Sequence record: KY703222
DNA length: 64,000 nucleotides
Origin: Escherichia phage phiC120
Strand: one strand, 5' to 3'
Within the stretch, counting starts at the first letter, position 1. Each line of letters starts with the position of its first letter. Of the stretch, positions 1 through 64,000 are shown one piece after another. A model generated the notes under the pieces. The model worked only from the letters and a program-made list of their open reading frames with translations, did not search any database and had not been told where the DNA came from. The translations under genes were made by a program, and so were the position numbers.

Positions 1-265
1 ACACATCTTTACGAAGTGCAAACATTAATCCTTTAGCGGCAACATATTGATAATCAGGTTCTTCGACAGAAATCGAGTTGGCTGCAACTTTAATACAAAT
101 CTTCTGAATATCTTTGGTGCTCATCCCGTCAACAAGATGGGTCTTAATTTCTTCGTACAATTCATATGGGTCGATTTGTGTTCCTTCACATTGCCACGTT
201 AATACTTGAATAATTTTCTGTGCATCAAAATTTTGGGATACCCCACTGCTCTTAGTTACTTGCAT
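1..265 (-). CDS. nrdA: Ribonucleotide reductase large subunit NrdA, N-terminal fragment (continues beyond window start)
   Basis: ATG at 265 with GAGGA RBS; translation MQVTKSSGVSQNFDAQKIIQVLTWQCEG... resembles T4 NrdA N-terminus; synteny nrdA-td-frd. Confidence 0.8.
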   Translation of the reverse strand, partial: MQVTKSSGVSQNFDAQKIIQVLTWQCEGTQIDPYELYEEIKTHLVDGMSTKDIQKICIKVAANSISVEEPDYQYVAAKGLMFALRKDV

Positions 266-300
266 ATATTCCTCGGTATAGGTTGATAGACATTACTCCA

Positions 301-323
301 AACGGGATAGTATTTATCCCGTT
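301..323 (-). other. 9-bp stem / 5-nt loop hairpin (AACGGGATA-gtatt-TATCCCGTT) between the 84-aa ORF and nrdA
   Basis: Perfect inverted repeat read directly; no U-run, so not a classical terminator. Confidence 0.35.
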
Positions 324-328
324 AATTT

Positions 329-352
329 ATTATACACTTTTAAACTGAAGCG
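329..352 (-). promoter_or_regulatory. Candidate T4-type middle promoter (MotA-box-like GCTTCA, 11 nt, TATAAT) upstream of nrdA
   Basis: Minus strand reads cGCTTCAgtttaaaagtgTATAATa; resembles MotA box plus -10. Confidence 0.3.
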
Positions 353-607
353 TTAATTATTCTTAGCAATAATTTCTTTGTATTCTTTAGGAGTCAAGAC
401 CGTGATATTGAAATAAACCAACGGTTCTTTTTCCATACCGTAACCACCACAAAATTCACGATATTCATAAATTCGTTCATGTGAATAACAAACGAATCGT
501 TCACCTTTAACTGTGATTTCACTATTTGGTGAAGGGATATCCAGTTCACTTGGATTTTTCATTTCAAAAATTGTGGTGCCATATGAATTAATAAAACGTA
601 AAATCAT
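353..607 (-). CDS. Hypothetical protein (84 aa) between td and nrdA
   Basis: ORF track; start abuts td stop. Confidence 0.5.
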   Translation of the reverse strand: MILRFINSYGTTIFEMKNPSELDIPSPNSEITVKGERFVCYSHERIYEYREFCGGYGMEKEPLVYFNITVLTPKEYKEIIAKNN

Positions 608-608
608 T

Positions 609-1469
609 TTATACCGCCATTTTAGCTTTGATAGCTGGATGTGATTCGTAATTTTTAAGAACGAAATCAGAATGTGTCATCGTTCCAGTAACCCAGTCCA
701 TTTGGATTTTTGTAGGCCAATTCTCAAAATTACTAGGCCAATTAATTTCAAGAGAACACAACTCTTTAGGTTCACGACGAAGAACTTCTTTGCATTGCTC
801 TACGTGGTTGCTGTAGATATGCGTATTGCCGCCTGAGAATACTAAATCACCCGGGATAAGATTACACATCTTAGCCACAATATGCGTCAAGGCAGCGTAC
901 GAGGCAATATTGAATGGCAAACCCAAGAAAACATCAACACTTCTTTGGTACCATTGTAAATCAAGATAACCATTACGCACATTGAACTGATAGAACATGT
1001 GGCAAGGAGGAAGAGCCATTTGATTTATTTCGGCTGGATTCCAGGCAGAAACAATTTGACGACGATCAGTTGGTAATTTTTTAATACGGTCGATTGTTTC
1101 AACTAATTGGTCCACACCGCCGAAATCACGCCATTGTTTACCATATATAGGACCAAGTTCACCACTATGATAACCAAGGTCTTTTGCCTGATTTTCGTAG
1201 TTATCGTCCCAAATAGTTTTACCTTCAATTAGACTACCATGAGTACGAAGTCGTAATTCATTAACATTAGTAGAACCAGACATGAACCATAGTAACTCGG
1301 CAATACAAGCTTTCCATGCTAATTTCTTAGTTGTTACTGCAGGGAATCCTTTAGTCAGATCCCAACGTAATTTAGTTCCGAATAGGGCAATAGTGCCTGT
1401 GCCTGTACGGTCGTCTGTTTCGTAGCCATTTTCTAGGATGTCATTAATCAGGTATTGGTATTGTTTCAT
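609..1469 (-). CDS. td: Thymidylate synthase, uninterrupted (no group I intron)
   Basis: 286 aa, same as T4 Td; contiguous ORF. Confidence 0.95.
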   Translation of the reverse strand: MKQYQYLINDILENGYETDDRTGTGTIALFGTKLRWDLTKGFPAVTTKKLAWKACIAELLWFMSGSTNVNELRLRTHGSLIEGKTIWDDNYENQAKDLGYHSGELGPIYGKQWRDFGGVDQLVETIDRIKKLPTDRRQIVSAWNPAEINQMALPPCHMFYQFNVRNGYLDLQWYQRSVDVFLGLPFNIASYAALTHIVAKMCNLIPGDLVFSGGNTHIYSNHVEQCKEVLRREPKELCSLEINWPSNFENWPTKIQMDWVTGTMTHSDFVLKNYESHPAIKAKMAV

Positions 1470-2053
1470 TTATACACGCTCTCAGTAATTTCGGTGAGTT
1501 CATCGATTCTGTAGTAATGAGATTCTACCATAGAACGTTGAAGCATAATATCTTGGATGAAATCTTTATCAAGTTGAACGTCTGAATTAACACGACATTT
1601 CTTAATGATTTTAGTCATAACAATTTCATCAGCATAAGGCAATGCTTGTTTAAGTAGAGCAGGACCGCCGATAACCGAGACATCGACATGTTCAGTAGAA
1701 AGTTTAAACGGTACGTCTGTTGAAGGGCTGAACAAGTTAATTTCACTACCCATTACCAAGGTAATAAATTCTGCTTGGGTGATATAGAAATGTGCAAGTT
1801 CGTCGGCTTTAGTCCTAGGCAGTTTTCTGGCCATATCAATGACAACCACATGAGTACGATCTGGGAGTAGACGAGGTAATGATGCAAATGTCTTAGCACC
1901 CATAACCATTACAGTGTTTTTAGTGCGAGCAACAAAGTTACTCATATCTTGTTTGATATGCTTCCATGGAAGTCCATCACCTAATCCAAAAGCATATTCT
2001 AGTTTATCATCAACTGTTTTAGACGGAGCACATGCGAACACTAATTTAAGCAT
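1466..2053 (-). CDS. frd: Dihydrofolate reductase
   Basis: 195 aa; DHFR-like (LPWKH... motif); upstream of td as in T4. Confidence 0.9.
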   Translation of the reverse strand: MLKLVFACAPSKTVDDKLEYAFGLGDGLPWKHIKQDMSNFVARTKNTVMVMGAKTFASLPRLLPDRTHVVVIDMARKLPRTKADELAHFYITQAEFITLVMGSEINLFSPSTDVPFKLSTEHVDVSVIGGPALLKQALPYADEIVMTKIIKKCRVNSDVQLDKDFIQDIMLQRSMVESHYYRIDELTEITESVYK

Positions 2054-2055
2054 TT

Positions 2056-2304
2056 TTATTTCCTCAGATTTTTCTTAACAACTTTCCAATCAGCTTTAAA
2101 CGATTCAACGTCAGAGTGGTGAATCCAGAATCCTGCACTTTCGCCGTCTTCGTAGAGTGGACATCCGTCACATTCTTCGTTCCAACCCATTTCACGTAAA
2201 GCTTCTTCAGCTTGTTCAAGGAGTTCAGCATCTTTACCAACGACGTTGAAGTACCATTTACCTTTAACTTCAGAATCTTTGATGCTCTGACGTTGTAATC
2301 TCAT
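2056..2304 (-). CDS. Hypothetical protein (82 aa; ORF track gives a longer 103-aa form)
   Basis: Internal ATG at 2304 has AAGGAG RBS 7 nt upstream; longer form would cover the promoter-like region. Confidence 0.5.
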   Translation of the reverse strand: MRLQRQSIKDSEVKGKWYFNVVGKDAELLEQAEEALREMGWNEECDGCPLYEDGESAGFWIHHSDVESFKADWKVVKKNLRK

Positions 2305-2366
2305 TTTATTCTCCTTCACTTTTGATTTGATAGGGCTACTATAACATAACCCTATCTGTTTATACA

Positions 2367-2759
2367 CTACTTTTTAAAAGTTTTTTGCAAAAGTTTGATG
2401 ATTTCGTCGACGTTGGTTTCATCTACGATACAATGGATTTTTGTTACACCTAAAGTTATACCTTCGTTAGTAGGTTGAGGCTTTACTAAATCTACCTCAG
2501 TAAAGTATTTGAACTCGTCAGGATAAATCTCAAAATAAGTTTCAATTTCACCACCGGCAGAACATACAGTACCATCTTCCATAGTTACACTTACTACGTT
2601 TGGCGTATCGTTATCATAATCAGGTTCCATTCCGTTTACAACAAAACTAGGCCCATGGAGTTCAATCAATTTTAACATCTTAGCGTTATTGTGTGGTGCT
2701 TCTTGAACAAAGTCGTCTTTAAATAAAGGGTTAATGATATAAGATTTTCCGATTTCCAT
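2367..2759 (-). CDS. Hypothetical protein (130 aa; ORF track gives 148 aa)
   Basis: ATG at 2759 preceded by GAGGAA RBS; the longer start at 2813 has none and would overlap the upstream ORF. Confidence 0.5.
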   Translation of the reverse strand: MEIGKSYIINPLFKDDFVQEAPHNNAKMLKLIELHGPSFVVNGMEPDYDNDTPNVVSVTMEDGTVCSAGGEIETYFEIYPDEFKYFTEVDLVKPQPTNEGITLGVTKIHCIVDETNVDEIIKLLQKTFKK

Positions 2760-2769
2760 TTTGATTTCC

Positions 2770-3021
2770 TCATTTGTTGATGTGTTGTAATAAAGATTCC
2801 GCAAACGTCTCATATGATTCCAGGTGTTCTTCTTTAATGCGAACTACATGATTATCACCCGAAGAATAGAACATCTGTACGATAAGAGCTTCGTAATCAG
2901 ACGAAATACATGCTACGTTTTCCGGCTTCAGGCATTCATTGTATGTCGCAACTGGGTCAGTGAAAGCTGCAACGTTTTTGCTACCGCAGTAATCCATACT
3001 TCTTTGAATAATAAAAATCAT
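2770..3021 (-). CDS. Hypothetical protein (83 aa)
   Basis: ORF track; GAGAGG RBS; early promoter immediately upstream. Confidence 0.5.
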   Translation of the reverse strand: MIFIIQRSMDYCGSKNVAAFTDPVATYNECLKPENVACISSDYEALIVQMFYSSGDNHVVRIKEEHLESYETFAESLLQHINK

Positions 3022-3051
3022 TTTATTTTCCTCTCATTTGTTGATAAGTCT

Positions 3052-3080
3052 ATAGTATCATGTTTAAATGAAAAGTAAAC
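3052..3080 (-). promoter_or_regulatory. Sigma70-type early promoter (GTTTAC-17-TACTAT)
   Basis: Minus strand GTTTACttttcatttaaacatgaTACTAT upstream of ORF 2770..3021. Confidence 0.45.
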
Positions 3081-3111
3081 AACTTTTTCGGTAATTTACA
3101 GATACTCAAAA

Positions 3112-3129
3112 GGGAGACCGAAGTCTCCC
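3112..3129 (-). terminator. Hairpin terminator downstream of gene 32 (GGGAGAC-CTTCGG loop-GTCTCCC then U-run)
   Basis: 7-bp GC-rich stem, UUCG tetraloop on minus-strand RNA, then TTTTGAGTAT. Confidence 0.6.
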
Positions 3130-3135
3130 GATTTA

Positions 3136-4038
3136 TTATAGACCAGCTAACAGGTCATCGAGGTCACCATCATCAGAGGATGAGGTAGAGCTCATGAAGT
3201 CATCTTCAGTTTTTGCAGAACTAAAGGCTTCCATGTCTTTATCAAAATCGTCAAGGTCAGAAGCAACTTTATCTGCAACAGAAGCTGCTGCGGCTGCTGC
3301 ACCACCAAGAGCGGCAGTACCAAGAACCTTAGCGAAAGATTCATTTAATTTTTCAAAAGATTTGAACTGGTCTTTAGCCGTCAAAGTAGTAAGGTCTACC
3401 ATCTGGTCATACAGTTCTTTCTGGAATGCTTCGTCATTAATACGAGGAATTTCAGATTGACCCAAGAATTTAGATTCGTCATAGTTGCTAAAACCGGAAA
3501 CCTGCTTAGCTTTCAGAACAAAGTTAGCACCTTCAAACGGACAAGTAACGTCAACTGGAGTTTCACCCATTTCGGTATCAACAGCAATCATTGCATTGAT
3601 TTTGTCCCAAATCTTTTTACCGAAACGATATTTAAATACTTTACCTTCGTTATCTGGAGCTTGAGGGTCTTTAACAACCAGAATATTAGCCCAATAAGAA
3701 GTTTTACGTTTCAGTTGAGAATATTCAGTTTTGTTGGTATTGTATAGGTCATTTTTACTAATGTACTGACATACAGGACAAGAGTCGTAATCACCGTGTG
3801 TAGAAGAACAATTTTCAATATACCATTTACCATTTTTCTTGAAACCGTGGTTAACAAGAATTGCAAATGGTAGTGCATCATCAGTTTTTGCTGGCAAGAA
3901 ACGAATTACCGCTTGACCATTACCTGATGCATCTAGCTTCAGCTTCCATTCGCCTTTATCTTCTGAAGAGAAACCTTTGTTACCGTTCAGTTTAGCCATT
4001 TGAGCAGCGAGGTCAGCAGTAGATTTACGTTTAAACAT
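3136..4038 (-). CDS. 32: Single-stranded DNA-binding protein gp32
   Basis: 300 aa; near-identical over long stretches to T4 gp32 (MFKRKSTA...[14 protein letters not shown]...acidic C-terminus DLDDLLAGL). Confidence 0.97.
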
Positions 4039-4110
4039 TATATTTACCTTTATTTAGATTATTTAATTTATTTACAGTTGGTTGCTACGACACTTATACC
4101 TCGTAGCTGG
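4039..4110 (-). promoter_or_regulatory. Gene 32 5' leader: AU-rich translational operator plus upstream hairpin (pseudoknot region)
   Basis: Minus strand has stem GCTACGA/TCGTAGC followed by AAATAAATTAAATAATCTAAATAAAGGTAAATATA-ATG, as in T4 gp32 autoregulation. Confidence 0.5.
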
Positions 4111-4154
4111 TATGATTTATTTATAAAGTAATTTTAACACACAAGAAATAAAGC

Positions 4155-4808
4155 TTAATACTTACATGATTTGATTGTTTCTATGAACAATTTCTTAGCA
4201 GCATTTCCATCGATTTGAAGTATTTTTCGATATGCCTTTAATTTGGTAGAATAATTTTGCCAGACTAAATTGTCGGTGAGTTCGTCGTGCTTATCTATAA
4301 TATTCAAGAATGAATCCAACAACAAGAAGGTTTCAAACGAAATTATATTGCTTTGTAACAATTTAAATATGTAGCTCGACTGAACTTTATTATTATAATC
4401 AAATATCTCTTGAAGCGCACTAACTTCCACTTTCTTACTGAAATAGTAGATGTTACGTACGTCTTCAGCAAACGTCTCCTTGGCCTGTTTGAGACGTCCA
4501 ATATATTCCCTATAGAAAACTAATGCATCAGCGTCCGATATCTCACCAATCCATGCATCTTGGTTAGCAACTAAGTTACTGATGAATATCAAAGTGAGTT
4601 CCTTTAACTTATATTTCTCTGATAGTTTCTCAAAGAAATATTTATCTCGGCGTTTTTGATACGCATTATCCGAAACACGCATGCACCAGTTATATTTGAT
4701 TACGTCATACCGACCATTAAAATGTTGTTTGCACATCAAGTATAGTTTGTATACCGATTTTCCATTAATATAACGTTCTCCATCAGGAGGCATGCGTATT
4801 TTAATCAT
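4155..4808 (-). CDS. 59: Helicase loader gp59
   Basis: 217 aa, same as T4 gp59; synteny 32-59-33. Confidence 0.9.
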   Translation of the reverse strand: MIKIRMPPDGERYINGKSVYKLYLMCKQHFNGRYDVIKYNWCMRVSDNAYQKRRDKYFFEKLSEKYKLKELTLIFISNLVANQDAWIGEISDADALVFYREYIGRLKQAKETFAEDVRNIYYFSKKVEVSALQEIFDYNNKVQSSYIFKLLQSNIISFETFLLLDSFLNIIDKHDELTDNLVWQNYSTKLKAYRKILQIDGNAAKKLFIETIKSCKY

Positions 4809-5143
4809 AATAAGAAATCTAACGTATTAGTTTTTTCACCACGAGCAACTGATGGGCGAAGCATATTTTCGTCAATTGCTTCACTTGTAATTTTTTCAAC
4901 AATTCCTGTAGGAATAAATTTAGCAAATTGTGTTTCTGGAATAGAATTTTCTTCCAAGAAAGCAGTTGTTGCTTCTAAATAAGACATACCAAATTGTTCA
5001 ACCATGGATTCGATAATGAATCCGTTTTCTTGACGGTCAAGCAATTTAGCGATATCATCTTTATCGTGTTTTACTGCTAATTCTTGTTCAGATAAACCGG
5101 CCTCATCAACCGGTTTAATATCACTTAGTGAAAACTGTGTCAT
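4805..5143 (-). CDS. 33: Late transcription co-activator gp33
   Basis: 112 aa as in T4; C-terminal LDFLL clamp-binding-type motif. Confidence 0.8.
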   Translation of the reverse strand: MTQFSLSDIKPVDEAGLSEQELAVKHDKDDIAKLLDRQENGFIIESMVEQFGMSYLEATTAFLEENSIPETQFAKFIPTGIVEKITSEAIDENMLRPSVARGEKTNTLDFLL

Positions 5144-5390
5144 AAAGCTCGACTACCTCTTCGTTTTCAGCTTCAAATTGGTCACGAGCATCTTTATGAT
5201 AAAGAGCTAACAAACGATTAAACATTTTTCCATCAACGCCAAGCTCTTCTTTAGCACGAGTACGAATGTCTTTAATCAGTTCATTATAACCAGAAATTTT
5301 AAGTTTGTTATCGGAAGCTTCCTTGACTAGTTTAGCCAGTTCTTCACCATGCACATCTTGATTAAATTCAACTGCTTCTTTCTTAGCCAT
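5121..5390 (-). CDS. dsbA: dsDNA-binding protein DsbA (89 aa from ATG 5390)
   Basis: ATG at 5390 has GAGGT RBS and gives the T4 size of 89 aa; ORF track start at 5408 would overlap rnh. Confidence 0.7.
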   Translation of the reverse strand: MAKKEAVEFNQDVHGEELAKLVKEASDNKLKISGYNELIKDIRTRAKEELGVDGKMFNRLLALYHKDARDQFEAENEEVVELYDTVFTK

Positions 5391-5397
5391 GTTTACC

Positions 5398-6315
5398 TCA
5401 GAATTCATTAATTACACTTGTTAATTTAGAAAGACCCGATTTTACAAAGTATGAATAAATCTTGCCTTTAGGTTGTTGTTTATACGAGTTATAATACTCT
5501 ATAATGGTTGAAGCAATATTATCAGGGATATAATCAAAATCAATGAGAACCAAATTTTCTTGATACCGTTTATATTCTTCTGCACTTAATAATACTTCAG
5601 CTTGAGAACGGTCATTAGCAATTGCTTCAATAATTGATGTTTTCATGCTTGGAGTTCGTTCACCTTCAACTCGAGTAAACCAGAAGTCACCACGAACTCG
5701 AACAGATGCAACACCATCTTTACGGTCGCCTTTAAGAATTTTAGTCATGCAATCAATTTCGGCAGAACCATTCTTAATTTTAACCCATTTTTTCTGTGGT
5801 GGCGACCACTGTTTAACGTTAGGATATTTGTGTAATTGTGTAAAGTCACCATCTGATGCAACAATACACACCTTATGACCAGCTAATGACAAATATTTAG
5901 TTAATACACCGATATGGTCATCCGCTTCGTATTTGTCAATATCCATTACAACATATGGCATATATTTCTTAATCTCATCAACAACTTGATGAAGTGCAGT
6001 AAAATATCCTTCCCAATCCCACTTTGAAGCTTCACGATCGGTTTTACGATTTTTCTTATAATAATAAGCAAAGTCACGACGCCAATATCCAGAAGTAGCG
6101 TTATCCATGCACAATACAAATTTTGTATAACCTTGCTTACGGAACATCACTACGTTTTTACGAATTGAATTCAAGACTACGTGACGAACCATCGGAACAG
6201 TAATTTTATCACCCTCTTCAAAGTTGTTTAATGCAGCTGCCAATGCAATGTTACTAAAGTCTGCAAGCGCAATACCTTCTTTGTAATCTTCATCCAACAT
6301 CATTTCTAAATCCAT
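5398..6315 (-). CDS. rnh: RNase H (5'-3' exonuclease)
   Basis: 305 aa as in T4; synteny before gene 34. Confidence 0.9.
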   Translation of the reverse strand: MDLEMMLDEDYKEGIALADFSNIALAAALNNFEEGDKITVPMVRHVVLNSIRKNVVMFRKQGYTKFVLCMDNATSGYWRRDFAYYYKKNRKTDREASKWDWEGYFTALHQVVDEIKKYMPYVVMDIDKYEADDHIGVLTKYLSLAGHKVCIVASDGDFTQLHKYPNVKQWSPPQKKWVKIKNGSAEIDCMTKILKGDRKDGVASVRVRGDFWFTRVEGERTPSMKTSIIEAIANDRSQAEVLLSAEEYKRYQENLVLIDFDYIPDNIASTIIEYYNSYKQQPKGKIYSYFVKSGLSKLTSVINEF

Positions 6316-6393
6316 ATGAACCTCTTGTTCAGTTAGTCAACTTAGACCATAGTAACATACTAGTTCGAAAGCGTAAATAGTCTTTTACTCATT

Positions 6394-6401
6394 TATAAAT
6401 A
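6394..6401 (+). promoter_or_regulatory. T4 late promoter TATAAATA for gene 34
   Basis: Exact TATAAATA about 35 nt upstream of gene 34 ATG. Confidence 0.65.
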
Positions 6402-6435
6402 GTAAAATAGAACACATAATGATAAGAGGACTACC

Positions 6436-9400
6436 ATGGTTGACATCAAACGTAAGTTCAGGGCCGAAGATGGTCTTGACGCAGGCGGTGATAAGATAGT
6501 TAACGTTGCGCTTGCTGACCGCACAGTTGGCACCGATGGCGTGAACGTTGACTTTTTGGTGCAAGAAAACACCGTACAGAATTATGACGATACGCGCGCG
6601 TATACAAAAGATTTTATTGTTCTTTATGATAATCGTTTTTATCAAGCTTTAAGCGATATTCCAGCTCCGGCAGGCCCTTTCTCTTTGGCTAAATGGAAGG
6701 CAACTCGTACAGATGCAGAATGGATTACAGTTCAAGGCGGAGATTTCCAATTATCAGTAGGTAACTCTATTGCGGTTGATACTTCAGCTGGCACTGATAT
6801 TAATTTCACTTTGCCTCAAAATCCTTTAGATGGCGATACAGTTATTTTGTCTGATATTGGCGGTAGAGTAGGCTATGTAAAAGTTCAAATTACTGCAGCG
6901 GCTCAAAGTATTGTAAACTTTAGAGGACAGCAGGTTCGTTCAGTTTTAATGACGCACCCAAAATCTAAAATGGTCTTCATTTTTAGCAACCGCCTATGGC
7001 AAATGTATGTTTCTGATTACGAACGTAATGCAGTCACAGTAACTCCTGCTAAGCCATATCAGGCGCAACCTAACGATTTTATCATTCGACGTTTTACATC
7101 AGCCGCTCCTATTAATATTACATTGCCTCGCAATGCTAATAATGGCGATATTATTAATTTAGTTGTTTTAGACAAATTAAACCCATTATATCACACAATT
7201 GTCAAAACTTACGATGATACAACTTCTATACGAGAAGCCGGTGTTCATGTAGCAGAAGGACGTAATACTGCGGAAGCATTCTTTGTTTATGATTCTGCTA
7301 ATAGCTTATGGCGTGTTTGGGAAGGTGACCAGAAATCTCGTTTACGTATAGTTCGTAATGATACTGATTTACACCCTAATGAAGAAGTTCTTGTTTTTGG
7401 AACTAATAATGATACAATCTCGACGGTAAATCTTACTTTGCCTACAGATATTTTGTCTGGTGATACTGTTAAAATATCGTTGAATTATATGCGTAAAGGG
7501 CAAACTGTAAAAATTAAAGCTGCCGAAGGCGATACAATTGCTAGCAGTATTTCTTTATTACAGTTCCCAAAACGTTCAGAGTATCCACCTGATGCACAAT
7601 GGGTTTCTGTTAATGAGTTGGAATTTAATGGTGATACTTCGTATGTACCTGTACTTGAGTTAGCTTATATAGAAGATTATTCATCTGAAACAAAATATTG
7701 GGTAGTTCAACAAAACACCGTAACCGTCGAACGAGTCGATGCATCGAGCAATACAACTCGAGCTCGTTTAGGTGTTATTGCTCTTGCTTCTCAAGCGCAA
7801 GCAAATGTTGATTTAGAAAATGCTCCTGGTAAAGAACTGGCTATTACTCCGGAAACATTAGCAAATCGTACAGCAACTGAAACTCGTCGTGGTATTGCTC
7901 GTATTGCAACAACTGCACAAGTTAACCAGAACACCGATTTTGCATTCCAAGACGACTTGATTATTTCTCCTAAGAAATTGAACGAACGTACAGCAACTGA
8001 AACCCGTAGAGGTGTTGCTGAAGTTGCAACTCAGGCTGAAACTAATGCTGGCACAGATGATACCACTATTATTACTCCTAAGAAATTGGATGCTCGTCAA
8101 GGTTCTGAAGTTTTATCTGGTATTGTAAAATACACATCTACGACTGGTACTACAGCTGCTACTATTCGTGGTAATGCTGGGACTAACGTTTATAACAAAG
8201 CTGTAGATAATTTAACTATTTCTCCAAAGGCTCTTGACCAGTATAAAGCTACCCCTACTCAACAGGGCGCAGTAATTCTTGCTATTGAAAGTGAAGTTAT
8301 CGCTGGCGAATCACAAGCCGGTTGGGCTAATGCTGTAGTGACTCCTGAAACTCTGCATAAGAAAACTTCTACTGATGGACGTATTGGTTTAATTGAAATT
8401 GCTACGCAAGCAGAAACTAACACTGGAACTGATTATACTAGAGCAGTAACGCCTAAGACGTTAAATGATAGGAAAGCTACGGAAGGATTATCCGGCATAG
8501 CCGAAATTGCTACGCAAGTTGAATTTGATACTGGAACTGACGATACTCGTATCTCGTCTCCACTGAAAATTAAAACTCATTTTGATTCTTCTGACCGTAC
8601 CAGTGTTAATTCTGATTCCGGACTTATTGAAGAAGGAACCTTGTGGAACCATTATACTCTTGATATTTCTAAAGCAAATGAAACACAACGCGGTACACTT
8701 CGCGTAGCGACCCAAGCAGAATCTAATGCAGGAACTTTAGATGATGTTCTTATTACTCCTAAAAAGCTTTTAGGGACTAAGTCCACTGAAACATCTGAAG
8801 GTGTAATTAAGGTTGCTACTCAAGATGAAACTGTAACGGGAACTTCTGCTAATACTGCTGTATCTCCTAAGAATTTAAAATGGATTGTTCAATCAGAACC
8901 AACATGGGCTGCTACTACGGCAATTCGTGGATTCGTTAAAACTTCATCTGGTTCTATTACATTCGTTGGTGACGATACTCAAGGTAGTACCCAGGACCTG
9001 AATCTTTACGAGAAAAATAGTTATGCTATTTCTCCATATGAATTAAACCGTGTACTTGCTAACTATTTGCCATTGAAAGCTAAAGCCGTAGATAGTAATC
9101 TGTTAGATGGTCTAGATTCTCTTCAGTTCATCCGTAGAGACATCGACCAGACGGTTAATGGTTCTTTAAGTCTTACTAAACAGACCAACCTGAGTGCTCC
9201 TTTAGTATCTACAAGCACTGCTTCTTTTGGGTCCGAAGCATCTGTTACTCGTAGATTAACTCTTAATGACTCTAGCGGTTCCGAAATAGTTTTCACTAAA
9301 GGAACTCAATCTCTTAGTAATAAAGAGAATTTCGTTGTTAGAGCATGGGGTAATAGCGCTACAGATGGTGCCCGTGATACAATATTTGAAGCTGGTGACG

Positions 9401-10269
9401 AAACCGGATACCATTTCTATTCTCAGCGCGCTTCTGATAATAAAGTATCATTTAATATTAATGGAACACTTTATTCAACAGGTATTGTTTCTACAAATGG
9501 ATTAAATGTTACAGGTGTTTCTACCTTTACCGGGCCTATTAGTGCTACAGGTGAAATTGTTTCTAGTTCTCCTATTGCATTCAGAGCTATTAACGGTAAC
9601 TATGGTGTTATGCTTTATAATGCTGGTGACAGTTCTTATATTGCATTAACTAACTCAGGTGACCAGACAGGGACGTTTAATAACTTACGCCCGATCACGA
9701 TTAACAATGCCACAGGATTAGTTCGTCTTGACAATGGTGTTCAAATCACAAGTGGTGCAACAATAACTACCGGTGGGTTAACTGTAAATAACAGGATTAT
9801 TTCTAATGGCGTTAAAACTGCCACTGTTTATACCGATAAACCAACAGCTTCTACTGTAGGTTTTTGGTCTATTGACATTAACGATTCTGCTGTATATAGC
9901 CAATTCCCTGGTTACTGGACACGTGATAACAAAGGTAACCGTGACCAAGAAATTAAATATCCTGGTACTTTGACTCAATTCGGCAATAGCTTAGATTCGC
10001 TTTATCAGGATTGGATTTGTTATCCTACAGGTGCAAATGGTGGTAGTATTCGTTATACTCGTACCTGGCAGAAAAATAAAGATGCTTGGACTTCATTTGC
10101 AATGGTATTTGATAGTGGCAACCCACCTTCACCTAGCGATGTCGGTGCTATCCCATCTGATAATGCTGTTATTGGAAACCTTACTGTTCGAGACTTCTTA
10201 CAATTAGGAAATGTGAGAATTGTTCCAGACCCGGTTAACAAAACCGTTAAATTTATATGGGTTGAATAA
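6436..10269 (+). CDS. 34: Long tail fiber proximal subunit gp34
   Basis: 1277 aa; extensive identity to T4 gp34 as I recall it, including the repeated TATETRRG... motifs. Confidence 0.97.
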   Translation: MVDIKRKFRAEDGLDAGGDKIVNVALADRTVGTDGVNVDFLVQENTVQNYDDTRAYTKDFIVLYDNRFYQALSDIPAPAGPFSLAKWKATRTDAEWITVQGGDFQLSVGNSIAVDTSAGTDINFTLPQNPLDGDTVILSDIGGRVGYVKVQITAAAQSIVNFRGQQVRSVLMTHPKSKMVFIFSNRLWQMYVSDYERNAVTVTPAKPYQAQPNDFIIRRFTSAAPINITLPRNANNGDIINLVVLDKLNPLYHTIVKTYDDTTSIREAGVHVAEGRNTAEAFFVYDSANSLWRVWEGDQKSRLRIVRNDTDLHPNEEVLVFGTNNDTISTVNLTLPTDILSGDTVKISLNYMRKGQTVKIKAAEGDTIASSISLLQFPKRSEYPPDAQWVSVNELEFNGDTSYVPVLELAYIEDYSSETKYWVVQQNTVTVERVDASSNTTRARLGVIALASQAQANVDLENAPGKELAITPETLANRTATETRRGIARIATTAQVNQNTDFAFQDDLIISPKKLNERTATETRRGVAEVATQAETNAGTDDTTIITPKKLDARQGSEVLSGIVKYTSTTGTTAATIRGNAGTNVYNKAVDNLTISPKALDQYKATPTQQGAVILAIESEVIAGESQAGWANAVVTPETLHKKTSTDGRIGLIEIATQAETNTGTDYTRAVTPKTLNDRKATEGLSGIAEIATQVEFDTGTDDTRISSPLKIKTHFDSSDRTSVNSDSGLIEEGTLWNHYTLDISKANETQRGTLRVATQAESNAGTLDDVLITPKKLLGTKSTETSEGVIKVATQDETVTGTSANTAVSPKNLKWIVQSEPTWAATTAIRGFVKTSSGSITFVGDDTQGSTQDLNLYEKNSYAISPYELNRVLANYLPLKAKAVDSNLLDGLDSLQFIRRDIDQTVNGSLSLTKQTNLSAPLVSTSTASFGSEASVTRRLTLNDSSGSEIVFTKGTQSLSNKENFVVRAWGNSATDGARDTIFEAGDETGYHFYSQRASDNKVSFNINGTLYSTGIVSTNGLNVTGVSTFTGPISATGEIVSSSPIAFRAINGNYGVMLYNAGDSSYIALTNSGDQTGTFNNLRPITINNATGLVRLDNGVQITSGATITTGGLTVNNRIISNGVKTATVYTDKPTASTVGFWSIDINDSAVYSQFPGYWTRDNKGNRDQEIKYPGTLTQFGNSLDSLYQDWICYPTGANGGSIRYTRTWQKNKDAWTSFAMVFDSGNPPSPSDVGAIPSDNAVIGNLTVRDFLQLGNVRIVPDPVNKTVKFIWVE

Positions 10270-10277
10270 GAGGTTAT

Positions 10278-11402
10278 ATGGAAAAATTTATGGCAAGGTT
10301 TGGACAGGGATACGTCCAAACGCCATTTTTATCGGAAAGCAATTCAGTTAGATTTAAACTAAGTATAGCGGGTTCATGCCCGCTTTCAACAACTAATCCG
10401 TATATTTTGTTCCAAAATGAGCCTTTAGGGTTGCAGTCTTTTGGTATTGGACTAAATGTTAGGGTAATAAATCCGGAAAATGGAACTATAGTTGATAGTA
10501 AATTATACAATTTTGCGCCTACAAATAATGCAACTTCAGCTGCATTTATTTCGTTTGTTAATACATACGCAGATAATTTCATTTTCGCATTTATTTCTAA
10601 TAACAAATTTAATTTGCCGCCAGAAATAATTGAATGGTTTAAAGCTGCCGGGAGTTCAGTTATACCGTCAATTGAAGTTGCTAGTCTTGTTGATATTTCA
10701 TATTCAGCGTTTTATGTTTCAGGTAAAAATACTATTGCATTAGAACACATAAAATACAGTAATAAGAAAACAATTTCGGATTACTCAACTCCATTAGATA
10801 TTGTATATGACTCTATTGCTGATATAGGTGCTACCGGCTATCCTAGACGTACATATGAAGCTCTAGAAACGTTTTTATCTCCTGTTGGAAGAACTAACAA
10901 TGAAATAAAAAGGATGCCTACATCATCCCTTGTTACTCCTATCGCAAACTATGGATTAAAGCCTACAGATTTTCTTTATTTGAAATTTCAATTAATGGCT
11001 GATGAAGCATTACTAGAGGAAGGAACCACAAGACTTTCAATTCGTTTCTTTAAGTCTCCATCTAGCTCTCCTATATTGTCTAAAGATATAAACTTTGACG
11101 GAACTGCTGGTGAATGGAAGCTATATGAAGAATACGTTGAAATACCAGCTGAAGCCGATGGCTTTACAGTATATTGTTACCGTACGGCCCCAGTCGGTCA
11201 AGGTGGACTAAGAAATGTTATTTTCACTGAAGTATCATGTAACGGAAGTATAGCAAAACCTGCCGAGTTTGGCCTAAACGGTATTCGTGCTAATTACATC
11301 GATGAATCATTAATCGGTAATGATATAATGGACTTGCCTACTCAGTTATCTAACGACACAGGTAAGGTATTTGGGCAGGAATTTAAAGAGTACACAGAAT
11401 AA
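10278..11402 (+). CDS. 35: Long tail fiber hinge protein gp35
   Basis: 374 aa (T4 372); position after 34. Confidence 0.9.
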   Translation: MEKFMARFGQGYVQTPFLSESNSVRFKLSIAGSCPLSTTNPYILFQNEPLGLQSFGIGLNVRVINPENGTIVDSKLYNFAPTNNATSAAFISFVNTYADNFIFAFISNNKFNLPPEIIEWFKAAGSSVIPSIEVASLVDISYSAFYVSGKNTIALEHIKYSNKKTISDYSTPLDIVYDSIADIGATGYPRRTYEALETFLSPVGRTNNEIKRMPTSSLVTPIANYGLKPTDFLYLKFQLMADEALLEEGTTRLSIRFFKSPSSSPILSKDINFDGTAGEWKLYEEYVEIPAEADGFTVYCYRTAPVGQGGLRNVIFTEVSCNGSIAKPAEFGLNGIRANYIDESLIGNDIMDLPTQLSNDTGKVFGQEFKEYTE

Positions 11403-11422
11403 AGGAGACCGAAGTCTCCTTT
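11401..11422 (+). terminator. Hairpin terminator after gene 35 (AAAGGAGAC-CGAA-GTCTCCTTT then TTCG)
   Basis: Overlaps gene 35 stop; same palindrome as at 3112 and 45535. Confidence 0.5.
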
Positions 11423-11427
11423 TCGCG

Positions 11428-11435
11428 TATAAATA
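11428..11435 (+). promoter_or_regulatory. T4 late promoter TATAAATA for gene 36
   Basis: Exact TATAAATA 27 nt upstream of gene 36 ATG. Confidence 0.65.
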
Positions 11436-11461
11436 CTTTAATATTAATAAGGAGACACGAA

Positions 11462-12118
11462 ATGGCCGATTTAAAAGCCGGAAGTACAGTTGGTGGTTCC
11501 GTCATATGGCATCAAGGCAATTTTCCTTTAATGCCAGCTGGCGATGACATCCTATATAAAACATTTAAATTATACACTGAATATAACAAGCCAAAAGCGG
11601 CTGATAACGATTTCGTATCTAAAGCAAACGGCGGGACATATCTCAAAAAGGTAATCTTTAACGAAGGTGTTGCAGTCAAAACAGCAGATGACCAAACGAA
11701 TGGTATTTTTTCTGGTGGTGGTGACGCCGCGACATTCGACCAAACAAACATGGATATTGTTTCGTGGTATGGTATTGGGTTTAAATCATCTCAAGGTACC
11801 GGTGAAAGAACTGTTGTAATTGATACTCGCACCGGTAATATAAGTTCTAAAGGCGTTATTGAAGCATCTCAATTCAGAGCCACAACGTTAGCACCTTTAA
11901 ATAATTACGACCTTACTCGCAAAGATTATGTTGATAGTCAAATAAATACAGTTAATGCTAATGCAAACAGTCGCGTACTCCGTTCAGGAGATACGATGAC
12001 CGGCGCTCTAACAGCCCCAAACTTTTTCTCACAGAATCCTGCATCTCAACCCTCGCATGTTCCACGATTTGACCAAATTGTTATTAAGGATTCTGTTCAA
12101 GATTTCGGCTATTATTAA
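11462..12118 (+). CDS. 36: Long tail fiber gp36
   Basis: 218 aa (T4 221); strong RBS AAGGAGA. Confidence 0.9.
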   Translation: MADLKAGSTVGGSVIWHQGNFPLMPAGDDILYKTFKLYTEYNKPKAADNDFVSKANGGTYLKKVIFNEGVAVKTADDQTNGIFSGGGDAATFDQTNMDIVSWYGIGFKSSQGTGERTVVIDTRTGNISSKGVIEASQFRATTLAPLNNYDLTRKDYVDSQINTVNANANSRVLRSGDTMTGALTAPNFFSQNPASQPSHVPRFDQIVIKDSVQDFGYY

Positions 12119-12126
12119 GAGGACTT

Positions 12127-15100
12127 ATGGCTACTTTAAAACAAATACAATTTAAAAGAAGCAAAACTGCAGGAGCACGTCCTGCCGCTTCAGTATTAGC
12201 CGAAGGTGAATTGGCTATAAACTTAAAAGACCGTGTACTTTTTACTAAAGATGACCAAGGAAATATTATTGATCTGGGTTTTGCTAAAGGCGGTAGTATT
12301 GACGGGAATGTTATTCATACAGGTAATTATAACCAAACTGGCGATTATACTTTAAATGGTGTCTTCACTCAGACTGGTAATTTTAATTTAACTGGTATTG
12401 CTCGAGTAACTCGTGATATTATCGCCGCTGGGCAGATTATGACTGAAGGCGGAGAACTTATTACAAAAAGTTCAGGTACAGCACATGTTCGTTTTTTCGA
12501 TAACAATAGCCGCGAACGTGGAATCATTTATGCCCCGGCTAATGATGGTTTAACTACACAAGTACTTAATATCAGGGTTCAAGACTACGCCGCTGGTGGT
12601 GAAAGCACCTATGCATTTTCGGGCAGTGGACTATTTACTTCACCTGAAGTATCAGCATGGAAATCTATTTCGTCTCCACAAATTCTGACCGACAAAGTTA
12701 TTACAAATGGGAAGAAGACAGGCGATTATGATATCTATTCATTATCAAATAACACTCCAATGGCAGAAGGCGAAACGGCTATTAACCACCTCCGTGTTAT
12801 GCGAAATGCTGTAGGAGCAGGTATTTTCCACGAAGTTAATGTTAATGACGGAATAACCTGGTATTCCGGAGATGGCTTAGACACTTATCTTTGGTCGTTT
12901 AACTGGGCCGGTGGATTGAAAGCGGGTCATTCTATTTCTATAGGTATCCCAGGCGGTCCAAAAGGACATTCTGAATTAGGAACTGCTTCGATTGCTCTTG
13001 GTGATAATGACACCGGGTTAAAATGGCATCAAGATGGATATTTCTATACAGTAAACAACGGAACAAAAACTTTCATCTATGGTCCAGGAGAAACGCAAAG
13101 CCTTAGAAAAATGGTTATGGCTTATTCTCCAGATGGGCTTCTTATGACAACGCCACCGACAGAAAACTATGCTTTGGCCACTGTTGTTACTTACCATGAT
13201 AATAACGCGTATGGTGACGGTCAAACTCTTTTAGGTTATTACCAAGGCGGTAACTATCATCACTATTTCCGCGGTAAGGGTACTACAAACATTAATACTC
13301 ATGGCGGTTTGTTAGTTACTCCAGGTAATATTGATGTTATTGGCGGTTCTGTTAATATAGATGGTAGAAATAATTCTTCTACACTAATGTTTAGAGGCAA
13401 CACAGCAGGATACAGCTCGGTTGATAATATGGATATTAAAGTTTGGGGTAATACGTTTGTTGATCCAAGCGGAGGTATCCGTAAAAACATTATGGAAATT
13501 TCTGATGCAACTAGCTGGATGAGCTATATTCAAAGACTTACTACTGGCGAAGTAGAAATGAACGTTAATGGTTCATTTGAATCATCTGGTGTTACTGCTG
13601 GAGATAGAGGAGTTCACACAACAGGTGAAATTTCATCTGGAGCAGTGAATGCTCTTCGTATTTGGAACGCAGATTATGGAGCCATTTTTAGACGTTCAGA
13701 AGGAAGTCTTCATATTATTCCAACTGCTTATGGCGAAGGCAAAGATGGCGATATCGGTCCACTTCGCCCGTTTAGTATGGCTTTAGATACCGGTAAAGTT
13801 ACTATTCCAGATTTACAATCAAGTTACAATACGTTTGCTGCGAATGGCTATATTAAATTTGTTGGTCATGGAGCGGGTGCCGGCGGTTATGACATTCAAT
13901 ATGTTCAAGCGGCTCCTATTTTCCAGGAAATCGATGATGACGCTGTAAGCAAATATTATCCTATTGTTAAACAGAAGTTTTTAAACGGTAAATCCGTTTG
14001 GTCTTTAGGTACCGAAATTGAATCAGGTACATTCGTTATTCATCATCTGAAAGAAGATGGTTCACAAGGCCATGCGTCTCGTTTTAATCAAGACGGTACT
14101 GTTAACTTCCCAGATAACGTTCTGGTCAGCGGCGATATTAACATGAAAGGCGTGATGACTTTTGACCCCGGACGTTTAGGATCACGAGATTATTTTAAAT
14201 TTAACCATTGGGGTGATAGTAATAATGGTCGTGATAACATCATCCAGTTAGAAGATAGTCGAGGCGCTCATTTTTCCACTGAACGTACTTTAGCGACAGG
14301 TGCAATTAAAACTCGTTTCTTTGGCGAAACCTTCACTGACGGTACATTATACCTAAATCAGATGAATAATAGCTCTGAACGATTCTCTATCAACAATTGG
14401 GGAAATTCAGAAGTTGGTCGCGCGGCAGTATTGGAAGTCGGCGATTCAAAAGGTTATCACTTCTATGCTGAACGCAGGACAGATAACAGTTTGATGTTTG
14501 ATGTTGCTGGTGCTTTGACCGTGCATGGACCTAACGGAATAACCATCAAAAACTCAACTGGTGCACGACATATCTGGTTTAGAGATGATAGCGATGCAGA
14601 AAAGGCTGTTATCTGGGCTACAGATGATGGTATTTTACATATACGAAATAATTATGGGGGTTCATTTAGTCATCACTTCCGGGGTGCAATGATTCTAGCG
14701 GGAGAGCGTGTTCCATATAATAGTGAATACGCTCTTATCCGTGGTAATATTTCCGGTGGTGCATGGGTAGACTGGCGAGATCGTCCGGCTGGATTATTGG
14801 TAGACTGTCAGGACTCACGAAATCAAGCATATAACATTTGGAAAGCTACTCATTGGGGCGAACAGCACCTTGCGGCGATGGGTGTTCATGCTGGCGGTGG
14901 TAATCCTCATGTTGTATTGCATGTGGGTGGGAATGATTATGCATTTGCATCTAACGGTGATTTTACTGCTGGTGCTGCTGTATATTGTAACGACGTTTAT
15001 ATTCGTTCTGACCGTCGTCTGAAAATTAATGTTGAAGACTACGAAGAGAATGCGGTGGATAAGGTAAATAAACTCAAAGTTAAAACCTATGATAAAGTTA

Positions 15101-15360
15101 AATCTCTTTCTGACCGCGAAGTTATCGGCCATGAGATTGGTATTATCGCACAGGATTTGCAAGAAGTATTACCGGAAGCTGTTAGCACTTCTAGTGTCGG
15201 ATCTCAGGATAACCCAGAAGAAATTTTAACAATTTCAAACTCTGCTGTGAACGCGCTTTTAATTAAGGCCATTCAGGAAATGAGCGAAGAAATTAAAGAA
15301 TTGAAAACGCCTCTCTTTACTAAAATTGCTCGCAAAATTAGTAAATATTTTAAATTCTAA
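12127..15360 (+). CDS. 37: Long tail fiber distal subunit gp37, T2-type with C-terminal intramolecular chaperone (S74-like) domain
   Basis: 1077 aa; conserved N-terminus; C-terminal SDRRLKIN...helical tail typical of self-cleaving chaperone domains. Confidence 0.9.
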   Translation: MATLKQIQFKRSKTAGARPAASVLAEGELAINLKDRVLFTKDDQGNIIDLGFAKGGSIDGNVIHTGNYNQTGDYTLNGVFTQTGNFNLTGIARVTRDIIAAGQIMTEGGELITKSSGTAHVRFFDNNSRERGIIYAPANDGLTTQVLNIRVQDYAAGGESTYAFSGSGLFTSPEVSAWKSISSPQILTDKVITNGKKTGDYDIYSLSNNTPMAEGETAINHLRVMRNAVGAGIFHEVNVNDGITWYSGDGLDTYLWSFNWAGGLKAGHSISIGIPGGPKGHSELGTASIALGDNDTGLKWHQDGYFYTVNNGTKTFIYGPGETQSLRKMVMAYSPDGLLMTTPPTENYALATVVTYHDNNAYGDGQTLLGYYQGGNYHHYFRGKGTTNINTHGGLLVTPGNIDVIGGSVNIDGRNNSSTLMFRGNTAGYSSVDNMDIKVWGNTFVDPSGGIRKNIMEISDATSWMSYIQRLTTGEVEMNVNGSFESSGVTAGDRGVHTTGEISSGAVNALRIWNADYGAIFRRSEGSLHIIPTAYGEGKDGDIGPLRPFSMALDTGKVTIPDLQSSYNTFAANGYIKFVGHGAGAGGYDIQYVQAAPIFQEIDDDAVSKYYPIVKQKFLNGKSVWSLGTEIESGTFVIHHLKEDGSQGHASRFNQDGTVNFPDNVLVSGDINMKGVMTFDPGRLGSRDYFKFNHWGDSNNGRDNIIQLEDSRGAHFSTERTLATGAIKTRFFGETFTDGTLYLNQMNNSSERFSINNWGNSEVGRAAVLEVGDSKGYHFYAERRTDNSLMFDVAGALTVHGPNGITIKNSTGARHIWFRDDSDAEKAVIWATDDGILHIRNNYGGSFSHHFRGAMILAGERVPYNSEYALIRGNISGGAWVDWRDRPAGLLVDCQDSRNQAYNIWKATHWGEQHLAAMGVHAGGGNPHVVLHVGGNDYAFASNGDFTAGAAVYCNDVYIRSDRRLKINVEDYEENAVDKVNKLKVKTYDKVKSLSDREVIGHEIGIIAQDLQEVLPEAVSTSSVGSQDNPEEILTISNSAVNALLIKAIQEMSEEIKELKTPLFTKIARKISKYFKF

Positions 15361-15365
15361 CAACA

Positions 15366-15382
15366 AGGGGGAAATGCCCCCT
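15366..15382 (+). terminator. Hairpin (AGGGGG-aaatg-CCCCCT, then TTT) after gene 37
   Basis: GC stem read directly; weak U-run, may be attenuating rather than terminating. Confidence 0.4.
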
Positions 15383-15396
15383 TTGGAGTATAAATT

Positions 15397-16176
15397 ATGG
15401 CAGTAGTTGGAGTTCCTGGCTGGATTGGAAGTTCAGCCGTAAATGAAACGGGCCAGCGCTGGATGAGTCAAGCAGCTGGTCAATTAAGATTGGGTGTTCC
15501 TTGCTGGATGAGTCAATTTGCAGGTCGCTCAAGAGAAATTATTCACACTCTTGGAGCAGACCATAACTTTAATGGTCAATGGTTCCGTGACCGTTGTTTT
15601 GAAGCCGGTGGCGCTCCTATAGTGTTTAATATCACAGGCAACTTAGTATCATATTCTAAAGACGTTCCTTTATTCTTCATGTATGGTGATACTCCTAACG
15701 AATATGTTACTTTGAATATTCATGGTGGTGTTCATATGTGGGGCCGAGGTGGTAACGGTACTGTAAACGGAAACCCAGGCACAAATGGCGGCGATGTAAT
15801 CCAAAATGATATCGGCGGAAGACTTCGTATTTGGAACTATGGCGTTATTGCATCAGGCGGTGGTGGTGGTGGTGCAGTGTCATTACAGAATAGCTGGGCG
15901 CCAAATGCTACAGCAGGTGGCGGTGGTGGTAGACCATTTGGCATCGGCGGAGGCGGCGTTAATTGGCCGGGTGGTAATGCTAGTTATGACGCCCCGGGCG
16001 GCGCCGGTTACACTTCCCAATTCGGCGGAGGCAATGGCGGCGATGCTGGAGGTCGGGGCGGAGATGGATGGGGTAATCACTTATCTAGATCTGGTGGCGG
16101 TGCTCCTGGCAGAGCAGTATTCGGAAGTTCACCGTCATGGGGTGCTACAGGCACAATCTACGGCTCCTGGATTTAA
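15397..16176 (+). CDS. 38: Receptor-recognising adhesin gp38 (T2-type, glycine-rich motifs)
   Basis: 259 aa; conserved N-terminal half; C-terminal half has poly-Gly blocks separated by variable segments. Confidence 0.85.
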
Positions 16177-16194
16177 ACGATAATACCTCTCAAT

Positions 16195-16202
16195 TATAAA
16201 TA
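16195..16202 (+). promoter_or_regulatory. T4 late promoter TATAAATA for holin gene t
   Basis: Exact TATAAATA 19 nt upstream of ATG 16222. Confidence 0.6.
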
Positions 16203-16221
16203 TTGATAAATGGGAGGTAAT

Positions 16222-16881
16222 ATGGCAGCACCAAAAGTATCATTTTCGCCTAGTGATATTTTATTTGGGTTGCTAGACCGCATTTTCAAAGATAACGCCT
16301 CTGGAAATATTCTTATTTCAAGAGTTGCTGTTGTAGTTCTTTTGTTCCTAATGGCACTAATATGGTACAAAGGGAGTATTTTTATGGATTATTACGTGAG
16401 GTCGAAATATGATACTTACACAGAAGTAATTCAAAAAGAAAGAAATACACGATTTGAATCTGCGGCTTTAGAACAACTACAAATAGTCCACGTCACATCA
16501 AGGGCGGATTTTAGTTCGGTGTATTCTTTCAGACCTAAAAATCTAAATTATTTCGTCGACCTTATTGCGTATGAAGGTAAGTTACCTAGCACAGTAACTG
16601 AAAAATCTATGGGAGGATTTCCTGTCGATAAAACAACAGCAGAATATTCGGTCCATTTAAGTGGACTTCACTTTACTTCTAAAACAGATTTTGCTTTCTT
16701 ACCTACCAAAACAAAAACTCCGGAATTAGCATATATGTATAGTTGTCCTTACTTCAATTTGGATAACATATATGCTGGAACTGTTTCTATGTATTGGTAT
16801 AAGGGGTCGGACGTGTTAAATGAAGAACGCTTGGCTGCAATATGCAACCAAGCAGCAAGGATATTAGGGCGAGCTAAATAA
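16222..16881 (+). CDS. t: Holin T
   Basis: 219 aa from ATG 16222 (GGGAGG RBS); strong identity to T4 holin; ORF track start 16210 lies in the RBS. Confidence 0.9.
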   Translation: MAAPKVSFSPSDILFGLLDRIFKDNASGNILISRVAVVVLLFLMALIWYKGSIFMDYYVRSKYDTYTEVIQKERNTRFESAALEQLQIVHVTSRADFSSVYSFRPKNLNYFVDLIAYEGKLPSTVTEKSMGGFPVDKTTAEYSVHLSGLHFTSKTDFAFLPTKTKTPELAYMYSCPYFNLDNIYAGTVSMYWYKGSDVLNEERLAAICNQAARILGRAK

Positions 16882-17154
16882 TTAGTTGTTAGAATACATC
16901 GTCAAATGGCGATAAATATTTTCAAAACCTTCATTGAATTCACTAATCAGTGTTTTCTTTTCTTCGGCAGTTAAATTTGTAATTAGTTTTCTGAACGAAT
17001 TCTGATTTAGCTGTCGACCATCTTTTTTAATTCCAATCTCATTCAAGAATCCGATGAAATTTGCTCGGTCTTCAACAATATCTTCCCTAGAGAATTTAAT
17101 CAAAATAGAAGCAATAGTAATAATTTCACGTACAATTTCGATATCTTTATTCAT
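16882..17154 (-). CDS. asiA: Anti-sigma70 factor AsiA
   Basis: 90 aa; near-identical to T4 AsiA as recalled. Confidence 0.9.
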   Translation of the reverse strand: MNKDIEIVREIITIASILIKFSREDIVEDRANFIGFLNEIGIKKDGRQLNQNSFRKLITNLTAEEKKTLISEFNEGFENIYRHLTMYSNN

Positions 17155-17200
17155 AACGTTTTATTCATTCCACTTAATTGTTAGGAGTATAGTACCATTA

Positions 17201-17401
17201 TCAGTGTTGATTGTAAACGGCTTTTTCTACGCTTTTAACGTAATCAATGTAGTCTTCCTGTTCATACGAGTGTAAGGCCAAGAACGTGGCTAATAGTTCA
17301 TTATAGACTAAAGCCTCACGCTCACGTTCTGCCTCTACTACGTTCTGAAGATTATGGCTCATATCATTCCTTATAACTATCAATGTAGTCCTGTATGTCA
17401 A
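17201..17401 (-). CDS. Hypothetical protein (66 aa)
   Basis: ORF track only. Confidence 0.4.
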   Translation of the reverse strand: MTYRTTLIVIRNDMSHNLQNVVEAEREREALVYNELLATFLALHSYEQEDYIDYVKSVEKAVYNQH

Positions 17402-17651
17402 AGAATGACATTTCGTATTCTAGGACATTAAGAGCCCGTTCTTCAGTATAGTCAGAACCAAATACGATAGTGATTTCACCAGGCTTCATATGATTGAAAT
17501 CGACACTAAAAGGAATACGAGAACATACTTCGTCTGCCATATCGGCAACAACACTACGATATACTTTTCGGTTAACCTGATAAAGCTCTGCAAGTTCTTC
17601 ACATCGAATAACAAGTTCAGTGGCAGGATTTTCTTTGATTTTAGTAAGCAT
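17364..17651 (-). CDS. Hypothetical protein (95 aa); possible Arn-like anti-restriction protein by position and size
   Basis: Synteny with T4 asiA-arn-motA region; sequence match not verified. Confidence 0.35.
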   Translation of the reverse strand: MLTKIKENPATELVIRCEELAELYQVNRKVYRSVVADMADEVCSRIPFSVDFNHMKPGEITIVFGSDYTEERALNVLEYEMSFFDIQDYIDSYKE

Positions 17652-17725
17652 AGTCTTTACCCTTATGTTTTTGTTTACGTTTAGATTGAAGTTCTGATTT
17701 CTTCTTGTCCTTATGGACAGAAGCT

Positions 17726-17953
17726 TTATTGAAATCGTGTTTTGCTACAAGATTGTTCATAATGATTTATAACCTCATTTAAACATTTATCAGTAAAGGA
17801 AAACTTTTTAGCCACAGAACATTCGATAATGTGTTCTTTCAAATCTTTAGAGTCGGTATAACCCATCTCAGTAATAAAGTGGCGAATTAAAGCTTTATTC
17901 TTATCATTAACAGAATTAAAATAATCTGCTTTAGAATCAATTATTCTCATCAT
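17726..17953 (-). CDS. Hypothetical protein (75 aa)
   Basis: ORF track. Confidence 0.4.
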   Translation of the reverse strand: MMRIIDSKADYFNSVNDKNKALIRHFITEMGYTDSKDLKEHIIECSVAKKFSFTDKCLNEVINHYEQSCSKTRFQ

Positions 17954-18218
17954 CTAATTTCCTTAATTGATATTGCAACGAGCTAATAATTTCTTCGTTC
18001 ATTTTAATATACATGTCACGCAAGAAAGGTTTTAACCCTTCACGAATAATTGCTAATGTATCACCTTTACATAAATTAACCAAATAAGGATGATCTAAAG
18101 CGTCCCAACCAGGCTGATTAGCATACATACCATAGTTTTCTTCCATCATATGATTAAGACGTTTGATATCTTGGATACGTGATTCAATAGCATCTTTCTG
18201 GAGTTGTTTAATATTCAT
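17937..18218 (-). CDS. Hypothetical protein (93 aa)
   Basis: ORF track. Confidence 0.4.
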   Translation of the reverse strand: MNIKQLQKDAIESRIQDIKRLNHMMEENYGMYANQPGWDALDHPYLVNLCKGDTLAIIREGLKPFLRDMYIKMNEEIISSLQYQLRKLDDENN

Positions 18219-18679
18219 TAATAAAGGTCCTCTGAATAAAGTTCTTTCTCACTTCCGCCACGTTCAATACGTACCTGTCCAGCATACGTTGCAATAATCA
18301 TTGCTTCTTCACGCGTCCAGTAATTAGAATATTGGTCAATAAAGCCTTGGTCGTCACCACAAACTTGTTGCGAGACTAATTGAGGACCAACTATATCAAG
18401 TACTTCAGCCATATCTTTGGAGTAATGACGAACTCCAGGAATAACCAGAGTTCTACCACTCTTCAATTTAAACCTATTAGCTGCACATACTATAACACGT
18501 TGAACTTTTTGGTCATTGTTCCAATAGCACGTTTGCCAACAGATTTCAGGAACTTCATTCATTATATCATCAGCAGAATAATTATAACCGTAGGACTGGA
18601 ATTTTTCTGCTAGACTTTCAGGAGTCTCACGAGACAAGGCCAAATCTAATAGCTCTAAGCGTTCTTTAAATGATTTCAT
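18218..18679 (-). CDS. Hypothetical protein (153 aa)
   Basis: ORF track; stop/start overlap with neighbours. Confidence 0.45.
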
Positions 18680-19020
18680 TTAAACCATTCCTTAATACGT
18701 TGCCAAATAGATTTTTGTGCTTGTTTATTTACACCAATCGAACGAATAACCGGTTGTGACTGCTGATATTCTTTATAATCTTCTTTATAGATTTCGTAAG
18801 CTGCATCAACAAATGAACTGATCGCTGCCATGTAGTTTTTACGTACACCGCCTGGAGCTACTCCATTAGGAAATTCAGAATTTTCGCGAATAATTAAATA
18901 TAACCCAGCTCTAACTTTAACGATAGTTCCAAGATAAGCTCCATGGTACCAAATATCCCATCCTTCCTGAGTAGGTTCTGCACATTTACGAAGTTCGTTA
19001 ATAATATTCAGCTTATTCAT
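18676..19020 (-). CDS. Hypothetical protein (114 aa)
   Basis: ORF track; ATGA overlap with downstream ORF. Confidence 0.45.
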
Positions 19021-19030
19021 TATGTATTCC

Positions 19031-19663
19031 TCACAGTACGTTAGTTACAAGGGTAATGATTTCTTTGGACACATTAGGGAAGTCAATGTAAGTATATTTA
19101 CCACCGATCTTAATCTTAACATCATTTTCAAGAGAAGTAAACAGCTTTGATTCAGTTTCTGACATGTTGTATGCAAAGATTCTAAGAGCGCCATCTCGTC
19201 GAATTTCAATTTGGCGAATGCCTAGAACTCGTTTAGCGAATCGAACTTCTAAGTTACTACGGTTTTCACCAATTTCTTTAACTTCAACTTTATCTTTAAT
19301 ATTTTCAAAAACAAAGTTTGCTAATTCATGCATTTCAGGAGTAACTCCACGTGCTTTTCTAGTGTTACGTTTCTGAAGAAGTTCTGGAGCATTTTCTTGA
19401 GCAAATAGGTCTGCAGCTTTTTGGATAATATCCATTGCTTCGCCGGTTGCCACAAGTCCATCACCAGATTTTTCGACTAAACCTTTCTTAATCAATACAC
19501 CAATGTTAGAGTTAACAACTGATGCATTGTATTCTGCTTCCAGAGCTTCACGGACATTGGCAGCAGTGGTGAAGTTGTTCTTAATGATATAAACCATTAT
19601 TGCCGCAGTTTTTTCATTCAGAGCGTTTTCAGAAGCTTTGATGATGTAAGTAACTTTAGACAT
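19031..19663 (-). CDS. motA: Middle-transcription activator MotA
   Basis: 210 aa (T4 211); N-terminus MSKVTYIIKAS... and overall similarity to T4 MotA. Confidence 0.85.
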   Translation of the reverse strand: MSKVTYIIKASENALNEKTAAIMVYIIKNNFTTAANVREALEAEYNASVVNSNIGVLIKKGLVEKSGDGLVATGEAMDIIQKAADLFAQENAPELLQKRNTRKARGVTPEMHELANFVFENIKDKVEVKEIGENRSNLEVRFAKRVLGIRQIEIRRDGALRIFAYNMSETESKLFTSLENDVKIKIGGKYTYIDFPNVSKEIITLVTNVL

Positions 19664-19702
19664 TTTATTTCTCCAATTTGGTTGTTTTGTTTTGATAGGT
19701 CT

Positions 19703-19731
19703 ATAATATCACGTTTGAAGCACATGTAAAC
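19703..19731 (-). promoter_or_regulatory. Sigma70-type early promoter (GTTTAC-17-TATTAT) for motA
   Basis: Minus strand GTTTACatgtgcttcaaacgtgaTATTAT, then GGAG RBS and motA ATG. Confidence 0.5.
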
Positions 19732-19760
19732 TGTTTTGTGAGAAAAAAAAAATGCACAAA

Positions 19761-19776
19761 GGGAGCCGAAGCTCCC
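19761..19776 (-). terminator. Hairpin terminator downstream of gene 52 (GGGAGC-UUCG-GCUCCC then U10)
   Basis: Stem plus CTTCGG loop followed by TTTGTGCATTTTTTTTTT on minus strand. Confidence 0.65.
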
Positions 19777-19852
19777 TAATCGTGATTGTCCAACCAATAC
19801 AGCCAAATCACTAGTGCGGCTATTGCACCGAGAAATCCTAAGGCTAGGGCAC

Positions 19853-21178
19853 TCAAAGTGCCTCCAAGTCTTTAGTGTACTCTGTCACAACATCAGTAGA
19901 CTTCCAATACTCATTTTCTTCTTTCTTAGCTTTAGCTTCTTCTGCTAGTTTACGTGCTTCATCGGAAGTGATATGGAAGATGTTAAGACCTACCAGTTTA
20001 TCGACATGTTCTTTATACATTTCGATTTGTGCTAGCTCTTCAGTCAAAGCTTTACGAGTCTTGCCCTGAATCACAATTTCACCACTGATAACTTTTTTGA
20101 TGAAGTGTGCCTTAGCAAAAGCCAGTTTAAATGCTTTTTCAGATTCAAGGATTTTGTTGTCAATACGTTTCTGAACGTAAGTCTTACGGACTTCAACAAA
20201 ATCTTTGATTAAGTCTACTACATTATCGTAGACCGCTAATTTACCTTTTTCATTAATCACTGTGATGTTTTGTGAACGACGTTCGATGAGACTAAAATCT
20301 TTCATGATTTTTTCATGACGTAGCTCTTCATTATCAGGAAGCGAGTACTCTTTACGGAACTTCACCTTAAACCCAAAGCCGTGTTCACCACAATCATCTT
20401 CCCATGAGATTAGACCTTTGTCTTCCAACGGGTCAAGAACCTTACTCACATACGTTTCACGGTCGAATTTATATGGGATTTCAGTTATCTGCATTTGAGT
20501 ACGAGATGTGAACTTATATGTTCCATGAATCTCATATCGCCCATCAACTTCATGCACTTCACCACGGAATTCCGGGAATTCAACTTTTGGCTTAGTGACA
20601 TTTTTACCTTGAAGAGCTTGTAATACAGCCTTTTTGACTGATTTAAAACTATGAGGCAGAATATTTGTTGCGTAACCGGTTGCAATACCAGAGACACCAT
20701 TCAAAAGAACTGTCGGAATAATAGGAAGATAGAATTTTGGTGGAACGTGTTCTTTATCTTCATGAGCTGGAGCATATTCAGTATCTTTATAGACATTATA
20801 GAAATTTTTACTTACACGAGCAAAAATATAACGAGATGCTGCAGCTTTTTGGACTGTTCTAGAACCAAAGTTGCCTTGGCCATCTAACAGTGGATAGTTG
20901 TTGTTCCATGTGTTAGCCATCAATGCACCTGCATCTTGTGCAGAAGATTCACCATGGTGATAACCTAAATCTGCAACACCACCCGCAATTGACGCAAGTT
21001 TATGAAATTTTTCTTTATTACCACGAGCCAAATCTAATGCACGATGAACCACAAAACGTTGAACCGGCTTAAATCCATCAATCATATTTGGGATTGCACG
21101 GTTTTCAACGGTGTACATCGCGTATGCTAAGGCTTCGTTATCAATAATACTTTTTAGATTACGAGAATTCAATTGCAT
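19853..21178 (-). CDS. 52: DNA topoisomerase II medium subunit gp52
   Basis: 441 aa (T4 442); GyrA-like N-terminal motif. Confidence 0.93.
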   Translation of the reverse strand: MQLNSRNLKSIIDNEALAYAMYTVENRAIPNMIDGFKPVQRFVVHRALDLARGNKEKFHKLASIAGGVADLGYHHGESSAQDAGALMANTWNNNYPLLDGQGNFGSRTVQKAAASRYIFARVSKNFYNVYKDTEYAPAHEDKEHVPPKFYLPIIPTVLLNGVSGIATGYATNILPHSFKSVKKAVLQALQGKNVTKPKVEFPEFRGEVHEVDGRYEIHGTYKFTSRTQMQITEIPYKFDRETYVSKVLDPLEDKGLISWEDDCGEHGFGFKVKFRKEYSLPDNEELRHEKIMKDFSLIERRSQNITVINEKGKLAVYDNVVDLIKDFVEVRKTYVQKRIDNKILESEKAFKLAFAKAHFIKKVISGEIVIQGKTRKALTEELAQIEMYKEHVDKLVGLNIFHITSDEARKLAEEAKAKKEENEYWKSTDVVTEYTKDLEAL

Positions 21179-21182
21179 ATTT

Positions 21183-21323
21183 TCACCATATTAATGAACG
21201 AATAATCATTATAACATCTGAAATGAAAAGCACTACTTGGATTAGTCCAAACATCACACCGTAGTACAGAACCGTAAGCAACAACAAGAGCCCGAAGGCT
21301 CCTGCTAAGATGTTCTTAATCAT
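21183..21323 (-). CDS. Small hydrophobic peptide (46 aa; T4 ac-like position)
   Basis: Own translation MIKNILAGAFGLLLLLTVLYYGVMFGLIQVVLFISDVIMIIRSLIW; below ORF-track size cut-off. Confidence 0.4.
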   Translation of the reverse strand: MIKNILAGAFGLLLLLTVLYYGVMFGLIQVVLFISDVIMIIRSLIW

Positions 21324-21469
21324 TACTCGCCTTTTAACACGTTAATAAGAGCTAAGACCGCTAAGGTACCTTGTGATACTGCCTGTTGAAATACTGTTGT
21401 TTCGCCCGTAACTAAAGTGTTAACGAATAAAAACGACCAACACAGCAATGCAATAATCCATGCTACCAT
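21323..21469 (-). CDS. Small hydrophobic peptide (48 aa)
   Basis: Own translation MVAWIIALLCWSFLFVNTLVTGETTVFQQAVSQGTLAVLALINVLKGE; GAGGT RBS; TAATG overlap with next peptide. Confidence 0.4.
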   Translation of the reverse strand: MVAWIIALLCWSFLFVNTLVTGETTVFQQAVSQGTLAVLALINVLKGE

Positions 21470-21521
21470 TTTAATTACCTCAAAAATAAATTAAAGGCCT
21501 AACTTAATAGGTCCGTATAAA

Positions 21522-21968
21522 TTAGTAACTCTGCAGAATGAATTTGAAATTATCAGCCAGAAGACGGTTCATTTCAGTGAGTGTTTGATATTCTGACGTA
21601 TGGTTGCGAGTGAATGCCAGAGCCAATTGACCTTTACCATAACCAGTAGTCAGTGGTTTCATGTTCTTAGCTGCAACAAAGATTACATCATATTCAATAT
21701 TGTTAGTGGCCATGGTACGAGCTAGTTGTGAACGGCCTTGACGAATGTGAGAAAGAATTGCATCTAACCCTTGTTTAGAACGTTGACGTCCTACAAAGAA
21801 TCGTGCTGCTACTTGACGCCAGTCAGATGAACCTTTAACGAAGAAGTAAAAACCTTCACGAGAACGAAACTCTTTAGAAACTTCAGAACCGTATTCGCCA
21901 TTACGAACTACTGCAACAACTTCACCACCGACTGCCAGAAGGTCTTTACGAGTTAAATATTTGGTCAT
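21522..21968 (-). CDS. ndd: Nucleoid disruption protein Ndd
   Basis: 148 aa; C-terminal half matches my recollection of T4 Ndd (RSQLART...[21 protein letters not shown]...ADNFKF). Confidence 0.75.
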
Positions 21969-22044
21969 GCTAATTTCCTCAATTGATTAATGTTTTTGTA
22001 ATCCATGAGAGCATTATACTCTGCTCTCAAGAGTTTGTACAATT

Positions 22045-22245
22045 TTATTCGGCCATATCAGAACGTTCAAAAAGCTCTTCAACAGTTAAACATTCAGTGT
22101 CATCCTCGATAAAGAATCGGGTCCAACACGTTGGGGCGATGCAGTTATGAGTTTGTCCAGCTATAGAAGCTACACGAATAAGCTGCTGTCCATTATTCAG
22201 GACAAATTTTTCACCAATTTCAACATCTTTAAAAAGCTTAGCCAT
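22045..22245 (-). CDS. Hypothetical protein (66 aa)
   Basis: ORF track; GAGGAA RBS; early promoter upstream. Confidence 0.45.
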   Translation of the reverse strand: MAKLFKDVEIGEKFVLNNGQQLIRVASIAGQTHNCIAPTCWTRFFIEDDTECLTVEELFERSDMAE

Positions 22246-22273
22246 TTTGTGTTCCTCATGTTTAAGTAGGACT

Positions 22274-22303
22274 ACTATACCATAATCCTACTGTGTTGTA
22301 AAC
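22274..22303 (-). promoter_or_regulatory. Sigma70-type early promoter (GTTTAC-18-TATAGT)
   Basis: Minus strand GTTTACaacacagtaggattatggTATAGT. Confidence 0.45.
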
Positions 22304-22495
22304 AATTAAATTACATTAAGATATGTTAAAGCCAACCATGTTCCAGTGAACGAGCATGCAATGTAAAAAACCGTATCACAAAATGTTCTTAGTACAATAA
22401 GAAGTGCATTTTTCATAAGTACCTCAACACAATTGAAAATATTATACAAATCATTGGGATACTAAGCAACCATATTCCTATCCACATTTTAGAGC

Positions 22496-22759
22496 TCATA
22501 TCTCAACTTCCGTGAGTTCCATATATCCTTTGTTGATAACCTCTTTAAGGTCTTTAGAAAGAATAACACCAAAATGGTCATTCATATGTCCATTAACTAA
22601 ACGAGTTATTTCGGCTTCGGATGACATATAAGGCACGTCTGAGTCCCAATGAGATAGACCTAAATGAGTATAAATCATCCCTTCGTCATCTGCAGTGTTG
22701 TACATTGAAACAAACTCACCAGTCACTTTATGTTTTGCGTAGAAAAATTTAAATTTCAT
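22496..22759 (-). CDS. Hypothetical protein (87 aa)
   Basis: ORF track; AAGAGGA RBS. Confidence 0.45.
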   Translation of the reverse strand: MKFKFFYAKHKVTGEFVSMYNTADDEGMIYTHLGLSHWDSDVPYMSSEAEITRLVNGHMNDHFGVILSKDLKEVINKGYMELTEVEI

Positions 22760-22785
22760 GATGTTATCCTCTTTTAGATAGGACT

Positions 22786-22815
22786 ACTATATCATAGTCC
22801 TACTTAGTTGTAAAC
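22786..22815 (-). promoter_or_regulatory. Sigma70-type early promoter (GTTTAC-18-TATAGT)
   Basis: Minus strand GTTTACaactaagtaggactatgaTATAGT; 8-bp inverted repeat TAGGACTA/TAGTCCTA flanks the -10. Confidence 0.45.
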
Positions 22816-22828
22816 ACTTTTTATGGAA

Positions 22829-23305
22829 TTAAAGATGAAGATACCACCCGTTGTAGTTGCTCTTACGAACGATTTTCTTTAGGTCTTCATGGTCTCCCAC
22901 GAACTTTATAGAATAAGAGAAGACGTCAGGTGAGGTTTCTTTGACATTCAATATAATAATACAGTCTGCAACTCGATGATTCAGGAAGGGCCCTATGTTG
23001 ATTCCGTTGCCACCCGGATAATCACCACTGTATCCTGTGGTAACAGAAATCCATTTAGAATCCATCTGATGTGTCTTGACTTCTACACGAATTCCACAAT
23101 ATTTAGGATGGGCTAACACGTCCCATGCATACGTGTACGGGTCTTCTACGTCTTCATTACCTTTATTAACATATCCGTCTAGCCAATTTGCTACTACATA
23201 CTCTGCAAAGACTGCAACCTTACAACGTCGAACTACATCTTCTTTGTTTTGGTCTGGATTTTGGCTCAATGAATATCGAGCAGTGTCAGCAATCTTCACT
23301 TTCAT
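22829..23305 (-). CDS. Hypothetical protein, possible nuclease (T4 denB position); 158 aa from ATG 23305
   Basis: D...EVK pattern is a weak hint only; longer ORF-track form would overlap the upstream ORF by about 128 nt. Confidence 0.35.
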   Translation of the reverse strand: MKVKIADTARYSLSQNPDQNKEDVVRRCKVAVFAEYVVANWLDGYVNKGNEDVEDPYTYAWDVLAHPKYCGIRVEVKTHQMDSKWISVTTGYSGDYPGGNGINIGPFLNHRVADCIIILNVKETSPDVFSYSIKFVGDHEDLKKIVRKSNYNGWYLHL

Positions 23306-23321
23306 TTCACTAGTCAAAAAC

Positions 23322-23609
23322 TCATTCGACAGGATAAATGTCGGAAGATTCTTCAGTCTCAACAGTCCCAAGTTCGTCTTTACCATAGATACCTCTGATG
23401 TGTAGTTCGCCAAAATAAATGCGGTCTCCTTCTTCAAGATAGTTAGCATCTACCGGTGGGATTTCAATAACAACTTCGTCGCATTCTAACCAGCCATAGT
23501 GTGCATCACCAGGATGTTTTACCAATTTAGCACAATAAACTGATTTACACTTATGATGACCACGAAGATTAGCAATTTTGGATTCTGATACGTCAAATGG
23601 ATGAATCAT
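23322..23609 (-). CDS. Hypothetical protein (95 aa)
   Basis: ORF track; AGGGG RBS. Confidence 0.45.
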   Translation of the reverse strand: MIHPFDVSESKIANLRGHHKCKSVYCAKLVKHPGDAHYGWLECDEVVIEIPPVDANYLEEGDRIYFGELHIRGIYGKDELGTVETEESSDIYPVE

Positions 23610-23629
23610 AATTACCCCTAAAGAAAAAA

Positions 23630-23645
23630 GGGGACCGAAGTCCCC
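23630..23645 (-). terminator. Hairpin terminator downstream of rIIB (GGGGAC-UUCG-GUCCCC then U6)
   Basis: Stem, CTTCGG loop, then TTTTTTCTTT on minus strand. Confidence 0.65.
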
Positions 23646-23650
23646 AATTA

Positions 23651-24586
23651 TTATTCTGCAAATAATTCAGTAACGTCTGAAATTACTTCATAACGACAAG
23701 TACGCATCTTAGCATCACCATAGTCAACTGGGATGGATACAACATCACGTGGATGAACTTTAACCTTAACAACTTTATCTGAGCTAGAACCAAAGTAACG
23801 AATATATGATTTAGCGCAAACATGTAGACCGCGGGAGCAGGTTTGTGTATCATCATCGTTAACACGAGTACGAGGCATTGAAACAACTTTACCTGGTGAG
23901 TTATCAAATGTACCGCTATAACAATCTAAATAGTCTTTACGAACTACTTTCCACGCATAGAAATACCCATCTTCAGTGATTTCAATATCATTTGCAACCA
24001 AGAAGTCGAATAAACGTTGTACAGCTTTTTCGCTTGGGTTTTCTAACAGGTTTTCAAGGAATGGCAGATAGAATTTAAAGTCTTCGCCTTTTTCCATGGA
24101 ATCAATAATACGATTAACCAGTCCTGAACGAATTTCTATACCTTGATAAAATAAACTACCGCCTTCAATAGTAACATTACCATCAACAAACTTAGTAATA
24201 GCTTTCTTGATGTTAATAAGTTCGACAGCTTTACTAAGGTTTCCTGCGACCAGATTAGCTTTAATTTCTTCAAAATTTGCATGACTTGATGGGGTCGCAT
24301 TGTATGCTACGCGTCCTTCAATGATTGAAATAAATTTAGATGACGCGTTCCATATGATTTCTGGACGATGTCCGCCGATAATAGGTTCATCATTTTCTGG
24401 GACCTGTTCTTCGTCTTCAAATTCAGCTGCTTTCTCTTCAGCTTTAAAATTCTTAACAATCTTACGAAGAGTGTCGGTGGAAATATTGAAGTAATCAGCA
24501 ATTTCCTGACGGGTCCATTGGCCTGATTTAACCAGTCCGTAAGCTTCTAACTGTTCTTCTTGGGACAAGCATTTAATATTGTACAT
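23651..24586 (-). CDS. rIIB: rIIB protein
   Basis: 311 aa (T4 312); long identical C-terminal stretches recalled from T4 rIIB. Confidence 0.93.
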   Translation of the reverse strand: MYNIKCLSQEEQLEAYGLVKSGQWTRQEIADYFNISTDTLRKIVKNFKAEEKAAEFEDEEQVPENDEPIIGGHRPEIIWNASSKFISIIEGRVAYNATPSSHANFEEIKANLVAGNLSKAVELINIKKAITKFVDGNVTIEGGSLFYQGIEIRSGLVNRIIDSMEKGEDFKFYLPFLENLLENPSEKAVQRLFDFLVANDIEITEDGYFYAWKVVRKDYLDCYSGTFDNSPGKVVSMPRTRVNDDDTQTCSRGLHVCAKSYIRYFGSSSDKVVKVKVHPRDVVSIPVDYGDAKMRTCRYEVISDVTELFAE

Positions 24587-24595
24587 AATGTTTCC

Positions 24596-26809
24596 TTATT
24601 TGGCCGCTTCCACGGCCTTCATGAATTTAACGATTTGAGCGACCTGTTCTTTGGAAAGAGTACCACGTCGTCCCATGTAGTCTGACACAATATGATAATT
24701 GGTTTCGAATTCAATAACCATTTTATCATCATTATCGTAAGCATTATCTTTAAGCTTATCGAAAATTTTAGCACACAATTCTAACTTCTTATTCAGTTCT
24801 CTGTTAGTAGCACCTGAGAATCGATTCCATCCCCAACGATTATTTACTGTTGAGAGTTTTGCAAAATCTTTACTGATTTCTTTGTTCTTAGAGCTAAAAT
24901 ACTTACTAAGGAAGTTAAGCTCTTCATTACGAGTAATATGATTCAAATAAGGTTGAGCTCTACGACTTGGTGATACATACTCATCATAATCCACTTTATC
25001 GATTAGCGTAATATAGTCATTAATTGATTTTTCGAACAAGCATTCTACTTCACCAAGTTTACGAACTTTCTTAGCAATCTGCGGACGAACTACAGTGAAC
25101 TCTTTAATACCTGACAAATCAGCAATACGGGTCAAGAAATTGGAGTCATAGTTCAACCAACCTTTATCTGCGTCAAGACATTCAGCATTAGAACGATTAC
25201 GAACTATAGCATAACCTTGGATTTCATCTGCTTCACTTGCCGGAATAAAGAGGTCTTCTGATACCCAAACATCGTTTTCATTCTTAAAGAATCGATGAGC
25301 ACTTGGCGATTTAGGACGAGGCTCATTAGTCCGTTTCCTGACTTCAATCCATGGCTTAACGATTTGTAAAAGCTCTGAAGTCTTGTACATGTTAATGTTG
25401 TCGCCATCAAAGATAACTTTAAGGCGTTCCAGAAGTTTCATTGCATCTTCGTCTGTAGGGTCAACGAATATTACGCTTTTACCAAAACCGCGCGGAACTT
25501 TACCAGTTAATTTAACCTCGTCTTTAGACATTTCAATTGAATTAAGAGCTCGCATTAATGGAACGCGTCCCTTAACGTCGTCAATAACAATTTCAACGTT
25601 TTTAATGTTAATGCCAATCAGACTGTTAATTGAAATGGTTGCCGTTGAGCTACCGCTTTCACGAATACGGCGAAGACGAGTGGATTCAACGATATCGTAT
25701 ACTACGCCAAGATTACACCACTCAGGCCCCATTTTAAAACGTTTGTACAACTCAGAATAAGTTAGTTGTTCTTTGGAGTATTTCAGTGATTCAATATTAG
25801 ACCCAGCCTTTTCCATGTATTTACGAGCGGTATAGCCAAGAGAATCAATTTCACGGAACACATGACGTGGGTATTTACAATCAATCCATTTCTTAGAATC
25901 TTCAGCGAACAATTTAGCATCTATTTCTGCAACGCGTTTATGGATATTTGCTACTGTACGTTTATCAAACGACAATGCTTCACGAGACGGGGCTACATCT
26001 AGTTCACCCATAGGGAATTTAATATAAGCTGTAGTGCATCGTGTCATCATCCATGTTTGTTCTTTAATAACACTTCCGATTGGATATACAATACCGCCAT
26101 AAACAGCCATGATATTACCACGTTCACCCCATGGAGCTTCCTTGGCCAAATATACATCGTCAAATTCAGGGAAGTATTTAATATCTTTAACACCACGAAC
26201 TTCTGCAATATCACCTAGAGGACGCATAACATATGCAATTTCGGATGCAAACTTTTCAAAATCTTCCGGGTTAACCGGTACAACTACTTCTACACCCGTA
26301 CGGTCGTCAGGACCCATCTTATCTACAAATGTCGGCTTAATTTGTGGACCTGTGTCATCTTGGTAGATTACGTAACCACGAACTTCACCGTTGTGATAAG
26401 ACGTAAGGTTAAACGTATCAGTATATGCTAATGGAGCTTTAGAACCGAGTCCGAATCCACCGATGAAATCGTTACTCGATGTTTTAGTTGAAGCAAAATA
26501 TGAGTTATAGATTCCTGGCTCTTCGTCATTACCTCGAATGGTGAAATCACTCATACCAGGACCAAAGTCTCGAACTACAAAACGTGGGTCTAAACGACCT
26601 GGAGCCTGAACAATAAACTTATCAGTGCAACCATTAAGAATTTGTCCATCGATACAGTTTGTAATTAATTCACGTACACAAGCCAATTCTTTGTTTGTAT
26701 AAAGGTCATTAGACAAAATCTTATAAACTTTGCTATTGCCTTGAATAGTGAATGCTGTGCTCTTACCACCTGAACCAATAATCGTTTCTTTAGCCGTTTC
26801 AATAATCAT
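24596..26809 (-). CDS. rIIA: rIIA protein (GHKL ATPase-like)
   Basis: 737 aa (T4 725); N-terminus MIIETAKETI... like T4 rIIA. Confidence 0.93.
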   Translation of the reverse strand: MIIETAKETIIGSGGKSTAFTIQGNSKVYKILSNDLYTNKELACVRELITNCIDGQILNGCTDKFIVQAPGRLDPRFVVRDFGPGMSDFTIRGNDEEPGIYNSYFASTKTSSNDFIGGFGLGSKAPLAYTDTFNLTSYHNGEVRGYVIYQDDTGPQIKPTFVDKMGPDDRTGVEVVVPVNPEDFEKFASEIAYVMRPLGDIAEVRGVKDIKYFPEFDDVYLAKEAPWGERGNIMAVYGGIVYPIGSVIKEQTWMMTRCTTAYIKFPMGELDVAPSREALSFDKRTVANIHKRVAEIDAKLFAEDSKKWIDCKYPRHVFREIDSLGYTARKYMEKAGSNIESLKYSKEQLTYSELYKRFKMGPEWCNLGVVYDIVESTRLRRIRESGSSTATISINSLIGINIKNVEIVIDDVKGRVPLMRALNSIEMSKDEVKLTGKVPRGFGKSVIFVDPTDEDAMKLLERLKVIFDGDNINMYKTSELLQIVKPWIEVRKRTNEPRPKSPSAHRFFKNENDVWVSEDLFIPASEADEIQGYAIVRNRSNAECLDADKGWLNYDSNFLTRIADLSGIKEFTVVRPQIAKKVRKLGEVECLFEKSINDYITLIDKVDYDEYVSPSRRAQPYLNHITRNEELNFLSKYFSSKNKEISKDFAKLSTVNNRWGWNRFSGATNRELNKKLELCAKIFDKLKDNAYDNDDKMVIEFETNYHIVSDYMGRRGTLSKEQVAQIVKFMKAVEAAK

Positions 26810-26821
26810 ATTTTTCTCTCA

Positions 26822-27022
26822 TCACAAGTTACGTTTAAAAATTTCCGCTACTTCAAGAAGTTCTTCTTTAGTAGCTGTATCGGTTTGTATTTTATATCGA
26901 ATTTCTTTAAAGCGTTCTTTAAAGAACTCTGCTGACTCGATATCAAAAAATCTTTGGATAAGCCGGAATTCCCGGAGCACCGCTTTATCAAAAAGTTCCA
27001 AGTTCACGTTATATGTTCTCAT
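26822..27022 (-). CDS. Hypothetical protein (66 aa, rIIA.1 position)
   Basis: ORF track; synteny. Confidence 0.5.
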   Translation of the reverse strand: MRTYNVNLELFDKAVLREFRLIQRFFDIESAEFFKERFKEIRYKIQTDTATKEELLEVAEIFKRNL

Positions 27023-27047
27023 AATATTCTCTTCAGTAGATTCCTAG

Positions 27048-27098
27048 GGCACTATTACTAAAGACCATATAATCTATCATCTTATGTGTAATAGTGCC
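27048..27098 (-). repeat. Perfect 11-bp inverted repeat (GGCACTATTAC / GTAATAGTGCC) around a 29-nt AT-rich loop
   Basis: Read directly; lies between the glycosyltransferase stop and the rIIA.1-like ORF. Confidence 0.7.
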
Positions 27099-27114
27099 TC
27101 AGGCGATTCAGGAT

Positions 27115-28215
27115 TTACGCTGTGAAGATTTTATCCCACATCGCAACAACTGCATCTCGGTTATACTTCTTCCATACTGCTTCAGCACGTTTAACTCGAG
27201 CTTCGTACGTGTCAGTGAATTCTAATACAGCTTTTGTGTAAAGCGCAACTACTTCTTTCTTAGGAGTAGAGGAATCAATTTCTACACGCACAGTATCTGG
27301 GTCATATTCGAATGTCGCATGCGGATAATCCTTAAAAACTAACTGAATTACAGGGACACCTTTAGAAATGGCTTCAATAGAACTATTCTCTACCGTACCT
27401 GTGTCAGGACACGTATTAATAAGTGCTTTAGCTGTTTTAAGACGTTCCATAATTTCACTGTGTGGAGCATCAATAATAACAGGATACTTAGCCGGTGGTG
27501 CCCATTTGCTTGGACAATAACCAATACCATTTTCGCCTAGTGCTTTAATCGCTTCAAGAGCAACATCAGTACGACGCATTTTAGTGTCATAACGTTGTGC
27601 ACTAATAATCAGATCAGTCGCCGGAAGAACTTCAGGTTTCTCATTCAAACAAATAACCGGATAATCTTCGGCTTCAAACAACGGATTTGCTCGCCAATAA
27701 TCATAATCAATTTTGTCAGTCAGACCTGAAGTCATATAACAATATTTGCGTTCAAATTCACGGAAGGCTTTAGTAGGAGCATAACTCTTACCACCGTTCT
27801 TATGAATTTGAATAGTCTGGTCCCAAATTTGAACAATGCCACGAGATACCGGTTCAAATGGTGTTGCCATAAAATTCTTATGAACTTTAGAGAGGCCCGC
27901 GTCTTTAATTGCCTGAACAGTTAGTTTGGTCGGTTCCATTGTAACAACGAAATCGTACTCATTAATGCCGGCTAGTTCAACAATCTTACGAGCCATAGTA
28001 TAACTCATACCTAGACTGAATTTAGTCAGATGACCAACAGGATGATGATTAACCTTCCAATCACCAAATGTGTCATTATCAAAACCGATATAATCAATAT
28101 CGGCACCGATAGAAACTAAATATTTCAACACATTTAAATGTACTGCTTCAAGACCACCTTGTACACGTTCAGGATTAAATGGGACTGCACGAGATGGGAT
28201 AAACATAACTTTCAT
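27115..28215 (-). CDS. GT-B fold glycosyltransferase (candidate DNA hmC glycosyl/arabinosyl transferase)
   Basis: 366 aa; C-terminal TGTVENSSIEAISKGVPVI resembles the GT4 catalytic signature; no counterpart at this position in T4. Confidence 0.7.
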   Translation of the reverse strand: MKVMFIPSRAVPFNPERVQGGLEAVHLNVLKYLVSIGADIDYIGFDNDTFGDWKVNHHPVGHLTKFSLGMSYTMARKIVELAGINEYDFVVTMEPTKLTVQAIKDAGLSKVHKNFMATPFEPVSRGIVQIWDQTIQIHKNGGKSYAPTKAFREFERKYCYMTSGLTDKIDYDYWRANPLFEAEDYPVICLNEKPEVLPATDLIISAQRYDTKMRRTDVALEAIKALGENGIGYCPSKWAPPAKYPVIIDAPHSEIMERLKTAKALINTCPDTGTVENSSIEAISKGVPVIQLVFKDYPHATFEYDPDTVRVEIDSSTPKKEVVALYTKAVLEFTDTYEARVKRAEAVWKKYNRDAVVAMWDKIFTA

Positions 28216-28241
28216 AATTAAGCCTTATTAAAATTAAAATG

Positions 28242-28259
28242 AAGCTCCCGAAGGAGCTT
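28242..28259 (-). terminator. Hairpin (AGCTCC-UUCG-GGAGCT) overlapping the HNH gene stop
   Basis: 7-bp stem, CTTCGG loop, followed by ATTTTAATTTT. Confidence 0.45.
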
Positions 28260-29055
28260 AGGACATCCAACACATTTTATAACCTTTGCAGGTTCTGTTA
28301 GGATTATTTAATGCTTTCAATATATTAGAAGACCCTATACCTAAATACTCCCTTAATTCATAAAGATAGTTAAAATCAATAGTTTCACCTGTTTTTACAC
28401 TTGTGATTCTTATAGGCCTTCTTTCATATTTAGATTTATACAACTCTCTAGTCTTAGCTTTAGTTTCTTCTGACCTAGGAGTGTATGGTTTAAATCCTTT
28501 TGTTTTAAATGTTTCCATTCTTGATTTAGTTATTTTATCCTGATGTTCTTTTGTTTTTACAGGTGCTTTTCGCCCATTCTCCCAAGATAACTTGTTGGCC
28601 TGTATTATTTTATCTATTGCTTCTTGCGTATGAGTTTTACCATAAAATGGATTTAATTCGCCTATACGTTGTGAAGCAATATGTGACATTAATTCTCTTG
28701 TTGCTTTAGTATGTTTTTTACCTTTAAATGGGTTGCCATTTTTAGCAATCCATTCTTTCATAAATCTAGAGTGCTCTTTAGAGAATTCTTGTTTAAGCCA
28801 ATCATAATCTCTAGAATTTCTAGCTCCTATGTAAAAAGCTCTAATAGCCATAAGCATAGAACGGTTCTTATGAATTTTATAAAGCAATAAATGGGCGATA
28901 AAATGCTCTCTAGGGGTCATTTTAACTAGATTTGATTTAGCATTACTCCCGCCCATAGATTTAGGCAAAATATGGTGAGTTTCAGTATAATTAGGAATAG
29001 TGCTGCGGTTTTTAGCCGCAGCGATAAGTTTATCATAAATTTTACGATAATTCAT
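28258..29055 (-). CDS. HNH homing endonuclease (Mob-like, with NUMOD3-type repeats)
   Basis: HNH core TETHHILPKSMGGSNAKSNLVKMTPREH; repeated NPF(K/Y)GK(K/T)HT motifs; ATG at 29055 overlaps gene 39 stop (TAATG); ORF track start 29070 is TTG. Confidence 0.8.
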   Translation of the reverse strand: MNYRKIYDKLIAAAKNRSTIPNYTETHHILPKSMGGSNAKSNLVKMTPREHFIAHLLLYKIHKNRSMLMAIRAFYIGARNSRDYDWLKQEFSKEHSRFMKEWIAKNGNPFKGKKHTKATRELMSHIASQRIGELNPFYGKTHTQEAIDKIIQANKLSWENGRKAPVKTKEHQDKITKSRMETFKTKGFKPYTPRSEETKAKTRELYKSKYERRPIRITSVKTGETIDFNYLYELREYLGIGSSNILKALNNPNRTCKGYKMCWMS

Positions 29056-30875
29056 TATCCTAGCATCCAATCTTTACGGAGTTCAGGGTCGTTACCCATG
29101 AGCATTTCAAATAGTTCTTTCCAATTTTCAGGAAGTTTAACTACGTCGTACACAGGGTTTTGAATCATTTCTTTATATTCATCTCGCTGAAGTGAGCCCA
29201 ATCCCTTGATGTATCGAATACTATGCTTAGGAAGCGTATCTTTAGCTTCTTCATACTCAGCTACAGTATAAAACCATTTTTGAGATTTGCCAATTTGTGC
29301 AATAATTACAGGTGTTTTAACAAAGCGAATACGTCCTTGTTCAAACAATTCAGGCCAATTACTAAAGAAAGCAAGCAAAGCCGGATAGATACTTCCAAGA
29401 CCGTCATGATCGGCATCGGTCATAATTGCAATATTACGATAGTTCGTATTCTCTGCCTTTTCACCAAGAATAAGACCTGTGATAGCACAGATATCGAATA
29501 ACTCTTTGTTCTTCATCATATCAGCATATGACATACCCCAGCTATTCATCACCTTACCACGTAATGGGAATCCGCCGTGTAGTTCACGGTCACGAACATC
29601 AATGAGATATCCAATTGCCGAATCACCTTCTGTTAAGAACAATGTCGTATCTGCATCTTTACCGCATTGGTTAGCTTTAATATGCTTATGAACCTTAGCT
29701 TTAGTTGCCTTTTTAGCTGCTTTAGTTTCTGCAGCCTTTTCTGCTGCCAATTTACGAGCTAATGCTGCTTCAACAATAGGCATAATCAAGGATTCGTTTT
29801 TAAGAAGTGCCTGAGCAATTTTCTTAGCATCTAATTGGATATGATTACGAATATCACCATACGTTGACGTTAAACGTTCTTTAGTCTGAGAATCAAAACG
29901 CATGTTGCTCATGTCTCTAATAAACATCAACATTGTGAGGCATTCTTTAACACGAGCTTTAGTGACTTCAATACCCTTATATTTCTTTTTAATACCCGGC
30001 AAAAGATGTTCGCAGATATCATCCATTACACATTCAACATGATGACCACCATTTTTAGTATGGATGTTATTCACATAAGTTAAATGACGGAAGCCATCTG
30101 GTGATGTTGTGAATGCTATAGAGACTTTATCATTTTCTTGAATGATGTTATCTTCACCAAATTGTTTAGCAAATCGTTTAAAATTACCATCAACCTTTTT
30201 ACCATTAAATGTGAACTTGATATCAGGATAAACGACTGCCAATGTTTGAAGTCGGTCTAAAGTAATATCTAAATAAATTTGAGATAAATTATGCTCTTCA
30301 AATGAAGTGAAATCAGGAGTGAAGATTACTTTAGTGCCTTTACCTTTAGATTTCTTAGAAGACCATGATTTGTTTTCCATTCCGTTTGAACAGTTAACAG
30401 TGATTTCATTTTCGCCATCTGACGTGATGCCTGTAAACAACGTAGAGAAGATATTAGTTAAACTACTCCCGACGCCGTTCATACCACCAGTCTTGCGTTC
30501 AGAATCATCACCAAAGTTACCACCGGCCTTTGGAATAGTCCAGGCTGCTACAGGACCAGGAATTTGTTCACCTGTTTGGTCGGTAACTAAACCTTGAGGA
30601 ATACCACGTCCGTTATCTTCCACCGAAACTTGATTATTTTTAATTTGCACATCAATTTTATTTGCAAACTTAAATGATGTACGAATAGCTTCATCAACCG
30701 AGTTGTCAATAATCTCATCGATTAATTTAACCAGACCAGGAACATATTCAACTTGTTGATATTTACCAAACAAAAAACGCTCGTGGGCTTCTTTAGCAGA
30801 AGAACCAATATACATGCCACTACGTTTCTTAATATGTTCTACATCTGACAGTACCTTAATTTCATTTTTAATCAT
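29055..30875 (-). CDS. 39: DNA topoisomerase II large subunit, unsplit (T4 39 and 60 equivalents in one ORF)
   Basis: 606 aa; GyrB-like ATPase and TOPRIM motifs; no separate gene 60. Confidence 0.93.
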   Translation of the reverse strand: MIKNEIKVLSDVEHIKKRSGMYIGSSAKEAHERFLFGKYQQVEYVPGLVKLIDEIIDNSVDEAIRTSFKFANKIDVQIKNNQVSVEDNGRGIPQGLVTDQTGEQIPGPVAAWTIPKAGGNFGDDSERKTGGMNGVGSSLTNIFSTLFTGITSDGENEITVNCSNGMENKSWSSKKSKGKGTKVIFTPDFTSFEEHNLSQIYLDITLDRLQTLAVVYPDIKFTFNGKKVDGNFKRFAKQFGEDNIIQENDKVSIAFTTSPDGFRHLTYVNNIHTKNGGHHVECVMDDICEHLLPGIKKKYKGIEVTKARVKECLTMLMFIRDMSNMRFDSQTKERLTSTYGDIRNHIQLDAKKIAQALLKNESLIMPIVEAALARKLAAEKAAETKAAKKATKAKVHKHIKANQCGKDADTTLFLTEGDSAIGYLIDVRDRELHGGFPLRGKVMNSWGMSYADMMKNKELFDICAITGLILGEKAENTNYRNIAIMTDADHDGLGSIYPALLAFFSNWPELFEQGRIRFVKTPVIIAQIGKSQKWFYTVAEYEEAKDTLPKHSIRYIKGLGSLQRDEYKEMIQNPVYDVVKLPENWKELFEMLMGNDPELRKDWMLG

Positions 30876-30924
30876 GTTGTCTCCTCGTTATGAAGGTATT
30901 CTATCATCCTAAATCTAAAGCAAA

Positions 30925-30940
30925 AAGGGCCGAAGCCCTT
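30925..30940 (-). terminator. Hairpin terminator (AAGGGC-UUCG-GCCCTT then U-run)
   Basis: Overlaps stop of ORF 30939..31364. Confidence 0.55.
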
Positions 30941-31364
30941 ATTTAAATTTAATTTTCTGAAGTGCATCAATTGCAGCCAGGCGCCCTTGTTCACTTTTAA
31001 CTGTAATGACCACATCGCCTGATACGATCACCGAACCATCAACAAATTCTATAGAGCCTTTTTTGAAATCAACAGATGTATCTGGTTCCGGAACTTCTTC
31101 AAAGAATTTAAATTCTGCACCATAAAGCAGAATATCACCTTGCATACTATGAATAGTTCGGCCATAATCGCCTACGGCTTCTACAGCAATAACCGAAACA
31201 CCGTAACCAATCATCTCTTCCACAATAAAATCTTTGGACAATAAAGTAGTATGCAGATTAGTATTAAGACGTTTACCAGTCGTATTAAGAATTCTCAAGA
31301 AATTATCTTCCTGTCCTTTGATAATACGATATTTCTTACCAACTTCAAAACCTTTAAAAGCCAT
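30939..31364 (-). CDS. Hypothetical protein (141 aa; T4 39.1/goF region)
   Basis: ORF track; synteny only. Confidence 0.4.
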   Translation of the reverse strand: MAFKGFEVGKKYRIIKGQEDNFLRILNTTGKRLNTNLHTTLLSKDFIVEEMIGYGVSVIAVEAVGDYGRTIHSMQGDILLYGAEFKFFEEVPEPDTSVDFKKGSIEFVDGSVIVSGDVVITVKSEQGRLAAIDALQKIKFK

Positions 31365-31366
31365 AA

Positions 31367-31546
31367 TTAACCCTTCTTAAGTAAGTCGTAAAAACCACCG
31401 TTCACATGTTTAGGAGCAGAAACCCGACGAGTAGACAGACGATGACATTCAGGGCAAACATCGTTTTCTCGTTCAGAAATCCTTTTAATTTTTTCATATT
31501 CATGGCCACAATCTTCAGATTGACATTTATAGTCGTATAACGGCAT
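31367..31546 (-). CDS. Small zinc-ribbon protein (59 aa, C-x4-C ... C-x2-C)
   Basis: Own translation [41 protein letters not shown]...; TAATG overlap with upstream gene. Confidence 0.45.
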   Translation of the reverse strand: MPLYDYKCQSEDCGHEYEKIKRISERENDVCPECHRLSTRRVSAPKHVNGGFYDLLKKG

Positions 31547-31959
31547 TATTGTTCCTTAAAATGTGCTTTCAACATTTGATACAAAGACCATGCCTGGTCA
31601 TTATTTTCGATAGTAATCGTCATCACAGGAAATTCAGACAATTCGTCAAGTTCACCAGAATCTTGCTCTTCGGACGCTTGATACGGATTTCCAACTTCAT
31701 CAAAAAACTCTGCTTCACTAGTAGAGAGCCAGATAAAGTTTTCATCAAGAATATCACCACCAGTTGCGTATCCAACCATGCCAGTAGATGTCACAATTTT
31801 AGTAGGTCGTCCAAGATGGTCAACATCTAATACTTTAAATGGTTCCATGCCAAGACGTCGTGCATAAATCCCATTATCAGTGTGGTTTTTAATAAACTCT
31901 TCTTGGGCACGTTTATCTTTAAATTGGTACCATGAGTTAACGCGGAATTTATTAGCCAT
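31546..31959 (-). CDS. Hypothetical protein (137 aa from ATG 31959)
   Basis: ORF track start at 31977 is TTG; ATG at 31959 overlaps the upstream stop (TAATG). Confidence 0.45.
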
Positions 31960-32186
31960 TAGTAAGTTTCCTTCCAATAAGTTGTACCATTTTCAGTGAT
32001 TTCACGGAAGATACCATAGATAGGCATTTCATCACCGAGTTTTTCGTAAACGTAAACCACTTCAGTGTAGCATAAAAATTCAGTCCAGTTTTTCTGTACA
32101 ACAACTAAATCAGGATTAAACAGAACATCTTCAAACTCATCGATGTTTGAATCAGTAGTTACGTTTTTAATGATTTGACGTTTCAT
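31959..32186 (-). CDS. Hypothetical protein (75 aa from ATG 32186)
   Basis: Internal ATG preceded by GAGGAG RBS; the longer ORF-track form would span the promoter. Confidence 0.4.
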
Positions 32187-32214
32187 AATATTCTCCTCTT
32201 GTTTTGATAGATCT

Positions 32215-32243
32215 ATAGTATCATAGACCATAGTTGTTGTACA
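32215..32243 (-). promoter_or_regulatory. Early promoter variant (TGTACA-17-TACTAT)
   Basis: Minus strand GTACAAcaactatggtctatgaTACTAT. Confidence 0.35.
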
Positions 32244-32768
32244 TCATTTTAGCAAAATAAAATCAACTTGTTCTGCCAATGAACGTCTAAACATTAATTG
32301 ACAACTTCCGAGGATGAAATCAGGTGCTTCATAGACCGCGATGTAGTATCCTTTAGCTTTCAAGAGTTCAACATCCACCTGGTCATCAAACCATGCATAA
32401 ACCGCGTCAACACTTTCAAATCCAAAATAGAACCCTTGAGCCCAATCTTCACTCAATTCAAATGTGTGCTCAATTCTATAGTATCTTAAGATATTTTGTT
32501 CAAGGAGTTTGTCTTCATTTACAGTAGGACGATTAGGGACATTATAGTTGTCGCCGTGATGGTAGAAGTTACCTGAGATTATTCCATGTTTATCAAGGAA
32601 CTCCCATGTTTCTTCAGAGTTGTCGGTGCCCGACCAACCGTATGGCGAACGAGGTTCTTTATTCCAAGAGGTTTCCCAAATTCTGACGGCTTTACCGTCT
32701 TCGATAGCAATTCCCGGTAATGATTCACGTTGAGTACAAAAACTACGTTCTACGCGGTAAACTAACAT
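32244..32768 (-). CDS. Hypothetical protein (174 aa)
   Basis: ORF track; GAGGAG RBS inside the inverted repeat. Confidence 0.45.
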   Translation of the reverse strand: MLVYRVERSFCTQRESLPGIAIEDGKAVRIWETSWNKEPRSPYGWSGTDNSEETWEFLDKHGIISGNFYHHGDNYNVPNRPTVNEDKLLEQNILRYYRIEHTFELSEDWAQGFYFGFESVDAVYAWFDDQVDVELLKAKGYYIAVYEAPDFILGSCQLMFRRSLAEQVDFILLK

Positions 32769-32772
32769 ATTA

Positions 32773-32817
32773 TTCTCCTCTGGTTGATATGGTTATAATA
32801 TCAAAACCAGAGGAGAA
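32773..32817 (-). repeat. Perfect 13-bp inverted repeat (TTCTCCTCTGGTT / AACCAGAGGAGAA) spanning the -10 of the early promoter; one arm contains the RBS of ORF 32244..32768
   Basis: Read directly. Confidence 0.7.
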
Positions 32818-32823
32818 GTAAAC
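32795..32823 (-). promoter_or_regulatory. Sigma70-type early promoter (GTTTAC-17-TATTAT)
   Basis: Minus strand GTTTACttctcctctggttttgaTATTAT. Confidence 0.45.
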
Positions 32824-32827
32824 AACT

Positions 32828-33247
32828 TTATGCGAAAGCAGCTGGGCTATATTTTTTAATTTGGAATTCAGGAACTACCATGAACTGTCCAGCGAAAACG
32901 ATGTTATAAAGCTTAACACCATCTTCTACCCAACGGTCGCTAATAAAACCAGCAATTTGCTTAGTTTTCCATGGCGTTCCATCAGTTGCCGCAGCAATAG
33001 TGAATTCATGGTCTTTTTCAACAGAAACTGATCTGCATAGTCCCCATTTGAACGCTTTTTCTTCTGGTTCAATGAATTGGCTTGAGACGTAGCCAATGTT
33101 GCCATCAGCATCACGAACTTTAACTTGATGTGGACTAAAGAGTCCACAACTTACAGAAAGAACTTCAACCAACTTCCCAGCAACTTTAGAGCGAGAAGCA
33201 ACAGGTACATATACGTAATCACCTGTAGAGAGATTTGCAATATTCAT
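32828..33247 (-). CDS. Hypothetical protein, tandem paralog 1 of 3 (139 aa)
   Basis: Shares SRSK(V/A)AGKLVEV and GFISD(R/Q)WVEDG(V/K)KLYNIVF motifs with the next ORF. Confidence 0.5.
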   Translation of the reverse strand: MNIANLSTGDYVYVPVASRSKVAGKLVEVLSVSCGLFSPHQVKVRDADGNIGYVSSQFIEPEEKAFKWGLCRSVSVEKDHEFTIAAATDGTPWKTKQIAGFISDRWVEDGVKLYNIVFAGQFMVVPEFQIKKYSPAAFA

Positions 33248-33256
33248 AATAATTCC

Positions 33257-33742
33257 TTAAGCTTTACGAGGAGACACATAGCGAGTGATTTCAGATTCTT
33301 CAACAACTCGGAAGTCACCTAAGAATACAATATTGTATAGCTTTTTACCATCTTCAACCCATTGGTCACTAATGAAGCCACACATAGTATCAGTTTTGCT
33401 TGGATAACCGTATTCATCGATGAAGTCAAATTCTTTATCAGTCTGGAATTCAACGCCTTTGCAAAGGGCCCATTTGAACTGTACATTATGCTCTGTGGAT
33501 TCAACTTTTTCTCTTGAAGCAAAAGCACTACTCACAGGCATTTCCAAGAACTTTGCACGAACATAAGCAAATTTGGTTTCCTGTGTCCCAAAACTAGGAA
33601 TAATACGAACTTTTACCTCAGAATCTTCATCTTTAACGCCTTCTTTAAGTTGAATACTTACAACTTCGACCAATTTTCCTGCGGCTTTAGAACGAGATTT
33701 GTTAGATACGCGAAAGATTTCACCAATAATACCAAGATTCAT
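33257..33742 (-). CDS. Hypothetical protein, tandem paralog 2 of 3 (161 aa from ATG 33742)
   Basis: Paralog alignment puts the start at MNLGII (ATG 33742); the ORF-track extension covers a promoter-like region. Confidence 0.5.
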   Translation of the reverse strand: MNLGIIGEIFRVSNKSRSKAAGKLVEVVSIQLKEGVKDEDSEVKVRIIPSFGTQETKFAYVRAKFLEMPVSSAFASREKVESTEHNVQFKWALCKGVEFQTDKEFDFIDEYGYPSKTDTMCGFISDQWVEDGKKLYNIVFLGDFRVVEESEITRYVSPRKA

Positions 33743-33772
33743 AATTTCTCTCTCTTTGTTTAAATTGAATTC

Positions 33773-33801
33773 ACTATACTCCATCCATCCTTGGATGTAC
33801 A
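33773..33801 (-). promoter_or_regulatory. Early promoter variant (TGTACA-17-TATAGT)
   Basis: Minus strand TGTACAtccaaggatggatggagTATAGT upstream of paralog 2. Confidence 0.35.
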
Positions 33802-33804
33802 ACA

Positions 33805-34299
33805 TTAATTAAGGATATTAACCACAGCACTACGTGGAACTACACTAAAATCACCTGCATGAACAACGTTCAGAAGTTCAACACCGTCTTCAATCCACTG
33901 GTCAGTTACCCATCCATTTACTGGACCTGTGAACGGGCGTCGAATTGAAACATATTTACACAGCAAATCAGTAGGCTCAATAGGCTTAATCAGAGTACCG
34001 TACATACAAGCGATATCCATATCAATACAGATGTCTTTAACGGGTTCTACTTCTTCAATCAACAGTTCAAAGTCTGTGCTTGGAAGGGCGGTAGTAGAAA
34101 TTGTACCATATGAATTTTTAATTTCTAAGAATAACCAAGGGCCTTCAGCTTGTTTGATGAAGTTAACAATAGTGAAACTATTGCCTTGAGTGGCACCTAA
34201 AATTTCACAAAACTTTTCGTAAGCTCGCACTGAAGCACTGTACCAGTTGATTTGTTTTTCGTCTTTCAGGATGTAAGTAGCCGTAGTATTGATATTCAT
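33805..34299 (-). CDS. Hypothetical protein, tandem paralog 3 of 3 (164 aa)
   Basis: C-terminal VTDQWIEDGVELLNVVHAGDFSVVP matches the paralog motif. Confidence 0.5.
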   Translation of the reverse strand: MNINTTATYILKDEKQINWYSASVRAYEKFCEILGATQGNSFTIVNFIKQAEGPWLFLEIKNSYGTISTTALPSTDFELLIEEVEPVKDICIDMDIACMYGTLIKPIEPTDLLCKYVSIRRPFTGPVNGWVTDQWIEDGVELLNVVHAGDFSVVPRSAVVNILN

Positions 34300-34330
34300 A
34301 ATGTTTTTCCTGTTTGGTTAAGATAGAAAG

Positions 34331-34360
34331 ATTATACTCCAACCATCCTTGGTTGTAAAC
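34331..34360 (-). promoter_or_regulatory. Sigma70-type early promoter (GTTTAC-18-TATAAT)
   Basis: Minus strand GTTTACaaccaaggatggttggagTATAAT. Confidence 0.45.
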
Positions 34361-34365
34361 TGATT

Positions 34366-35043
34366 TTATCGCTGTTTTACACTTAACGGGTCAGGATTCT
34401 CAGGGACATCTTCAAGGCCAAGCGCATAACGCTGAGCATATTTTAACATCAAAATATCTTTAGCACAATCATGAACACTATCATGGGCAACGAATCCTTT
34501 TAGCGTACCCATTGGTAACGGACACATACTTAATCCTCGCGTCAACAAGTAAGCTTCGATTGCCGTACGAATATCGCGTTGAGCCCAGAATTTAACCGGT
34601 TCTAATTTATCAGTATCAATCTCTGGTTCAAGAACACCTTCATCACGATAGAGATCACGAATCAAATCGACCAAGATCGGGAAGTCAAAGCTCATACCAC
34701 GGCACCACATTTGCGATTTCCATTGGTCAACTTTATTAGCTCGACAATAATCTAAAAAGATTTTAATGCCTTCAAGCGTAGTGACATCGTCTTCAGACGG
34801 AGCCAGGTTTTTACGTGCTTCTGCTGATTGTTCTTTCCACCATTTCATAGTGGATTTAGCGAAAACTCGCTTCCCTTTTTGAGAAGCTAAATTAAATTTA
34901 ATTCGCTTACCTCGTTGAACAAGTTCTTCAAATGATTCAACAACTTCAGGGTCGGAATTATATGCAATAACCGCCAGGTCAATAACAGCCGCTTTTGATG
35001 TATTGCCGAATGTTTCAAAATCTATAATAACATCAGTGCTCAT
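34366..35043 (-). CDS. dexA: Exonuclease A (DEDD family)
   Basis: 225 aa (T4 227); N-terminal IIDFETFG motif; synteny before dda. Confidence 0.8.
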   Translation of the reverse strand: MSTDVIIDFETFGNTSKAAVIDLAVIAYNSDPEVVESFEELVQRGKRIKFNLASQKGKRVFAKSTMKWWKEQSAEARKNLAPSEDDVTTLEGIKIFLDYCRANKVDQWKSQMWCRGMSFDFPILVDLIRDLYRDEGVLEPEIDTDKLEPVKFWAQRDIRTAIEAYLLTRGLSMCPLPMGTLKGFVAHDSVHDCAKDILMLKYAQRYALGLEDVPENPDPLSVKQR

Positions 35044-35052
35044 AATTTTCTC

Positions 35053-36366
35053 TCAAATAAAATGGACGTCAAAACGACCACGAGTTGTGCCGACATACAA
35101 TAGTTGTTTAGCTAATTCTGAATCGGCATAATGGATGCACGGTGTATAAACAAAGGCCGTGTCAACAGACATACCCTGGGCCTTATGGAAGGTTGATACT
35201 GGTAGTGCCTTCACCTTAGTGAACATACGTTTAGCATCCCAGAATTCACTCCATGGAGCTTTACCACCTTTATTCCAGAATTTGTATGTTTCTGCAGTCT
35301 TAGCCAAAAACAAATTGAATTTATAAAGCTCTTCTTCGGAAGAAATAACCTTTATATCCTCGCGGACGTATTCTTCATCATCCCCATATGTTTCTACTGT
35401 AAGATTCCAGTATCGTATCATATATTCGCCTGAAACACCACGTGCTTTAACGAATGTAGACGTTTCTACAGCATCTCGAATACGAACGAATTGCCCGTTA
35501 TTGAAAAGCATTTCAGTCATATTTTTGCCATCTAGCTTGTATGTCTTAGTAAATGGCTCTTGTAGAACAATGACTTCGTCTTTAATAAATGGCTTTTCTG
35601 TTTCAAGAAGTTTTCGGCGAATAATTGAATTTAACTTGTCCACCGACTTATTTGTGAATGCCATCATTCGATTTTCGAAAAGGTCTTCAGGAGTTTTAAC
35701 GACATTAAAATAGTTCATCATATACGATTTAAGGTCTGTATATCCATGAACACCGTGCCCATCAACTACTTTATCGTAAATCCATTTGCCGTTACGAATA
35801 TCAGTCGCAACATCAATAATTGGCGCATTGCTACGTTTAACTTCTGTAAGGTTGCATTGCACGAAGTCTTTGTGTGTGAAGAAAGGACTTAGATACGCAG
35901 TGGATTCGCCTGGGTCTACCGGTCGAATCTGACATCGGTCGCCAATTCCAATTACTGTACACCATTTAGGGATACTAGCTAACATTATTTTAAACAGAGG
36001 ACGGTCGCACATTGACGCTTCATCAAATAACAGTACACGACACAAGGCTAAGTCGGGAACCTTTTTCTGTTCAAACAATACGTTTTCTTCGTATGTAGTT
36101 GGGTTGATTTTAAGAATGCTATGAATAGTCGATGCTTCTTGACCTGCAAGTTTGCTTAGAACCTTTTTAGCAGCATGTGTAGGGGCTGCTAAAATAATAC
36201 CTGATTCTCCAGAAGAAATAAGGGCTTCAACGATGAATCTAGTAAGGGTTGTTTTACCTGTACCAGCAGGTCCATTAATAGTTACGTGATGTTTCTTTTC
36301 TTTAATAGCTTTCATAACAACGTTGAAGGCGTTTTTCTGGCCTTCGGTCAAATCATCAAATGTCAT
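35053..36366 (-). CDS. dda: DNA helicase Dda (SF1B)
   Basis: 437 aa (T4 439); near-identical to T4 Dda as recalled, Walker A GPAGTGKT. Confidence 0.93.
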   Translation of the reverse strand: MTFDDLTEGQKNAFNVVMKAIKEKKHHVTINGPAGTGKTTLTRFIVEALISSGESGIILAAPTHAAKKVLSKLAGQEASTIHSILKINPTTYEENVLFEQKKVPDLALCRVLLFDEASMCDRPLFKIMLASIPKWCTVIGIGDRCQIRPVDPGESTAYLSPFFTHKDFVQCNLTEVKRSNAPIIDVATDIRNGKWIYDKVVDGHGVHGYTDLKSYMMNYFNVVKTPEDLFENRMMAFTNKSVDKLNSIIRRKLLETEKPFIKDEVIVLQEPFTKTYKLDGKNMTEMLFNNGQFVRIRDAVETSTFVKARGVSGEYMIRYWNLTVETYGDDEEYVREDIKVISSEEELYKFNLFLAKTAETYKFWNKGGKAPWSEFWDAKRMFTKVKALPVSTFHKAQGMSVDTAFVYTPCIHYADSELAKQLLYVGTTRGRFDVHFI

Positions 36367-36674
36367 CGTAAAGTCCCTGCAATTGGAATACTAACAATAC
36401 GGCCAGTATCTAGAATTCGTTGATACAATCTTTGCGTCTCCGCATCTAGTTTAACGTGTTTCATTTCAAGCTTATTAAACCAGAACTTACGCGGAGTTTC
36501 GACCATTCTTAGAACTCCCATTTTTAAATCGGTTTTATACTGTGTTTTCAAAGTATCGAAAACTTTATCTGCAATATCCTTTCTAAAAAATACTGCAGGA
36601 CGATATTCATCAAGAGGAACAGGGACAGTAAATCCTTCCATATCTCGATAAACTATTGCATATACATAAACCAT
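36363..36674 (-). CDS. Hypothetical protein (103 aa, dda.1 position)
   Basis: ORF track; ATGA overlap with dda. Confidence 0.45.
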   Translation of the reverse strand: MVYVYAIVYRDMEGFTVPVPLDEYRPAVFFRKDIADKVFDTLKTQYKTDLKMGVLRMVETPRKFWFNKLEMKHVKLDAETQRLYQRILDTGRIVSIPIAGTLR

Positions 36675-36676
36675 AA

Positions 36677-37423
36677 TTAACCTTTAATCAGTTGGAATAA
36701 TGATGCGCTAAGTGGTAAGCCACGTTTCAATTTTAATTTACCAATGAAACCAATCTTTTCAAAACGTTGCAAACCTTGGATAACTTTATCATATGTATCG
36801 AAAAGCGATTCAGCGTCAGTTAATTTAGTTTTAGTTTTCCAGTCAGAGCCTTTAAGAAGAACGTTGAGTTTAGTAAGTTCATGTCCTTCTGCTTGATGTG
36901 AGCCATTAATGCGTGCTTTCAAAGCAACAATTCTAAGTTTAGACTCGTTGGATAAAGGTTGATTTTTCATCATGTTCGCCATATGCTTAACACGATTTTC
37001 ACGTTTTGCTCGGATTTTTAAAATAGTACCATAAACCTTTTTAATTTGGGCCCATTTCTTCTCGTCGAGATTAAGTTTCTCTGCTTTACGGACAGAAGGA
37101 TTAGCGATACGTCTTGCAATGGCATCACGTTTCTCAATAAGTTCTTCTAATGTTAAATCAGAACGAGCCGTGTTATATTTTTTCTTAACTGGGATAACAT
37201 TACCTTTTATGTAGCCTATATCATTATTAAAACGTTCTAAGGATAATTTCTCACCTTCAACAGAGTTATTGAAAGATTCACCTGAGTAAGCGCAGACCTT
37301 TTGATCAAGAATGTTTTTAAGGTAATTAAAGTCTAAGTTAAAATCCTTAGAGCGTCTCTTCGCAGAAGCTCTGGTGTGGTCAAGACGACGATTGATTTTG
37401 TTAATTTTATTATTTGATAACAT
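36677..37423 (-). CDS. Hypothetical protein (248 aa), Srd-like by position and size
   Basis: Synteny with T4 dda-srd-modA; sequence match not verified. Confidence 0.4.
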   Translation of the reverse strand: MLSNNKINKINRRLDHTRASAKRRSKDFNLDFNYLKNILDQKVCAYSGESFNNSVEGEKLSLERFNNDIGYIKGNVIPVKKKYNTARSDLTLEELIEKRDAIARRIANPSVRKAEKLNLDEKKWAQIKKVYGTILKIRAKRENRVKHMANMMKNQPLSNESKLRIVALKARINGSHQAEGHELTKLNVLLKGSDWKTKTKLTDAESLFDTYDKVIQGLQRFEKIGFIGKLKLKRGLPLSASLFQLIKG

Positions 37424-37576
37424 AATATTTTCCTCTGTCTTACGGACGTTAAGGTCATTTAGCTGATAATCTTATAATATCATGCCCTCAGGTAGTGTAC
37501 ACTCCTTTTTCATAAAATGCTTTAATTTTTTATGTGTTATAATGGTTCTGAGTTCCATCCGGTTATTCCAATCCAG

Positions 37577-38185
37577 TCAGTAACTGACAATAGTCAGATT
37601 CCAGATTGTATAATTTCCGTCTTGAATAATAGAATCTACACGCAGTGTAGTCCCTATAGGGAGCATAAATTCACATTCATCAGATATAAGTCTAGCATTA
37701 GACCGTCTTGTCGCTTCAGGGAAAGCTCCATTGAACTCACAAGATGGCGCAGCCAGAATCATGTTAAGCATATGTTCACGGAAGTTGAAAGCAAACGGTG
37801 CATCTTTGATGCAGAACATATTAAATGTTCCATAAAAATTATATGAAGCGAAGTTACGTGCTACACTGAACACTGGGCTGAAGCTCATTACTCTATCAAA
37901 TTTAATAATACTACCAACATCTTTATCATCGAGTGTGGCCATAGTTTTCTTAGAGATTCCACGATACATTGTCTCAGGAACTGAAGACGACCAATTTCTA
38001 CGAACAATTGCACTTAAATCTTGTTGGATGCTATCAGGCTTGTTTTCCATACACTGCCACAGTACACTTTGTTCGATGTCACTGAATTGCTCATCGATTT
38101 TGTACTGAAGCATATCTTGATAATCTGGACATTGAGCACGTCGAACCATTTCCTCAATTTCACATTCATTATACGGCATAAACAT
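37577..38185 (-). CDS. ADP-ribosyltransferase (ModA/ModB-like)
   Basis: 202 aa; R (YRGIS), S-x-S (SFSP) and E-x-E (DECEF) triad typical of ADP-ribosyltransferases; T4 modA/modB neighbourhood. Confidence 0.6.
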   Translation of the reverse strand: MFMPYNECEIEEMVRRAQCPDYQDMLQYKIDEQFSDIEQSVLWQCMENKPDSIQQDLSAIVRRNWSSSVPETMYRGISKKTMATLDDKDVGSIIKFDRVMSFSPVFSVARNFASYNFYGTFNMFCIKDAPFAFNFREHMLNMILAAPSCEFNGAFPEATRRSNARLISDECEFMLPIGTTLRVDSIIQDGNYTIWNLTIVSY

Positions 38186-38242
38186 TTAGATTTCTCCTGT
38201 GGTTGATAAAAGTATAGTATCATCGTCGGTAGAGTTTGTACA

Positions 38243-38377
38243 CTAAAAATTCAACATTTTCAAATGAATGATTTTGTATAATCGAGATAAAGGGATATAT
38301 TCTAAGTCTTCAATTTCCACAATCTCAAATCTAGAGATACCCGAGACCATGTACTCTTGTTCAGATTGACATGTCAT
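38243..38377 (-). CDS. Small ORF (44 aa)
   Basis: Own translation MTCQSEQEYMVSGISRFEIVEIEDLEYIPLSRLYKIIHLKMLNF; GGAGG RBS 7 nt upstream; early promoter just upstream. Confidence 0.35.
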   Translation of the reverse strand: MTCQSEQEYMVSGISRFEIVEIEDLEYIPLSRLYKIIHLKMLNF

Positions 38378-38404
38378 GATAGACCTCCATTTAAAGATAA
38401 GCCT

Positions 38405-38433
38405 ATCATAACACGAGAGGAGGGAATGTAAAC
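38405..38433 (-). promoter_or_regulatory. Sigma70-type early promoter (GTTTAC-17-TATGAT)
   Basis: Minus strand GTTTACattccctcctctcgtgtTATGAT. Confidence 0.45.
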
Positions 38434-38597
38434 TACTTTTTAAGCTTTCCGACTAAAGGTCCATCAGGCCCAGGTTGTTCTAACATGAATGGTGATGCTT
38501 TAAGAAGCAATGCCAACCCTTTCACCATTCGATACCATATCTCAAAGTCCTTTTTCTTGGTTTCCACTAAGAATTGCTCTTTCAAATGCTCTTTCAT
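38433..38597 (-). CDS. Small ORF (54 aa)
   Basis: Own translation MKEHLKEQFLVETKKKDFEIWYRMVKGLALLLKASPF...; ATGA overlap with upstream ORF. Confidence 0.3.
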   Translation of the reverse strand: MKEHLKEQFLVETKKKDFEIWYRMVKGLALLLKASPFMLEQPGPDGPLVGKLKK

Positions 38598-38782
38598 TTC
38601 CAAGGACTCCACGGTGGTGGGTCGTCATAATAAGAGGCTAGGTCTTTCAGGGCTTCGACAGGTAAACTAAAGCCGTGTCGTTGTATAATACTATCTAGTT
38701 CATCAACAAGTTCACTACGATGCACTTTAGGAGCCTTGACTTCAGGCTCATCAAACATACTCATAAGGTCCATATTATTCAC
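38594..38782 (-). CDS. Hypothetical protein (62 aa)
   Basis: ORF track. Confidence 0.4.
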   Translation of the reverse strand: MNNMDLMSMFDEPEVKAPKVHRSELVDELDSIIQRHGFSLPVEALKDLASYYDDPPPWSPWK

Positions 38783-39239
38783 CGAGATAAAAACTAGCCG
38801 GTTCAGAAAATGTTTCTAGTGCTACACCTTTTGTCTTAAAAAATTTCCAAATAGCTCGTTGCAAATGGATTAAATCTGCTAATGATGTAATAAAGTATTT
38901 TTTGGCAAAATACTTATGGTCTCGCTTTTCAAACAAGTCTAAACGCTTTTCAGGATTCACATAAACGGCATTTTCTGTAGATTCGTACCCTAAGTCCTTT
39001 ATGCCTTCTTCAAGACTAAACGGAGAATTTTTAGAATGAGTAATAGCTCCAACTCGCTCTACACGAATTTTGTAACCTTTAGGAATCTGCAATTTGCAGA
39101 ATTCTTCTACGATATATTGCGGATTATTTAGACTTTTGTTAACGAGAATAGCTATTTCTAGCGGAGTCTTATCTTCTACTGGTATATGTTTAAACGACTT
39201 GGCTTCAAGCAAATACATTTTAAATAGCATAGCATCCAT
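38775..39239 (-). CDS. Hypothetical protein (154 aa)
   Basis: ORF track; TAATG coupling with upstream small ORF. Confidence 0.45.
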   Translation of the reverse strand: MDAMLFKMYLLEAKSFKHIPVEDKTPLEIAILVNKSLNNPQYIVEEFCKLQIPKGYKIRVERVGAITHSKNSPFSLEEGIKDLGYESTENAVYVNPEKRLDLFEKRDHKYFAKKYFITSLADLIHLQRAIWKFFKTKGVALETFSEPASFYLGE

Positions 39240-39418
39240 TATAATTTCCTCAATGGTTCACCCATATAAAGTTTTACAATACGTTCGCCTTCATCTTCGA
39301 CGAGCTTTTCTTCATGTTTCTGGAGTTCTTTGACCATTTTCTCTTCAAAAACATCTAACCAATCTTCCGGTCCGACTCCATCATTCAAGCTTTTAAACCA
39401 TTTTACTATTCTGTTCAT
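39239..39418 (-). CDS. Small acidic ORF (59 aa)
   Basis: Own translation MNRIVKWFKSLNDGVGPEDWLDVFEEKMVKELQKHEEKLVEDEGERIVKLYMGEPLRKL; ATGA/TAATG overlaps on both sides. Confidence 0.35.
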   Translation of the reverse strand: MNRIVKWFKSLNDGVGPEDWLDVFEEKMVKELQKHEEKLVEDEGERIVKLYMGEPLRKL

Positions 39419-39603
39419 TCACAGCTCCCTGAGCTTGAACCACAATCAGAATAACTTGTCCCAGAATCACCAGGCCAAGACGATACGTATGAATGATTAT
39501 AACTTGAAGAGCTTGAAGCAGACTTAGGACGAATAACTTCTTCCATCATGCCGTCACCAATGTATTCCCAACTTTTTTCGTGTGTATCAGGAATAGGCAT
39601 CAT
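39415..39603 (-). CDS. Hypothetical Ser-rich protein (62 aa from ATG 39603)
   Basis: Internal ATG pair with GAAGGT RBS; the longer ORF-track form overlaps the upstream ORF by 110 nt. Confidence 0.3.
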   Translation of the reverse strand: MMPIPDTHEKSWEYIGDGMMEEVIRPKSASSSSSYNHSYVSSWPGDSGTSYSDCGSSSGSCE

Positions 39604-39616
39604 ACCTTCGCCTGGT

Positions 39617-39913
39617 TTAACAGCAAATAACTTCTTCAGTATCGTAAGCATTAATTGTTCCTCGAACAAAACGAACACCACCATCATCCCAACGGATTTC
39701 GGCATTAAATTTGACGTCTTCACCATCCATCATGAATGAGTGTACGACTACATCATCGTAATATCCAAGACCGTATTTCAACGAAACTTCTTGAGCAATC
39801 AAAGCACCTAATGTATTATTAGGTTTAATCCAACGATTTAACATATTGTTCTCCTCTTGAGTAGGTAAGAATATCTTAACACAGTTTTTAGTGGTTGTAA
39901 ACTGTAGAAACAA
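39617..39913 (-). CDS. Hypothetical protein (98 aa or shorter)
   Basis: ORF track. Confidence 0.4.
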   Translation of the reverse strand: MFLQFTTTKNCVKIFLPTQEENNMLNRWIKPNNTLGALIAQEVSLKYGLGYYDDVVVHSFMMDGEDVKFNAEIRWDDGGVRFVRGTINAYDTEEVICC

Positions 39914-39947
39914 AAAAAAAGGAATCCCGAAGGATTCCTTAAATTAT

Positions 39948-40184
39948 TTAACCACTTACTGGTGTAGGGGTAAACATTGCAGCGTTCTTAGTTTTCCAGT
40001 CGGCGGTATCAGTTACTACAGTAGTGTATGCCGCCTTTTCTGATGGAAAGATTTGGTAATGAGAATCTGCAATCCGATGTTCGTTTGAATAAATCTCAAA
40101 CGGAACAGAAACTTCCATACCTTTAACTTCTTTACCTTCACCCGCAGGATGCGTAAAGGTTTTGATGTTTACATAACCACCCAT
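39948..40184 (-). CDS. soc: Small outer capsid protein Soc
   Basis: 78 aa; GYVNIKTF...HYQ(I/T)FPSEKAAY(T/S)TV matches T4 Soc as recalled; AAGGAG RBS. Confidence 0.85.
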   Translation of the reverse strand: MGGYVNIKTFTHPAGEGKEVKGMEVSVPFEIYSNEHRIADSHYQIFPSEKAAYTTVVTDTADWKTKNAAMFTPTPVSG

Positions 40185-40215
40185 AATTAACTCCTTTGTT
40201 GTTTAATTACAGGTG

Positions 40216-40223
40216 TATTTATA
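40216..40223 (-). promoter_or_regulatory. T4 late promoter TATAAATA for soc
   Basis: Exact TATAAATA on minus strand about 30 nt upstream of soc ATG, just after gene 56 stop. Confidence 0.6.
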
Positions 40224-40225
40224 AC

Positions 40226-40747
40226 TTAATATCCGTTGTCCTGGCGTTCAAAGTTGTGTTGGTTTTTCAAGTAGTAAAGTTTAAAGATTTCTTCAGCAGA
40301 AAGACCCAGACCTTGGAACATATTCAGAACAAAGTGGAGGATATCAATCATTTCGAATTTAATTTCGAGCTGGTCTTCAGGAGACAGTTCATCGATACGA
40401 CGATTTCGATATTCAGCATGTTGTGCTTTCCATGGCTTCCATACACTGCTGGCGGCTTTTTCACCATTGCTCATACCACCAAGTGAAGTCAGCAGTTCAC
40501 GGAATTCATCATCAATATAATCTTTCTGATTACGCAGCCAATCAACAACATCGCCGGCAGTAGCCAATTCATCAGGATGTTTGTTATGTTCAGGCTTGTC
40601 ATTTGCCAGACGAACCTGTAAAGATTTCTGCATATCAAGCATAACTTGCAGTGGGTCTTTATCTTCGTGAATCAGAGCATTAAAATAAGCTTCTTCTGCT
40701 TTATCAACACCGGAAATAAGTTGTGAACATTCGTTAAAGTGTGCCAT
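40226..40747 (-). CDS. 56: dCTP pyrophosphatase gp56
   Basis: 173 aa from ATG 40747 with AAGGA RBS (ORF-track start is TTG); MazG-like; T4 size 171 aa. Confidence 0.8.
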   Translation of the reverse strand: MAHFNECSQLISGVDKAEEAYFNALIHEDKDPLQVMLDMQKSLQVRLANDKPEHNKHPDELATAGDVVDWLRNQKDYIDDEFRELLTSLGGMSNGEKAASSVWKPWKAQHAEYRNRRIDELSPEDQLEIKFEMIDILHFVLNMFQGLGLSAEEIFKLYYLKNQHNFERQDNGY

Positions 40748-40836
40748 TATTTTTCCTTTCAATTCAGTATAAGAGAGTTTAATTCTAACATTAATTTTAT
40801 AAAGCGTAATAAATAATAGGTAACTAAGGAGATATT

Positions 40837-41034
40837 ATGTTTAAACTTCCATCGTTAATCAACGCTATTAAAGGCAATAAAAAGAAAACTGCTATCGCTG
40901 CAATAGTTATAGGTGGCATTATTTCATGGAACTTCGGGATTGCACCGGTGTTAGTTGCTAATGGTATTATAGTTCCTTCCGTTCCGTTGGATACTGTTGT
41001 TGACCTAGCTTTTGCTGTTATAGGGCTAGTCTAA
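40837..41034 (+). CDS. Small membrane protein (65 aa), the only plus-strand gene embedded in this minus-strand block
   Basis: Strong RBS TAAGGAG 7 nt before ATG; two hydrophobic segments; convergent with gene 61. Confidence 0.45.
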   Translation: MFKLPSLINAIKGNKKKTAIAAIVIGGIISWNFGIAPVLVANGIIVPSVPLDTVVDLAFAVIGLV

Positions 41035-42053
41035 ATTTTAGAATACCGAGATAATCTCATTTTAGCATGCAACCCACTTGAAATATTCTGTTTCATATAT
41101 TCTAAAATTTCTTGTGGTGTTGCATTTTCTTTCATTACCATATCATTCACATCCTTTGAACTCCATGGAGCTCTATCCCAGAACATAACACGTTCGCCTG
41201 CATCTACTAATCGCTTCATGCGAGCTATAGTATCTGGATGCCTAGGTTCATTATCCATTACCCATACCCGACGTTCTTTAAATGGCACCACATCTAAATC
41301 TATTGAGCCGCCTGTAATAGCGATTGCATTGGGTATGAATAAACTATCAATAGGGCCTTCCATTACCCAGACGTCTCCTTCCTTAACACGTTCAACACCA
41401 TAAATTTTTGTTGCAGATTCAAAAGCTTTAATAGTGATATATTTTTGAGGAGCATCTTTGCGAAGTGCACGTCCTTGAAATGACTCGGCCTTCCCGTCTT
41501 TATTAAAAATAGGAATCACTAAACGCGGTTCAGGAATCTCTTTCTTATACGTACCAGGTTGAATCTTGTTGACCAATTTAGGCCATTCTAATGTGAACCA
41601 TAATCTGTTCCACGATTCTTTAGGAATACACCGAGACTTAACATATTTCACAATAGGATGCTCTTCAGGCAGCTTGTCCAGACGAGAACAAGACGGCAAA
41701 GAATTTATAGTCTTTTTCTCCGGTTCTGGTTTATGTTCAGGAACCTTTTCAATCTTTGGTTCCATTCTAGCTTTTTCTTTACGAACTTCCATTAGATATT
41801 CACGATAAAGCTCTTCGTCATACTCTTTTAAGTATCCGGAAATTGTATTATGATATTGGCAGTTATAGCAATGCACATTACCTGGAGTACCACCGTAATA
41901 CCATCCGCGGGCTTTCATTGCATCTGTCTGAGAGTCGCCGCAAACTGGACAACGAAACGTTAATTTAAATGTGCTTGAATTATTGATTTGTCTAAAACGA
42001 GGTAGGTGAGAAAACGCACGATAAGCAAATTCATTATCTATCCATTCAGCCAT
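41031..42053 (-). CDS. 61: DNA primase gp61
   Basis: 340 aa (T4 342); N-terminal zinc ribbon CPVCGDS...CYNCQYH and TOPRIM region. Confidence 0.9.
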   Translation of the reverse strand: MAEWIDNEFAYRAFSHLPRFRQINNSSTFKLTFRCPVCGDSQTDAMKARGWYYGGTPGNVHCYNCQYHNTISGYLKEYDEELYREYLMEVRKEKARMEPKIEKVPEHKPEPEKKTINSLPSCSRLDKLPEEHPIVKYVKSRCIPKESWNRLWFTLEWPKLVNKIQPGTYKKEIPEPRLVIPIFNKDGKAESFQGRALRKDAPQKYITIKAFESATKIYGVERVKEGDVWVMEGPIDSLFIPNAIAITGGSIDLDVVPFKERRVWVMDNEPRHPDTIARMKRLVDAGERVMFWDRAPWSSKDVNDMVMKENATPQEILEYMKQNISSGLHAKMRLSRYSKI

Positions 42054-42092
42054 AGTATTCTCCAGAGGCCTTAAATTAATAAGGCCATCATA

Positions 42093-42587
42093 TCACAACT
42101 TATTAATATTTACTTTAATTCGCTTTCTTTTCTTGGAAGGAATTTGTTCTGGACCTTTATTTACGACTGCACCTGTAGTTGTTCCTGATGCAATAGCTTG
42201 AGGGCTGCCACCTGAATCACCAGCAACCATATCCTCAAATAAAGGGAGTTCTTTAAATATTTCTTTCTGCTGTTCTTCTGTAATGTTATAGCGGGATGCT
42301 ACAGCACTCCAGGCAGACATCATTGAGGCCATTCCATTAAGTCCTGGAACAGTGCTCATCATTCGCTTCATTGAACGAACTGAAGCATGAAAAGGTGTAT
42401 AAGCCGCTTTCTCTTCAGGAGTAGAAGGACGTTTAAGAACACTTCCACGTTCATCGATGATTTTGGCTTCGTACGCTTTCCATTCTGTAAAAGGTTTTTG
42501 CATTAGTCGAATAAACTTATATGCATAAACTGAATCTATTGCAGTGTTAATAATACCCATAGGTACCTCCTGAGTATATTTAATCAA
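42093..42587 (-). CDS. Hypothetical protein (164 aa, 61.1 position)
   Basis: ORF track; synteny. Confidence 0.45.
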   Translation of the reverse strand: MIKYTQEVPMGIINTAIDSVYAYKFIRLMQKPFTEWKAYEAKIIDERGSVLKRPSTPEEKAAYTPFHASVRSMKRMMSTVPGLNGMASMMSAWSAVASRYNITEEQQKEIFKELPLFEDMVAGDSGGSPQAIASGTTTGAVVNKGPEQIPSKKRKRIKVNINKL

Positions 42588-42777
42588 TCACAAAGATCGC
42601 TTTATCACCGTTCGCATCTGTGACTTCATATGTAGTGTCTTCATAGTGTGGAATATTCCAAATTACACCATCATTAGCTTTTACACTAATATGACATTGG
42701 TGTTTTGAAACAACTTCATAATCTTCAAAACTTGTAAAAACACTAATTTTAGAACCAGTGCAAATTGCAGTAGTCAT
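42580..42777 (-). CDS. Hypothetical protein (65 aa)
   Basis: ORF track. Confidence 0.4.
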   Translation of the reverse strand: MTTAICTGSKISVFTSFEDYEVVSKHQCHISVKANDGVIWNIPHYEDTTYEVTDANGDKAIFVID

Positions 42778-42778
42778 T

Positions 42779-43438
42779 TTAACCTCGATTCATAAATGCA
42801 TTAAATATTTGGTCATCAACAGAAATTTCTAATTCGACTTCAATTGTTTCAGCCTTTTCTTCAGGTGGTAATTCGTATCCACACACTACAATTTTTTCAT
42901 CGATATCAAAATATACAGAAGCAATACGATTAATGTTACTTTCAGTTAAGTCTAAATCAACATCAACATCTTTTTGACCTACACTTAAAGGATAACTAAT
43001 ACGGGTTATTTTATTATCTTTAACAAAGAGTCCACCAACATACTCTGTACTACGTTTGAAGTTTACACGTTTCCGAATTGAAAGATATGATACATCTTTA
43101 CCGTGAGCTCGGCTCATAGGACATAATGAATAACTAGAATAAGAGATATCAAATCCTACGCCTTCAACATGTGCCAGAGTATCATGAGTAAACCAATTAT
43201 AGTCGTATGCCAAATCCATTAAATTATAATATGTGAACGGAACTGGATTAACGTCATACGTTGTACCTTTAAAATCTGCCCAGGCAACGATTTCGTTATC
43301 TTTAACAATTACAAAAATTACACCAATATGGTATCCGTTATTATTTTCATTCGGCGTTATATTATAACATTGTGCATTAGGAAATTTACCATATTTAAAT
43401 GGCGCGTTTTTGTGCATGTAATAAATCATATTATTCAC
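42779..43438 (-). CDS. Hypothetical protein (219 aa)
   Basis: ORF track. Confidence 0.45.
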   Translation of the reverse strand: MNNMIYYMHKNAPFKYGKFPNAQCYNITPNENNNGYHIGVIFVIVKDNEIVAWADFKGTTYDVNPVPFTYYNLMDLAYDYNWFTHDTLAHVEGVGFDISYSSYSLCPMSRAHGKDVSYLSIRKRVNFKRSTEYVGGLFVKDNKITRISYPLSVGQKDVDVDLDLTESNINRIASVYFDIDEKIVVCGYELPPEEKAETIEVELEISVDDQIFNAFMNRG

Positions 43439-43724
43439 CTGTGATTTCGGTTACGATATCTTTGTTATCGAAATTAGGGTCACAATACAAAACATAGTTG
43501 TACTGCATGATACCACCAGACTTAAGTTGTTCAACAACTTTATTAACCATATTAGGACGATCTCGTTTAGTGATGTTCATGATATCAGAGAAGATTTGTT
43601 GTTCAACATCTTCTTGATTTGCAGTCATTGACCACTCACAGAGGTCTTTATCATAACCTGCCGTAACTGGAGCCGGTGCACATGATACTGCAAGTAAGAT
43701 TGCTGCCAATGATAACTTTTTCAT
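43431..43724 (-). CDS. sp: Spackle-like periplasmic protein (signal peptide)
   Basis: 97 aa (same as T4 Sp); N-terminal MKKLSLAAILLAVSCAPAPV signal sequence. Confidence 0.55.
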   Translation of the reverse strand: MKKLSLAAILLAVSCAPAPVTAGYDKDLCEWSMTANQEDVEQQIFSDIMNITKRDRPNMVNKVVEQLKSGGIMQYNYVLYCDPNFDNKDIVTEITGE

Positions 43725-43753
43725 TTTAACTCCTTAGTTGATTTGATAGGACT

Positions 43754-43783
43754 ACTATACTATAGTCCATCTATAATGTAAAC
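43754..43783 (-). promoter_or_regulatory. Sigma70-type early promoter (GTTTAC-18-TATAGT) for sp
   Basis: Minus strand GTTTACattatagatggactatagTATAGT. Confidence 0.45.
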
Positions 43784-43787
43784 AAGT

Positions 43788-44036
43788 TTATTCTTTTTCG
43801 CGAATAATAATTACTTGTTGAGGCTGCTGAGCCGATTTCTTTTCGGCAACGATAGACCAAATTAAAGTTCCAATCCAACCAACCATCGTCCAGTTAAAGA
43901 GTAAAGATACAAAGAAGATTGCTGTTGTGCTTTTTGTGCCACGAATAAGTGCGATTACCCAAGGCAACATGTAAATGATGATTGAACCAATACCTGCGAT
44001 TAAAACTGCTACTGAACTAGCTACGAATAATTCCAT
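43788..44036 (-). CDS. Small inner-membrane protein (82 aa, two predicted TM segments)
   Basis: Hydrophobic stretches VAVLIAGIGSIIIYMLPWVIALI and TAIFFVSLLFNWTMVGWIGTLIW. Confidence 0.45.
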   Translation of the reverse strand: MELFVASSVAVLIAGIGSIIIYMLPWVIALIRGTKSTTAIFFVSLLFNWTMVGWIGTLIWSIVAEKKSAQQPQQVIIIREKE

Positions 44037-44064
44037 GTTAATTTCCTCTTGATTTGTTATGTTT

Positions 44065-44094
44065 ATAGTATCTTGTTTTAACTTTGGTGTAAAC
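44065..44094 (-). promoter_or_regulatory. Sigma70-type early promoter (GTTTAC-18-TACTAT)
   Basis: Minus strand GTTTACaccaaagttaaaacaagaTACTAT. Confidence 0.45.
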
Positions 44095-44097
44095 CAA

Positions 44098-44466
44098 TTA
44101 ATTAAATTTGTTTAAACGTTCAATACACTGGACGTAGTTATTCGCGATTTGTTTCTGGGTAGGCTCTTTACCAGTTGTTTCAACATAGCGAATGAATGCG
44201 ATTTCAGTAGCCTGTAAGCAATGTTCTTTAACGCGTTGTTCTTTTGATAATGCTACAGTATCAGAGTCACGATAACGTTGAGCATGGGCATCAGCTTGAA
44301 TCATTCGATTACCTACAGTAACCGGGTCTTCCACTTCAACTTTAGGTTGGTCATACTGTTTAACATTCGGATTGTAAATCAATTGGCCAACGTTATTAGG
44401 GATAAAGCCATGGGCACCACATCCGGTTAATCCAAATACCATTGCTAAAGCGATTAATTTTTTCAT
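44098..44466 (-). CDS. Putative lipoprotein (122 aa)
   Basis: Signal peptide with lipobox MKKLIALAMVFGLTGC. Confidence 0.5.
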   Translation of the reverse strand: MKKLIALAMVFGLTGCGAHGFIPNNVGQLIYNPNVKQYDQPKVEVEDPVTVGNRMIQADAHAQRYRDSDTVALSKEQRVKEHCLQATEIAFIRYVETTGKEPTQKQIANNYVQCIERLNKFN

Positions 44467-44494
44467 TTCAATTTCCTCTGTAGTTGATAGAAAG

Positions 44495-44524
44495 ATAGTA
44501 ACACAGTATGTAGTGCTTGTAAAC
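44495..44524 (-). promoter_or_regulatory. Sigma70-type early promoter (GTTTAC-18-TACTAT)
   Basis: Minus strand GTTTACaagcactacatactgtgtTACTAT. Confidence 0.45.
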
Positions 44525-44538
44525 AGCTATTTTTAAAA

Positions 44539-44727
44539 TTATCGAAAATCAGCTTCAAAAACTTTCTCGTCATTAACAAATGCTTTAACTAATGCTTTGT
44601 TCACTTCAGCAAGTTGTACCGTAACCCACTCGATTTCTTCACGGTCACCTGATAACATGATATCTTTAGTGAACATCTCACCGCTTTTAAACCAACCGAT
44701 AAAAGTAACTTTAGTTAATTTGCTCAT
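44539..44727 (-). CDS. dmd: Dmd (antitoxin against host RnlA/LsoA-type mRNA endonucleases)
   Basis: 62 aa; resembles T4 Dmd as recalled (V.F.GWFK...MFTK.I......EVNKALVKAF..D.KV.E.D.R). Confidence 0.75.
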   Translation of the reverse strand: MSKLTKVTFIGWFKSGEMFTKDIMLSGDREEIEWVTVQLAEVNKALVKAFVNDEKVFEADFR

Positions 44728-45041
44728 ATTTCCTCACAGAACGCCCATTCAGCATGATAAACTGTAGCACCTTTAGTATTATTCATTTGAACTACGTCTA
44801 CCGGAGAAATTACTCGATAGAGACGTGGTTCACCTCCATAAGAGCGTGCTGCTCGTCCTGCATAAATCTTTGCTAAACCGATATCTTCAGTAAAGAATAC
44901 ACGATTCAAGTTTTTCTTACGTCCGGTTTCAGACAGAACTCCTGTTTCTTCAGGAGGACAAAGCATGTTTTCGATGTTAGCTGAACTACTTGAACCGTGA
45001 TAAAAAATCTTAAATTCTGCTTTACAATCGATGGTTTTCAT
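44724..45041 (-). CDS. Hypothetical protein (105 aa)
   Basis: ORF track. Confidence 0.45.
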   Translation of the reverse strand: MKTIDCKAEFKIFYHGSSSSANIENMLCPPEETGVLSETGRKKNLNRVFFTEDIGLAKIYAGRAARSYGGEPRLYRVISPVDVVQMNNTKGATVYHAEWAFCEEI

Positions 45042-45067
45042 TTTGTTCTCCAGTAGTTGATAGGTCT

Positions 45068-45096
45068 ATAATAACACAACTACTGGAGAAGTAAAC
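45068..45096 (-). promoter_or_regulatory. Sigma70-type early promoter (GTTTAC-17-TATTAT)
   Basis: Minus strand GTTTACttctccagtagttgtgtTATTAT. Confidence 0.45.
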
Positions 45097-45471
45097 TTAA
45101 AAACGTAATTTAGATATATCTGCGTTGATTTCGTTTTGGTTTGCGTCGTATGCAATTAAACGAACCGCTTTAGATGGGTCATTCAATGCATAGAAATGAT
45201 GGAACATTGCTCGAACGATATCACCATTTACGAGTTCTACCTGGATAGGAGAACCTTTTTCGAGTTGGAAATGTTCATAAGCTTTGATGGTTCGCAGATA
45301 ATCAAGTTTTTGATTTCCGGCTCCAACAATTTGTACGATACGTTTGCCCATGTTTTCCATACGAGATACAATAGTTTTAGGAGCAAGAATAACGTAGGTT
45401 GCCAGTGGAGAAACTACTTCAACAGTTGTGTTTTCGGTGATTGCAGTAAAAATTGCTTGAGACATATTCAT
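45097..45471 (-). CDS. Hypothetical protein (124 aa)
   Basis: ORF track; AAGAGGAA RBS. Confidence 0.45.
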   Translation of the reverse strand: MNMSQAIFTAITENTTVEVVSPLATYVILAPKTIVSRMENMGKRIVQIVGAGNQKLDYLRTIKAYEHFQLEKGSPIQVELVNGDIVRAMFHHFYALNDPSKAVRLIAYDANQNEINADISKLRF

Positions 45472-45500
45472 AATGTTTTCCTCTTGGTTGGTGTAAGTAC

Positions 45501-45530
45501 ATCATATCATGCCTAGAGGAAGATGTAAAC
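45501..45530 (-). promoter_or_regulatory. Sigma70-type early promoter (GTTTAC-18-TATGAT)
   Basis: Minus strand GTTTACatcttcctctaggcatgaTATGAT. Confidence 0.45.
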
Positions 45531-45534
45531 CCCG

Positions 45535-45556
45535 AAAGGAGACCGAAGTCTCCTTT
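45535..45556 (-). terminator. Hairpin terminator downstream of gene 41 (AAAGGAGAC-UUCG-GUCUCCUUU)
   Basis: 9-bp stem with CTTCGG loop directly after gene 41 stop. Confidence 0.6.
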
Positions 45557-45559
45557 TTA

Positions 45560-47002
45560 TTAAAATTTTAACTCATTGGCTAAGCTATCTAGGTCAGCAC
45601 GTGTTGCTTTGGCTTTACCTACGCGTTCCGTACGATTCACCTCTGCCTGACGCATCTGAGCACCTGCGTTTTCATTTACTGTGTTAGGTGTGTTCATGCC
45701 TTCTTGCTCAATCTCAACCCATTTCTGATTGCCTTTACGTACACCCATCAGGAATTTATTCCACTTATTCTTATCACCATATCGTGATTTGATTTGTTTG
45801 ATAAGTTGTTGTTCAGCTTGTGCAAGTTCTTCGGTTTCAATTACAGCCAACATGAAATCTGCCGTTGCTGGTAAACCTGCTGATTCTGCAATATCGCTCA
45901 TGTTCATGTCTGAAGCATCCCATGCTGCACGTCCTACTTGAGCTGCAGTCCATAGAACTGTTTCAGATTCTACTGCTAATGCACGAAGTTCTTCTGCGAT
46001 AGCTTTAACTAATGTGTAACTATTTTCAGTGTAAACTCTGATACGACAAGACCCACAAATACCTAAGTAATCGACTATGATTACAGACGGCACAAAGTTC
46101 TTCTTGAGTTTCAATTCATTAAGCAATGCACGGAATGTATTAGCATTAGCTCCACCAGTAGGATACTGTTTGACTACTAAACGTCCTAATGTTGATTTTG
46201 AACGCCATTTTTCCATCTTGGCTTTATATTCAGCATAAGATACGTTACCATCATCGATATCATCGAGTGATACGTCAAGCATGTTTGCATCTATACGCTT
46301 AGCACAAACTTCTTCAGCCATTTCCATGGAAATATAAAGAACATTATGTCCTGTTTGAAGATAATCTGCAGCAAGTGAACAAAGGCCTAAAGATTTACCA
46401 ACGTTAACACCGGCCATTAAAACGTTCAGTGTACCTGTTTCTGCGCCACCTTTGGTGATTTTATTAAGAATGTTTAATTTGAACGGGACCTTACGTGCTT
46501 TATTTAGATAAGAAAGCCAGCGTGCTTCATAGTCTTCCATCCAGTCATGACCAACATAACTATCAAACGAAATTGAAAGTGCTTGACGCATAATATCAGG
46601 AATAGCTCCTACGTCAGGCATTTTCTTGTTACGTTGTTCTGGAGGTAGTTCAGCATTAGACTGAATCTCAATGATTTTGGATGTAGCATTATACATCGCT
46701 TTTTGCTGGACATATTTCTCAGTTTCTTTAACCAACCATTCGTGGTCTTCAGGAGTATCAGCCAATTTTTCAATTAGGTCTGAAGTTCCTTTATATTCGG
46801 CTTCAGTTAAAGAACTGTTATCTAAAGCCACCTTTAACGCATTGATAGATGGCATTGCATTATATTCGTTAACGTGGCTCTTTATAATTTTAAAGACATT
46901 TTTTGCCGGTCCACGCTCAAAATACTCAGAATCCATATAAGGCCAGACCTTAGAAAAATAAGCCTGGTCATATACGAGATGAGACAAAATAATTTCTACC
47001 AC
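45560..47002 (-). CDS. 41: Replicative DNA helicase gp41 (DnaB-like)
   Basis: 480 aa (T4 475); near-identical N-terminus MVEIILSHL...; GTG start with AAGGAG RBS; Walker A GVNVGKS. Confidence 0.93.
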   Translation of the reverse strand: MVEIILSHLVYDQAYFSKVWPYMDSEYFERGPAKNVFKIIKSHVNEYNAMPSINALKVALDNSSLTEAEYKGTSDLIEKLADTPEDHEWLVKETEKYVQQKAMYNATSKIIEIQSNAELPPEQRNKKMPDVGAIPDIMRQALSISFDSYVGHDWMEDYEARWLSYLNKARKVPFKLNILNKITKGGAETGTLNVLMAGVNVGKSLGLCSLAADYLQTGHNVLYISMEMAEEVCAKRIDANMLDVSLDDIDDGNVSYAEYKAKMEKWRSKSTLGRLVVKQYPTGGANANTFRALLNELKLKKNFVPSVIIVDYLGICGSCRIRVYTENSYTLVKAIAEELRALAVESETVLWTAAQVGRAAWDASDMNMSDIAESAGLPATADFMLAVIETEELAQAEQQLIKQIKSRYGDKNKWNKFLMGVRKGNQKWVEIEQEGMNTPNTVNENAGAQMRQAEVNRTERVGKAKATRADLDSLANELKF

Positions 47003-47011
47003 GATAACTCC

Positions 47012-47353
47012 TTAAAAGAATTTAAATTTTTTCTTGGTTCGTTCATTAAAAGCTTGTTGTACCTGCATTGTAACACATTTTTCAACATGTGGTGCAAGTT
47101 CTGCTTTTCTGTCCTGGTCAAGAACTGCAAAGTCCATTACGATTTTACCATCAACCCAGTCTAGTTTTGTAATATAGACTATATGATGAGAACCGTCTTC
47201 AAGTGTAATCAGAATCTCTTGAATGACATTTTCCATTGCTGAACGGATAATTTTAAGAGATTCATTAAACACTCGTTCTTTGCGAATGTCTTCCCCTTCC
47301 GAAGAAGGGGATTCATCAACGATTTCTAGATTTAAATCATCGAGATTATTCAT
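47012..47353 (-). CDS. 40: Head vertex assembly chaperone gp40 (113 aa from ATG 47353; ORF track gives a TTG start at 47374)
   Basis: Synteny uvsX-40-41; start uncertain. Confidence 0.5.
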   Translation of the reverse strand: MNNLDDLNLEIVDESPSSEGEDIRKERVFNESLKIIRSAMENVIQEILITLEDGSHHIVYITKLDWVDGKIVMDFAVLDQDRKAELAPHVEKCVTMQVQQAFNERTKKKFKFF

Positions 47354-48518
47354 CGAAATCTTCCATTTCGTCAAGGTCGTTTTCTATATCTGCTGCAGAT
47401 GGAGCATCAGAAGTTTTAACCGGAACTTTAGTTGTTGCTTTGCAATTAATAAGGTCATTAACAGCGTCATCAACTTCTTTAATAGAAGAGATAGCACCTA
47501 GTTTATATTTAGTTTCAATTGCGTCACGAAAAGGTTTGTGTTTAAACAACGGACCCCAGAATTCTACACAATCAGTAGCTTTAGCACGCCACGATTTCTC
47601 TTCACGAATCATTTCACCTGTTTCTTCGTCAAGGAATTCACGAGCATACCAACCAGCTTTAGGCTTAACAACAAATCCAATTTCAGTTGCCATTTCTAAC
47701 AAGCCACTGAATGGATCAATACCGCCATCAAAATTAACCGTGATCGGGAAAGTAGATTTCTCTTTAACTGTACGAGATTTTTCTGCTTTCAACGTGAAGT
47801 CATAACCGGTCAATTCTGTACCTTCTTTAACCTGACGTTTAGAGATAAAGAATACAGTGTTAGCAGAGTAAAGAATACCTGTACCACCACCCATAATCTC
47901 TTTAGGATATAGTCCGCCGATTTCCATTGCGGTATGGTTAATTGCAACACACGGAATATCTTTAATAGTCAGATACGGGGTCACAATGCGGAACAGAGAT
48001 TTAAGTGCCTTAGCACGAGACATATCACCTACAACTTTCTCGTTCAACGCATCTTCGGTTTCTTTCTTAGATGCAGTATTACCGATTGAATCGATAAAGA
48101 TAATAACTTTATCACCGCGTTCAATCGCGTCAAGCTGATTAGTCATATCAACTTTAAGTTGTTCGACAGATTGAATCGGAGTATGAACTACACGGTCTAA
48201 ATCAACACCCATTGAACGAAAATAAGATTCTGAAGCACCGAATTCTGAGTCATAAAACAAACAGATTGCATCTTTATATTTCTTCATATATGCTGCAACC
48301 ATGGTCAGTCCAAACAACGTTTTAAAGTGTTTAGAAGGAGCAGCAAAAATAGTCAAGCCTGATTGCAATCCTGCATTCAGAGCACCACCTAGTGCAATAT
48401 TCAACATCGGAATACGAGTAGGGACTTCATCACGATTATTAAACAGCTTAGACTTAGTCAAGTCTGCAGTCATTTTAGAAGTAGAAGCTTTAATCAGACG
48501 AGATTTTAAATCAGACAT
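47346..48518 (-). CDS. uvsX: Recombinase UvsX (RecA-like)
   Basis: 390 aa (T4 391); RecA-like core with acidic C-terminus. Confidence 0.95.
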   Translation of the reverse strand: MSDLKSRLIKASTSKMTADLTKSKLFNNRDEVPTRIPMLNIALGGALNAGLQSGLTIFAAPSKHFKTLFGLTMVAAYMKKYKDAICLFYDSEFGASESYFRSMGVDLDRVVHTPIQSVEQLKVDMTNQLDAIERGDKVIIFIDSIGNTASKKETEDALNEKVVGDMSRAKALKSLFRIVTPYLTIKDIPCVAINHTAMEIGGLYPKEIMGGGTGILYSANTVFFISKRQVKEGTELTGYDFTLKAEKSRTVKEKSTFPITVNFDGGIDPFSGLLEMATEIGFVVKPKAGWYAREFLDEETGEMIREEKSWRAKATDCVEFWGPLFKHKPFRDAIETKYKLGAISSIKEVDDAVNDLINCKATTKVPVKTSDAPSAADIENDLDEMEDFDE

Positions 48519-48616
48519 TGTATTTTTCCATAGGCATCATTATATTTTACTCATGTTTAAAAGATAAGATGATTATATACTAAGGGTTATACAGCATTTA
48601 AAACTTTAAATGGCTC

Positions 48617-49165
48617 TTAACGAGCCCATTTGATGATTTCTGTAATCAAATCATTACGTTCGCTTGCATTAAATCCTATAACTTTGTTAGCACCATCATG
48701 ATTAAGTAATTGATACGTTTGGATTTTGTTATGAATTGCAAACTCTTCAAAATGTGAAATGACTGTATTAAAACCGAATGAAGACAAAGTAATAAGGTCG
48801 TCTTCAAAACTTTCAGTCATTTCGTTACGTGTTAAAATAATTGTGAACACGTCATGGTTTTGGCAAAGACGAACATAATCCTGTTCATAAACGTCAAGAA
48901 CCGAGTCAGCATCTTGTCGAATACGTCCATAAACCCAGTTACTAATATATCCACGGTCTAACAGATAAATCTTAGTAGGGTCTAAATAATTCAACATCGT
49001 TTCGAAACAACCAACTTCATTTCGAGACTTAACATCGAAACGTCCATCAACTGTTCGTTTAGGGAAATCAATCTTTACATATCTTTCACTAATTTCCATT
49101 ATGTCATTAATGAAAGTTGTTTTACCAGCATTATCCGGGCCATCTACTAAAATAATTTTAGCCAT
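48617..49165 (-). CDS. P-loop kinase, thymidylate-kinase-like fold (Walker A GPDNAGKTT, DR-like LLDRGYISNWVYG)
   Basis: 182 aa; GAGGAA RBS; sits where T4 has beta-glucosyltransferase. Confidence 0.55.
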   Translation of the reverse strand: MAKIILVDGPDNAGKTTFINDIMEISERYVKIDFPKRTVDGRFDVKSRNEVGCFETMLNYLDPTKIYLLDRGYISNWVYGRIRQDADSVLDVYEQDYVRLCQNHDVFTIILTRNEMTESFEDDLITLSSFGFNTVISHFEEFAIHNKIQTYQLLNHDGANKVIGFNASERNDLITEIIKWAR

Positions 49166-49166
49166 T

Positions 49167-50066
49167 TTATTCCTCGATTACGACATCTTCATATTTAGGT
49201 ATATTATACGGTGAAGAAATTAAAGCATTAAAGTAGATGAACTCACCAAGACCTGGATGAAATACTTCTTCAGGATTTTCGAAATATTGAATCTTCGGAC
49301 GTCCTTTAAGAATTTGATAGTACTCAGTTTTAGTTGGTTTAAAAATTCGAATCAACGCTTCTTCAGGATACTTATTTCTGTCGAAGCTATTATTTGGATC
49401 GGTTATATAAAGCGGTTGGCCTAATTGAATTGCACATTCAACCACTTGTTCAAAACGATAGCACGGGTCACTAATTCGAAATGGATGAAAAATACCATCT
49501 AGATGAATAGGAGCCAAATCACCTACAAGACGCTGCATGATGGAAGGACGTATAACTTTCTGCGTTACGATAATCTTATTACCATCTGCACCTGCGTTAA
49601 CCAGCACTTCTTTTTGACGTTCATTCAACACAGTAGTTTGAAGTGAACGATTAACCGACAACATGTCGGTTTTTAAGAATTCGTCAATATAAAAACGTGG
49701 TTTATTAGGGTCTGCAGTGATATTGAAATTGAATTCTACATCAAAAGCGCCGTCATATCCAGTGATATCTGTGATTAGAAAATCACAATCATAATAAGCA
49801 ATTAATGAATCAACCACAAATTCATTTTCAGACCAGAAATATTTACGGGTGTTATACGCGTTATCTTTATACCATAATGGAACAAACTTAAATTCTGGGA
49901 AAAGACGTTCACATTCTTTAATATCAGATGCATTACGTGGATATGTAATCACATCACCTGGATTAGCACGGTGCAAATGAAGTTGGAAGTTGCCATCCTT
50001 AAGGATAGCATACTGTCCAGTTTCATAAGACCGCATACTCAAGATTGGTACGCGGAAAATAGCCAT
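49167..50066 (-). CDS. Hypothetical protein (299 aa); candidate modification enzyme in the beta-gt position
   Basis: ORF track; TAATG coupling with gene 42; no recognisable motif. Confidence 0.45.
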   Translation of the reverse strand: MAIFRVPILSMRSYETGQYAILKDGNFQLHLHRANPGDVITYPRNASDIKECERLFPEFKFVPLWYKDNAYNTRKYFWSENEFVVDSLIAYYDCDFLITDITGYDGAFDVEFNFNITADPNKPRFYIDEFLKTDMLSVNRSLQTTVLNERQKEVLVNAGADGNKIIVTQKVIRPSIMQRLVGDLAPIHLDGIFHPFRISDPCYRFEQVVECAIQLGQPLYITDPNNSFDRNKYPEEALIRIFKPTKTEYYQILKGRPKIQYFENPEEVFHPGLGEFIYFNALISSPYNIPKYEDVVIEE

Positions 50067-50782
50067 TAGTCAAGGAATCCTTTAACATAATCAAAATCAC
50101 GTTCAAACACATGGGCACTTACCATGGTATGAGTATAATCACCAACTTCTACACCACATTCGTTAGCGATATAATGAAGTAATTTTCCTTGGAGATAAAA
50201 ATCCAACTGCATAACAACAGCACAGTTCTGGGAACGCATATGACAGTGGGTATAAAGCTTACCATCACGAATATAATAAGTCACTGAGTCAGTACATGGA
50301 TATTCAAGTGTTTCGTCTGAATCAAGCAAAGCCTGATCAGAACTTTCTAGAATTTGGAACACAACTCTTCGAGAGTTAGGCTTCTCTTTAAGTTCTTTTA
50401 GAAGAGCTGGTAATTGGGCCGCAATGCGAGGACCATAGAAAGTGTTGAAGTTCGCCGGCAAAACATCTGATTTTGGTTTAGAAATAAATTTAGCGACATT
50501 AGGATATGCCTTAAACGCTTCTTCTGCGTTGGTACCACCAGAAATCATAAACTTCCAGAAGTCTTCGGCATATTCATAAGAGATGCGATTAATACGTGGG
50601 TCGGTCATTTTGAATGATGATGGAGTGTCAACAACTACGGTCATAGACCCAATTTCATTACAACGTCCAATACGAGAATCAGTTACGAATTCTGGGTTTT
50701 CTAAAATTTCACGATTGACTGCTTTAAATGCGGTTTGAAAATCTGCGGCTTTGATATATTTCATTGTGTTATGTTTTCCCAT
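50066..50782 (-). CDS. 42: dCMP hydroxymethylase gp42 (thymidylate-synthase fold)
   Basis: 238 aa (T4 246); TS-like C-terminal pattern CTDSVTYYIRDGKLYTHCHMRSQN...HVFERDF; GAGGT RBS. Confidence 0.8.
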   Translation of the reverse strand: MGKHNTMKYIKAADFQTAFKAVNREILENPEFVTDSRIGRCNEIGSMTVVVDTPSSFKMTDPRINRISYEYAEDFWKFMISGGTNAEEAFKAYPNVAKFISKPKSDVLPANFNTFYGPRIAAQLPALLKELKEKPNSRRVVFQILESSDQALLDSDETLEYPCTDSVTYYIRDGKLYTHCHMRSQNCAVVMQLDFYLQGKLLHYIANECGVEVGDYTHTMVSAHVFERDFDYVKGFLD

Positions 50783-50824
50783 GTTTACCTCAATACAATT
50801 TATTATATACTCAATTCGTAAAGC

Positions 50825-51064
50825 TTATTTGAATTTCTTGACAATGTTGATATAACGTAAAGCTTCAGCATCGATACTTCCAAGAACACTATGAAGAAAT
50901 GCATCAGCGTAGTATTCCAATTGAACAGGTTCTTTAATCACTTTAGCCGCTTTAGTTTCAAAAAGGCCCATCAGGGCCTTTTTAAGAATTTGTTCATTAG
51001 TGTTCAGTTTCATAGTCAAAATCTCTTCATTAAGTTGGTGGTTAAAAGTTTTTCTAGAAATCAT
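50825..51064 (-). CDS. Hypothetical protein (79 aa)
   Basis: ORF track; ATGA overlap with upstream gene. Confidence 0.4.
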   Translation of the reverse strand: MISRKTFNHQLNEEILTMKLNTNEQILKKALMGLFETKAAKVIKEPVQLEYYADAFLHSVLGSIDAEALRYINIVKKFK

Positions 51065-52221
51065 TCCGGGTATCTCAAAGCGTCATCAGAGTTAGTTATA
51101 TCAATAATAGATATAGAGTTTTCTGCTAACCCGTTTTTAGATAATTGACGTTTATAATATCTTTCACAATATGTACACGTCGTCCCGCAGATTTCATTAG
51201 CACAATCGAAATCTGGATGTCTGAACCACCTTTTTTCTAAAAAGCCATCTAACAAAGAGGTTTCAATATTTACTGTATGTGAAAACTCAGTCTCATTTTC
51301 AAGAGTGAAAATAGTCTCTAAAGGCTTCCACAGTTCTAACAAATTACCTTCAAACTTTTCAGAAGCGTATGCTTCAAGAACTTTCAAAATGTAGTCTGTG
51401 CTACCTGTACGTCCTGAAACTTTGAATTGAGTGATACCAATATCATTATAAAGTTTCAAATCTTGAGGACGAACAAAACGAGTTCTCAACCAGTTAAATG
51501 GGTCTGTATCACGAGCTTTAATACAGTGCTGCATAGGATATCCGTTTAAGGATTTAGCATCATCAGCGGTAACATCAGTACTATGGAAAATATAGCAAGA
51601 GTCACGATAGCTACAATGTGTTGTATACCCTTTACCAGCATTAGAACAGAACTCATTTACAAGAACTTCAAATATTATATTGTTCTTATTGCAAAACTCT
51701 GCTGCACGCTTCAGGAAAGAAACTGAACGGTTCTTATGAATTCCACAGCAGACCTTTTTGATATTATACTGGTCATGCAAGTATTTGATTTGAGTTACAG
51801 CATCGACATGTAGAATTGTTGAAACTTCAATCTCAATGTCTTTATTGACTTCACGAACAATTTCCATAACAACAGGGTTAGCGATAGTAATACGCCATAC
51901 GCCTATTGACCAAAGATACTGAACATAATCCTGAATAGCTTTCTTCTTCCACTCAACTAGTTCTCTTTTTGAACCAGGATTTATCGTGTTGAGTGTATAG
52001 TTAAAGCAAATACCTAATTCGTTACAACGTTTAACGTAATCTTCTAACATCTTTTTGTCAACGTCAGGAAGCCTAAAATCAGGTCTGGCTGCTACAAAAG
52101 CCATTTCTCTTGTAGAGCCATATACTTCGTTTATCAAGCTATTAGGATAAGTTTTATTGAGCTCTACGATTTTATCGAGAAGAGCTAAATCAAAATTCGT
52201 TCCGATTTTAAAAGTATTCAT
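51061..52221 (-). CDS. Cys-rich hypothetical protein (386 aa from ATG 52221; ORF-track start 52236 is GTG); candidate enzyme of the modification cassette
   Basis: C-terminal CANEICGTTCTYC (C-x4-C-x3-C-x2-C) plus other conserved Cys; no confident fold assignment. Confidence 0.45.
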   Translation of the reverse strand: MNTFKIGTNFDLALLDKIVELNKTYPNSLINEVYGSTREMAFVAARPDFRLPDVDKKMLEDYVKRCNELGICFNYTLNTINPGSKRELVEWKKKAIQDYVQYLWSIGVWRITIANPVVMEIVREVNKDIEIEVSTILHVDAVTQIKYLHDQYNIKKVCCGIHKNRSVSFLKRAAEFCNKNNIIFEVLVNEFCSNAGKGYTTHCSYRDSCYIFHSTDVTADDAKSLNGYPMQHCIKARDTDPFNWLRTRFVRPQDLKLYNDIGITQFKVSGRTGSTDYILKVLEAYASEKFEGNLLELWKPLETIFTLENETEFSHTVNIETSLLDGFLEKRWFRHPDFDCANEICGTTCTYCERYYKRQLSKNGLAENSISIIDITNSDDALRYPE

Positions 52222-52278
52222 TTTTTTGCATCTCACGTTAATTGATGCGATGGTTTTTTGCAGGTCTTACTTAAATTA

Positions 52279-52665
52279 TTATAGATTCGGTTTATATGAT
52301 TTAAATGTTTCGAATTCGCCTTTATTCATAAGAGCTTTGAATTCGTCAGGACGCATAGCTTTGTCGTCGATAATCCAATCATATACTGGTTTATGTGTTA
52401 GCAAATTATGGTACTTCAAGCCAATGTTTGCCAAGTTCTGAATCAGACTTGGGAGAATGTCAATTGCTATACGACCAGGACCTACTGACTTCATACCGCG
52501 AGCAGTGTAAAGCGTTATGGTATGCCCTGCATCATACAGGGCATTAATGGCAGTCACCATTTCGACGTCCGGTTTGAAGTTCACGTAATCACGATTGTTA
52601 TTCCACTCTGTTATACAATCATCGACGTCAAAACAAAGATTAAGCATGTTTTCTACACGGTGCAT
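52279..52665 (-). CDS. HAD-superfamily phosphatase-like protein (about 128 aa)
   Basis: N-terminal motif I FDVDDCIT (DxDx[T/V]); start uncertain (ATG 52665 overlaps upstream stop as TAATG; alternative ATG 52680). Confidence 0.5.
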   Translation of the reverse strand: MHRVENMLNLCFDVDDCITEWNNNRDYVNFKPDVEMVTAINALYDAGHTITLYTARGMKSVGPGRIAIDILPSLIQNLANIGLKYHNLLTHKPVYDWIIDDKAMRPDEFKALMNKGEFETFKSYKPNL

Positions 52666-54350
52666 TAGATTCGTTCCCATTGATGAGTGATATCGCCACC
52701 GATTGGACGATAGGAAACACCAGTTTCTTTATCAGTTAGTACCCATTTACCAGGATTTTTTGTAATCAGAGTAGCCGTTACAGGTTCTGCTACGTCATAA
52801 CTAATAGAGCCATCTTGAAGTACACGGCCCATGTTACGTAATTGCTTAGTCAGAAGTTCCATACCTTTATAATATGCGGCCACCGCTTTAAGTGGATTAT
52901 TCTTGAAATAACCACCTAATGCAATCCAGATAATTGCCACTGCCAAATGATGATACTCGTTAAACGAACTCATCTTTCCATATTTGTAAACTAATGGATT
53001 GATGTTAATAGTCACATTACAAGTTGTTTCATCAATAGTAAACTGGCCCCAGGTCGGATTAGCGTTGAATTCATCATAACCTGAAACAGCATAAAGCACT
53101 TTAGCTTCATCATACAATTTTGGCCCGTAAATCTTGGTTTCGCCAAAATATCCACGAGGGTCGATAAACTTGACTTCGCCGTTATCAGTAATCATAGTAT
53201 TACTGAAGTTCGGGTCACCGTGAATAACAGAGTACTGTCCCTGAGAACGGTTATGATAACGAATAAGATGTTCTAAAGCTTGTTTCAACATTGGCTTCAG
53301 ACGTCCAATCTTAGTGTAGTTCACGTGTGTGATTTTACCAAATGAATCAATCAATGGCTGAATGCTTTCACAACGATCAATAACTTTCGTATAGAACTCT
53401 TTAGTGAAATCACGACGAACAGTTTCAGGACTTACAAAATAAGTGTCTGTACTGAATTTCAGTGCATCTAAAATTGCATCAACAATTTGTGGACGAGCAA
53501 GACTTGATTTGGATTTAATATATTCAAATGCCGGCTTACCTTTAATACGTTCCATTTCAAAATTATTTTCATTTACCGAAACTAACTGAGGAACCGAATC
53601 TGATTTCACTTTCAAATACCATGAAATCTCATCTTTTTGAAGAGCTCGACCTTGTTCGGTTAACGCGAATTTAGTTACAGTTTCTTCGCCAATTTCAACT
53701 GCATTAAAACTACGATTAAGTTCACGAACTTCATGAGCTTTTTCAAGTTTAGGCATATCACCTAAATCAATTAGATTCATAAGCTCTGATTTATTGAATG
53801 CGCTGCTGTAAAGGAATTCTACGAAATCACGTCCTTTGCAGTATTCATGAATTTCCTCATCAGTAGAACCCATATAGAATTCCCAGTCTTTGAACTGATA
53901 AATTCCTACAACATTACCGCCTGTTGCACCTACATTAGTGATATTTTCACCGTCGAAATTATATCGACATTCGTCACCCTTAACATAGATTGCGTTAACA
54001 TTCCAAGACCATGAACCAAAATCAGGAATAATATCGCACCAGTTAACAACTACGTTATGGCCGTCTAAATCTTTATGTAATTTAGCAAGAGCATAAGCAG
54101 AACCATACGCTTCATCAACTGTACGAATAGTCACATTGAACCCTTCTTGCTCACAATAAGCTCGAACAGTTTCAGCAAATTTTGAATGAACTACTACAAT
54201 AATTTCATCTGCGCCAAGGTCAGAATAAATTGTATACAAATTGCTCAGAATAGTGTCTTGTTTATAGTTAACAAGCACCTTAGGAATATGGTGAGTAATT
54301 GGATATAAACGAGTTGCCAATCCGGCACCAAGAATAACAGCTTTTTTCAT
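52665..54350 (-). CDS. Bifunctional sugar-1-phosphate nucleotidyltransferase (N-terminal) / APH-fold anomeric sugar kinase (C-terminal)
   Basis: 561 aa; N-terminal MKKAVILGAGLATRLYPIT (G-x-G-T-R-L-x-P-x-T as in RmlA-type NTP transferases); C-terminal HGDPNFSN...KFIDPRG kinase catalytic/DFG-like loops; GAGGA RBS. Confidence 0.7.
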   Translation of the reverse strand: MKKAVILGAGLATRLYPITHHIPKVLVNYKQDTILSNLYTIYSDLGADEIIVVVHSKFAETVRAYCEQEGFNVTIRTVDEAYGSAYALAKLHKDLDGHNVVVNWCDIIPDFGSWSWNVNAIYVKGDECRYNFDGENITNVGATGGNVVGIYQFKDWEFYMGSTDEEIHEYCKGRDFVEFLYSSAFNKSELMNLIDLGDMPKLEKAHEVRELNRSFNAVEIGEETVTKFALTEQGRALQKDEISWYLKVKSDSVPQLVSVNENNFEMERIKGKPAFEYIKSKSSLARPQIVDAILDALKFSTDTYFVSPETVRRDFTKEFYTKVIDRCESIQPLIDSFGKITHVNYTKIGRLKPMLKQALEHLIRYHNRSQGQYSVIHGDPNFSNTMITDNGEVKFIDPRGYFGETKIYGPKLYDEAKVLYAVSGYDEFNANPTWGQFTIDETTCNVTININPLVYKYGKMSSFNEYHHLAVAIIWIALGGYFKNNPLKAVAAYYKGMELLTKQLRNMGRVLQDGSISYDVAEPVTATLITKNPGKWVLTDKETGVSYRPIGGDITHQWERI

Positions 54351-54391
54351 GTTGAAGTCCTCATTGGTAAGTAGGTGTATTGTACACTATT

Positions 54392-54535
54392 CTAGTTAAA
54401 GCATTCATACTTTGCCTGTAGACCAATCATAATCCATCCAATTACAAGTGTTGGAATCATTACTGGAGCCGTTAAGCTCCAGTAGATAGTCATGACAAGC
54501 ATCAATAGTAAAAGTCCTATTGTTATTGCTTTCAT
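54392..54535 (-). CDS. Small membrane peptide (47 aa)
   Basis: Own translation MKAITIGLLLLMLVMTIYWSLTAPVMIPTLVIGWIMIGLQAKYECFN; ATGA overlap with the SIS gene. Confidence 0.35.
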   Translation of the reverse strand: MKAITIGLLLLMLVMTIYWSLTAPVMIPTLVIGWIMIGLQAKYECFN

Positions 54536-55167
54536 TGTTCGCCTCGTAACATGGCACCTAGTGCACCGCCAGGGTGGAACTTAAGGAAGTCATTAGAGGT
54601 AAATCCACGTTCAGACGAAAGGTTGATAGCAAACGTATCGATAAGCGCTAACAACAATGTAGTGGACATAGTCGGAGCTAAAGAGTTCTCGTCAACTTCT
54701 ACCGCGATACCGGTACAGAACGTATAATCAAAAAGAGCTTCGTATTCTTGTGGAATGTCAGGGTTACAATGTAACAGAATCTGTTTAACCTGAGGACGAA
54801 TCATACGAAGATGTTTAGCAACACCTATCATTTCTTCAGTCTTACCAGAACGACTGATGTGAACTAATACATCATTAGGTGCAATAAATCCTGCATCCCC
54901 ATGAGAATAATGCCCAGTGTTCAAATACATGCTAGGAATACCTAGTGAAGCAAAAGTCTCGGAAGCTTTAGTTGCGATATTAGCATTCTTACCAACACCT
55001 GTAATAATTACACGACTTTCATAATTACTCAGTCCAGGGCGGCGAAGAGTTTCAAGAATAGCATTATATCGGGCAGGGTTTTGACTAATTACTTTGGCCA
55101 TAGCGGCCAAAGAAGAAGCTTGTTTTATGATTGCGTCAATAGCGATAGTAATAGGAGTAGTTTTCAT
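54532..55167 (-). CDS. D-arabinose-5-phosphate isomerase, SIS domain only (KdsD/GutQ-like)
   Basis: 211 aa; aligns by eye to E. coli KdsD SIS domain (GVGK...IA.K...TFAS.G.PS......HGD.G...P.DV...ISRSG...E...) and ends in the KdsD hallmark FHPGGALG. Confidence 0.8.
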   Translation of the reverse strand: MKTTPITIAIDAIIKQASSLAAMAKVISQNPARYNAILETLRRPGLSNYESRVIITGVGKNANIATKASETFASLGIPSMYLNTGHYSHGDAGFIAPNDVLVHISRSGKTEEMIGVAKHLRMIRPQVKQILLHCNPDIPQEYEALFDYTFCTGIAVEVDENSLAPTMSTTLLLALIDTFAINLSSERGFTSNDFLKFHPGGALGAMLRGEQ

Positions 55168-55207
55168 ATTTCTCTCATTTAATTAGTTTACCGTCCATGG
55201 CATTATA

Positions 55208-57919
55208 TCAAAAATCGAACATATCGAATAGAGATGCTTTCTTCTCGTAATCGAGTTTCGCTGCTGATGTGAATCCTTCAAGTGGTTTAATAAATGTCTT
55301 CTCAAGGAGAACAGTGTAGTCCATCCAATGAAGTACGTCGTCTTTAATTAAATCTGTGATTTCAGTACCAGAAGGCCATGCGATACATTTATCACCGAAT
55401 GGGTTTCCTTCACGTAAAGGCAGAACATATACTTTTTCACCTTCTACAACTTGTGGAGCATCAATATTACCTTTGATAGCCCGGTTATACGTCAGAATTC
55501 CACGAATATGGAACGGACATTTGGGACCAGGGAATCCACCTACATCATATTTAGCAATGTTATTCGCAGAAGATACCGACGCGATGCTAATATAATTCAA
55601 TTGACGGAATTCTTTTTCAAACTCTTTAAAATATTCTTGTAATGATTCTTCACCTTCTTGAAGCATACGACGAATACATTCTTTAAGAGCTTTCTGTACC
55701 GCTTTAGGAGTTGAAGATTTCTGTGTTTCGAGACCCATGATTTTGAGTTTAGGCTCAGCGTAACGAGTACCTTCCATATCCCACACGTTTAATGCATAAC
55801 GTTTCTTACCAGTCCAGAATCCGCCAATACCTTTAGAACCAAGCGGAGGACCAGCGATAGCTTCTCGGTCCATGAACATTAAGTGTTGTTTATTGTTCAT
55901 GTATTCACACATTTCACGGAAACCTTTATCAATAGCTGGTTCCATACGTTCACGTGCGAACTTATCTAAGAAGTCTACCCAATGGTTGGTATCACGGAAT
56001 TTAGATTCACCAACCTTATCGATAATTTTATCAGCAGATACGTAAATAGAGTCTGTATCACCATAAAGAACGAAAGCTTCACCTTCTGTACCACAAACTT
56101 CATTCAGATATTCATTAACTTTACGTTCAATCCACTGTAAAGCCATTTGCCCGAATGTTGTGATTGCAGTAGCATTACGCAAATCGTAATAACGGAACCA
56201 TACGTTACCAAGTGCACCATAAAGCGAGTTGATAAGCAATTTACGGTTAATTTGTGCAGTCATACCTGCAACTTCAGTACGTTGAGCTCTAAACAACATT
56301 TCATTAAGAGATTTAGCAGACAACTTTTTAATCTTTTCTTTAATCTCATCGCTGAAGTCGAAACGATAATCAACATCTAATGGTTCGTCAACAGAAAGAT
56401 TAGGATTATGCAATGCCTCTTTAATTATTTCACCATTACGTTGAGCTGCAAGCATGTAACCTTTATGTTCTTTACGCTGATTAAAGACCTTAGTGATTTC
56501 AGTTGGAACTACACCGTCACGGTCTTTATAATACATCATGCCGTTAGGAGAGCAACTGTACACATCTGAAGGACGTTCAGCGATTGCGTTAATATAATCA
56601 TGCAGTGGAGCTACTTTAAACGTTCCTGCTATTGTTTCCGGGCTAATATTCACTTGGCGAATAATACTTGGATACAGAGACGTAAGGTCGAAACTCATTA
56701 CATATTTGTATCGATTTGGAATAGGTTCCTTAACAAAAGCGCCAGGATAAGGTTGAACCGGGTGAGAACGACCTTGTGGAATCACCTTGTTTTGTTCTTT
56801 AAGGCTATTAAAAATAATAGCATCCCAAGTTTTAATTGGACTGAACACAGATTGAATCTGAATTTTAGCATAATAACCCATGTCCAAGCTCAAGTTGATG
56901 AACTGACGCTTAGAATCAATTTGCAATACACGATACACGTCGATAATGTTATAAGAAATATATCGTTGGTGATTGCTTTCACGAAGCTTAGAAATAGGGC
57001 CGTCATATTTCAGTTTACCAATGTTCAATTCAAATTCTGAAATGTAATCCAGAGAATACGACGGTTGATTGGTAAAAGAGAATTTTTTGTAAAGGTCAAT
57101 GTAATCAAGAACAGAGATACCGAACAATGTAATGATTTCACGAGAACCATACATGTTTTCGATAACTTTAACACGAGTTTTACGATGCGGTGATAAACGT
57201 TTCGCAGTAGATTCGCCAAAAATATTCTTGATTCGGTTATACACATATGGAATATCAAATGACTCAACGTTCCATCCAGTCAAAATGACAGGAGTTTTCT
57301 GTTGCCAGAAGTTGAGATATTCCATCAACAATTCTTTTTCGTTATCGAACGGCATATAAATGATTTTATCGATAATTTCAGATGGAACTTCATCACCACC
57401 TTGTTCTTGAAGCTTAGCCGCAATTTCGATAGACCATTCTTCTACATTACCATATGGAGAATTCAATAGATCAAATACGTAGAACCTGTCGTCAATTGAG
57501 TCATAATGGGTGATAGCATCAATCGGATGTTTTGCTTGTGACGGCTCAGGGAACCCGTCTGGAGATGTTACTTCGATGTCGAAGTTAGCCACACGAATTT
57601 TTGTATGGTCGTATTTGATTTCATAGTTATAAGTGTCAGACAAATACGCCAATTTGAAATCGTCCATGCCAAGTGCTTCAAGTCCGATATCTTCCATGCG
57701 TTTAATCCATTGGGAGGCATCACGCATATTAGCGAACAACTTACGAGTACACGGCTTACCGTAGATATCGAAATATTTCGTAGCCTGACTTTCTGGACAA
57801 TGAGCAAACAGTGATGGTTTATATTCTACTTCACGAGTACGTTCACGGCCGTTAGAATCGATGTAACGTTCAAAAATTGAATCACCAATCTGTTCAACCG
57901 TTAAGTAAAATTCTTTCAT
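55208..57919 (-). CDS. 43: DNA polymerase gp43 (B family), RB69-type
   Basis: 903 aa; matches the RB69 gp43 sequence as I recall it, including exonuclease motifs FDIEV and YNIIDV. Confidence 0.98.
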   Translation of the reverse strand: MKEFYLTVEQIGDSIFERYIDSNGRERTREVEYKPSLFAHCPESQATKYFDIYGKPCTRKLFANMRDASQWIKRMEDIGLEALGMDDFKLAYLSDTYNYEIKYDHTKIRVANFDIEVTSPDGFPEPSQAKHPIDAITHYDSIDDRFYVFDLLNSPYGNVEEWSIEIAAKLQEQGGDEVPSEIIDKIIYMPFDNEKELLMEYLNFWQQKTPVILTGWNVESFDIPYVYNRIKNIFGESTAKRLSPHRKTRVKVIENMYGSREIITLFGISVLDYIDLYKKFSFTNQPSYSLDYISEFELNIGKLKYDGPISKLRESNHQRYISYNIIDVYRVLQIDSKRQFINLSLDMGYYAKIQIQSVFSPIKTWDAIIFNSLKEQNKVIPQGRSHPVQPYPGAFVKEPIPNRYKYVMSFDLTSLYPSIIRQVNISPETIAGTFKVAPLHDYINAIAERPSDVYSCSPNGMMYYKDRDGVVPTEITKVFNQRKEHKGYMLAAQRNGEIIKEALHNPNLSVDEPLDVDYRFDFSDEIKEKIKKLSAKSLNEMLFRAQRTEVAGMTAQINRKLLINSLYGALGNVWFRYYDLRNATAITTFGQMALQWIERKVNEYLNEVCGTEGEAFVLYGDTDSIYVSADKIIDKVGESKFRDTNHWVDFLDKFARERMEPAIDKGFREMCEYMNNKQHLMFMDREAIAGPPLGSKGIGGFWTGKKRYALNVWDMEGTRYAEPKLKIMGLETQKSSTPKAVQKALKECIRRMLQEGEESLQEYFKEFEKEFRQLNYISIASVSSANNIAKYDVGGFPGPKCPFHIRGILTYNRAIKGNIDAPQVVEGEKVYVLPLREGNPFGDKCIAWPSGTEITDLIKDDVLHWMDYTVLLEKTFIKPLEGFTSAAKLDYEKKASLFDMFDF

Positions 57920-57979
57920 TTAATTTCCTTTAGACGAGTTATTGTCTTTTGTTTGTTGATGAACTTATTATACTCCAAA

Positions 57980-57995
57980 TGGGACCGAAGTCCCA
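57980..57995 (-). terminator. Hairpin (UGGGAC-UUCG-GUCCCA) between regA and gene 43
   Basis: 6-bp stem with CTTCGG loop followed by TTTGGAGTATAAT. Confidence 0.45.
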
Positions 57996-58000
57996 TTGCT

Positions 58001-58369
58001 TTAATTACCAATTGTATATTTTGCTTTCAAAGTCCAGTCATCTTTCTGTTTAAAAGAGATAACACGGAAGTTATTAGTCAGGCCAAACAGATCTTCACGA
58101 GCAGAGTCTTCAATAACAATCAATCCCCAGTCTTCAAGCAACTGAGCAATCGAATCGCGTCGTTGGTAGTCTTCACCATCAATATCAACCTGACGTCCGT
58201 CCATACGCAGCATTTCTTTAAAGTGGACGATGTAATATTTACCTTGCTTTTGGAGGATATGACAGGACTGATAAAGAACTTTATCCTTGTTATTAGCGAT
58301 GCCCATACGGGTCAGAGTCTCTTTGACTTTCAGAAAATCTTCGGGGTTCTTCAATTTAATTTCGATCAT
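58001..58369 (-). CDS. regA: Translational repressor RegA
   Basis: 122 aa from ATG 58369; near-identical to T4 RegA as recalled. Confidence 0.85.
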   Translation of the reverse strand: MIEIKLKNPEDFLKVKETLTRMGIANNKDKVLYQSCHILQKQGKYYIVHFKEMLRMDGRQVDIDGEDYQRRDSIAQLLEDWGLIVIEDSAREDLFGLTNNFRVISFKQKDDWTLKAKYTIGN

Positions 58370-58371
58370 TT

Positions 58372-58935
58372 TTACCATTCCAATGCTAATTTTTTAAATT
58401 GTTTTTGTTCTTTCACATTTTTTGTAACTTCTTTGAGAAACTCATCAGTGACCATGGCCTTCAGTTCTTTAAGGACTATTGGCAACTTGTTATTTTTTTC
58501 AAGGAGCCGCTTATACTCGGTAGCATCATTCATGTTGATTGTGTAATGTTTCATCAACAGTTTGATAACTAGTAACTCTGAAGTGTCTTCGACTAGTTTA
58601 GCCCATTTAGAGAATCGTCGGCCACGTGGAATTGCCGCCATCATATAGTTGAAGTGCGCTTCATCACTTAATTCAGAACCGACTAAGTTCATCATGTAAA
58701 CGGCTGGCATACATTCTGGGAACTGGGATAATGAGTTCTCAACCATAAATTTTGAGTAGTCGACCTGAGCAATTGACATAGATTTCTTTTCATTAATAGC
58801 ATTAATGATTTTAAAGAATTCATTCTCAGGTTTTTCTTTAAACATGTCAGCACATTTTTGAATCGCAACAGCGTCGTTAGACTTCCATGCAATTTGGTGC
58901 TCGTTAAGTTGGACGTCATCATCAAATAAGTTCAT
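58372..58935 (-). CDS. 62: Clamp loader small subunit gp62
   Basis: 187 aa, same as T4; synteny 44-62-regA. Confidence 0.85.
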
Positions 58936-58936
58936 A

Positions 58937-59899
58937 TTATTTCCAAGTCAGTTCGCAGGTCAGTTGAAGAAGCATATACATAACATGTAATTCAATATTA
59001 CTTGCTAATCCATGAAACTTATTATTTTCGCCTGCAATTTCATAAAGCGAAATAATACTTTTACCTGGTGCAACTTTGTCATAACACTCAGAAACTAATT
59101 TATCGATGAACCATGAATAATCTGCGGCATATTTTGGAGCTAATGCACGAAGCTGTTTGATATCTTTATTTTTCATTGCTTCTATGACATCATCTACCGT
59201 GCCACGATCATTGGTTACAATCGACAAAATACCTGCATCAAGAACACCTTTAGACGAGTACTGGTCTAATTGACCAATTGTACGACGAAAGTCTGGGAAG
59301 TTCTTTTTAACCAGAGCTGCAACAACTTTCATATCAGCGATTTCGATATTTTCGTTCTTACAGATTTCAACCATACGATGAATCATTTTCTTCATCATCG
59401 ATATTTTATCTTCTTCGGTTGGACGTCCGAATTCGATAACTCGACAACGACTACGTAACGGTTCGATAATTCCATCGATGTTGTTGGCAGTAATAATAAT
59501 AGAACAGTTACTAGAGAATTCTTCCATGAATGTACGAAGGTGACGTTGTGATTCAGCGAGGCCACTACGGTCAAATTCATCAATAACAATAACTTTAGGC
59601 TTGCCTTCCATTGAGACTGAACGAGCGAATGCAGTTAACGGACCACGCACAAAATCAATCTTACAATCAGAACCGTTGACGAACATCATTTCGGCATTGA
59701 TATCATTACATAATGCTTTTGCTACGGTTGTTTTACCGGTACCAGGAGATGGAGAGTGTAAAATAATATGAGGAAGTTTTCCTTTAGATACTAAAGACTT
59801 GAATGTTTCATGGTCATACGCAGGCAGAATACATTCGTCAATGGAAGAAGGACGATATTTCTGTTCTAGAATGTGTTCTTTGGAATTGATAGTAATCAT
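58937..59899 (-). CDS. 44: Clamp loader large subunit gp44 (AAA+)
   Basis: 320 aa (T4 319); Walker [11 protein letters not shown]. Confidence 0.93.
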
Positions 59900-59974
59900 G
59901 TAATTTTCCTCATTATCATTAAACTGGAGGATTTCTCCTCCATAATCGTATCACATTAAACTTAAAGCTTTGAC

Positions 59975-60661
59975 TTAGAAGTCGTGAGTAGAATCGGCTT
60001 CCATTGCAATAACATAACTTACTTGAGAGCTTTCAAACTTAGCTGCAACTTTATCACCAGCTCCCCACAACATTACTTTATAGTTACCTGGCTGGATTTT
60101 CATATTAGCCATATTGATTACGAAGTTAAAGTTGTTAGAACCATCATAATCGGTAAGAGTCAAAGAATACTTAGGACGAGTTAGACCGGAATCTTCAACT
60201 TTATTATAGCCATTGATAACAATTTTACCATCTTTATTTGTAATAGCAATTGTATCAATCTGGAGACCACGTGAAACTCGAAGCAATTGTTGAAGGTCTT
60301 CAGCTTTAATTTCAGTAATCACAGAAGCCACTGGGAATTGAATTGGCTTATTAGGAAAAACAATGGTGCTCTTGTCGGCAGCAGGCCAATAAACTGTGGA
60401 ACGTGTATCTGCAATTTTAATATTGCCATCAGTGTGCATTGAAATTTCAGCATCATCAGACACTAGACTCAAAATGCTTAAGAAGCTATTCAAATCATAA
60501 AGTGCTACGTCAAAATCAATTTCATCAGAGATATTTGCTTCCGCATAAGTGGTGCCATTAACTGCACGAGTCATAATAAATTTACCTTGACTCAGCAGAA
60601 TGCCTGAGTTAATAGAGGCAAAGTTTTTCAGAATAGCGATAGTATCTTTAGACAGTTTCAT
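59975..60661 (-). CDS. 45: Sliding clamp gp45
   Basis: 228 aa from ATG 60661 with AAAGGA RBS (ORF-track start is TTG); matches T4 size. Confidence 0.9.
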   Translation of the reverse strand: MKLSKDTIAILKNFASINSGILLSQGKFIMTRAVNGTTYAEANISDEIDFDVALYDLNSFLSILSLVSDDAEISMHTDGNIKIADTRSTVYWPAADKSTIVFPNKPIQFPVASVITEIKAEDLQQLLRVSRGLQIDTIAITNKDGKIVINGYNKVEDSGLTRPKYSLTLTDYDGSNNFNFVINMANMKIQPGNYKVMLWGAGDKVAAKFESSQVSYVIAMEADSTHDF

Positions 60662-60703
60662 TTTATTTCCTTTCAAGACAATTCAAAGTTTATAACAAAT
60701 TTA

Positions 60704-61120
60704 TTATGCAGCAACCATCTGCTTTTTAATAGCTTCAGGCAGTGATTCAATATATTCTGGAATTTTAGAAGCAACAATTTCGCCGGCTGCAATTAGCTGT
60801 TCGTCGGCATCAACACAGTAGAAATCTTCCAGACGCTCAGAACCATCTTTATCAAGAACGATTTTTCCACCAGCTTCAATAGAATCTTTATAGTGCTTAC
60901 GCATCAGATGAATCCACATATCAGATACATCGTTATCAATAAAACCATAAATCATAAAACGAGTTTCTTGTGGCAAAGATTGAAGCTTTTTAGCACTTGC
61001 GTCATCACAATGCAGGACCCATGCTTTACGAACACGATTATGGTTATGCGGGTTAGCGTCAGTACGGATAGAAGTAACTTTCAGATCAGCAGCAGTAAAA
61101 CCTTTAGCAGTGGTAAACAT
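60704..61120 (-). CDS. Hypothetical protein (138 aa), RpbA-like by position
   Basis: Synteny upstream of gene 45; sequence match not verified. Confidence 0.45.
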   Translation of the reverse strand: MFTTAKGFTAADLKVTSIRTDANPHNHNRVRKAWVLHCDDASAKKLQSLPQETRFMIYGFIDNDVSDMWIHLMRKHYKDSIEAGGKIVLDKDGSERLEDFYCVDADEQLIAAGEIVASKIPEYIESLPEAIKKQMVAA

Positions 61121-61132
61121 ATTATTTCTCTC

Positions 61133-61333
61133 TTATTCGTAGAAGTCGGTAACTGTCCATGCGGAATTGCGATTAGACATTATTTTATTATACTCATCTT
61201 TAAAAGCAGATTTGAGCATTTGTTCAGTAACAATATGTTCTTCACCTGAAAACGTATTGGTCAAAACATATTTTTTAATTTCAGGGACAACGAGAAGATG
61301 TTGTCCGGTTGAATACTCCATGTTGTTCTCCAT
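61133..61333 (-). CDS. Hypothetical protein (66 aa)
   Basis: ORF track. Confidence 0.4.
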   Translation of the reverse strand: MENNMEYSTGQHLLVVPEIKKYVLTNTFSGEEHIVTEQMLKSAFKDEYNKIMSNRNSAWTVTDFYE

Positions 61334-61375
61334 TTAATTTGATGTGGTCATTATAACCACATCATGTTAAAGCGT

Positions 61376-63064
61376 TTATGAAACAGTCATCACAGTAAAT
61401 CGTCCAACTTTGCTCATTTGAAGATGTTGTCCATAACGTTGAGGGTCATGGTCTCGATGAGAGATAATGAACACATTAGTATTTTGTAAACTTCCAAGAA
61501 TGGTATCTATAGCCTTAACAGCTTCAGAATCAACTGCCCCATCAAAAACCTCATCAAGAATCAACGTGTTGATTTTAACACCAGAAACTTTTTCAGCAAT
61601 ATCTCGCCATGTAAACAACAATGCGATATCGATACGTGCCTTTTCACCTTGACTAAATGAAGCATAACTAAAATCTTCACGACCACGTGATTTTATAGAT
61701 TCATTGAATTCTTCATCAATAGAAAACACGTAATCAGCTTCCATGATTTTAAGATAATGGTTAATCTGCTTGTTGAAGAGAGGCACATATTTTTTAATGA
61801 TAGCACCTTTAATACCAGAATCTTTTAACATATCTGTGATAATACCACGATGGTATTTTTCAAGAACGATATCCGATTTTGTTTTAATGATTTTATCAAG
61901 TTCTTTTTGAAGCAAAGCTATCTCATCGGCATGGTCGATAAATTCCGCCGAGGCTTGTTCTATTGCAGCTTTAACTTTCTTAGCTTTATCAATAGTGGCA
62001 ATCATTGCTTGTTTCTTGGTACGGATATCAGATGCAAGGTCCTGTTTAGTCTTAACATTAGCTCGATATTCGTCCACTAGGACACTCAGATTATCTCTGT
62101 GACAGGTAAGTTGTTCGAATGAGTGATTACATTCATGAAGCTTATCGGTAATCTTAGAGACAATAGGATCACCCTGGTGCAACTGTGATGCACAAGTAGG
62201 ACATGTACCGCCATCATGATACATCTTAATAACTTTGTTATATGAGTCAATTTTAGATTTAATCAATAATGCTTCTTGTCCGATCTTGTTGAATGCCTCA
62301 GTAGGGTCTTCGTCAAGAACGATATTAAGTAGTCGCTCATTAGCTTCTTCGATTTCTGCTTTTAATGACCGAGCTTCTTTGGCTAGGTCGTCATACATAT
62401 TCTGTAGACGTGCTACATTATCGCCAGATAATTTCTTTTGGCGTTCGATATTCTCGTTATAAATCTTAATTTGTTGGATAATACCATCTTTCTTGGCATC
62501 GAGAACTTGACCCTGGGAATTAAGTTCTCGAACTTGAGACTTATTGATTTTATCCATTTCAGCGAGTGTTCCAACTTCTAATAAGTCTTCAACAAGCTTT
62601 CTGCGAGCAGGGGTGCTAAGAGCCATGAAAGGGGTATACCCTGCCGTCCCAAGCACAACGATCTGTTTAAAAGACGCGTATGACATTCCGATGCTACGTT
62701 CAAATTCTTCTTGGAAGTCACGACTGCTGGCAGATTCATCAAGACGAACACCGTCAACGGAGATTTCGAAAATATTGGGCTTTTGGCCTCGTTTAATGAA
62801 GTATTTTTTATCATCGAATTCCATCCAAAGCTCAACTAAGAGCTCTTTCTTGTTCGTGCTATTAATGATTTGTCCTTTCTTAACATCACGAAATGGTTTA
62901 CCGAAAAGTCCGAAAGTAATGGCTTCTAACATCGTAGATTTACCACCACCATTTTTACCAGTGATTAATGTCTTTTGGACTTTATCTAATTGGATATCAA
63001 TAGGATTCCCACCTACCGACATGATGTTTTGATAACGAACACGATTTAATTTAAATGATTTCAT
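61376..63064 (-). CDS. 46: Recombination endonuclease subunit gp46 (Rad50/SbcC-like ATPase)
   Basis: 562 aa (T4 560); Walker A GKNGGGKST, coiled-coil with CPTC zinc hook, C-terminal signature/Walker B region. Confidence 0.93.
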   Translation of the reverse strand: MKSFKLNRVRYQNIMSVGGNPIDIQLDKVQKTLITGKNGGGKSTMLEAITFGLFGKPFRDVKKGQIINSTNKKELLVELWMEFDDKKYFIKRGQKPNIFEISVDGVRLDESASSRDFQEEFERSIGMSYASFKQIVVLGTAGYTPFMALSTPARRKLVEDLLEVGTLAEMDKINKSQVRELNSQGQVLDAKKDGIIQQIKIYNENIERQKKLSGDNVARLQNMYDDLAKEARSLKAEIEEANERLLNIVLDEDPTEAFNKIGQEALLIKSKIDSYNKVIKMYHDGGTCPTCASQLHQGDPIVSKITDKLHECNHSFEQLTCHRDNLSVLVDEYRANVKTKQDLASDIRTKKQAMIATIDKAKKVKAAIEQASAEFIDHADEIALLQKELDKIIKTKSDIVLEKYHRGIITDMLKDSGIKGAIIKKYVPLFNKQINHYLKIMEADYVFSIDEEFNESIKSRGREDFSYASFSQGEKARIDIALLFTWRDIAEKVSGVKINTLILDEVFDGAVDSEAVKAIDTILGSLQNTNVFIISHRDHDPQRYGQHLQMSKVGRFTVMTVS

Positions 63065-63315
63065 ATGTATTCTCTTCGAATGAAGTCCTCTACATATTTT
63101 AACATGTCATCCCTATCAGCAAAATATTCATCTAGTTCTGCATACATAACAACACCTGGGGCGTACTCACAGGTAACATACATTGTTCCAAAGAAACGAG
63201 GAGTTGATTCCTCGTAATTCTCAGTCCATTCAACGATACCAATATAACCGTCACCAATACTAAATTCGTGACGATGGATTTCATAGTCAGTCTTCGTCAT
63301 TATACGCATCCTCAA
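63061..63315 (-). CDS. Hypothetical protein (84 aa)
   Basis: ORF track; ATGA overlap with gene 46. Confidence 0.4.
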   Translation of the reverse strand: MRMRIMTKTDYEIHRHEFSIGDGYIGIVEWTENYEESTPRFFGTMYVTCEYAPGVVMYAELDEYFADRDDMLKYVEDFIRREYI

Positions 63316-63544
63316 TACACGCTTCAGCCATTTTAAGAATAGAGCCAGGAGTATCGTTGTCCATTATATTAAAGCTAAATTCAATAGCCCAGTCGGTGCA
63401 GACATGAACTGCTTTAACTTCATTGCCTTCAACGCGTAATGGCTCAATCCAATACTTGATAGTGTTCTCGAATCCATCATCATCTTTAACGTCTATTTCA
63501 ACTTCAAGCCCGAGCCCAGCATTGTTAAATTCATCTAAAGTCAT
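63287..63544 (-). CDS. Hypothetical protein (85 aa)
   Basis: ORF track. Confidence 0.4.
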   Translation of the reverse strand: MTLDEFNNAGLGLEVEIDVKDDDGFENTIKYWIEPLRVEGNEVKAVHVCTDWAIEFSFNIMDNDTPGSILKMAEACIEDAYNDED

Positions 63545-64000
63545 TGTGTTGCCTCAATATAAAGTTCGTTAGAATATTTGACCAGCGCTTCTCTGTCTTC
63601 GTCTGAGATATCTGGAATCGCGTCAATATATTCTTTAATGATATCTTGAAGTGATTTAATCTCGATTTCCTGGTCGTCATCAGATTCAACACTGTTATCA
63701 ACTTTAGAAACCATACGAAGAGAGTGAACTACTTTTTCAAGTTCAGATTCAAACTTAGTCAATTCTGAATCAATTTCTGATACTATAACACGTACGGCTA
63801 GATTAGTATAATCAGAATAATTGATTTTGCCTTTAAATGGATAAGTGATTCGTCGATGCCATGTTGTTTCATTAGGAATAAATTCCATACGTTCAACATC
63901 AGTGTCAAATACCCAGAATCCACGTGGGTCGTTCTCGTCACCTGCAGTAAGGGTCCATGGTGTCCCAATATATTTGACGTTAGCAGCTTCAGAGATTGTG
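63541..64000 (-). CDS. 47: Recombination endonuclease subunit gp47 (Mre11/SbcD-like), C-terminal part; gene continues beyond window end
   Basis: Frame stays open upstream of the ORF-track Met to the window edge (…KYIGTPWTLTAGDENDPRGFWVFDTDVERMEF…); resembles gp47 C-terminus as recalled; alternatively a separate 115-aa ORF 63541..63888. Confidence 0.6.
   Translation of the reverse strand, partial: TISEAANVKYIGTPWTLTAGDENDPRGFWVFDTDVERMEFIPNETTWHRRITYPFKGKINYSDYTNLAVRVIVSEIDSELTKFESELEKVVHSLRMVSKVDNSVESDDDQEIEIKSLQDIIKEYIDAIPDISDEDREALVKYSNELYIEATQ

Follow-up and report, generated by a model that had tools for sequence, protein, structure and literature searches.

A T4-Type Early Promoter within a Hairpin Predicted to Mask the Ribosome Binding Site of a motB.2-like Gene in Escherichia Phage phiC120

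A T4-type early promoter nested in a perfect inverted repeat was identified upstream of a motB.2-like gene in Escherichia phage phiC120 (KY703222), within the 64,000-nt stretch of DNA analyzed here (hereafter the window). One arm of the repeat forms the greater part of the spacer between the -35 and -10 hexamers and is complementary to the Shine-Dalgarno (SD) sequence contained in the other. We favor, with moderate confidence, an interpretation of this arrangement as translational insulation, in which the gene is translated only from the RNA of its own early promoter. The core of this reading, already put forward in the original prediction, is that the promoter sits within a hairpin and that RNA begun upstream would hide the SD; it is supported by predicted folds, conservation in four lineages, and a strand specificity that stems from G·U pairs.

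Architecture and Genomic Context

A repeat scan of positions 32700-32900 returned a single inverted repeat (32773-32785/32805-32817), whose 13-nt arms are 100% complementary and 19 nt apart, so that the exact reverse complementarity originally claimed was recovered at 13/13 positions. Chance rarely produces perfect repeats of this length: with a stem of >=13 bp and a loop of 3-40 nt as limits, the 64-kb window holds two, versus an expectation of 0.017 (first-order Markov sequences; 60 simulations with a maximum of 1). On the (-) strand, the order of features (Table 1) is ...gcaTAAagtt GTTTAC TTCTCCTCTGGTT ttga TATTAT aaccatatc AACCAGAGGAGAA taat ATG. As had been proposed, the 5' arm lies between the -35 and -10, where it supplies positions 1-13 of the 17-nt spacer, and the arm beside the ATG (32768..32766) includes the SD GAGGAG, 6 nt before the start codon. 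The whole element spans 59 nt and is intergenic, extending from the stop codon TAA (32830..32828) of an upstream MotB-like ORF, 10 nt before the 5' arm, to the ATG at 32768.

Table 1. Features of the hairpin element, its surroundings, and the second unit of the same design
Feature	Position	Strand	Basis
-35 hexamer GTTTAC, T4-type early promoter	32818..32823	(-)	sequence, promoter scan
5' arm TTCTCCTCTGGTT, anti-SD; only in RNA initiated upstream	32805..32817	(-)	sequence, repeat scan, folding
Extended -10 TGA+TATTAT, within the inner helix and loop of the hairpin	32795..32803	(-)	sequence, promoter scan
Predicted transcription start, 6-8 nt past the -10, between the arms	32788..32790	(-)	inferred from promoter geometry
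3' arm AACCAGAGGAGAA, with SD GAGGAG at 32780..32775	32773..32785	(-)	sequence, repeat scan, folding
GGAGAAUAAUA, 10/11 match to RegB/S1 consensus GGAGRAYARAA; overlaps the SD and the A of AUG	32768..32778	(-)	sequence
ORF174, homologue of T4 motB.2, putatively gated gene	32244..32768	(-)	tblastn, alignment, RB69 annotation
Upstream MotB-like ORF, 139 aa	32828..33247	(-)	ORF list; Pfam PF17613 motB, E=1e-20
Nearest strong upstream early promoter, 12/12 match	34331..34360	(-)	promoter scan
Second unit of the same design, before a 105-aa ORF	45039..45096	(-)	repeat scan, folding

The promoter matches the T4 early form GTTTAC-N17-TAnnnT at 11/12 positions, with a 17-nt spacer and a TGn element, and its -35 hexamer is preceded by the A/T-rich stretch cataaagtt. 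Including this promoter, about 15-17 T4-type early promoter sites were found on the (-) strand of the window. The same promoter was predicted in RB69 with an HMM as Pe:7443 (7394..7443; Nolan et al. 2006; PMC1524935 supplement). Measured from the RB69 ATG (7373), the left end of Pe:7443 (7394) is 21 nt away; its counterpart in the window is position ~32789, in agreement with the start predicted here, and a start at this position lies between the two arms. The claim that own-promoter transcripts carry one arm is thus consistent with promoter geometry, which predicts an RNA with a ~21-nt leader that retains the 3' arm only.

The window belongs to a T4-like phage of the RB69/Mosigvirus group, displaying 99.4% identity to phiE142 over 2.4 kb and ~97% identity to many Mosigvirus genomes. 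The genes around the hairpin are all encoded on the (-) strand, in the order dexA, three MotB-family ORFs (Pfam PF17613), the hairpin, ORF174, and cef, on to topoisomerase gene 39. ORF174 shares ~35% identity with T4 motB.2, with an N-terminus (M..YRVE) that is invariant in the alignment, and its RB69 counterpart is annotated motB.2. Pfam searches retrieved no domain for ORF174 or for the 105-aa ORF of the second unit described below. The number and order of MotB-family genes vary among the window phage, T4, QL01, and Q7622.

Read-through across the hairpin is plausible from the sequence, because a 12/12 early promoter lies upstream at 34360 and a scan of the (-) strand between that promoter and the hairpin found no terminator-like site. 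The promoter at 34360 is the likely source of such RNA. An exact MotA-box site, which is middle-promoter-like, was found once, at 39520, 6.7 kb upstream. As the nearest upstream promoter is also early, the temporal benefit of the arrangement would depend on putative longer middle-mode read-through.

Predicted Folding of the Long and Short Transcripts

The original prediction had proposed folding both transcript forms, and the computed thermodynamic difference between them is pronounced. The long RNA, which includes the -35 region, folds with -24.9 kcal/mol (z = -5.3 versus dinucleotide shuffles; RNAfold), whereas the short RNA from the predicted start reaches -0.9 kcal/mol and is no more stable than its shuffles. 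In the RNAfold structure, the hairpin extends beyond the stem first noted, with a 2-nt bulge followed by a 6-bp inner helix (UGAUAU/AUAUCA). The SD has an unpaired probability of 0.75 in the short RNA versus 0.00 in the long RNA, with or without 60 extra upstream nt; the SD is thus predicted to be open in the former and fully paired in the latter, in keeping with the proposal that read-through RNA hides the RBS. The RegB-like site GGAGAAUAAUA is likewise predicted to be unpaired in the short form only. For the window hairpin alone, a role in RNA is inseparable from one in DNA because the palindrome is perfect, as reflected in sense and antisense energies of -23.9 and -25.3 kcal/mol.

In the proposed mechanism, RNA polymerase starting at ~32789 would produce the short leader with its single arm, leaving GAGGAG free for immediate translation of the motB.2-like gene. 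The free GGAG together with the A-rich sequence would also constitute a near-consensus RegB/S1 site, and the short RNA would be the form exposed to RegB. RNA begun further upstream, either at the 34360 early promoter or as middle-mode transcripts, would contain both arms and fold into a ~19-bp hairpin of about -24 kcal/mol in which the SD is buried and the gene remains untranslated. The net effect would be to tie protein output to the gene's own early promoter as an immediate-early pulse, regardless of through-transcription.

Other Early Promoters of the Window

A second unit of the same design precedes a 105-aa ORF (44724..45041, (-) strand) of the RB69ORF040c family, which overlaps dmd. Members of this family are labeled putative ADP-ribosyltransferase in some Klebsiella and Acinetobacter T4-like phage records. 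The unit reads GTTTAC-TTCTCCAGTAGTTG-tgtTATTATagacctat-CAACTACTGGAGAA-caaaATG, with the -35 hexamer at 45096..45091, the 5' arm at 45090..45077, the -10 TATTAT at 45073..45068, the 3' arm at 45059..45046, and the ATG at 45041. Its long RNA folds with -25.0 kcal/mol (z = -5.8) and its short RNA with 0, and the unpaired probability of the SD is 0.61 in the short form versus 0.00 in the long form. The match to the RegB/S1 consensus GGAGRAYARAA (PMC1702504) is complete (11/11). An early promoter, Pe:20537, was predicted at this position in RB69 (PMC1524935 supplement). In relatives, the spacer beside the -35 retains a short anti-SD (aTCTCC versus GGAGA, or CCTC with GGAGGA in contig L044), and the stem is extended to 14 bp in the RB69-type lineage only.

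By folding, the full switch is confined to these two, the genes starting at 32768 and 45041, among about 16 promoter-gene units of the window. Anti-SD 5-mers are nonetheless enriched in early-promoter spacers, occurring in 4/15 versus a background of 2.2% (P = 3e-4).

Small inverted repeats around the -10 are common among the early promoters of the window. Three of them, near 22779, 43750, and 2321, had been singled out in the original prediction as similar but shorter versions of the element. They are real inverted repeats (8 bp at 22779-22786/22795-22802; 6 bp at 43749-43754/43763-43768; 10 nt with 90% complementarity at 2329-2338/2347-2356), but they do not cover the SD: each surrounds the -10, with its downstream arm between the -10 and the predicted start and the SD outside. 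As candidates for the same mechanism they were rejected, since their SDs are equally accessible in long and short RNA. The folds instead place them in a different subtype, in which a stem-loop surrounds the -10 and the SD stays free.

Orthologous Elements across Genera

Regions upstream of motB.2 homologues were compared for T4, QL01, ESh26, Q7622, and 19 IMG/VR contigs. A single-protein query of IMG/VR reached identical elements only, whereas an alignment query reached other genera. No useful consensus emerged from RNAalifold when ten orthologous elements were aligned with MAFFT, the unequal arms being out of register, and the comparison was made by per-sequence folds and an SD-anchored pair table.

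Four lineages carry the element, each with a different stem sequence. The Mosigvirus stem is TTCTCCTCTGGTT/AACCAGAGGAGAA and the Dhakavirus stem is TTCTCCTCATG/CATGAGGAGAA. In Tequatrovirus (T4), the motB.2 element GTTTAC-tTCCTCGGT...ACTGAGGA-taataaaATG forms the stem UCCUCGGU-U-AGUUGUGGU/ACCAUAGCU-ACUGAGGA, which includes three G·U pairs and folds with -23.7 kcal/mol (z = -5.3). In the Kanagawavirus-like lineage, the 5' arm consists of the -10 hexamer and discriminator GAUAUGAUGGCCUC and pairs with GGAGGUCAUCAUG, which comprises the SD plus the AUG. All four lineages have the predicted start flanked by the two arms and the RBS in the 3' arm; what is conserved between lineages is the promoter hexamers, not the arm sequences.

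The pairs inward of the SD core differ between lineages by double changes, that is, by covariation. Counting inward from the CCUC/GAGG core, the first three pairs are T-A, G-C, and G-C in Mosigvirus, A-T, T-A, and G-C in Dhakavirus, and G·U, G-C, and T-A in T4. Within Mosigvirus, the 3' arm is invariant and three stem substitutions were found, two of the three being C->T changes in the 5' arm (AV114 and AlbertHofmann) that retain G·U pairing; the third (348Ecol098PP) replaces a pair by a mismatch at the stem's inner end. The 81-nt RB69 element is 98.8% identical to that of the window, and its loop carries an insertion of 1 nt.

Elements with imperfect arms allow the two strands to be told apart. 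Sense and antisense energies are -23.7/-14.5 kcal/mol for T4, -23.0/-13.8 for Q7622, and -21.1/-9.3 and -17.8/-8.1 for contigs L022 and L015, respectively, a gain of 9-12 kcal/mol for the sense RNA that is owed to G·U pairs. Because the G·U pairs of these imperfect stems exist only in sense RNA, a sense-strand RNA structure is favored over a DNA cruciform.

Survey of T4 and Published T4 Data

The same unit analysis was applied to the whole T4 genome minus 100-110 kb (late genes). The full switch was found in 9/36 early promoter-gene units, including those of motB.2, modB, nrdC.8, regB, denV, 30.8, alc, and an ndd.x ORF.

Published T4 data agree with a promoter-gated translation model and lend it indirect support. 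Of 30 intergenic GGAU sites tested in T4, RegB cut only two in vivo, one of them the SD of motB.2 (PMC1702504), and the nrdC.8 and regB sites are likewise cut in vivo (PMC1702504; PMC3014915). Secondary structure inhibits RegB, and T4 has 16 resistant GGAG sites that lie in stable structures (PMC1702504; PMC3014915). Since the motB.2 SD is cut by an enzyme that structure blocks, infected cells must contain an RNA form whose SD is open. In RB69, regB has diverged (PMC3014915).

Expression classes point in the same direction. T4 MotB.2 is classified as early-RNA/early-Protein, whereas dda, dexA.2, dexA.1, and dexA upstream and motB.1 directly downstream are early-RNA/middle-Protein (PMC9697503 supplement). 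RegB is an early protein while the products of its neighbors vs.3 (upstream) and vs.1 (downstream) are middle, and Alc is early while the downstream pseT.3 is middle (PMC9697503 supplement). Genome-wide, the contrast is nondiscriminating because most promoter-proximal genes also yield early proteins: 7/7 switch genes versus about 14/19 classified nonswitch promoter-proximal genes fall in this class, a difference that is not significant.

Alternative Explanations

Promoter-early stem-loop (PeSL) cassettes recur in the early variable regions of T4-like phages (Arbiol 2010, PMC2839356; Comeau 2014, PMC4122927). In the original PeSL view, the hairpin would act as a terminator or attenuator of upstream transcription and as a site of cassette recombination, and its overlap with the SD would be incidental. 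The full anatomy is indeed present (upstream stop, A/T-rich region, -35, stem-loop, -10, SD, and ATG), one RB49 PeSL stem-loop cut expression of a downstream lacZ like a strong terminator (PMC2839356), PeSLs recombine into mini-circles (PMC4122927), and the gene order around the element differs between the window phage and T4. A role in termination is nevertheless unsupported: a U-tract is absent after the stem in every lineage (UAAUAUG, UAAUAAAAUG, CAAAAUG), the terminator scan made no call for an intrinsic terminator at the hairpin, whose tail UAAUAUGUUA has no U-run, and TransTerm predictions for RB69 include none at 7.3-7.45 kb. For recombination, the copies would have to be identical in sequence, but the two units of the window have different stem interiors. 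Neither role requires the SD, or SD plus AUG, to be captured, yet it always is, despite complete turnover of the stem between genera; the other promoter stem-loops of the window leave the SD untouched, which marks its capture as gene-specific. We therefore regard the original PeSL view as unlikely.

A protective function is similarly improbable as the primary one. Here the hairpin would shield GGAG from RegB in the long RNA, or stabilize or process the polycistronic RNA, with silencing as a secondary effect. The RegB/S1 consensus matches of both window SDs (10/11 and 11/11), the inhibition of RegB by structure with its 16 structured, resistant T4 GGAG sites (PMC1702504; PMC3014915), and the fact that the promoter unit of T4 regB itself shares the design are all compatible with such shielding. 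A GGAG within a helix of -24 kcal/mol is, however, equally hidden from 30S subunits, so that protection from RegB and silencing are inseparable, and the inclusion of the AUG in Kanagawavirus-type stems suggests that the hairpin acts on translation initiation. Shielding complements translational insulation rather than replacing it, and the two may coexist.

Strict translational coupling, in which only a ribosome that terminates on the upstream ORF would open the hairpin and the gene is coupled rather than silenced, appears quite improbable. The anti-SD forms the first bases of the 5' arm, and the stop-to-arm gap of 10 nt in the first unit and 6 nt in the second would allow a terminating ribosome to reach it, at least in the second unit. 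The 10-nt gap nonetheless puts the arm of the first unit at or beyond the ribosome edge, and the SD is still captured where the gap is 13 nt (T4) or 21 nt (Kanagawavirus-type loci). Ribosome footprints indicate that the reach of a terminating ribosome falls short of an arm that starts 21 nt past the stop.

A DNA-level promoter feature (a cruciform or a recognition element for RNAP or another factor) or a chance palindrome is very improbable: the perfect window repeat reads equally well as DNA or RNA and many early promoters of the window bear small inverted repeats around the -10, but the orthologous stems need G·U pairs whose counterparts in DNA and in RNA of the opposite strand are C·A mismatches, the arm sequences are unconserved while the promoter hexamers are conserved, and only 0.017 such repeats are expected per window.

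Implications

Early regions of T4-like phages are characterized by strong tandem promoters and few terminators, which places downstream genes on several overlapping transcripts. A promoter spacer that doubles as an anti-SD would let a gene ignore upstream transcription and deliver its product only in the first minutes of infection. Such insulation could explain why MotB.2, RegB, and Alc are early proteins versus the middle-protein neighbors encoded on the same long RNAs. If this holds, own-promoter transcripts would also be the RegB-sensitive form, defining an "immediate-early-only" class of proteins. At about 60 nt, the design is compact and could serve in synthetic operons to keep translation independent of read-through.

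As a tentative generalization, the anti-SD within the promoter may constitute an unrecognized layer of early control in T4-type phages, covering roughly a quarter of early promoters (9/36 in T4; 2/15 in the window). The mechanism itself would hold little surprise for T4 specialists; how it recurs, and the new view of PeSL stem-loops that it suggests, are directly testable. No description of SD masking by an early-promoter spacer was found in a literature search, and a prior mention is possible in older print literature, which lay outside that search. Rfam covariance models likewise gave no match at the element, the only hit being a sub-threshold isrD elsewhere on the opposite strand.

Comparison with Known Systems

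Anatomically, the element belongs to the PeSL class, whose stem-loop lies between the -35 and -10 or over the -10 of an early promoter that is preceded by a stop and an A/T-rich region and followed by the SD and ATG. The T4/PST promoter form TTTACW N17 TAYWAT is matched by GTTTAC-N17-TATTAT, a promoter of predicted activity, and the stem-loop by a 13-bp stem and 6-bp inner helix whose loop holds the -10. PeSL stem-loops have been read as terminators or attenuators and as recombination sites, with ribosomes and translation unmentioned in the 2010 paper (PMC2839356). The stems of PST and T4 PeSLs were drawn "just upstream of the promoter" (PMC4122927), whereas here the 3' arm of the stem is the SD and no U-tract follows. 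If the proposed mechanism is correct, a subset of PeSL stem-loops would gain a testable function and be recast as translational insulators instead of terminators. The T4 motB.2 region and RB69 Pe:7443 and Pe:20537 are orthologous cases, for which the source papers list promoters only, not a hairpin or SD masking.

RegB/S1 sites resemble the window element in combining GGAG with an A-rich sequence in an early TIR. RegB control, however, is a step carried out by a trans-acting nuclease, whereas the hairpin would be a structural switch in cis that decides which isoform is exposed. A comparable logic is known from the "fold-back inhibition" of IS10/Tn10, in which the upstream segment of read-in transcripts pairs with the transposase RBS. 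Initiation at the transposase gene's own promoter takes place within the paired region and yields translatable RNA, insulating the gene from external transcription. IS10/Tn10 differs in that it is a bacterial insertion sequence, has a weak promoter, and is unrelated in sequence, in contrast to the strong phage early promoters in tandem arrays considered here.

The closest relatives in mechanism are the RBS-sequestering hairpins with an internal promoter described for T4 e, soc, 49, I-TevI, I-TevII/III, and segB and for Aeh1 mobE (PMC3014915; PMC2988022). As in T4 e, soc, 49, and I-TevI, the SD and/or AUG would be buried in RNA started upstream (PMC3014915; PMC2988022), and an internal promoter would yield RNA without the 5' arm, in the present case from a predicted start. 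The internal promoters of the T4 genes are late (or middle), "they are all late genes" (PMC2988022), and the hairpin delays their expression. The window element has no late promoter (gp55, TATAAATA); its promoter is of the immediate-early sigma70 type, its anti-SD is the promoter spacer itself, and its T4 ortholog is early in both RNA and protein. The resemblance to T4 promoter-dependent translational control suggested in the original prediction therefore holds for the hairpin logic and not for the promoter: because the known T4 cases use late promoters, the window element is their temporal inverse and not the same case, with a predicted effect of restricting expression either to the earliest phase or to RNA made at the gene's own promoter. 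It appears to be an early-promoter version of the T4 RBS hairpin, with the anti-SD in the spacer, that is widespread in T4-type phages and would extend the mechanism of gene e, soc, and I-TevI from "late only" to "early only".

Genomic Setting of the Nested Promoters

The 105-aa ORF downstream of the window's second nested early promoter (unit 45096, named by its −35 end) overlaps dmd (62 aa) via ATGA and belongs to the RB69ORF040c family, which is distributed among RB69-like, Dhakavirus, Klebsiella, Acinetobacter, and Aeromonas phages. A Pfam search with this ORF returned no match; the family is annotated as a putative or rifampin ADP-ribosyltransferase in some records of Klebsiella and Acinetobacter T4-like phages.

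In the window, three MotB-family paralogs sit between dexA and the motB.2 homologue, whereas the T4 gene order is dexA, motB.2, motB.1, motB; the order and copy number of the family thus vary between genera. The minus strand, searched from 32.8 to 48.5 kb, contained a single exact MotA-box middle-promoter-like site.

The database record closest to the window is NC_055709 (phiE142; 99.4%), a 121-kb "complete genome" placed in another genus, Carettavirus. Because near-identical relatives of phiE142 are Mosigvirus genomes of ~169 kb, the entry may lack part of the genome or may have been given an odd classification.

Features of the window and of T4 (L005, a T4 sequence stretch)
Feature	Position	Strand	Remark
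Three tandem MotB-family paralogs	32828..34299	(-)	164, 182, 139 aa; PF17613
MotA-box middle-promoter-like site	39496..39520	(-)	TGCTTCA N12 TATAAT; exact match
105-aa ORF (RB69ORF040c family) and overlapping dmd	44539..45041	(-)	
Early promoter inside 14-bp perfect inverted repeat	45039..45096	(-)	predicted masking of SD
Short inverted repeats at early promoters	22779..22802, 43749..43768, 2329..2356		
Short inverted repeats at T4 early promoters	L005:2170-2215, L005:1585-1630		motB, cef
T4 promoters with shared leader	L005:1560-1625		upstream of motA, e.8, nrdC.10, imm.1, cef
ATGs of T4 switch units	NC_000866 8161, 13130, 53885, 62740, 65355, 130253, 136278, 166749		

Promoters Nested in Predicted SD-Masking Repeats

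In unit 45096, the Shine-Dalgarno sequence (SD) of the 105-aa ORF, GGAGAACAAAA, matches the RegB/S1 consensus at 11/11 positions. The unit shares its design with the element at 32773-32817, differing from it in the stem interior. This design recurs in T4 (NC_000866 outside 100-110 kb), where 9 of 36 early promoter-gene units display a full SD switch, with the SD, in computed folding, free in RNA from the unit's own promoter and paired in read-through RNA. Switch units are found at motB.2, modB, nrdC.8, regB, denV, 30.8, alc, and one ndd.x ORF; the imm.1 switch is partial, and in the e.8 unit the short RNA already pairs the SD.

Promoter Leaders and Short Repeats over the −10

Several T4 early units carry a nearly identical leader 3′ of the −10 (TACTATacaactatcaactactgatacgga..ttggagaataaaATG). 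In the window, units 45096, 44524, and 19731 have a related motif, tatcaactac, after their −10 elements. Together, these look like a repeated promoter-leader module.

At many early promoters, spacer and discriminator form the arms of a short inverted repeat (6-13 bp), exemplified by TAGGACTA/TAGTCCTA and GGGACCA/TGGTCCC; the T4 cef repeat is perfect over 13 bp. Such repeats lie wholly upstream of the start site, leaving the SD untouched, and fit the "stem over the −10" sub-type of PeSL, the promoter-early stem-loop cassette of T4-like phages.

Follow-up and report, generated by a model that had tools for sequence, protein, structure and literature searches.

The motB.1/motB gene cluster of Escherichia phage phiC120: a tandem gene pair and a third gene with a common C-terminal domain

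The early region of Escherichia phage phiC120 contains three small, adjacent genes with a common sequence motif, which raises the question of how these genes are related to each other and what their products might do. A first-pass annotation of the 64,000-nucleotide stretch analysed here (sequence record KY703222; hereafter the window) had interpreted them as a tandem triplication of one small early gene, each copy with its own promoter-like element, and had suggested diversification, for example against different host targets. The three open reading frames, here termed g1, g2 and g3, are present on the minus strand at the positions then assigned to them (Table 1), and they are indeed related, adjacent genes of a phage early region whose family has diversified.

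Identity and layout of the cluster

On sequence grounds, we assign g3, g2 and g1 to the motB.1/motB/motB-like (RB69ORF010c) cluster of an RB69-like T-even phage. The DNA of the window is 99.3% identical to phiE142 and ∼98% identical to Mosigvirus phages. In the GenBank annotation of relatives, g1 appears as “RB69ORF010c similar to motB”, and the equivalent of g3 in Shf125875 is described as “similar to RB51 and RB69 motB.1”; the annotated phage relatives share 97–99% DNA identity with the window. g2 is the positional and sequence orthologue of T4 MotB, to which it is ∼56–58% identical and with which it shares a full-length Pfam match. The maximal open reading frame of this middle gene reaches position 33805, but because the extension includes a promoter-like site and the alignment with T4 MotB begins at the methionine at 33742, we chose the latter as its start.

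On the minus strand of the window, the genes are arranged in the order dda-dexA-g3-g2-g1-motB.2-cef-goF. This location in the dispensable dexA-cef early region, in early direction, is as expected for the MotB family of Tevenvirinae. The order from dexA to motB.2 and cef is the same in RB69 and Shf125875; T4 and RB6 show the same neighborhood, but with motB.2 shifted, and T4 lacks a second motB copy of the g1 type. RB69 has all three genes, arranged alike between the same flanks, with 91% identity between g1 and RB69ORF010c, ∼98% between g3 and RB69 motB.1 and 97–99% for the flanking genes, whereas the MotB alleles are only 76% identical. The “motB.1” of RB68 is 70% identical to g3.

The cluster as such is already known from the GenBank annotation and from the work of Patterson-West et al. 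(2021), which cover the genes, the family, the common C-terminal domain and the extra motB copy of RB69-type phages; according to the latter, RB69 has two motB copies and motB.1, with a common C-terminal domain and differing N-terminal domains. The discovery value of our analysis is therefore small, and its worth lies in a tidier picture of this host-takeover module. Minor new points are a predicted SH3/Tudor-like barrel, the restriction of a basic N-terminal domain to MotB orthologues, purifying selection, natural hybrid genes and a frameshift in T4 MotB.1.

Table 1. Features of the motB.1/motB cluster in the window
Feature	Position	Strand	Description
g1	32828..33247	−	139 aa; second, shorter motB copy, RB69ORF010c type
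g1, segment for the common C-terminal domain	32831..33067	−	residues 61–139
g2–g1 junction	33248..33256	−	9 nt; Shine-Dalgarno AAGGA overlapping the g2 stop codon
g2	33257..33742	−	161 aa; motB orthologue
g2, segment for the common C-terminal domain	33260..33481	−	residues 88–161; FKW...GFISDQWVEDGKKLYNIVFLGDFRVV
Weaker promoter-like site upstream of g2	33773..33801	−	TGTACA-17-TATAGT, 9/12 matches
g3	33805..34299	−	164 aa; motB.1-type gene
g3, segment for the common C-terminal domain	33808..33978	−	residues 108–164; PTDLL...GWVTDQWIEDGVELLNVVHAGDFSVVPRS
Promoter-like site of g3	34331..34359	−	σ70/T4-early type; TTTACA-17-TATAAT, 11/12 matches

Sequence relationships and domain architecture

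Pairwise alignment revealed significant similarity between all three proteins, far above chance. g1 and g2 align over their full length (41% identity, E 2e-28), whereas the matches of g3 to g1 (E 4e-11) and to g2 (E 2e-10) are restricted to the region of the C-terminal motif and comprise solely the last ∼35–75 residues. All three proteins match the Pfam family PF17613 (MotB) above its curated gathering score of 25 bits (g1 74.6, g2 180.6 and g3 37.3 bits), with the match of g3 confined to residues 84–159 (profile positions 78–153). g2 and g1 belong to phrog_1671 (E 2e-69 and 2e-49), while g3 matches phrog_2333 over its full length (residues 1–164, E 2.1e-82). A profile–profile comparison of the MotB and MotB.1 alignments gave a probability of 99.7% (E 4e-25).

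Thus, the C-terminal motif is common to all three proteins, as had been proposed, but the N-terminal motif SRSK(V/A)AGKLVEV, likewise ascribed to all three, is found in g1 and g2 only: g3 lacks the MotB architecture of a KOW-like N-terminal domain with SRSKxAGKLVEV followed by the C-terminal domain, and its N-terminal half is the unrelated one of phrog_2333. Since g3 shares only the C-terminal domain, the array does not represent a triplication of one whole gene; by sequence comparison, it consists of one tandem duplication (g2/g1) and a third gene with one domain in common. A DNA repeat search identified only patches of 18–21 nt shared between the coding regions of the paralogues, which argues against recent duplication or gene conversion; the only longer repeat covers the promoter region. 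The chance that these similarities are accidental, or that the open reading frames are not genes, is negligible: nothing but their small size speaks for it, and the E-values of 2e-28 to 2e-10, the curated Pfam thresholds exceeded, orthologues numbering in the hundreds, dN/dS ratios below 0.4 and confident AF2 models all speak against it.

Each of the three genes encodes a small, mostly beta protein of two domains. In g2, a basic KOW/SH3-like N-terminal domain is connected by an acidic disordered linker (residues 72–85) to a C-terminal beta-barrel (residues 89–161); its AF2 model has a pLDDT of 82.4, with ∼94 for the C-terminal domain. g1 has the same two-domain layout as T4 MotB, including the SRSKxAGKLVEV motif, but with 22 residues fewer: a linker of 6 residues takes the place of the acidic one, the beta-hairpin insert of the N-terminal domain is missing, and this domain is charge-neutral. 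g3 combines a non-KOW, beta-rich N-terminal domain (residues 1–83) with a linker of low confidence (86–108, pLDDT below 50) and a MotB-type C-terminal domain (residues ∼112–164). In its AF2 model (pLDDT 79.6), the N-terminal domain contains strands at residues 8–11, 42–49, 55–61, 67–73 and 80–83 and a helix at 26–37. The corresponding domain of T4 MotB.1 has been described as LSm-like, in a family including GoF and Frd.2 (Kim et al. 2025); an N-terminal, bent five-stranded antiparallel beta-sheet with a flexible linker to the C-terminal domain served as the mark of this type, and the g3 model is compatible with it. T4 MotB.1 and g3 share the PHROG, the type of N-terminal domain and the MotB-like C-terminal domain. 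The T4 and RB6 proteins are about 37–48% identical to g3, which carries a conserved 16-residue linker insert, IDMDIACMYGTLIKPI, that is missing from T4 MotB.1.

The C-terminal domains of g2 and g3 are modeled with high confidence. They show the SH3-like barrel fold, in which a short 3-10 turn splits the last two strands; the marks of an OB fold, namely a five-stranded barrel whose third and fourth strands flank a helix and structural neighbors of the OB type, were not found. In these models, the common domain is therefore an SH3/Tudor-like barrel and not an OB fold. It carries a near-invariant loop, G-[WFY]-x-[TS]-D-[QR]-W-x-E-x-G. The likeness to SH3-like small beta-barrels (Tudor, chromo and PWWP domains of the “Royal family”, and KOW) is one at the level of the fold, with 12–18% identity and either MotB domain possibly being the one aligned, and it implies neither an aromatic cage nor methyl-lysine binding for MotB. 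Pfam gave no Tudor, chromo or PWWP match in g1–g3, and even at E up to 10, a profile of the C-terminal domain matched none of the chains in the whole PDB, so that no solved relative can be named by sequence.

Promoter-like sites and the g2–g1 junction

Only part of the suggestion that each gene has its own promoter holds. g3 is preceded by a good promoter-like site, which is identical in three Mosigvirus relatives. The 23 nt at its core are found again before g2, changed at three positions (no such match expected by chance), and over a stretch of 48 nt that includes the weaker g2 site, identity to the sequence preceding g3 is 75%; the core of this second site, CCAAGGATGGATGGAGTATA, is kept in four related loci. 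Use of both promoters is putative. By comparison, g1 begins 9 nt after the stop codon of g2, and within the 3′ part of g2, the promoter scan gave no candidate site on the minus strand. Because its Shine-Dalgarno sequence overlaps the g2 stop codon, the junction leaves no space for a promoter. The window and all five related loci with a g2–g1 pair, including that of Tequatrovirus RB6, have one and the same junction sequence, CCTCGTAAAGCTTAAGGAATTATTATG. Thus, g1 and MotB are probably produced from a single transcript, and translational coupling is predicted.

Recurring promoters between small genes are reminiscent of PeSLs (promoter-early stem-loops), which consist of a strong σ70-like early promoter and a stem-loop, recur among the small genes of hyperplastic regions and are the means by which T4-type phages shuffle their modules (Arbiol 2010; Comeau 2014). 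As in such cassettes, related promoter sequences recur between small early genes here, and the gene order at these junctions differs between genera: motB.2 precedes motB.1 in T4 and follows ORF010c in the window, and g3, with its own promoter-like site, comes directly after dexA, whereas motB.1 of T4 and RB6 starts ∼10 nt after motB.2. The motB.2 gene is preceded by a TTTAC-type promoter with a strong stem-loop. Unlike PeSLs, the g3 and g2 promoter-like sites have no terminator-like stem-loop, and the stem-loop of motB.2, whose 5′ arm lies at 32805–32817, has both the –10 box and the ribosome-binding site inside it instead of forming an upstream terminator. We did not find these sites listed in the two PeSL papers. 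An Rfam search of positions 31000–36500 at E up to 0.1 gave only a sub-threshold Y_RNA match (26 versus 38 bits), which we treated as chance.

Evolution and possible roles

Purifying selection acts on all three genes, with dN/dS ratios (NG86) of 0.02–0.37. Relative to RB69, g2 shows a dS of 0.63, whereas dexA has 0.10 and motB.2 has 0.14. Because its dS is ∼5-fold above that of the flanking genes, we read the high divergence of motB as allele exchange. Positive selection was considered as the cause of this divergence within the genus and rejected, since dS climbs along with dN. In RB6, g1 (84% identity to the window) and motB (74%) are better conserved than dexA (68%) and motB.2 (35%), and the g2–g1 pair moves between phage lineages as one unit. 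In addition, recombination at the conserved motifs shared by the tandem paralogues gives rise to natural motB::ORF010c hybrid genes, such as P0044 and P0035. P0044 is present in five contigs from at least three sequencing runs, so an assembly chimera is unlikely, and the DNA identity of the paralogues is too low for collapse by an assembler; P0035, which comes from a single contig, could be a chimera.

The MotB family is narrow: from the 1.84 billion representatives of the whole library, a search with an HMM of the MotB alignment retrieved no more than 36 clusters (50% identity). A scan of IMG/VR with g1 yielded three loci only, and the comparative work was consequently based on GenBank phage records and Logan contigs. 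Orthologues of g1 at 80% identity or more were found in 205 of 776 phage records. The copy number in related phages, which the first-pass annotation had proposed to determine, varies from one to three per genome (1679 places in 779 records).

What these proteins do has to be considered in the light of T4 MotB. This early protein binds DNA non-specifically, both unmodified and glucosyl-hmC DNA, co-purifies with H-NS/StpA and is toxic upon expression (Patterson-West 2018, 2021). We consider it probable that the locus is best explained as a motB.1/motB/RB69ORF010c cluster of two-domain beta proteins with the following domain roles. By homology to its T4 counterpart, g2 would be an abundant early protein that coats DNA non-specifically. 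It would alter the seating of H-NS/StpA on DNA, derepressing some H-NS-silenced host genes, and would modestly increase burst size. MotB also reportedly compacts DNA, a point on which our reading does not rely. Net charge, although a crude proxy for DNA binding, separates the subfamilies: the N-terminal domain has a mean of +6.3 in MotB-type (n = 63), +0.5 in g1-type (n = 13) and –3.0 in MotB.1-type proteins (n = 30), compared with –2.5, 0 and –2.2 for the C-terminal domain; in the window, the N-terminal domains of g2 and g1 carry +4 and +1. A strongly basic N-terminal domain is thus a feature of MotB orthologues only and, judging from charge and fold, would be the DNA-binding part of MotB. 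For the same reasons, the neutral-to-acidic SH3/Tudor-like C-terminal domain would be a module for protein–protein docking or self-association and not a DNA-binding OB fold, which shifts the likely DNA-binding role to the N-terminal domain. Lacking the positive charge and the acidic linker, the conserved extra copy g1 would be a sub-functionalised partner co-made with MotB, and g3 would present a different, acidic N-terminal domain on the same docking module.

An alternative view is that all three proteins are DNA-binding, nucleoid-associated proteins whose common domain is a cold-shock-type OB fold, with the copies raising dosage or covering differently modified DNA. A published HHpred analysis indeed placed the C-terminal domain of T4 MotB in SCOPe b.40.4.5 and allowed either domain to bind DNA. 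This domain is also the most conserved part of the family, MotB tolerates modified DNA as described above, and RB69-type phages use another modification, arabinosyl-hmC (PMC6024577). Nevertheless, we regard this view as very unlikely: the net charge of the C-terminal domain is zero or negative in each of the three subfamilies, its best-conserved loop is acidic (DQWxEDG) and g3 is acidic overall (pI 4.5). Moreover, the 139-aa copy also occurs in RB6, a phage of the genus whose type phage T4 has glucosyl-hmC, and therefore does not seem tied to arabinosylation.

The original proposal, that the copies of a triplicated gene diverged toward different host targets and that each is an independent toxin or inhibitor, draws on the variable copy number, on MotB alleles that differ by ∼25% in protein within one genus and on the combination of one C-terminal domain with at least four N-terminal architectures in the family. 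Diversification of this kind may or may not hold, but the proposal as a whole seems unlikely to us. There is no triplication, g1 has no promoter of its own, and dN/dS is well below 1 in all three genes where an arms race would predict positive selection; the high MotB divergence pairs with a high dS, as in allele exchange. The known targets of MotB are DNA and H-NS only, and T4 motB.1 knock-outs show no phenotype. A PADLOC scan at E up to 0.1 matched no family for g1, g2, g3 or motB.2, which says little about counter-defence because PADLOC holds defence proteins and not anti-defence proteins.

The docking role assigned to the C-terminal barrel in our preferred reading can be taken further, to an extension that we consider rather doubtful. 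Here, the barrel would carry interchangeable N-terminal heads (basic KOW-like, neutral KOW-like, LSm-like and at least two further types in relatives of 180 and 250 aa) to one partner, which could be H-NS/StpA filaments, RNA polymerase or another member of the MotB family. g1 would then act as a charge-neutral partner or antagonist tuning the DNA coating by MotB, and the tandem copies, by crossing over unequally at their conserved motifs, would have an inherent means of producing new hybrid alleles.

For MotB.1, a deletion in T4 has no phenotype under laboratory conditions, and the protein has no effect in an RNA reporter assay. Its records contain frameshifts. In the RB69 record, two single-base insertions split motB.1 into a 132-aa protein and the 29-aa “ORF012c”; motB.1 of the window is intact. 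Comparison of the records likewise indicates that the annotated T4 reference MotB.1 of 119 aa is a frameshift artefact, as other T4 records encode 143 aa. Both the 29-aa peptide of RB69 and the commonly used 119-aa protein of T4 thus trace back to frameshifts in old records, and work based on NC_000866.4 may have been done with a MotB.1 truncated at its C-terminus. At positions 7295–7314 of that record, the expected sequence is ATTGAAGATGG and not ATTGGAAGATGG.

A motB-family cluster with one shared domain

Three consecutive ORFs on the minus strand, g1 (a second motB copy of the RB69ORF010c type), g2 (the motB orthologue) and g3 (motB.1), lie downstream of dda and dexA and are followed by motB.2, cef and goF (see table). 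In the records of close relatives, their counterparts are labelled "RB69ORF010c; similar to motB", "MotB" and "similar to RB51 and RB69 motB.1", respectively. Over positions 32200 to 35100, the DNA shares 99.3% identity with Escherichia phage phiE142, which is classed under Carettavirus, and ∼97.8% with Mosigvirus phages, for example Shf125875; the match extends across hundreds of T-even phages. The identity of the three genes as a motB-family cluster is close to certain. They are known genes of a known family, already described in annotation, in the 2021 MotB paper and by Kim et al. (2025).

Features of the motB region (window positions)
Feature	Position	Strand	Description
motB.2	32244-32768	minus	174 aa
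g1	32828-33247	minus	ORF, 139 aa
g2	33257-33742	minus	ORF, 161 aa
g2 promoter-like site	33801..33773	minus	weaker than g3 site
g3	33805-34299	minus	ORF, 164 aa
g3 promoter-like site	34359..34331	minus	near-consensus TTTACA-17-TATAAT
dexA	34366-35043		upstream neighbour
dda	35053-36366		upstream neighbour

The first-pass annotation had described three tandem paralogues sharing an N-terminal and a C-terminal motif, an observation that is real but was described partly wrongly. Pairwise alignment confirmed the similarity: g1 and g2 align from end to end (41% identity, E 2e-28), whereas g3 matches only the C-terminal parts of g1 (E 4e-11) and g2 (E 2e-10). Against Pfam family PF17613 "motB", whose curated threshold is 25 bits, all three score higher (g1 74.6, g2 180.6 and g3 37.3 bits), the match in g3 being confined to residues 84-159. 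PHROGs places g1 and g2 in phrog_1671 (MotB-like) and g3 in phrog_2333, and when the MotB and MotB.1 alignments are compared profile to profile (99.7% probability, E 4e-25), the match is confident in the C-terminal domain. Hence, the C-terminal motif is common to all three proteins, but the N-terminal SRSK(V/A)AGKLVEV occurs in g1 and g2 and not in g3. The idea of a triplication with diversification against host targets finds only partial support, since g1 and g2 are full-length relatives but g3 is related to them only at the C-terminus. Patterson-West et al. (2021) had sorted 102 homologues into MotB-like and MotB.1-like proteins with the same C-terminal and other N-terminal domains, and had listed two motB copies, one motB.1 and one 29-aa peptide for RB69.

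In phiE142 and Shf125875, MotB is annotated with 175 aa from a start that precedes the Met at 33742; the maximal g2 ORF comprises 182 aa. The upstream start is probably annotated in error, because the extension (33743-33805) holds the promoter-like site at 33773-33801 and is lacking in T4 MotB.

Two reference records carry frameshifts in motB.1. The T4 reference (NC_000866.4 / AF158101.6) contains one extra G (ATTGGAAGATGG, positions 7295-7314, L002:2296-2315 in the T4 locus), which cuts MotB.1 to 119 aa within the conserved GWVTDQWIEDG motif; the intact C-domain continues in the +1 frame. An uninterrupted 143-aa MotB.1 is found in 11 other T4 genome records as well as in RB55 and RB59; AF158101.6 / NC_000866.4 alone requires two pieces. 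As the MotB.1 literature cites NC_000866.4 and a 13.8-kDa protein, published work may rest on the truncated form. In RB69 (AY303349, L004:1482-1978), motB.1 has two single inserted bases (CCGTTTC and GACGGTTGTT) compared with the intact 164-aa gene of the window and is split by them into 132 aa and the 29-aa "RB69ORF012c", so that the published "Category 3 peptide" of 29 aa is the tail of a frameshifted motB.1.

Domain structure and inferred roles

We modelled g2 and g3 with AF2 using family alignments. In the g2 model (mean pLDDT 82.4), residues 1-68 form an N-terminal beta domain, residues 72-85 a disordered acidic linker and residues 89-161 a five-stranded C-terminal barrel (pLDDT ∼94). The g3 model (mean pLDDT 79.6) comprises an N-domain (residues 1-83), a linker of low confidence (86-108) and a barrel of the same type at about 112-164. 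No solved relative was found by sequence. Structural matches of the whole models include the PHF19 Tudor, MRG15 chromo, Spt5/NusG KOW, PWWP and BAH domains. A published HHpred suggestion for the MotB C-terminal domain is an OB fold. Our reading differs: no OB-fold protein is among the best 60 structural matches of either model, in both C-domains the final two strands are joined by a short 3-10 turn, as in an SH3-like topology, and the helix between strands 3 and 4 of the OB topology is absent. We therefore read the predicted C-domain as an SH3/Tudor-like barrel, with the caveat that both N-domains are small barrels too and may account for matches of the whole models.

T4 MotB binds unmodified and glucosyl-hmC DNA tightly and without sequence specificity, up-regulates 75 host genes, about one-third of them in the H-NS regulon, and doubles the burst size (PMC6070864, PMC7827196). 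Kim et al. (2025, PMC12152347) assigned the N-domain of MotB.1 to an LSm-like fold, with GoF and Frd.2 as relatives, and saw no phenotype in motB.1 knock-outs. Mean net charges of the N-domain, linker and C-domain are +6.3, –4.5 and –2.5 in the MotB-type subfamily (n = 63). In the 139-aa g1-type (n = 13), N- and C-domain average +0.5 and 0 around a linker of six residues, and in the MotB.1-type (n = 30) –3.0 and –2.2, the linker not being used. The whole-protein pI in the window is 5.6 for g2, 6.7 for g1 and 4.5 for g3. We infer that the basic, KOW-like N-domain of MotB is the seat of non-specific DNA binding, and that the C-domain common to all three more probably serves in protein interaction or self-association; we regard this assignment of functions as moderately likely. 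By homology, g2 would be a MotB-type early protein that coats the nucleoid and remodels H-NS. Its charge-neutral paralogue g1, presumably co-expressed with it, would have sub-functionalised after duplication instead of supplying the DNA-coating activity a second time, and g3 carries another head on the common C-terminal module.

The low-confidence g3 linker contains a 16-residue motif (IDMDIACMYGTLIKPI, residues 92-107, window 33979-34026, minus strand; pattern [IVLF]D.D[IVL][AVS]..Y...P[IVL]). Among 240 family members, 69 carry it, at varying positions: N-terminally in 180-aa forms and between the domains in 250-aa forms. It is missing from the 143-aa T4-type MotB.1 and may serve as a short linear motif for docking. 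A Y_RNA Rfam match within the g3 coding sequence (34057-34150, minus strand; 26.1 bits, below the gathering threshold of 38, E 0.044) was treated as chance.

Promoters and the g2-g1 junction

Separate promoters had been proposed for all three genes. This holds for g3 and, with a weaker site, for g2, but not for g1, which lies 9 nt behind the g2 stop codon, its Shine-Dalgarno sequence overlapping that stop. The g3 and g2 sites have a 23-nt core in common that differs at three positions; by chance, no such match would be expected. They sit within 48-nt stretches that are 75% identical to each other. The g2-g1 junction CCTCGTAAAGCTTAAGGAATTATTATG is the same in all five related loci having the pair, including Tequatrovirus RB6. 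The sequence suggests that g1 shares a transcript with g2 and is probably also translationally coupled to it.

Upstream of motB.2, an early-promoter-like TTTACT-16-TATTAT (within 32773-32822, minus strand; –35 at 32817-32822, –10 at 32795-32800) is embedded in a strong hairpin (arms 32805-32817 and 32773-32785; –24.6 kcal/mol, z –5.45) whose 3′ arm includes the ribosome-binding site GAGGAG. This suggests that the ribosome-binding site is masked in read-through but not in promoter-initiated transcripts. In T4 and RB6 the gene is located elsewhere and the hairpin structure, not its sequence, is kept, suggesting that promoter, hairpin and motB.2 travel as a unit.

Distribution, hybrids and exchange

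The C-domain occurs at 1679 places in 779 phage records (mean 2.2 per genome). Copy number in related phages ranges from one, in some Klebsiella and Edwardsiella phages, through the usual two (motB and motB.1) to the three of the window. The family is narrow: of 1.84 billion representatives, a whole-library HMM search returned no more than 36 clusters (at 50% identity). Orthologues of g1 with at least 80% identity are present in 205 of 776 records, RB6 (gene order dexA-motB.2-motB.1-motB-g1) among them; T4 has no counterpart.

Natural hybrids connect g2-type and g1-type genes. The protein P0044, found on five contigs from at least three runs (including L008:3001-3492, L009:2199-2690 and L010:37-528), fuses the N-domain and linker of a T4-type MotB to a g1-type C-domain at the breakpoint FKWKL. 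In L010 it is directly followed by the genes located 3′ of g1 in RB6 and thus replaces the motB-g1 pair. In a second hybrid, P0035 (L011:555-1073, a single short contig), MotB sequence gives way to g1 sequence after GFISDQWVEDG. Both hybrids fit unequal crossing-over at conserved motifs.

Across g1, g2 and g3, dN/dS (NG86) is 0.02-0.37, and the locus is a mosaic. The MotB proteins of the window and RB69 are only 76% identical, compared with 97-99% for dexA, motB.1, motB.2 and cef. Because dS is 0.63 for motB against 0.10 for dexA, 0.14 for motB.2 and 0.06-0.25 for the flanks overall, the divergence points to a motB allele replaced by recombination and not to positive selection. Between RB6 and the window, g1 (84%) and motB (74%) are more similar than dexA (68%) and motB.2 (35%), so the motB-g1 pair has moved between genera. 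The g1 proteins of the window and Shf125875 differ at 14 residues, with g2 and g3 97-99% identical between both phages.

Follow-up and report, generated by a model that had tools for sequence, protein, structure and literature searches.

The closest described counterpart of the locus reported here is the DNA modification cluster of phage RB69, in which arabinose is ether-linked directly to C5 of cytosine, so that the modified base is 5-hydroxycytosine (5hoC) and not hydroxymethylcytosine; arabinosylated 5hoC has been demonstrated in RB69 DNA (PMC13326640). RB69 gp48, a flavin-binding thymidylate-synthase homolog, was shown experimentally to convert dCMP to 5-hydroxy-dCMP (5hodCMP) with oxygen derived from O2, and E. 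coli DNA takes up 5hodC upon expression of the hydroxylase (PMC13326640). UDP-arabinofuranose is made by gp51, gp52:53, and gp55, later arabinosylation steps take place on DNA (PMC13326640), and the second arabinose is attached by gp3 (PMC13326640, PMC6024577). Table 1 of Lee et al. (NAR, 2026; PMC13326640) lists gp45 as a "nucleotide kinase" with thymidylate-kinase structural matches and gp46:47 as "arabinosyltransferase 1" with GT-B structural matches, both functions being putative. As cited there, the structure of an HY126 enzyme and the sugar-activation steps are credited to He et al. (Nat Chem Biol, 2026), and related phages to Mahler et al. (Cell Host Microbe, 2025). The Lee et al. preprint (bioRxiv) identifies, as the "cognate dNMP kinases" expressed together with the hydroxylase, gp45 and gp78; in the journal article these are gp159 and gp169 (PMC13326640). 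We took the journal version as authoritative, and on that reading found no published data on gp45, the articles of He et al. and Mahler et al. lying outside this literature scope.

Related gene sets have been described in two other phages. Rhizobium phage RL38J1 encodes the same three-gene core in gp214-216 (kinase, galactosyltransferase 1, and 5hodCMP synthase), and its DNA sugars are hexoses (PMC13326640), which shows that the core does not depend on arabinose. Similarly, Shewanella phage Thanatos carries in TH1_062-064, in the same order as at our locus, a synthase, a transferase 47.5% identical to ours, and a kinase 44% identical to ours; UDP-xylose pyrophosphorylase activity was reported for the transferase homolog, and the kinase was left undiscussed (PMC12838424). 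Phage T4 follows a like logic, in that a thymidylate-synthase homolog generates a dCMP oxygenated at C5 and a sugar is next placed on that oxygen by a GT-B enzyme, and T4 gene 42 and beta-gt occupy, between gene 43 and uvsX, the map position taken at our locus by the genes described below. The chemistry differs, with a 5-CH2OH group made via folate (D169) and glucosylated in T4, and a predicted 5-OH group made via flavin and O2 (N169) and decorated with arabinofuranose at our locus; moreover, T4 lacks a second kinase at this position.

Gene content and layout of the modification locus

The DNA analyzed (hereafter the window) is a single stretch of 64,000 nt. As judged from sequence identity it derives from an RB69-like Mosigvirus, since the 7.1-kb region surrounding the locus is 99% identical at the DNA level to Escherichia phage phiE142 (Mosigvirus) and 98% identical to many further Mosigvirus genomes. 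Two open reading frames on the minus strand, each with an ATG start, are the focus of this work: one of 182 aa at 48617..49165, which probably encodes a C5-modified-dCMP kinase, and one of 299 aa at 49167..50066, the predicted base-proximal "arabinosyltransferase 1." Their coordinates and motifs agree with the original prediction, and the 182-aa translation contains both motifs quoted there, GPDNAGKTT and LLDRGYISNWVYG. The occurrence of homologs in 342 (kinase) and 347 (299-aa protein) phage records, detected by tblastn with almost equal genus counts, shows that these are no chance reading frames.

The kinase shares 99% amino-acid identity with RB69 gp45 and 98.4% with its HY126 counterpart, the 299-aa protein shares 99.3% with RB69 gp46:47 (ORF046 plus ORF047), and the gene order and neighbors of both match RB69. 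A frameshift, ascribed by Lee et al. to a sequencing error, divides the transferase gene between ORF046 and ORF047 in the RB69 record, whereas the window has an intact 299-aa frame; between the RB69/HY126 cluster and the window we otherwise see no difference of substance. The locus is therefore almost certainly the RB69-type arabinosyl-5-hydroxycytosine gene cluster. Both genes and the locus itself are already published as members of the RB69 cluster, and the view of the locus as unexplored gives way to their tabulation, with putative functions, by Lee et al. in 2026 (PMC13326640).

The gene downstream of the kinase is uvsX (Pfam T4_UVSX_C, 1.1e-38), and the counterpart interval in T4 reads uvsX-segA-beta-gt-42, in keeping with the earlier statement that these genes take the T4 beta-gt position. 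On the other side, the upstream thymidylate-synthase-family gene ends in a stop codon within which the 299-aa frame begins (GAC TAA TGG, a TAATG overlap). A single base separates the 299-aa stop from the kinase ATG (GAGGAATAA A ATG), and GAGGAA sits just upstream of that ATG. Hydroxylase, GT-B transferase, and kinase constitute a three-gene unit, translationally coupled, in which the two frames under study come last. The overlap had been noted as a coupling to "gene 42"; the overlap is real, and the label requires correction, the neighbor being a 5hodCMP synthase 99% identical to RB69 gp48.

This 238-aa neighbor (50066..50782, minus strand; Pfam Thymidylat_synt, 2.3e-15) is also 98% identical to the proteins of crystal structures PDB 9IQC, 9IR2, and 9IQU. 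When aligned by MAFFT to E. coli ThyA and T4 gp42, with the conserved R166-S167 as anchor, it displays the signature E143, C146, R166, S167, N169, and D177, whereas T4 gp42 has D143, D169, and D177 at the same positions. Lee et al. proposed N169 as a diagnostic residue (PMC13326640). By these sequence criteria the neighbor is a flavin-dependent dCMP 5-hydroxylase and no hydroxymethylase, and the hydroxymethylcytosine, glucose, and hydroxymethylase frame of the original prediction does not apply to an RB69-like phage, whose base is arabinosylated 5hoC (PMC13326640). A T4-like phage has swapped hydroxymethyl/glucose chemistry for hydroxyl/arabinose chemistry at an identical map position, a swap that is already published and that alters which bacterial defenses the phage escapes.

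The remaining cluster members follow on the same (minus) strand. A 391-aa U32-family protein orthologous to RB69 gp50 is encoded at 51061..52236 (Pfam Peptidase_U32, 7.5e-11; PHROG 5757). Next lies a 133-aa HAD-type phosphatase (52279..52680; PHROG 1238, 8e-43), ortholog of RB69 gp51 and of HY126 AfhF, which converts arabinose 1,5-bisphosphate to arabinose-1-P (PMC13326640). The 561-aa product of 52665..54350 is a predicted bifunctional nucleotidyltransferase and sugar kinase (Pfam NTP_transferase, 7.4e-10, residues 3-99; weak APH/fructosamine-kinase matches in Pfam at residues 308-409) and is orthologous to RB69 gp52:53 and AfhE, which produces UDP-arabinofuranose (PMC13326640). A 211-aa arabinose-5-phosphate isomerase at 54532..55167 corresponds to RB69 gp55 (phmmer RB69p055, 2e-136). 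Farther away, at 27115..28215 (minus strand), a 366-aa ortholog of RB69 gp3 constitutes the second glycosyltransferase (phmmer versus PDB 9iqz/9ir0, "phage HY126 glycosyltransferase," 9.8e-249). The window thereby holds the full UDP-arabinofuranose gene set (52279..55167) as well as a second GT4-type transferase.

A promoter and terminator scan of the locus returned nothing exceeding the shuffled expectation. By eye, a candidate T4-type middle promoter of the hydroxylase-transferase-kinase unit may be placed at 50802..50826 on the minus strand, composed of AAGCTTTA, 11 nt, and TATAAT; having no -35 hexamer, it is absent from the output of the sigma-70 scan. A GAGG ribosome-binding site precedes the hydroxylase ATG at 50782.

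Sequence and fold of the kinase and the transferase

Searches of Pfam, NCBIfam, and PDB sequences gave nothing significant for either protein, and PHROGs and fold comparison were the sole informative annotation routes. The kinase matches PHROG 761 ("thymidylate kinase") and its three-dimensional fold is nearest to thymidylate kinases, in agreement with the original description of a thymidylate-kinase-like P-loop kinase. Across 21 homologs the P-loop G9-P-D11-N12-A-G14-K15-T16 is invariant and fits an N-terminal GxxxxGK[ST] pattern; F34-P35-K36 is likewise invariant and is followed by R37, as is D70-R71, which is followed by G72-Y73 (the DR motif). With hhalign, the stretch from the P-loop to FPKR matches the stretch from the P-loop to FPER of human thymidylate kinase at a probability of 93%. 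By analogy with that family, the DR and FPxR residues would bind the phosphate of a nucleoside monophosphate.

Cellular and viral thymidylate kinases (PDB 2plr, 2v54, and 5x7j) share with the phage kinase the fold, the N-terminal P-loop, FPxR, and DR, but at an identity of just 8-19%. The phage protein is also shorter (182 aa), has no clear basic LID segment except for an invariant R113, and the genes around its own serve a cytosine rather than a thymine pathway. Similarity to the T4 gp1-type dNMP kinase was found neither in sequence nor in fold, and the only relatives beyond the 5hoC phages were marginal SPbeta-type YorR matches (E ~3e-3). The protein is acidic (pI 4.9). It fails the curated models, with no PF02223 match in the Pfam search and 16.6 bits versus a cut-off of 83.25 with TIGR00041, a result that counts against the kinase role favored below.

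The structure model of the 299-aa protein (pLDDT 95.1) has two Rossmann-like domains with a cleft between them, a GT-B fold of GT4-like form, and on this model the protein is a GT-B glycosyltransferase, as the suggestion of a second transferase had anticipated. T4 beta-GT was absent among the best 60 structure matches, and neither structure nor sequence revealed a relationship to this enzyme closer than to other GT-B enzymes. The protein has no match to a Pfam family (Glycos_transf_1 or Glyco_trans_4) or an NCBIfam family, and none to PDB sequences even with a 47-sequence profile. Its C-terminal half contains the invariant residues R197, K246, and H270-P271-G272, which may include positions that bind the nucleotide-sugar. 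The first-transferase family has a median pI of 5.14 versus 9.05 for T4 beta-GT; since some second transferases that act on DNA are also acidic, net charge is a weak separator of DNA-acting from nucleotide-acting transferases.

A conserved three-gene core across phage lineages

Our addition to the literature is a survey of this conserved core, by profile scan, in 58 IMG/VR loci that encode a homolog of the transferase, together with isolate and metagenome loci. Where the transferase was at least 33% identical to that of the window, the kinase was present in all 54 informative loci, either directly after the transferase or in the same operon; two loci (L053 and L055) that terminate within the transferase gene lie outside this informative set. 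Even among 11 remote loci, in which the transferase is 24-28% identical, nine have a thymidylate-kinase-like P-loop frame of 168-213 aa abutting the transferase, with a P-loop of thymidylate-kinase-like form (G-x-D-R-x-G-K-D/T), and in one of them (L063) this frame passes Pfam PF02223 (34.7 versus 27 bits). The U32-family gene also adjoins the transferase in remote loci.

The genes occur in two arrangements, one with overlapping genes in the order hydroxylase-transferase-kinase, and another, found in Dhakavirus, Marfavirus, and Proteus types, in the order HAD-kinase-(U32)-hydroxylase-transferase. Every thymidylate-synthase homolog beside a surveyed transferase has N169, bar two, of which one has S169 and the other is an authentic ThyA. 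Loci related to RL38J1 (L064-L066 and L068) carry, in this order, an N169 synthase, a transferase, and a TMPK-like frame with the P-loop GLDR(T/S)GKD; compared with the proteins of the window, this type of transferase shows ~26% identity, and its kinase can scarcely be aligned (hhalign probability of 28%). In the Pootjesviridae-like loci a gp1-like frame stands alongside the thymidylate-kinase-like one. A transferase-kinase fusion was sought as a Rosetta-stone link, and the candidate, a 551-aa protein in L058, proved instead to be a fusion of HAD phosphatase and transferase.

In five loci whose 8-kb flanks are complete (L038, L043, L048, L049, and L051), hydroxylase, transferase, and kinase are the only cluster genes, and within these flanks no arabinose-activation genes were detected. 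Because the kinase and the transferase persist where arabinose genes are undetected, the kinase belongs to a core of base and first sugar and not to sugar activation. Collectively, hydroxylase, transferase, and kinase make up a core conserved across distant phage lineages. This three-gene signature is a simple finder of 5-hydroxycytosine phages in metagenomes, and the kinase that travels with the transferase across unrelated phages offers a handle on the substrate of the kinase and on how the first sugar is attached.

Substrates of the kinase and the transferase

We favor, at about even probability, a division of labor in which the transferase acts on 5hoC in DNA and the kinase on 5-hydroxy-dCMP. 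According to the literature on 99%-identical proteins, the 238-aa hydroxylase would convert dCMP to 5-hydroxy-dCMP with flavin and O2, and the neighboring cluster genes would supply UDP-arabinofuranose. The 182-aa protein may then serve as the cassette's own pyrimidine dNMP kinase, converting 5-hydroxy-dCMP to the diphosphate; such a dedicated enzyme would bring the modified nucleotide into the triphosphate pool whatever other phage or host kinases exist, and would render a horizontally mobile cassette self-sufficient. Among the kinase roles listed in the original prediction, the best fit is a second dNMP kinase or one that acts on a modified nucleotide. The 299-aa GT-B enzyme would attach the first arabinose, the one next to the base, to the 5-OH, most likely on 5-hydroxycytosine already within DNA, by analogy with the T4 glucosyltransferases, which work on hydroxymethylcytosine already in DNA.

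Three published results weigh against parts of this division of labor. RB69 gp159, a T4 gp1-type dNMP kinase, converts 5hodCMP to 5hodCDP (PMC13326640), so that a second kinase for the same step looks redundant. DNA-level transfer is at odds with the DLP3 ortholog of the 299-aa transferase, which was inactive on 5hoC-DNA in vitro (data not shown in the source; PMC13326640), and the role as an arabinosyltransferase with the Thanatos ortholog, which made UDP-xylose from UTP and xylose-1-P (PMC12838424).

The best-surviving alternative, which we consider unlikely although it accounts for several of these observations, is that the first sugar is added before replication: the 299-aa enzyme would arabinosylate free 5-hydroxy-dCMP, the kinase would be specific for the glycosylated dNMP, the polymerase would incorporate the product, and the second arabinose alone would be added on DNA. 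Within this scheme, the bulky glycosylated dNMP would lie beyond the reach of a T4 gp1-type kinase. In its favor, the order of the translationally coupled genes (hydroxylase, transferase, kinase) is the order of the reactions, no feature of the module is better conserved than the adjacency of transferase and kinase, and the transferase family is uniformly acidic relative to T4 beta-GT. Moreover, once in DNA, 5-hydroxycytosine causes mutations and is acted on by base-excision repair, and avoiding its exposure would be an advantage. The competence of a gp1-type kinase for 5hodCMP and the inactivity of the first DLP3 transferase on 5hoC-DNA (PMC13326640) point the same way, as does the coexistence of a gp1-like frame with the second kinase in Pootjesviridae-like loci, and the authors of the RB69 study cannot themselves tell mononucleotide from DNA as the acceptor of the first arabinosylation (PMC13326640).

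Against pre-replicative transfer, the kinase precedes the hydroxylase in the Dhakavirus and Marfavirus types, the acidity of the family carries little weight when some DNA-acting second transferases are acidic, and the phages that carry the cassette have unrelated polymerases (a DnaE-like one in L057, for instance), each of which would have to accept a glycosylated dNTP. To our knowledge, all known phage DNA glycosylations are post-replicative. In addition, 5hodC enters E. coli DNA with just the hydroxylase and a dNMP kinase expressed, and the later sugars go on at the DNA level (PMC13326640). Pre-replicative glycosylation, if true, would have no precedent among phage DNA sugar modifications in being carried out on the nucleotide; the genome would at no time present bare 5-hydroxycytosine, and the presence of a second kinase welded to the transferase in every 5-hydroxycytosine phage would be explained.

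A role as an ordinary thymidylate kinase, or a general dNMP kinase, that does no more than boost the dTTP supply, its place beside the modification genes being an accident of genome organization, is improbable. The thymidylate-kinase fold, the PHROG 761 match, and the RefSeq annotation would suit such a role, but the gene co-occurs with the 5hoC transferase (342 versus 347 records, in the same genera), is absent from T4, adjoins the transferase in unrelated phage lineages, and has a product scoring under the curated dTMP-kinase thresholds. Furthermore, gp1 already makes dTDP in T4-like phages.

Roles on the sugar side, with the kinase acting on an arabinose intermediate or in the recycling of uridine nucleotides and the 299-aa protein as a UDP-pentose pyrophosphorylase, are more improbable still. 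They find a basis in the in vitro production of UDP-xylose from UTP and xylose-1-P by Thanatos TH1_063, 47.5% identical to the 299-aa protein (PMC12838424), whereas the fold of the latter is GT-B and not that of a nucleotidyltransferase, and the kinase retains motifs for binding nucleotide monophosphates. The cluster already possesses a protein with nucleotidyltransferase and sugar-kinase parts (AfhE) and a phosphatase (AfhF), and the kinase and transferase persist both where arabinose genes are undetected and in the hexose-bearing RL38J1 (PMC13326640). The sugar-intermediate kinase of the original prediction is disfavored on these grounds, namely that the kinase is kept in loci with no detected arabinose genes and that the cluster has a sugar-kinase domain of its own.

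In thymidine-hypermodifying phages, 5-hydroxymethyluracil DNA kinases (5-HMUDK) act on DNA, and the earlier proposal of a DNA-base kinase would have the 182-aa protein likewise phosphorylate the 5-hydroxyl of the base in DNA, creating a leaving group. Although a small P-loop kinase gene beside a DNA-modification transferase recalls such systems, this role is, on indirect grounds, highly improbable, because the bridging oxygen of the final ether is that of the 5-OH of 5hoC (18O2 labelling and NMR; PMC13326640), so that the hydroxyl is the nucleophile and not the leaving group and the product needs no activated leaving group, and because the protein is acidic (pI 4.9) and keeps the phosphate- and mononucleotide-binding motifs of thymidylate kinases.

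The U32 gene, a possible alternative hydroxylase

On the minus strand at 51061..52236, the window encodes the ortholog of RB69 gp50, annotated as a U32 "peptidase" and named a "sugar or heterocycle reductase" by Lee et al. (PMC13326640). Its family includes RlhA, TrhP and UbiU/V, whose C5 or ring hydroxylation reactions do not require O2 (PMC5727448, PMC6599085, PMC10990095). The U32 gene adjoins the kinase and transferase genes in five loci with remote transferase homologs (L057, 8954-10051; L059, 5783-6865; L061, 11076-12179; L063, 8885-9973; L067, 11520-12608), and within 8 kb none of the five has the thymidylate-synthase homolog with Asn at ThyA position 169 (the N169 synthase). Identity of the U32 proteins from these loci is still 46-51%. 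Eight invariant cysteines are kept in the phage U32 proteins, among them C197, C208, C214, C238 and the C-terminal set C345-x4-C350-x3-C354-x2-C357. The U32 product could be an alternative cytosine 5-hydroxylase and might work anaerobically.

Synthase and transferase neighbors in other phages

In L009, a 122-kb metagenomic phage contig, a Flavodoxin_2/FMN-reductase-like gene (4739-5293; Pfam 1.7e-13) lies immediately 5' of the N169 synthase (5303-6004), the transferase and the kinase. Such a gene is in keeping with a hydroxylase that depends on flavin, and it suggests that some phages supply their own flavin reductase.

L058 encodes a 551-amino-acid fusion (7452-9107) of an N-terminal HAD phosphatase domain, with DFDG...GDD motifs, and a first-transferase domain at residues 185-520 (hhalign probability 99.8%); the 8 kb around this locus showed no kinase. 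At L060, the synthase next to a remote transferase homolog has Ser, not Asn, at position 169, and the ORF 3' of the transferase homolog (5248-6201) begins with a GAGPAG dinucleotide-binding motif, which resembles UDP-galactopyranose mutase and hints at a furanose hexose donor.

In the close relative NRG-P0074 (L001), a homing-endonuclease gene (8320-9081) splits the HAD phosphatase gene from the bifunctional sugar-activation gene; the window lacks this insertion.

Kinases of the pathway

In three Pootjesviridae-like loci (L064, 2932-3480; L065, 6039-6611; L068, 461-1009), a gene ~0.5-1.2 kb 5' of the N169 synthase encodes an additional small kinase, whose P-loop is GYKNSGKT and which is weakly similar to T4 gp1 (E 5e-4). 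The thymidylate-kinase-like ORF is also present there, 3' of the transferase, so that a lineage other than T4 groups both kinase types with the pathway. Existing knowledge of the window kinase, the RB69 gp45 ortholog, depends in part on which dNMP kinases were co-expressed with the hydroxylase: the Figure 3 legend of the preprint gives RB69 gp45 and DLP3 gp78 (bioRxiv 10.1101/2025.06.16.659550), whereas the legend, text and methods of the journal version give gp159, the T4 gp1-type dNMP kinase of RB69, and gp169 (PMC13326640).

The stop codon of the window kinase gene lies in the loop of an imperfect 9-bp hairpin (48596..48635, minus strand), which reads AAATGG(G)CTC GTTAA GAGCCATTT, then AAAGTTTT, and which is absent from the output of an automated terminator scan. 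Downstream, uvsX is preceded by a TATAAT box.
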